Position numbers and translations under genes: made by a program. From Verrucomicrobiota bacterium (GTDB lineage Bacteria > Verrucomicrobiota > Verrucomicrobiia > Limisphaerales > CANJSG01): a DNA stretch of 18,449 nt. Of this stretch, positions 1 through 18,449 are shown piece after piece (within the stretch, counting starts at the first letter, position 1; every line of letters begins with the position of its first letter). Below the pieces are notes generated by a model. It worked only from the letters and a program-made list of their open reading frames with translations. It searched no databases and was not told the origin of the DNA. Location of the stretch: contig JBBQXJ010000091.1 of assembly GCA_038209745.1 (NCBI GenBank), positions 1 through 18,449 of the forward strand, in the 5' to 3' direction.

Positions 1-318
1 GTGGTGGAACACATCGGAGGGGCGGTGTTGGCCCGGTGTTTCCACTGTCTGGCCCGGGGTGGAACCATCGTCACCTGCGGCGCGACAGCCGGCCAAACTG
101 TGCCGCTCGATCTCTGGCCGATCTTCGTGAAACAGCAGCGGCTGGTCGGAAGCTACGGCCGCAACCGGGCGGACATGGTTCGCACGCTGAAGTTCGTCGA
201 GGAGGGAAAGCTCCGGCCGGTGATCGACCGGGTCCTTCCGTTGGACCAGGCGGAGGAGGCGTTCCAAGCGCTGAGGGAGCGGAGGGTCCTGGGCAAGGTC
301 GTGGTGACCGTGGAATGA
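1..318 (+). CDS. C-terminal part of a medium-chain dehydrogenase/reductase (zinc-binding dehydrogenase or quinone oxidoreductase family); 5' end lies outside the window
   Basis: GGTIVTCGATAG, QQRLVGSYG, GKLRPVIDRVLPL and terminal GKVVV are typical MDR C-terminal motifs; TGA ends at 318. Confidence 0.88.
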   Translation: MVEHIGGAVLARCFHCLARGGTIVTCGATAGQTVPLDLWPIFVKQQRLVGSYGRNRADMVRTLKFVEEGKLRPVIDRVLPLDQAEEAFQALRERRVLGKVVVTVE

Positions 319-331
319 AGGCCCGACGAGC

Positions 332-371
332 AAAGAAGAACCGGAGCCAGCGGATAGCTGGGCTCCGGTTT
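332..371 (-). terminator. Intrinsic terminator for sodA, possibly bidirectional
   Basis: Stem AACCGGAGCC (339-348) / GGCTCCGGTT (361-370) with inner AGC/GCT pairs; pyrimidine tail TTCTTCTTTG on the minus strand; lies between convergent genes. Confidence 0.7.
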
Positions 372-394
372 GAGGGGACGAAGCGGGAAGCGGC

Positions 395-1027
<633 letters not shown>

Positions 1028-1093
1028 GATTTGTATGTGGTTGATTGACCGAGGGCTCGGCGGCAGGCGCCAAGCCTTCACGGAATGGATAAA

Positions 1094-1121
1094 ACTTTAA
1101 GGGAGGTCGCTTTCAACGCAA
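1094..1121 (-). promoter_or_regulatory. Possible sigma70-type promoter for sodA
   Basis: TTGCGT-N16-TAAAGT on the minus strand in the nadA-sodA gap. Confidence 0.35.
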
Positions 1122-1155
1122 GCGCCTCATCCGACGAATCATTTCGAAGCCAGGC

Positions 1156-2172
1156 TCAACCCGCGTTCTCCAGGGGCCGCACCGAGATCTCCAGCATCCG
1201 CTCGATGGGCTGGCGGGCGCGCTCGATGATCTCCTTGGGCAGTTCGACGCGGGGCGCAAGGTTCAGCATGCAGTCATGCAGTTTCTCCAGCGTGTTCATC
1301 TTCATGAATCGGCACTCGTTGCAGCGGCAGTTGTCGGTCGGCGCGGGAATGAAGGTCTTGCCGGGGCATTCCTTCATCAGCCGATGGATCATGGCCGATT
1401 CGGTCGCGATGATGATCGCCGGAGCCGGACTGGACTTGCAGTAGGCAATCATTTTTTCGGTCGAGCAAACCTCGTCGGCCAGCATCCGCACCGCCTTGGT
1501 GCATTCAGGATGTGCGACCAGCGGCGCGTCCGGATACTGCTGCCGGATACGGGTGATGTTCTGGTGGGTCCACTCGACATGGACGTAACAATTGCCCTTC
1601 CAAAGGGTCATCGGCCGGCCGGTCTGCTCGATCACCCAGGCGCCGAGGTTTTCGTCGGGGACGAAGAGCAGATCCCGGTCTTTGGGCGCGGCTTCGACGA
1701 TCTTCTTGGCGTTGCCGCTGGTCACGATCACGTCGCTGAGCGCCTTCACCTCGGCCGAGCAGTTGATGTAGGCGATGGTGTAGAAGTTGGGGTTCGTGGC
1801 CTGGAGCGCCTTCAGCTTCTCGGCGGGGCAGCTTTCCTCCAGCGAACAGCCGGCGTCGGCGTCGGGCAGGATGACGATCTTGTCGGGGTTCAGGATCTTG
1901 GCCGTCTCCGCCATGAAATGGACGCCGCAGAAGACGATGACGTCGGCGCTGGTCTTGGCCGCCTGCTGGGAAAGGCCGAGCGAATCGCCCACGTAGTCGG
2001 CCACGTCCTGGATCTCCGGGAGCTGGTAGTTGTGGGCGAGGATGACGGCGTTGAGCTTCTTTTTCAGCGCGAGGATGTCGCGGGAAAGGGAATCGAGCTG
2101 CGCGGGCGGAAGGGGTTTCCGCGTCACAAAATCGAGGTTCCCAGGAAGTTTGGCGACCGGCGCTGTAGTCAT
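1156..2172 (-). CDS. nadA: Quinolinate synthase A ([4Fe-4S] enzyme)
   Basis: ILAHNYQ, GDSLGL, FCGVHFMAETAKILNP, AGCSL, YINCSAEVKA, GNCYVH, AHPEC, CNECRFMK; three cluster cysteines present. Confidence 0.97.
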   Translation of the reverse strand: MTTAPVAKLPGNLDFVTRKPLPPAQLDSLSRDILALKKKLNAVILAHNYQLPEIQDVADYVGDSLGLSQQAAKTSADVIVFCGVHFMAETAKILNPDKIVILPDADAGCSLEESCPAEKLKALQATNPNFYTIAYINCSAEVKALSDVIVTSGNAKKIVEAAPKDRDLLFVPDENLGAWVIEQTGRPMTLWKGNCYVHVEWTHQNITRIRQQYPDAPLVAHPECTKAVRMLADEVCSTEKMIAYCKSSPAPAIIIATESAMIHRLMKECPGKTFIPAPTDNCRCNECRFMKMNTLEKLHDCMLNLAPRVELPKEIIERARQPIERMLEISVRPLENAG

Positions 2173-2178
2173 TGGAAA

Positions 2179-2207
2179 AATCTAAGGTCCGGCCGGGCAG
2201 GGGTCAA
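2179..2207 (-). promoter_or_regulatory. Sigma70-type promoter of nadA, likely giving a leaderless transcript
   Basis: TTGACC (2207-2202), N17, TAGATT (2184-2179), 6 nt, then ATG (2172). Confidence 0.65.
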
Positions 2208-2260
2208 CGAGGGGAAGATGCGCGCAATCCACGAGCCCTGAACGAGCGCCAACCACGCGG

Positions 2261-2289
2261 TTCCCAATGTGCCGAGGGCCATCTAGCCT
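2261..2289 (+). promoter_or_regulatory. Sigma70-type promoter of the NYN gene, likely leaderless
   Basis: TTCCCA (2261-2266), N17, TAGCCT (2284-2289), 6 nt, then ATG (2296). Confidence 0.5.
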
Positions 2290-2295
2290 CCTTGC

Positions 2296-2766
2296 ATGGC
2301 GCTTGTCCGCATTTTGGTCGACGGTTACAGCCTGCTGCACGCCTGGCCGGAGATCGCGCCCGGCCAGCCGCGGCATTCGGCGGCCGCGCGGGAGGAACTG
2401 CTGTCGATCCTGGGCCAGTATCAGGACTTCAACGGGACACCGATCACGGTGTTCTTCGACGGGGGCGGGGCGCCGTTTGGAACGCCGAAGGTCCATTCGA
2501 CGCGGAATCTTGAGATTCTCTATTCAAAGGCGGGCCGGACGGCCGATGACATGATCGAACGGACTGCGCACCGGCTGAAGCCCTATGGCGAGGCGTTGGT
2601 CGTGACGAACGACTTCGCCGAGCGGGACATGATCATCGGCATGGGGCACCACTATTCGAGCTGCGAGAACTTCATCCGGGAAATCGGAAACGTGCTGCAG
2701 GACTTGCGGACGGAAGTGGAGCGGATCAGCCGCCGGGAACGCGTCCAGTTCAAGAGACCAAGATGA
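2296..2766 (+). CDS. NYN-domain ribonuclease, YacP/Rae1-like
   Basis: ILVDGYS, ITVFFDG, YSKAGRTADDMIER and VVTNDFAE carry the conserved acidic residues of the YacP-like NYN/PIN fold. Confidence 0.9.
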   Translation: MALVRILVDGYSLLHAWPEIAPGQPRHSAAAREELLSILGQYQDFNGTPITVFFDGGGAPFGTPKVHSTRNLEILYSKAGRTADDMIERTAHRLKPYGEALVVTNDFAERDMIIGMGHHYSSCENFIREIGNVLQDLRTEVERISRRERVQFKRPR

Positions 2767-4016
2767 AGTGGATCCGGGTATTTTGCCTGCTGGGATGGAT
2801 CGCAGCAGGGGTGCAGGCGGCCGACGCGACGCGTCCGGCACCACGACGCTTTCTGCTCATCGTGGAGACTTCCTCGGCTTCGACGAAGTGTTCCACCGCC
2901 GTCGAGAGCGCGGTTCGCCAACTGGTCGGCGGGGCTTTCGACGGAAAGATGAAGCCCGGCGACACGCTGGGTGTCTGGACCTATCAGGACACTCTCGACG
3001 TCGGCTTTCCCATGCACTTCTGGAAACCATCGGCGGCGTGGCCTTTGTCGGAGGCCATCGTGGAGCACTTGCGGAAACGCAGGTGGGACCAGCCGCCGAT
3101 CTGGGAGAACGTCCTGACTCCCCTGCGGCGGGTCGCGGACGTTTCGGATGATTTGACCGTCGCGGTGATTACCAGCCCTGGAAGCCGGTTGAGCATGGGG
3201 GCCGAGCTTGATGCGCGGATCGGTGCCGTCTACGCGGAAGCCGAAGCGGGCCTGCGCAGGAGCAAGCTGCCGTTCGTGACTTTCTTCGCCATTCGGAACG
3301 GCAAACTGGTGGACGCGGCCGTCAATTCCGGGATCGGACCGTGGACGATTCCCGATCCTCCCGTGCCGCCCCGCCCCCAACCGGAGCCCGCTCGCGAGGC
3401 GGGCGTCCCGGTGAAGCTGGCCCCAAGGAGACTTTCGACCCAGGACACGATGCCCGTGCTCTTCGCCAGTTCCAATGCCTCCCAAGTCCTGGCTGCAGTC
3501 GCCGCTGCGCCGCCGATTCGCCGGGCGGATGACACGGTGGCGGAACCCAAGGTGGTGGAACCCGCGAAGATCGCGCCGCCGGTCGTCCTGCCGAAGAGCG
3601 AGCCGCCGGTCGCGGTCATTCCAACGGCGACTCCGAAGACAGTTTCTCCCGACCCTGCCGTTCTTCCGACGCCCGCACCGCCGAATCGGGTGCCAGTGGC
3701 GGCCGTTGTCAGTGAGACGGCCAAGGTCCTGCCGCTGGCAGCTCCGAAGATCCCGTCGCCGGAGGTTGCTGTGCGGGTCGAAGCGGTGGCTCCCGGCCCG
3801 GCGACCGCTGTGGCGACGGTCGCTCCGAAACCGAGACCTGCCGCGCCGAGACCGGCAACGATCGTCGCGTCGGTGGAGGACTCCGGGAAAGTCTACCTGG
3901 CCTTGGGACTGGGATTGAGCGTGCTGGCGGTTGCAGCGCTCTGGCGCCTTCTTAAGCGCGGCCGGCGAGTCTCCATGCCGTCGAGTTTGATCACCCAGTC
4001 GCTGGATCGGCGTTGA
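2763..4016 (+). CDS. Exported membrane-anchored hypothetical protein: signal peptide, vWA-like domain, Pro/Ala/Val-rich stalk, C-terminal TM helix
   Basis: Signal MKWIRVFCLLGWIAAGVQA; RFLLIVETSSAS resembles a degenerate MIDAS strand; about 180 aa Pro-rich; TM YLALGLGLSVLAVAALW followed by RLLKRGRR. ATGA overlap with the NYN gene. Confidence 0.8.
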   Translation: MKWIRVFCLLGWIAAGVQAADATRPAPRRFLLIVETSSASTKCSTAVESAVRQLVGGAFDGKMKPGDTLGVWTYQDTLDVGFPMHFWKPSAAWPLSEAIVEHLRKRRWDQPPIWENVLTPLRRVADVSDDLTVAVITSPGSRLSMGAELDARIGAVYAEAEAGLRRSKLPFVTFFAIRNGKLVDAAVNSGIGPWTIPDPPVPPRPQPEPAREAGVPVKLAPRRLSTQDTMPVLFASSNASQVLAAVAAAPPIRRADDTVAEPKVVEPAKIAPPVVLPKSEPPVAVIPTATPKTVSPDPAVLPTPAPPNRVPVAAVVSETAKVLPLAAPKIPSPEVAVRVEAVAPGPATAVATVAPKPRPAAPRPATIVASVEDSGKVYLALGLGLSVLAVAALWRLLKRGRRVSMPSSLITQSLDRR

Positions 4017-4075
4017 GGTGGAACCGGCGTTTTTCTGGAGCTGCCGGAGCCTGATTCTGAACAACGGGTCCTCCG

Positions 4076-4516
4076 TCAGGGATTGAACTCTTCGACATAG
4101 GAGGGCTCGCCGCAGAGCTCCAACCGAACTCCTCGTCCGCTGATGGTCACTGTGTGGCCGGTGTTGAAAGTCAGTCGAAGCACGGCCGAGGTCGCGATTG
4201 AAAGCGGCACCGGAAGCAGACCTCCAAGGCACGCGCCGGCGAAGGCCAATTCCCCTTTCCAGACCTCGCTGGGCAGATCCGACACGTCCCCAACGACGGT
4301 GCCCTCGTCGAAGAACAAACGAGCGTCTTGGATCCAGCCTGCGCCAGGATCGGTTCCGGGGTTGCCGGTGGATCTGTGAAGGTAGGTCCATTGCGGGTCG
4401 GCGAGTTCCCGGCGCCCCGGTCTGCGAGCGGGGAGCCGGATCGAGTTTCGCCATTTATGCAAATCCTCTGGTGGACACGGACAAGCACAGGTGCTGGCAT
4501 CGGAGCACTTCCCCAT
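4076..4516 (-). pseudogene. Hypothetical protein, probably 5'-truncated; protein-like part about 4076-4390
   Basis: YLHRSTGNPGTDPGAGWIQ...LPVPL...GEPSYVEEF reads as a beta-rich globular protein. The first ~40 codons look non-coding and there is no convincing start. Confidence 0.5.
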
Positions 4517-4542
4517 CGGTGCTTACCTGCGTCCATCCATGT

Positions 4543-4821
4543 TTGAAGAGGAGCCTCGCGACGGCCGCTCTGTTGGTTGCGGTTTCGGCGGCGGCGGGCG
4601 AGTGGGTCCACGCCAAAAATGGCTCCGGCATCAACGGTTACAAGGCCACCCTCATGCTCCCATGGTGGGGCGTCCCCGTTCACCTTGACCGGGAGATCTG
4701 CGGCGAAACCGGGCTTCGCATTCTGCCCGCCAACATCCGGAAGCTGGAACATGGCCCCGTGGAACTCCACGGCCACAATTGCCCCGTCCGCTTCCGCAAT
4801 CTTGGGATTCGCCCGCTCTGA
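4543..4821 (+). pseudogene. Internally deleted DUF1080 (3-keto-disaccharide hydrolase-like) remnant, 92 codons
   Basis: Signal-like (M)KRSLATAALLVAVSAAA. GEWVHAKNGSGINGY resembles the family N-motif and GPVELHGHNCPVRFRNLGIRPL the family C-motif. Its TGA overlaps the symporter ATG (TGATG). Confidence 0.6.
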
Positions 4822-6320
4822 TGTCGTCCCTCTCCGCCATCGATCTGCTCGTCGTCGTGGTCTATCTGGCCGCGATGGTCGGCATCGGTCTGTGGGTCGG
4901 GCGCAACGGACAGAACACCGAGAAGTTCATGGCCGCCGGTCGCAGCGTGCCCGGATGGGCCGTCGGTCTTTCGATCTTCGGCACCTACGTCAGCAGCATC
5001 AGCTTCCTCGCGTTGCCCGGAAAAGCCTTCGGCTCGAACTGGAGCGCGTTCGCCTTCAGTCTCTCGATTCCGCTGACCACGTGGGTCGCGGTGAAGTGGT
5101 TCGTGCCGTTCTACCGCCGTTCGGGCCAGGTCTCGGCCTACCAGCATCTGGAGCAACGCTTCGGCCCCTGGGCCCGCACCTACGCGGTCGTCTGCTATCT
5201 GCTGACCCAGCTCGCCCGCACGGGCACGATCCTCTATCTGCTCGCGCTTGCCTTGGCGCCGCTCACGGGTCTGTCGATGCCCACCATCATTCTCGGTGCC
5301 GGCGCCATGGTGATCGTCTACACGCTGACCGGCGGCATGGAGGCGGTGATCTGGACCGATGTGATCCAGAGCCTCGTGTTCATGGCGGGGGCGACGGCCT
5401 GCGTCGTGGTGCTCTTCGCCCGGATGCCGGAGGGGCCGGGGCAGCTCTTCAGCGTGGCGTCGGAGCATGGGAAGTTCAGCCTGGGGAGCTTCGGGCCGGA
5501 CCTCGCCCAGGCGACGTTTTGGGTCGTTCTGCTGAACGGCATCTTCATCAATCTCCAGAACTTCGGGATCGATCAAAGCTATGTGCAGCGCTACCAGACG
5601 GCGAAGACCGACCGTGAAGCGGCCCGCAGCGTCTGGCTCGGAGCACTTCTTTACCTGCCGATCTCGGCCGTGTTTTTCTTCATCGGGACCGGGCTCTTCG
5701 CCTTTTACGCCGCGCGGCCGGATCTGTTGCCCGCGACCGTCGATGCGGTGAACAAACCGGATTCCGTCTTTCCCCACTTCATCGTCGCGCAGCTTCCGGT
5801 TGGGGTCACAGGCCTGGTCATCGCCAGCATCTTCGCCGCGGCGCAGTCGACCGTCTCCAGCTCGATCAACTGCTCCGCGACGCTGGTGCTCTGCGATCTC
5901 TACAAACGCTACTTCCGACCTGACGCCACGGAACGGCAGTCGATGAGGGTGCTCCGGGTTGCGACCTTGGTCATCGGGATATCGGGCGCCGGAACGGCAC
6001 TGGCGATGATGCGGATCAAGAGCGCCCTCGACGCTTGGTGGAGTCTCGCCAGCATCTTCAGCGGCGGAATGCTGGGGCTGTTCCTGCTCGGCTTGCTCGC
6101 CCGACGGGCCGGAAACGTGGCGGCCAAAGCCGGAGTCTCGATCGGTGTCCTGCTGATCACCTGGATGAGTGTTTCTCCGCGGTTGACCGGCGACTGGGAA
6201 CCGTTCCGCAGTCCGTTCAACACCCTCTTGATCGTTGTCGTCAGCACCCTGTCGATCCTGATCGTGGGCGTGGTGGTCAGCCGCTTCGTGAAACGGTCGG
6301 AATCAACTTCTGTTCAATGA
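4821..6320 (+). CDS. Sodium:solute symporter (SSS family), probably for a sugar or sugar acid
   Basis: FMAAGRSVPGWAVGLSIFGTYVSSISFLALPG, YTLTGGMEAVIWTDVIQ, IDQSYVQRY, FAAAQSTVSSSIN; many TM segments. ATG 4821 preferred because of the overlap. Confidence 0.95.
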   Translation: MSSLSAIDLLVVVVYLAAMVGIGLWVGRNGQNTEKFMAAGRSVPGWAVGLSIFGTYVSSISFLALPGKAFGSNWSAFAFSLSIPLTTWVAVKWFVPFYRRSGQVSAYQHLEQRFGPWARTYAVVCYLLTQLARTGTILYLLALALAPLTGLSMPTIILGAGAMVIVYTLTGGMEAVIWTDVIQSLVFMAGATACVVVLFARMPEGPGQLFSVASEHGKFSLGSFGPDLAQATFWVVLLNGIFINLQNFGIDQSYVQRYQTAKTDREAARSVWLGALLYLPISAVFFFIGTGLFAFYAARPDLLPATVDAVNKPDSVFPHFIVAQLPVGVTGLVIASIFAAAQSTVSSSINCSATLVLCDLYKRYFRPDATERQSMRVLRVATLVIGISGAGTALAMMRIKSALDAWWSLASIFSGGMLGLFLLGLLARRAGNVAAKAGVSIGVLLITWMSVSPRLTGDWEPFRSPFNTLLIVVVSTLSILIVGVVVSRFVKRSESTSVQ

Positions 6321-7969
6321 AGAAACCCGCGAGCCCTTCTGCGTCGGCCCTTGGTCTCGATTTCGGGACCGAGTCGGTTCGGGCGCTGCTCGTCGACTTG
6401 CGCGGCCGTGAACGGGGTTCCGCCGTTGCCCGTTACCGACACGGCCAGATCGTGGAGCGGCTTCCCGGCACCGATGAAAAGCTGCCACCCGGCTTCGCCC
6501 TGCAGCATCCGCAGGACTGGATCGACAGCGCGGCCGGCGCCGTGCGCGCCGCGCTTCGCACGGCCAAGGCGACGGCCGACGAAGTGGTCGGTTTGGGCGT
6601 TGATTTCACCAGTTGCACCATGCTTCCGGCGCTGGCCGACGGCACGCCGCTCTGTCTGACCCCCAAGTTCGCCGGCAACAAATACGCTTGGCCCAAACTC
6701 TGGAAACACCACGCCGCCCAGTCCCAGACCGACCGGCTTAATTTCGTGGCTCGGGAGCGCGGTGAACCCTGGTTGAGCCGCTACGGCGGCACCGTCGGGC
6801 TGGAGTGGTTCTTCCCCAAGGTGCTGGAAACATTGGAGCGGGCTCCGAAGGTCTATGCCGTCACCGAGGTGTGGCTGGAGGCGGGGGATTGGTTCGTCTG
6901 GCAGCTCGTCGGCGGCCCCGCGTGCGACCTGCCGCGCTCGACCTGCCAGGCGGGCTATAAAGGACTTTGGAGCCGCAAAGACGGCTTTCCGTCGCAGGAC
7001 TTCTTCGCGGCCCTGCATCCAAAACTGGAGAACGTCGTCGCCGAGAAGATGCCCGGCCGCTTCGTCGCGCCCGGGGCCAAGGCCGGTGGATTGACTTCCG
7101 CCATGGCGAAGAAGCTGGGCCTGCGTGCCGGCACCCCGGTCAGCGCGGCGACGATCGATGCGCACGCCGGCGTTCCCGGCTGTGGAGCCGCCGAGGCGGG
7201 CGTGCTCGTCATGGTGATGGGAACAAGTAGCTGCCACATGCTGAACGGGGCCGTGGCCTGTGCAACGATGCAGTGCGTCCCGGGCGTGGCCGGCATCGTG
7301 GAGGATGGGATTCTCCCCGGCTTCATTGGCTACGAAACCGGCCAGGCCGCCGTCGGTGATGCCTTCGATTGGCTGCGCCGCATCACGGGCCATGCCGACT
7401 TCACCGAACTCACCGCCGCCGCCGCCAAGCTCCCTCCCGGCGCCGAAGGCGTTCTCTGCCTCGACTGGTTCAACGGCTGCCGAACCCCGTTGATGGACGG
7501 ATCGCTCTCCGGCGGTTTCAGCGGACTGACGCTGGGCCACGGCGCGGCCCATCTCTACCGCGCTCTCCTGGAGGCGTCGGCCTTTGGCTTGAAATGGATC
7601 GTCGATCTGTTGCGGGAGCACGGCGTGCCGGTGAAACGCTTCATCGCGACCGGCGGACTGCCGCATCACAATCCGCTCCTCGTCCAGATCTGCGCCGACG
7701 TGCTCGGAGAATCCGTCGCGGTCCATCCGAGCGAGCACGGACCGGCGCTCGGGGCCGCCATTCTCGGAGCCTTGGCCGCAGGACCGGAGGCGACGGGATT
7801 CCGCGATGTTGCCGGTGCGATTCGAGCGATGGCTTCGCCGCCGTCGGTTCGACGAGCGACTCGGATCGTCAAACCACGGCCCGCCGCCGTGCGGGCCTAC
7901 GCGACGGTGTATCCACGCTATCGTGCCTGGGCTGACACCATGGGAAACCGAAAGGTCCAATCCAAATGA
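6317..7969 (+). CDS. araB: Ribulokinase (FGGY family)
   Basis: LGLDFGTESVRA, ALQHPQDW, GVDFTSCT, KLWKHHAAQ, RYGG, IDAHAG, MGTSSCHM, GYETGQAAVGD, LDWFNGCRTP. ATGA overlaps at both ends. Confidence 0.9.
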   Translation: MKKPASPSASALGLDFGTESVRALLVDLRGRERGSAVARYRHGQIVERLPGTDEKLPPGFALQHPQDWIDSAAGAVRAALRTAKATADEVVGLGVDFTSCTMLPALADGTPLCLTPKFAGNKYAWPKLWKHHAAQSQTDRLNFVARERGEPWLSRYGGTVGLEWFFPKVLETLERAPKVYAVTEVWLEAGDWFVWQLVGGPACDLPRSTCQAGYKGLWSRKDGFPSQDFFAALHPKLENVVAEKMPGRFVAPGAKAGGLTSAMAKKLGLRAGTPVSAATIDAHAGVPGCGAAEAGVLVMVMGTSSCHMLNGAVACATMQCVPGVAGIVEDGILPGFIGYETGQAAVGDAFDWLRRITGHADFTELTAAAAKLPPGAEGVLCLDWFNGCRTPLMDGSLSGGFSGLTLGHGAAHLYRALLEASAFGLKWIVDLLREHGVPVKRFIATGGLPHHNPLLVQICADVLGESVAVHPSEHGPALGAAILGALAAGPEATGFRDVAGAIRAMASPPSVRRATRIVKPRPAAVRAYATVYPRYRAWADTMGNRKVQSK

Positions 7970-9621
7970 AGGGACGCAGTCTCAAACGAGCCGCCGAGAC
8001 ACCGGCATCGCCATCACGCACCGTCCATCTCGTCGCCAGCGGAGATCTGCGCCTCAGCGCGAACCGTGTCTGCTGGCCCGCGCAGGCCGCGATGGAGGCG
8101 GCTTTGACCCGGGCGCTGAAGGCCGAAGGTTGGCGGGTGGTCAGGGGCCATGCGCTCGACAAGTCCAAGGGCCACGGTTTCATCGATTCGCAGAAGCGGG
8201 GCATCGAGGTCTTTCGCGACATTCCGGAGGACGCGCCGCTCATCGTGGCGGAGGCCGTCTGGCAATACTCGCACCACGTCCTCGCGGGCCTCACCACCCA
8301 TCGCGGCCCCATCCTGACGGTGGCGAATTGGAGCGGCCAGTGGCCGGGCCTGGTCGGGTTGCTGAACCTCAACGCCTCCTTGACCAAGGCGGACGTGAAG
8401 TATGCGTCGCTCTGGAGCGAGACCTTCACCGATGCCTTCTTCATGAGCGGACTTCGCGAATGGCTCGACACCGGGACGGTCACCCACGACCTGTCGCACG
8501 TGCGGGATTTGGCGCTGCTGAAACTGCCGGCCGAGGATGAGCGGGTGGGTCGCGGGTTCGGTCGCCGTTTCCAGCGGGAGAAGGCCATTCTCGGAGTCTT
8601 CGACGAAGGGTGCATGGGCATGTTCAACGCCATCGTGCCGGACGCGCTGCTGCATCCGACCGGCGTCTTCAAGGAGCGTCTGAGCCAGTCCACGCTCTAC
8701 GCCGCGATGCTGCGGGTGGGCGACGCGGATGCCGCCGGCGTGCTGGCTTGGCTGCGGAGGAAAGGCCTCCGGTTCGAGCTCGGCACGAACGAGGAGACCG
8801 ATCTGACCGAGTCGCAGCTTCTGCAACAGGGCAAGATGTATGTGGCGGCCGTCCGTCTGGCCGACGAGTTCGGTTGCGCGGCCATCGGCATCCAATACCA
8901 GCAGGGGCTGAAGGATCTCGCGCCGGCCAGCGACCTGGTCGAAGGCATGCTGAACAATGTCGACCGGCCTCCGGTGAAGTCGGAGGACGGTCGGCGTGTG
9001 CTCTTCCCGGGGGAGGCGTTGCCGCACTTCAACGAGGTGGACGAATGCGCCGGTCTCGATGGATTGGTCACCTATCGCCTGTGGCGCGAGCTGGGCTTCG
9101 CGCCGGAGAACACGCTGCACGATCTGCGCTGGGGGCGGCAGTTTCGCGGGGAGGGCATCGACGCCTATGTCTGGGTGCTGCTCATCAGCGGGGCCGCGCC
9201 ACCGGCGCACTTCGTCGGTGGTTGGAAAGGCGCGAGCAGCGAACGTCAGCCTGGCATGTATTTCCGGCTGGGTGGCGGCACGCTCAAGGGTGTCAGCAAA
9301 GCCGGACACCTTGTCTGGAGCCGGGTCTACGTGGCCGGGCAGCGATTGCACGCCGACGTGGGCGTGGCGGAGGCGGTCCAGTTGCCCGAAGCGGAGACCG
9401 AAGCCCGCTGGCGCGAAACCACGCCGCAATGGCCGATCCTGCACGCCGTCTTCAAGGGCGTGTCCCGCGACCAGATGATGGCGCGGCACAAGTCGAACCA
9501 CGTCCAGGTGGTCTATTGTCCGAACGAAAAGCAGGCCCACCGCGCCGCCCGCATCAAGGCTGTGGCGTTGGCGACGCTGGGGTTGGAGGTGCATTTCTGC
9601 GGTGATGTCCGTCTGTCCTGA
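7966..9621 (+). CDS. L-fucose/L-arabinose isomerase superfamily protein (FucI-like, substrate unknown)
   Basis: 551 aa. ASGDLRLSAN near the N-terminus and GIQYQQG. FNEVD, LHDLRWG and KSNH align by eye with the FucI Glu/Asp/His metal ligands. Confidence 0.8.
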   Translation: MKGRSLKRAAETPASPSRTVHLVASGDLRLSANRVCWPAQAAMEAALTRALKAEGWRVVRGHALDKSKGHGFIDSQKRGIEVFRDIPEDAPLIVAEAVWQYSHHVLAGLTTHRGPILTVANWSGQWPGLVGLLNLNASLTKADVKYASLWSETFTDAFFMSGLREWLDTGTVTHDLSHVRDLALLKLPAEDERVGRGFGRRFQREKAILGVFDEGCMGMFNAIVPDALLHPTGVFKERLSQSTLYAAMLRVGDADAAGVLAWLRRKGLRFELGTNEETDLTESQLLQQGKMYVAAVRLADEFGCAAIGIQYQQGLKDLAPASDLVEGMLNNVDRPPVKSEDGRRVLFPGEALPHFNEVDECAGLDGLVTYRLWRELGFAPENTLHDLRWGRQFRGEGIDAYVWVLLISGAAPPAHFVGGWKGASSERQPGMYFRLGGGTLKGVSKAGHLVWSRVYVAGQRLHADVGVAEAVQLPEAETEARWRETTPQWPILHAVFKGVSRDQMMARHKSNHVQVVYCPNEKQAHRAARIKAVALATLGLEVHFCGDVRLS

Positions 9622-9624
9622 CCC

Positions 9625-10545
9625 ATGAACCTTCCCAAATACCACGGCATCGTCCCGCCGATGATCACGCCGCTCCTGGACCGCGACACGCTCGACGTCG
9701 CGGGGTTGGAGCGACTCGTCGAACACATCGTCGCGGGCGGCGTCCACGGGCTCTTCATCCTCGGCACCACGGGAGAAGGTCCCAGCCTCGGCTATCGGCT
9801 GCGGCGCGAGCTGATCGAGCACACCTGCCGACTGGTGAACCATCGTGTGCCGGTGTTGGTCGGGATCACCGACACGGCTTTTGTGGAGTCGGTCAGTGTC
9901 GCCCGGGCGGCGGCCGACTCCGGTGCGGACGCGGTCGTGCTTGCGCCTCCGTATTACCTGCCGGAAGGCCAGCCGGAGCTGCAGGAGTATCTGGCCCATC
10001 TGGTGCCTGAACTGCCGCTGCCGCTCTTCCTCTACAACATGCCGGCGCTGACGAAGGTGCCCTTCGAGATCGAAACGGTGCGCCGGGCCATGGACGAGCC
10101 CCGCGTCATCGGGCTCAAGGACAGTTCCGGCGACATGGGCTACTTCCACCGCGCCTTTGGACTGGTGCACCATCGTCCGGACTGGACGCTGCTCATCGGA
10201 CCGGAGGAAATGCTGTTCGATGCCGTTCTGGCCGGTGGCCATGGCGGAGTGAACGGTGGGGCCAATGTCTTTCCGCGCCTGTACGTGAAGCTTTTCGAGG
10301 CGGCCCGCGCCGGCGATTTGGCGACGGCGCGAAAGCTCCATGCCGTGGTGATGCAGGTGAGCGAAGCGCTCTACCGGATCGGCCGCCATCCATCCGCGAT
10401 CATCAAAGGGATCAAGGGCGCCGCCCGTTCGCTCGGGCTCTGCGACGATTTCATGGCCGAGCCCTTCCATCGGTTCCGCGGGGAGCAGCGGACGCTCTTA
10501 GAACAAAACGTCCAACGGCTTCAAAACCTCATGGCGACCGTTTGA
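9625..10545 (+). CDS. DHDPS/NAL-family class I aldolase or lyase (probably not DapA)
   Basis: GIVPPMITP, GTTGE, PPYY, LYNMP and Schiff-base Lys in GLKDSSGD; located in a sugar operon. Confidence 0.92.
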   Translation: MNLPKYHGIVPPMITPLLDRDTLDVAGLERLVEHIVAGGVHGLFILGTTGEGPSLGYRLRRELIEHTCRLVNHRVPVLVGITDTAFVESVSVARAAADSGADAVVLAPPYYLPEGQPELQEYLAHLVPELPLPLFLYNMPALTKVPFEIETVRRAMDEPRVIGLKDSSGDMGYFHRAFGLVHHRPDWTLLIGPEEMLFDAVLAGGHGGVNGGANVFPRLYVKLFEAARAGDLATARKLHAVVMQVSEALYRIGRHPSAIIKGIKGAARSLGLCDDFMAEPFHRFRGEQRTLLEQNVQRLQNLMATV

Positions 10546-10620
10546 GCCTCCCCGCCCAAACGGCGATCCGGATCGAGCGGGGCAAAGAGTCGACGGATGC
10601 GACTGGGCGGGCTCGGCCGT

Positions 10621-11370
10621 TCAGGTCCCGAGATTGAAATCTCCGAGAGGCTCGACCTGGCTGCGAAGGATCCAGCCGTCAAGGCCGTCGATGGCGCGGA
10701 CGTTGAGCCAGTCGTCCTTACGGTCGAGGACTTCGAGTTCGGTGCCGTCGGGTGGAGTGGACTTGCTCTGGGAGTCGGGGATCGGGCCGCGACGGATCAC
10801 GGCTTCCGGCACATTGACGACCACGCGATGGGTCCAGATCTGGTCGTCGGCGACCACCAGGGTCGCGGTGGCGAGGAGCAACGCGGTGAAACCAAGGGCC
10901 CATCTGGCGGTCCGCTGGGGCGTTCGACGTTCGGGCTTGAGCTCGGCGACGGCACGGAGCACGAACCAGAGAAACACGGCCAGTCCGGTGGTGACCGCCC
11001 AGGTGTTCGGCGACACGCGACCGAGGAGCGCGGCGAGCGATTCGTCCTGTTTGTGGCCGGCCTTCATCCGGGCCATGCGGAGGTTGTTGAGGATCTCGCC
11101 GTCGCGCGGGGCGAGTCGTTGGGCGTGGGAATAGGCGGCGATGGCGCGTCCGAGCTGGCCGGCCTGGTAGCGGGCGTTGCCGAGGTTGAACCAGACCGTC
11201 GCATTGATCTGGTCCTCTCCGGCGAGCCGCTGGTAGGCGGCGGCGGCTTCGGGGTAGCGGCCCTGTTCGTAGAGGCGGTTGGCGGCGTTGAAATCCTCCT
11301 CCGCCGAAGCGAAGAGCGCCGGGTTGAACCAGAGGACCAGGAGCAGGGCGAGGAGGGTGCGGCGAATCAT
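10621..11370 (-). CDS. batE: BatE-like protein (signal, TPR, two TM helices, SH3-like domain)
   Basis: FNAANRLYEQGRY, FNLGNARYQAGQLGRAIAAY, APRD...NL; C-terminal GTELEVLDRKDDWLNVR...GWI. ATG 11370 overlaps the batD stop (ATGA). Confidence 0.8.
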   Translation of the reverse strand: MIRRTLLALLLVLWFNPALFASAEEDFNAANRLYEQGRYPEAAAAYQRLAGEDQINATVWFNLGNARYQAGQLGRAIAAYSHAQRLAPRDGEILNNLRMARMKAGHKQDESLAALLGRVSPNTWAVTTGLAVFLWFVLRAVAELKPERRTPQRTARWALGFTALLLATATLVVADDQIWTHRVVVNVPEAVIRRGPIPDSQSKSTPPDGTELEVLDRKDDWLNVRAIDGLDGWILRSQVEPLGDFNLGT

Positions 11371-13169
11371 TTCACTTTCTGGAGATCGCCGAGCACGCTC
11401 TCGATCCGCGGGATCCACGATGCCAGTTCGGCGCTGGTCTGACGGCCGGCGTAGCGGGCGTTGTTGCAGGCCTGGAAGATCTGATGGCAGCGGGAGAGCA
11501 GGTCCTCGGAGACGCCCTTCGCGCGGAGCCGATCATCGAGGATGGACTCGGTGATGCCGGAGGCGGGCAGCCGGAGGCGCTCGCCGAGCTGTTCCTGCAA
11601 GAGGCGGAAGGTGGTGGCGAAAAAGGGTTCCACTTCGTCGTTCCTGGCGCGGACGGCAAGATCGGCCAGGCCGGCGCGGACGTGGCGGGAGACGTTCTTC
11701 TTCCGGCCGATCTCGGGATCACGGACGAGGGCTTCGCGGCGTTTGCGGAGCAGGCGCGCCGCGAACCACACGACCGGGGCGAGGGTGTTGAAAACCCAGA
11801 AAAGCGGCTGCTCGATGAGCTGGGCGGGAGGGGTGGAAAGAGCTCCGAGAGTGGGGCGGATATGGGCGAATTCGACGGTCTTGCCGTCTGCTTTCGGGCC
11901 GGTGGCGGCTATGGATGGCTGGGCTTCTGCGGTGGCCCGGACGGTGATGGGCACGGCCGCGGTCTTGATCGTCTCGAACCGCTCCGTGGCCGGGTTGAAG
12001 AAGCTGAAGACGAACGGAGGCAGGGCGGCGACGGCGGCGTTCTGCGGAGCGACCACCCATTCGAAGAAGGCTTTGCCGGAAAGTCCGAGCGGCTCGACCT
12101 CGAAACGGCTGTTAGGATCGTATTTCTGGAAGTCGCGCCAACCGGCCTGTTCCGGGAGGCGGAGCATTTCGAGATTGCCCTGGCCCGCGATCTGGATGCG
12201 GACGGTGATGGGATCACCCACGACGAGATTGGTCGGCGACGCTTCGAGCGACACGGTGAAAGTGCCGACGGCGCCGTTGAAGCCTTCGGGGCGGTTCCCG
12301 GGCAAAGGCAGCACCTGGATCGGGACCTCGTCGCTCTTGAGGCCGGTGCGGACGACGGCCTGGGGCCGGCCGAAAATGTCGGTGCCGCGGCTGGGATCCT
12401 GCAACATGACCTCCATGGTCGCCGGACCGAGAACGAGAGGGCCGGCCTTGGTGGCCGTGCCGGAACTCCGATAGTTGATGGTGTTGTAGGCGATGCCGTT
12501 GATCACCTCGCGCTGTTGACGGTCGGCAATGACCCGGCCGTGCACGAAACCGTCTCCGCCGAGCTGGGGAAGCTGGAGCAGCTGGGCGCCCGCGGCGGCG
12601 TAGAGCTTGATCTCGAACGGGACGGTCTCGCCGAGGAAGGCATTGGTCCTGGCCGTGGAGAGGACGAGGAAGACGGTCTTGGCCTGGCCCGAATCGTCCA
12701 TGCCGGCGGTTCCAGGCGGGTTGCCCGCAGAGGATGCGATCGCTCTCAGACTGAGGGGCTGGGACTTGAGCCGCTTGCCGTCGACCACCACCTCGACCGC
12801 CGGGATGGAGACCGTGCCGGCGTTCATCGGGAGGATGACATAGGTGTAGGTGCGACGCGACACCCTTTGGGCTCCCGAAGGGGTGATCGTCATGGATGCC
12901 ATGTTGCCGGTGGCGGGTCCGGTCACTTGCGCGTTCGGCAGCTGGGGCAGGGCCGGTGCCAAGTCGGGCGTGCCGTTCTCCACGGTGAAGGTCAGCTCGG
13001 CCACCGAACCGATGGTGACGACGGTGCGGTCGAGCGTGGCGGTGAAAGTGGGGACGGCGCCGAAAGCCTGCCCGCCCAGCACGAGACATGCGGCCAGCAT
13101 GAGAACGCCGCGCAGCAGGAAGCGGAGCGCGGCGGCGGACACAGCATGTGAGCCAGAACCAATCACCAC
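11367..13169 (-). CDS. batD: BatD-like protein; start uncertain (GTG 13169 or ATG 13100)
   Basis: FTATLDRTVV, GTVSIPAVEVVVDGK, FNGAVGTF, VGDPIT..I.GQGNL, FSFFNPATERFET, one TM helix, CNNARYA. Confidence 0.88.
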   Translation of the reverse strand: MVIGSGSHAVSAAALRFLLRGVLMLAACLVLGGQAFGAVPTFTATLDRTVVTIGSVAELTFTVENGTPDLAPALPQLPNAQVTGPATGNMASMTITPSGAQRVSRRTYTYVILPMNAGTVSIPAVEVVVDGKRLKSQPLSLRAIASSAGNPPGTAGMDDSGQAKTVFLVLSTARTNAFLGETVPFEIKLYAAAGAQLLQLPQLGGDGFVHGRVIADRQQREVINGIAYNTINYRSSGTATKAGPLVLGPATMEVMLQDPSRGTDIFGRPQAVVRTGLKSDEVPIQVLPLPGNRPEGFNGAVGTFTVSLEASPTNLVVGDPITVRIQIAGQGNLEMLRLPEQAGWRDFQKYDPNSRFEVEPLGLSGKAFFEWVVAPQNAAVAALPPFVFSFFNPATERFETIKTAAVPITVRATAEAQPSIAATGPKADGKTVEFAHIRPTLGALSTPPAQLIEQPLFWVFNTLAPVVWFAARLLRKRREALVRDPEIGRKKNVSRHVRAGLADLAVRARNDEVEPFFATTFRLLQEQLGERLRLPASGITESILDDRLRAKGVSEDLLSRCHQIFQACNNARYAGRQTSAELASWIPRIESVLGDLQKVK

Positions 13170-13249
13170 AGAATCGACAGCGAAACCTTGGAGGGTGTTC
13201 AGTCACCAACGCAAGAACCGGAACGGAGGAACTGTCGCCCCAAAAACCC

Positions 13250-13278
13250 TTCGCCTTCCCGGATCGCGTCCGTAGGCT
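13250..13278 (+). promoter_or_regulatory. Possible leaderless promoter of the 13285 gene
   Basis: TTCGCC (13250-13255), N17, TAGGCT (13273-13278), 6 nt, then GTG (13285); same geometry as the nadA and NYN promoters. Confidence 0.45.
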
Positions 13279-13284
13279 GGCGCC

Positions 13285-13803
13285 GTGAGCGACGCCAGTT
13301 CCAAATTGTTCGATCCCGCGAACCCGCCGGGCCTGGGCCCCGATCCGCGCGCCGACCGCCTTTCCTCGGGGGAAGTGGAGCGGGAACTGGGGTCGTTTTT
13401 CGTCGATCATCCCCCGGGCGACGAGGTCCGGCCGCTCGTCCGTGCCTTGGCGCTCCTTTGGCACGACCACCTCGACGAAGCCCACGTCATCGTCCAGGAC
13501 CATCTGAGTGGCGCCGGGGCCTACCTGCACGGGATCATGCACCGGCGCGAGGCGGACTACTGGAACGCCAAATACTGGTTTCGACGGGTCGGCGGGCAGC
13601 CGTTCTTCGGGTCATTTGGGCCCGTCGTCGAGGCGATGCCCGGCGGAGAGAAGTGCGTGGTTGGAGGTCTCTTTGATCCGGCTGAATTCACGGATGCGGT
13701 CGAGCAGTCCGTCCGGAGACAGGGAGGTGCCTTGCCCGGGGCGCAACTGCTCGCGATCCAAGCCGCCGAGTTCCAGTCCCTGTGGGCCCATCTGACCGCA
13801 TGA
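13285..13803 (+). CDS. Conserved hypothetical helical protein
   Basis: LWHDHLDEAHVIVQ...YLHGIMHRREADYWNAKYWFRRVG motif; ATGA overlap with the downstream transporter. Confidence 0.8.
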   Translation: MSDASSKLFDPANPPGLGPDPRADRLSSGEVERELGSFFVDHPPGDEVRPLVRALALLWHDHLDEAHVIVQDHLSGAGAYLHGIMHRREADYWNAKYWFRRVGGQPFFGSFGPVVEAMPGGEKCVVGGLFDPAEFTDAVEQSVRRQGGALPGAQLLAIQAAEFQSLWAHLTA

Positions 13804-14750
13804 GCGGGTTCGACACCGTCATCACCGCGGTCTTGCCGGTCTTCGTCGTGGTTCTGACCGGCCTTACCCTGCGCAAGGTCAACTGGCTGACCGAGGAAGC
13901 CGACCATAGCTTGATCCGGCTGACGGTTAATATTCTCCAGCCCGCGCTGATCCTCGATTCCGTCCTCAAAAACGACGCCCTGAAACAGGCGGCCAATGTC
14001 GTTGTGCCGCCGGCGCTGGGCTTCGGACTGTGTGCCACCGGGATGCTGGTGGCGTTTCTGTTGGCGCGAACCCTGGGGCTCAAGAGCCGAGAATCCGCCG
14101 GGACCTTCGGCCTGTGCGCGGGACTGCAGAACTACGGCTATGTGCCCATTCCCCTGATCATGGCGCTGTTCGACCAGGAAACATTGGGCGTCCTCTTCGT
14201 CCACAATCTGGGGGTGGACACGGCCATGTGGACGGTGGGGCTCATGCTGTTGCGGCCGCCGGGGCAAGGCGCGGCTTGGAAGCGGCTCTTGAGCGCGCCG
14301 GTTCTCGCGATCGTGACCGGTGTCATCCTGAACGCCGCCGGCGCCTATCACTTCATCCCGAAGTTCATTCTCGATACGATCCACATGGTGGGGCAGTGCG
14401 CTCTGCCGATGGGGTTGATCCTGGTCGGAGCGACGATGGCGGACCAGTTGAAGGGCTTCCAATCGCGTCAGGGATTCGGGGTCATGGCCGGAGCCTGCGC
14501 GGTTCGACTGGGACTGTTGCCCCTGCTGTTTTTGGTCGTCGCGAAATATGCACCCCTGTCCGTCGAGCTGAAGCGGGTGCTCGTGGTCCAGGCCGCCATG
14601 CCGTCGGCCATCTTTCCCGTGGTGATGGCGAAGCACTTCGGCGGCGACCAGGGGACCGCCATCCGGGTGGTGGCGGCGACGGCCATCGTGAGCCTCGTCA
14701 CCATCCCGTTCTGGTTGAAGTTCGGGCTCGAATGGGTGGGCGGAAACTGA
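13800..14750 (+). CDS. AEC (auxin efflux carrier) family transporter
   Basis: About 10 TM segments; VLPVF, PALI, NYGYVPIP, LPMGLILVGA, QAAMPSA. Confidence 0.92.
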   Translation: MSGFDTVITAVLPVFVVVLTGLTLRKVNWLTEEADHSLIRLTVNILQPALILDSVLKNDALKQAANVVVPPALGFGLCATGMLVAFLLARTLGLKSRESAGTFGLCAGLQNYGYVPIPLIMALFDQETLGVLFVHNLGVDTAMWTVGLMLLRPPGQGAAWKRLLSAPVLAIVTGVILNAAGAYHFIPKFILDTIHMVGQCALPMGLILVGATMADQLKGFQSRQGFGVMAGACAVRLGLLPLLFLVVAKYAPLSVELKRVLVVQAAMPSAIFPVVMAKHFGGDQGTAIRVVAATAIVSLVTIPFWLKFGLEWVGGN

Positions 14751-14864
14751 GCGGTCGACGGACTCGAAACGGGGGGTTGGCAAGACGAGCGAAAGTGGCA
14801 TTGTCGCGTGCGGAGGGTTCTGAAAAAACGGGACTCCGGACTGGACCAGACAAGAAGACACGAC

Positions 14865-16190
14865 ATGAAAACCATCCTGAAATCTCTTTGGCTTGGCCTC
14901 TGCGTTCTGGCCCTGCTCGGCTTGCCGGTCTCGGCCCAGAAACTGACGGGGGTGTCTCCCGCAAATTTTTCCACAGGGGTCGGGAAGGACACCACGGTGA
15001 CCTTCACCTTCGACACCGACATGAAGCCGATCCAGGACTTCTCTTGGCTGGCCAACAGCGGCGGATTTCCTTCGCAGATCACGGGCTTTTCCTATGTCTG
15101 GACGACCACGAGAAAACTGGTGGCGACGAAGTCGGGAGGATTTCCCGCCAATACGATGATCATCTGGACCGCGAACGAGGAGGGCTTCGCGGATCAATTG
15201 GGATTCCCCCTTGATTCCAACGGGATGAACAGCGGGTTCTTCACGACCGGAAGCGGATCCGGGGGGGGAGGCGGCGGAGGTGCCGGAGGCGGGGCTGCGG
15301 AGATCAGTTTGTCCAAACTGGCCAACTACGCCCAGACCACCGCCGCCGACCCGGTGCTCGACACCGACCTCGGATATGAGTTCAGCGTCTTCGTGACGGC
15401 ACCGGAGTCCCGCGGGCTGACAAATGTATCGCTGACGATTCCCGGAGGAGCGGTGTCGAACCTCTTTTCCAGCCCGTTCCAGCAGACCAACTTTTTCCTC
15501 CTGTCCTACTCCAACGACCTGGCGGCGGTGGAGGCCAAGTTTCCGCCCGGCAACTACGGGGTCGGGTTGCAGGCACCAGGCTCGAACCAGACCGTGGCCG
15601 TGGCCTTCCCCGCCACTCCGATCCCGTCCGCGGTGAAGTTCTCGAACTTCGCCGCAGGGCAGACCGTCGATCCCGCCGCCGATTTCACCCTTCAGTTCAA
15701 CGCCGGCGGGGTCGCCTCGGACTACGTCTTTGTGGGCGTCAACGAGACCGGCTCGGCGTCCACGATCTACAAGTCGCCTGACCCTGCCGAAGCAGGATAC
15801 CTGATCGGGACCTCGACCCACATCGTGCTTCCGGCCGGTTCCCTGGTAGCGGGCAAGACCTACGAGGTCTACCTTGAGCGCTGGATTCCGAGCACGAACA
15901 ACATTGGGGGCAACGCGGTCGTGGTCGGGGTCGGCAGCTTCACCCAAACCTCCCTGAAAACCCTCGGTGGGGTGGTGGCGATGATCGAACTGAGGAACCC
16001 GACGTTCAGCGGTGGCTTCTTCAGCGCCGAAGCGACGGTCACCGCCAACCAGACCTATCACTTCGAGCGTTCGACCGACGCGGCCGCTTGGATCGAGGTT
16101 TCGTCCGCCTTCGCCCTGGCGACCACGCAAACCTTCACCGACCCCGCGGCGACCAACCCCCACGCGATCTACCGCGTCCGGAAAGACTGA
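14865..16190 (+). CDS. Secreted beta-rich protein with an N-terminal Ig-like (Big_5-like) domain, Gly linker and short C-terminal module
   Basis: Signal MKTILKSLWLGLCVLALLGLPVSA; GVSPANFSTGV...VTFTFDTDM; linker GSGSGGGGGGGAGGG; C-terminal YHFERSTD...W...FTDP...YRVR. Confidence 0.85.
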   Translation: MKTILKSLWLGLCVLALLGLPVSAQKLTGVSPANFSTGVGKDTTVTFTFDTDMKPIQDFSWLANSGGFPSQITGFSYVWTTTRKLVATKSGGFPANTMIIWTANEEGFADQLGFPLDSNGMNSGFFTTGSGSGGGGGGGAGGGAAEISLSKLANYAQTTAADPVLDTDLGYEFSVFVTAPESRGLTNVSLTIPGGAVSNLFSSPFQQTNFFLLSYSNDLAAVEAKFPPGNYGVGLQAPGSNQTVAVAFPATPIPSAVKFSNFAAGQTVDPAADFTLQFNAGGVASDYVFVGVNETGSASTIYKSPDPAEAGYLIGTSTHIVLPAGSLVAGKTYEVYLERWIPSTNNIGGNAVVVGVGSFTQTSLKTLGGVVAMIELRNPTFSGGFFSAEATVTANQTYHFERSTDAAAWIEVSSAFALATTQTFTDPAATNPHAIYRVRKD

Positions 16191-16208
16191 CGGACATCAC
16201 TGTCCAAG

Positions 16209-16247
16209 AACCGGCCGGGCGTATGTCGTCCGGCCGGTTTTCTGTTT
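16209..16247 (+). terminator. Intrinsic terminator between the Ig-like gene and the convergent cusA fragment
   Basis: AACCGGCCGGGCG (16209-16221), loop TATGT, CGTCCGGCCGGTT (16227-16239): a 13-bp stem with one G:U pair, then TTCTGTTT. Confidence 0.85.
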
Positions 16248-16663
16248 CACAAGACTCGGGGCGCGACGGTGGTGATGGCTTCGGTGGTCTGCTTCCGCAG
16301 TTCCCGCTCCCGCAGCCAGAGGAAGATCACCGGCGTCACGATGAGGATGTGGACGAGGCTGCTGAGGACGCCGCCGATGACCGGGGTGGCCAAGGGCTTC
16401 ATGACTTCGGCGCCGGCGCGGTGGCTCCACATGATCGGAAGGAGGCTGGCGATGGTGGTGGCGACGGTCATCACCTTGGGACGGAGACGGAGCTTGGCGC
16501 CGTCTTTCACCGCTTGGAGGAGATCGGCGGCGTTGAAGGCGCCGCCGCGTTCGGCCTTCTTCTTCTCCACCATTTCCTCCAGGAAGATGACCATGACCAC
16601 GCCGGTCTGGATGGCGATGCCGAAGAGCGCGATGTAGCCGACCCAGACCGCGACGCTGAAGTT
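16247..16663 (-). pseudogene. cusA: 3' fragment (138 codons) of a CusA/CzcA heavy-metal RND efflux permease, 5'-truncated
   Basis: [28 protein letters not shown]...[12 protein letters not shown]...[23 protein letters not shown]. In-frame TAG at 16678-16676 just upstream. Intact members are about 1000 aa. Confidence 0.92.
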
Positions 16664-16699
16664 GTCAATAGCTGACTATTGAACTGTCCGTTTGTATTT
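16663..16699. repeat. Palindromic junction site, copy A of a 28-bp direct repeat
   Basis: TG-TCAATAG-CTGA-CTATTGA-ACTGTCCGTTTGTATTT; 16672-16699 matches 17341-17368 at 25/28. Confidence 0.8.
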
Positions 16700-16747
16700 G
16701 TTTTCCCTCATTCCAGTGAGCCTGCGCCTGCAGCGATCGGGTCTGCT

Positions 16748-17068
16748 CCCGGCGGTCTTGAGCATCGTCCGCACGGTCTTGAGTATCGTCCGCAGGGATT
16801 GGACGACCTTCCGCAGGGATTGGACGGTCGTCCGCAAGGCGCGGACGATCTTCCGCGAGGAGGGGACGGTCTTCCGCAAGGAGGGGACGGTCTTCCGCAA
16901 GGCGCCGACGGTCGTCGGCAAGGCGCCGACGGTCTTCCGCAAGGCGCGGACGGTCGTCGGCAAGGCGCGGACGGTCTTCCGAAAGGAGGGGACGATCGTC
17001 CGAGGGAGGGGACGATCTTCCGCAAGGCGCGGACGGTCGTCGGCAAGGCGCGGACGGTCGTCGGCAAG
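16748..17068. repeat. 21-bp tandem array: 15 units (one is 20 bp) plus a partial unit
   Basis: Consensus CCGCAAGGCGCGGACGGTC(G/T)T. Units start at 16748, 16769, 16790 ... 16979, 17000 (20 bp), 17020, 17041. Confidence 0.95.
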
Positions 17069-17235
17069 CCGCTCAGACAGATCCGCGTCCGGATGGGCCC
17101 TCTTCCCGTGGCTCTTTTCTACATTTCCAGAGTATTGGAACGCCTACGTCCCCGCCGCGCTCCTCCCGCGCCTCCACGCCTTTGAGCTGATGATGGCCCC
17201 GGTGGCCGCCGTCACACCAGCAAGACACCTTGGTC

Positions 17236-17319
17236 GGTGCCGTTTCGGCACCTGTCCGGATAGGAACTGGTGCGGGACGATCTCCCGACAGGTTGAAAGC
17301 GGCGACACCCGGTCCCACA
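17236..17319. repeat. Degenerate REP/REPIN-like inverted repeat
   Basis: ACCTGTCCGGA (17250-17260) pairs with TCCCGACAGGT (17283-17293) at 10/11; hairpin GGTGCCG-TTT-CGGCACC at 17236-17252. Confidence 0.4.
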
Positions 17320-17340
17320 AAGTCCTCTGCGGAAGACATT

Positions 17341-17368
17341 CTGACTATTGACCTGTCCCTTTGGATTT
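17341..17368. repeat. Copy B of the 28-bp direct repeat (lacks the left palindrome arm)
   Basis: CTGACTATTGACCTGTCCCTTTGGATTT versus copy A CTGACTATTGAACTGTCCGTTTGTATTT. Confidence 0.8.
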
Positions 17369-17406
17369 TTCTGGCTGCTTTTGCCCGCAAACTGACACTT
17401 GAAGCT

Positions 17407-17445
17407 GTCATAGATGTCATAGGCATAGGCTACGACATCTATGAC
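17407..17445. repeat. 39-bp hairpin with perfect 12-bp arms
   Basis: GTCATAGATGTC-ATAGGCATAGGCTAC-GACATCTATGAC. Confidence 0.85.
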
Positions 17446-17542
17446 TCGAAGGAGGGTCGGCGGGACCATGCAGGAAACGGATTGCAGCCGACGTCTGTTC
17501 GGATCATGCATCCGTCCGACAAAGCGGAAACGGTCGCAGCCA

Positions 17543-18448
17543 TCACCGAAAGCGAACCGGGCGCCGAGAGTGAAAGAACCTCCCAAGGCGTCCTTGGTTG
17601 ACCGGGACAGCGCCACGAGGCGGGCAAGGCGTTTGGCTGTTCAGTCTGACGTAGGCGAACTTTCCTCCCCCACCGGGAGCGTTCATAAGCCGAGAAGCTG
17701 CTTCCGCATCATTTTCGTTGGCACCCCGCGTGCCTTGGTTGGCGTGTCGAGTTCTATTTTGGCTCGCGGGAATGGTTGGAACCGAATAGCCGGGTCTAGC
17801 AGTGTATGATCGTCCGGTTGAGATCTTGCTAGCTTTGTCCATCAGTTTTGTTTCGACCCTGCGAATAAAGTCTTCGTCACTCATGTTAATCGTATCAGCT
17901 CTGGCTGTAAGACTCACCACCGTCTTTTTCCCGTCTGGCTCGTCAACAATGTGGTCAATTGCCTCATAGCCCGTAGCGTTCGCACCAATAGTTTGCTCGA
18001 AAAGTGGACCTCCATCCACGTCGTAGGAGGCTTGGGTATTTGCCAAAGTCTTCTGAATTGATGATTCGAGAAATCCAAGACCGGCATCGGTTAGAATCAG
18101 CCCAGCCTGTAGTCCAGCCAAAGCGGCTTCAACCTTCCATAGGTTCTGCTGAATTCTCAAAACCGTGAGGCCAACGCGGTAATACGCCGGCGCATATCGG
18201 GTCGCCACATTGATGGCCCGCAAACTGAACTGCATCGCGGCCACCGAGATTGTTTGGATTAAGTCAGCGTTTCCGCTGGGGTCGATCCGGTTGAAGGGAT
18301 CCCCCTGACAATAGAGGTATTTGTGGAGGGACGCCGGGTCGGAGGTGTTGCCCTCGTAGGAGTCCATGGAGAGGAAGCGGCCGGTCTTGGGGAGGTAGTA
18401 GCGGGCGCGGTTGTAGTAGAGGCCGAGGTCGGCGTCCCATTCCTCGCC
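17543..18448 (-). CDS. C-terminal end of an RHS repeat-associated core protein (polymorphic toxin); starts beyond the window
   Basis: GEEWDADLGLYYNRARYYLPKTGRFLSMDSYEG...SLHKYLYCQGDPFNRIDPSGN is the Rhs core with the PxxxxDPxG motif, followed by a ~240-aa variable tip. Confidence 0.93.
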   Translation of the reverse strand, partial: GEEWDADLGLYYNRARYYLPKTGRFLSMDSYEGNTSDPASLHKYLYCQGDPFNRIDPSGNADLIQTISVAAMQFSLRAINVATRYAPAYYRVGLTVLRIQQNLWKVEAALAGLQAGLILTDAGLGFLESSIQKTLANTQASYDVDGGPLFEQTIGANATGYEAIDHIVDEPDGKKTVVSLTARADTINMSDEDFIRRVETKLMDKASKISTGRSYTARPGYSVPTIPASQNRTRHANQGTRGANENDAEAASRLMNAPGGGGKFAYVRLNSQTPCPPRGAVPVNQGRLGRFFHSRRPVRFR

Positions 18449-18449
18449 G

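Follow-up and report, generated by a model that had tools for sequence, protein, structure and literature searches.

The window analyzed here is the whole of an 18,449-bp contig (C91) from G000, a 4.58-Mb soil/sediment Verrucomicrobiota MAG with 140 contigs and 63% G+C. Up to about position 16190 it is filled by native, housekeeping-type genes, among them sodA, nadA and a sodium:solute symporter gene. The opposite end holds the C-terminal part of an Rhs gene, and the features in between are collected in Table 1. The Rhs neighbor, already noticed in an earlier sequence-only reading of this DNA, is real, as the match to TIGR03696 demonstrates. Behind the Rhs gene, copied fragments form a 2-kb patchwork, not a series of ordered toxin/immunity cassettes. 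An Rfam search (E≤1) of positions 15500-18449 returned only two weak matches at chance level, none of them at the repeats discussed below.

Table 1. Position, strand and description of the features toward the Rhs end of the window.
Feature	Position	Strand	Description
Copied 3' part of a CusA/CzcA-type RND gene	16293..16665	-	373 bp, 98.9% identity (4 mismatches) to G000:C33:41435-41807; sharp at both ends
Palindrome TCAATAG-CTGA-CTATTGA	16664..16681	.	Made by 8 extra bases left of copy A
Repeat copy A, family F	16672..16699	+	28 bp; 2 mismatches to the family 20-mer at 16675-16694
21-bp tandem array	16753..17068	.	About 13 units, 84% matches; nowhere else in the genome
Copied non-coding region	17061..17336	-	277 bp, 90% identity to G000:C29:50679-50955, which precedes a 935-aa gene; 5 bp between its end and copy B
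Repeat copy B, family F	17341..17368	+	18-mer identical to the family consensus
Palindrome with 16-nt arms (GTCATAGATGTCATAG / CTACGACATCTATGAC)	17407..17445	.	Same type as IS66-family terminal palindromes
Multi-copy segment	17517..17759	-	About 250 bp, 75-87% identity to C23, C102, C33, C16 and C110; overlaps the Rhs 3' end
Rhs C-terminal part: core end and variable tip	17543..18448	-	TIGR03696, E 2.5e-16; frame open at the contig end

To the left of copy A is a frame of the CusA/CzcA-type RND transporters (NCBIfam TIGR00914, E 5.8e-31), with a match to positions 913-1020 of the 1021 positions of Pfam ACR_tran (E 2.4e-22). RND homology ends at 16665, where the intact paralog reads ...GAAGTTGTA (Y-N-F) and the window ...GAAGTTGTC. 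The frame (16247-16672) is a copied fragment of the intact RND gene on C33, not a broken resident gene. The claim that a cusA gene is cut at the repeat therefore holds insofar as the homology stops sharply at 16665, but no cusA gene was cut, as the piece is a 373-bp duplicate of an intact gene. A search for the supposedly missing 5' part found the intact source gene on C33 instead, and since cusA is uninterrupted, no 5' part is expected beside another copy of the repeat. A retro-copy origin was considered and discarded, because the 3' end of the piece is a sharp break within the C-terminal tail of the source gene and not a transcript end. A second, degenerate RND fragment at C100:14517-14771 (profile positions 803-887, one stop codon) is unrelated and adjoins what appears by eye to be an IS21-like remnant.

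The 669-bp interval defined by the two repeats consists of the copied upstream non-coding region and the 21-bp tandem array. It contains no intact gene and, like the rest of the patchwork, is not a gene cassette; the proposal of a 669-bp cargo unit is thus not borne out. Many array units contain GGGGACGGTC, which by eye is one indel away from GGGACAGGTC of the repeat core on the opposite strand.

To the right of copy B, the palindrome at 17407-17445 is a solo IS-end fragment of a multi-copy IS66-family element, which also ends many contigs of the assembly (C20, C21, C26, C30, C43, C70, C96 and C24). The multi-copy segment of about 250 bp that follows is found at no fewer than six loci. Its copy at C23:304-554 contains a small intact frame preceded by a good ribosome-binding site (MAYVRLNKPTLCPSRG...); the window copy has a frameshift and is fused with the Rhs frame. 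In contigs from other sequencing runs, this segment is connected to the Rhs core end through different intervening sequence, so that the variable Rhs tip may have a conserved stretch on either side.

A dispersed family of short repeats

The 28-bp pattern that had drawn attention to the locus has exactly two matches in the window, both on the forward strand, and none in 200 shuffled sequences. A repeat search recovered the same pair (89% identity, 669 bp spacing), and the two repeats are accordingly genuine. They belong to a family, here called F, with the 20-mer ACTATTGACCTGTCCCTTTG as its core and about 20 copies in G000. An 18-mer search of this genome gave 17 matches with at most two mismatches, compared with none for the reversed control. 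Two further matches with three mismatches carry the CTTTGTATT extension and were counted as members; 19 others with three or four mismatches are without the extension and were dismissed as chance. One indel variant lies at C45:29877.

For an ungapped alignment, 30 copies were used, 19 from G000 and 11 from related MAGs. The 20-mer is strongly conserved, the flanks less so, and the sequences are unrelated beyond about 32-36 bp. The F repeats are therefore short (about 32-36 bp) and mostly non-palindromic. The palindrome described for copy A exists as such, with a folding energy of -5.2 kcal/mol (z -3.15) for the single strand; copy B gives no hairpin (z 0.03 versus shuffles). Outside copy A, the palindromic extension is present only at C127:639, so that its left arm occurs in 2 of the 30 aligned copies. 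The hairpin is thus not a family feature, as an interpretation of the repeats as hairpin sites would have it, and the suggestion that copy B is a recombined half-site becomes unnecessary. A 21-bp array is likewise found about 85 nt from the C127:639 copy, with a sequence unrelated to that of the array in the window.

With at most two mismatches, the 20-mer is found 18, 3, 7, 6 and 3 times in G000, G001, G004, G005 and G006, respectively, and not at all in G002 and G003, so that four of the six other genomes of the genus are positive. At this threshold it is absent from all 34 genomes searched in other families of the order. The exact 20-mer is present in three further Verrucomicrobiota MAGs. 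Further copies in the genome and its relatives, which the sequence-only reading had left to be looked for, thus do exist, as a dispersed family.

Most copies in G000 are single. Exceptions are three direct pairs, spaced by 669 bp (C91, the window), 689 bp (C24) and 535 bp (C23), and one inverted doublet on C122, in which two copies face each other at a distance of 39 bp and would form a hairpin of -27.8 kcal/mol (z -8.95). The intervals bounded by the direct pairs have nothing in common except F itself. That of C23 contains an Rhs YD fragment. In the C24 pair (C24:54263-55093, locus L053), the enclosed interval is low in GC and contains a HEAT-like ORF of 127 aa and a fragment that by eye resembles HNH; the whole has a 46-bp direct duplication on both sides, and its neighbors are a cupin gene and a BNR-repeat gene. 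In several copies (L026, L034, C24:55003, C41 and C85:20001), the CCTTTG end of F and adjoining bases are part of short tandem duplications (10-17 nt). The possibility that F is a conserved coding end (..YKGTGQ*, ..QRDRSIV.., ..TKGQVNSQ..) was rejected, as the ORFs that enter F differ in frame and are mostly spurious at 63% GC. A repeat of about 200 bp at C6:81503-81701 (L001:213-411), with more than 40 copies in the genome at 74-88% identity, is unrelated to F.

A RAYT-like transposase gene with a repeat copy upstream

Contig C23 of G000 contains a 325-aa frame with a match to Pfam Y1_Tnp (E 2.1e-12). An F copy immediately precedes this frame, and the GGACAGG of the repeat is 30 nt before the gene match. 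G006 encodes a full-length ortholog (79% identity), and here the distance from GGACAGG to the gene match is 57 nt. At the G001 locus the gene is reduced to a stub of its initial 15 codons, beyond which the resemblance stops, and 43 nt separate this stub from the end of the motif core. The G004 copy has the same 90-nt flank as that of G001. An F copy is thus found 30-57 nt upstream of the gene or its stub in four genomes of the genus. The G001 locus (L032, 172-1425), in which the gene is cut off after 15 codons, also contains an opposite-strand frame of 339 aa that looks tyrosine integrase-like by eye. Copy A, read on the minus strand (GGACAG..TCAATAGTCAG), has the same orientation as the F copy upstream of the transposase gene.

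The Y1_Tnp matches (E 2.1e-12 and 5.4e-11) are better than the Pfam cut-off. The best NCBIfam model is the REP-associated tyrosine transposase (NF047646, E about 1e-16 to 2e-16), although the score of 60-62 bits is below the curated cut-off (80 bits). Four aligned homologs all retain the HUH motif (NHFH) and the tyrosine of AAYIDLNPVRAGL. A conserved C-terminal extension also aligns in these four, and Pfam gave no HTH match at E≤0.1. The G000 gene has about 12 N-terminal codons fewer than that of G006. As set out below, the gene resembles those of the RAYT-like TIRYT transposases, and we use this name for it. The sequence-only reading had postulated att-like or HUH-type sites acted on by an enzyme encoded elsewhere, and the C23 gene with its adjacent F copy fits the HUH variant of this expectation.

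It is the only gene of its type in G000. Of three other Y1_Tnp matches in this genome, two (C137 and C12) sit in 154-aa open frames and represent ordinary IS200-like genes. At E≤1e-20, no full-length TIRYT match was found in G001, G004 and G005 despite the presence of F in these genomes, which are 85-93% complete. A phmmer comparison of the protein with PDB sequences found no RAYT match. Downstream of the gene, neither G000:C23 nor G006:C553 has an inverted CCTGTCC-type partner of the upstream copy, and the gene is therefore not TIR-flanked in this genus.

Among 41 genomes searched, homologs with 34-48% identity are present in 7 other genomes, in some of them in several copies, and in other families they form multi-copy units of about 1.1 kb. 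In 7 of 13 inspected loci, the motif (G/T)GACAGG(C/T)T occurs within 260 nt upstream in the orientation of the gene, and in one more locus it is inverted. Inverted motif copies were also seen downstream of the homologs in both genomes checked for them (G025 and G034). Three paralogs in G034 share only the gene and about 100 bp on each side, and their homology starts at the motif. The related motif GGTGACAGGYTC, which is often clustered, has 359, 36 and 6 copies in G025, G026 and G034, and none in controls.

Membership in one family, restriction to the genus, a fixed place and orientation upstream of the gene, and a related motif at homologs in other families together argue that F is likely the lineage-specific cognate DNA site family of this TIRYT-type (RAYT-like, Y1/HUH) tyrosine transposase.

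Breakpoints at the repeats and competing explanations

For 7 of 19 copies, the point at which homology to the rest of the genome stops is a few bases at most from an F edge, compared with 1-3 of 19 at ten control offsets. This agrees with the earlier suggestion that the sites are linked to gene-content breakpoints, with an enrichment that is only about threefold and occurs in regions that are mosaic anyway. In G004, one of two tested copies had a breakpoint at the F edge. The coincidence of F with breakpoints hints at transposase-linked rearrangement.

Individual loci illustrate the pattern. On C127, F follows a heptad-repeat gene that lacks its 3' end (a full copy is present on C54) and precedes 80 bp of an IS5-like transposase gene in antisense orientation. 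Such (APVKANN)n genes, with 7-residue repeats encoded by 21-bp DNA repeats, are found at C54:32155-32632, C127:139-567, C14:69890-70105 and C44:131-226. On C37, the flank of F is a 95% copy of C80. Rhs YD-repeat coding sequence directly follows F at C23:572, at C85:20001 and at two G004 loci, and the flank of the variant at C45:29877 starts in the same way. An enrichment of F beside Rhs core ends is not supported, as only one of the three core ends in the assembly, that of the window, has F nearby. In contigs of four runs, the F edge at 17363-17370 is connected to at least five different joining points in the multi-copy segment and the Rhs end (joints in X2, X3 and X16), which probably represent paralogous loci.

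At none of these breakpoint copies do both flanks match a single continuous paralog, so F was not seen as a clean insertion. A search for empty sites across the genus at three loci (C24, C79 and C6) gave no filled/empty pair, and conservation ended hundreds of bp before F, because all three loci sit in strain-specific DNA. These loci thus give no sign of mobility of F itself.

If F is the cognate site, the TIRYT enzyme would be expected to bind or nick single-stranded DNA at or beside it. F sites would then spread, and some flanking fragments become joined, either by action of the enzyme or by breakage and repair at the sites, and the resulting copies would survive in the dispensable DNA behind the Rhs gene. 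Nicking and joining by the enzyme may have made the seams, and it might also put together cargo units and toxin modules, as the sequence-only reading had suggested. A more specific version, in which the enzyme nicks and rejoins single-stranded DNA at F and captures pieces of resident genes by mis-joining to build the mosaics behind Rhs genes, appears unlikely to us. The captured pieces would be the RND-pump piece of 373 bp (98.9% identical to its source), the Rhs core pieces, the IS5-like piece and the promoter region.

Other origins of the repeats and their seams were weighed against the cognate-site reading. The MAG is split into 140 contigs and F is close to many contig ends, as might be expected if the junctions were assembly chimeras. 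Logan contigs nevertheless bridge the 16665 junction (run X16, record 12, covering 16615-16733) and copy B (run X1, record 6, covering 17016-17626); a third contig (X1, record 2) covers 16189-16343, and X1 may be the source sample of the assembly. In all, the stretch is present in 20 runs from 19 studies. As the joints are bridged in contigs of other public runs, they are not chimeras as far as contigs tell. F copies moreover differ from one another in sequence, and the motif recurs in MAGs of four isolate-name prefixes (VAR, GL, GFS and ELB series), which leaves chimeras with a negligible probability. F might instead be an att-like site, as the sequence-only reading had it, such that F-bounded segments excise as circles, integrate at other F copies and build arrays of toxin, immunity and cargo genes. 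The three direct pairs would be compatible with such a system, in particular the C24 pair with its low-GC segment, HEAT-like small ORF and flanking 46-bp duplication, and the C23 pair with its Rhs YD fragment. Yet the interval in the window holds no intact gene, the F-bounded intervals share only F, most copies are single and one pair is inverted, and the only recombinase linked to F is the TIRYT protein. A joint that skips the 669-bp interval was absent from the contigs of four runs, a result that is uninformative either way, as contigs drop rare or circular forms. We regard an att-like system as quite improbable. The pair in the window is two F sites in a patchwork, not the two ends of one cassette.

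A comparably low probability applies to F as the end of, or preferred target for, some other mobile element, with the TIRYT gene merely beside a target. Contig ends consisting of multi-copy repeats are indeed no more than about 1 kb away from most copies, an IS66-type end palindrome is located 39-48 nt from F in the window and in G001 (48 nt in G001, L032), and short tandem duplications adjoin CCTTTG in several copies. The neighboring repeats vary in distance and side from copy to copy, however, and neither the start of homology at the motif itself among the G034 paralogs nor the association of related motifs with TIRYT homologs across families would be expected if the gene were a bystander. 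Several loci have F in one orientation ahead of reading frames, and its purine-rich tail is Shine-Dalgarno-like in some copies (for example, GTCAGGAAGGAG in G006), so a regulatory element (promoter, operator or ribosome-binding leader) common to the transposase gene and some others was also considered. We judge it highly improbable, given that a sigma-70 scan of 16000-17700 found no promoter-like site, that many copies precede 5'-truncated or antisense fragments such as the IS5-like piece on C127, that the related motif forms hundreds of clustered copies in G025, and that the C24 genes run in the opposite direction.

Under the cognate-site reading, a repeat family tied to one TIRYT gene marks the seams of recently copied fragments, one of them 98.9% identical to its source. 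Candidate substrates for a first biochemical test are the top and bottom strands of F and the hairpin variant of copy A, and junction points are predicted as well.

Comparison with known systems

Like integron attC cassettes and the capture systems of IS91/ISCR elements and Helitrons, F places short conserved sites between unrelated segments. F nevertheless lacks attC structure, its consensus forms no hairpin, and no integrase gene was seen beside the G000 copies in ORF lists inspected by eye. The judgment of the sequence-only reading that the sites fit neither attC nor CRISPR architecture is thus upheld. Helitrons and ISCR elements share with the present case an HUH enzyme associated with capture of neighboring gene fragments, but here the enzyme is of the small Y1 type, not a Y2 or Rep-helicase protein, and capture is a proposal. 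If true, capture by F and its TIRYT enzyme would be a bacterial counterpart of Helitron- or ISCR-type fragment capture, performed by a small Y1 enzyme.

With IS200/IS605 elements, the system shares the Y1 HUH catalytic core, and the homologs in other families, as multi-copy units of about 1.1 kb, resemble minimal insertion sequences. It differs by the absence of subterminal hairpins at F and by a protein of about 325-340 aa with an insertion and an extension, compared with the 154-aa frames of the IS200-like genes of G000 (C137 and C12).

REP/REPIN-RAYT systems were reportedly treated by Nunvar in 2010 and Ton-Hoang in 2012. As in these systems (see also Bertels & Rainey, 2011), a single-copy HUH gene lies beside its own dispersed, lineage-specific short repeat, and the one inverted F doublet forms a long hairpin, as a REPIN does. 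Unlike REP sequences, F has neither an internal palindrome nor a GTAG tag and occurs in about 20 copies rather than hundreds, and the gene scores under the NCBIfam RAYT equivalog cut-off (60-62 versus 80 bits).

The closest parallels are with TIRtrons, in which RAYT-like TIRYT genes lie between terminal inverted repeats with GGGGWSAS in common, in place of REP hairpins; some of these repeats form moderately abundant families with single, dimeric or grouped members, as far as the TIRtron sections of that work describe them (Di Nocera, De Gregorio & Rocco, 2013, PMC3733652). A later classification equates most TIRYTs with TnpA-Y1 subclass 2.1, which has a C-terminal HTH (Quentin et al., 2018, PMC6006769). 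The passages devoted to TIRYT-type transposases in these two papers describe them from sequence alone and report nothing on their action on DNA. RAYT group 1 is described as having flanking 16-mers in about 12 copies in the corresponding part of a further survey (Bertels et al., 2017, PMC5581495).

Measured against these descriptions, the genus studied here has an upstream copy only, without an inverted partner downstream (flanking of the TIR type was met in the G025 and G034 homologs), its F copies lie at seams of duplicated gene fragments, and, in contrast to the subclass 2.1 proteins as described, no HTH or Bac_DnaA_C-like domain was detected by Pfam. The resemblances are a RAYT-like Y1/HUH gene accompanied by a non-hairpin repeat with a GGGGWSAS-like word, a moderately abundant repeat that occurs as singles, one dimer and groups, and a protein with a long conserved C-terminal extension. 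F carries AGGGACAG and its relatives GGTGACAG, each identical to the consensus of PMC3733652 at 7 of 8 positions. With this word and about 20 copies, F fits the TIRtron/TIRYT class as outlined in these sources, with the caveats of the absent downstream partner and the absent Pfam HTH, and judged by sequence the F repeats and the C23 gene appear to be a new example of this known class.
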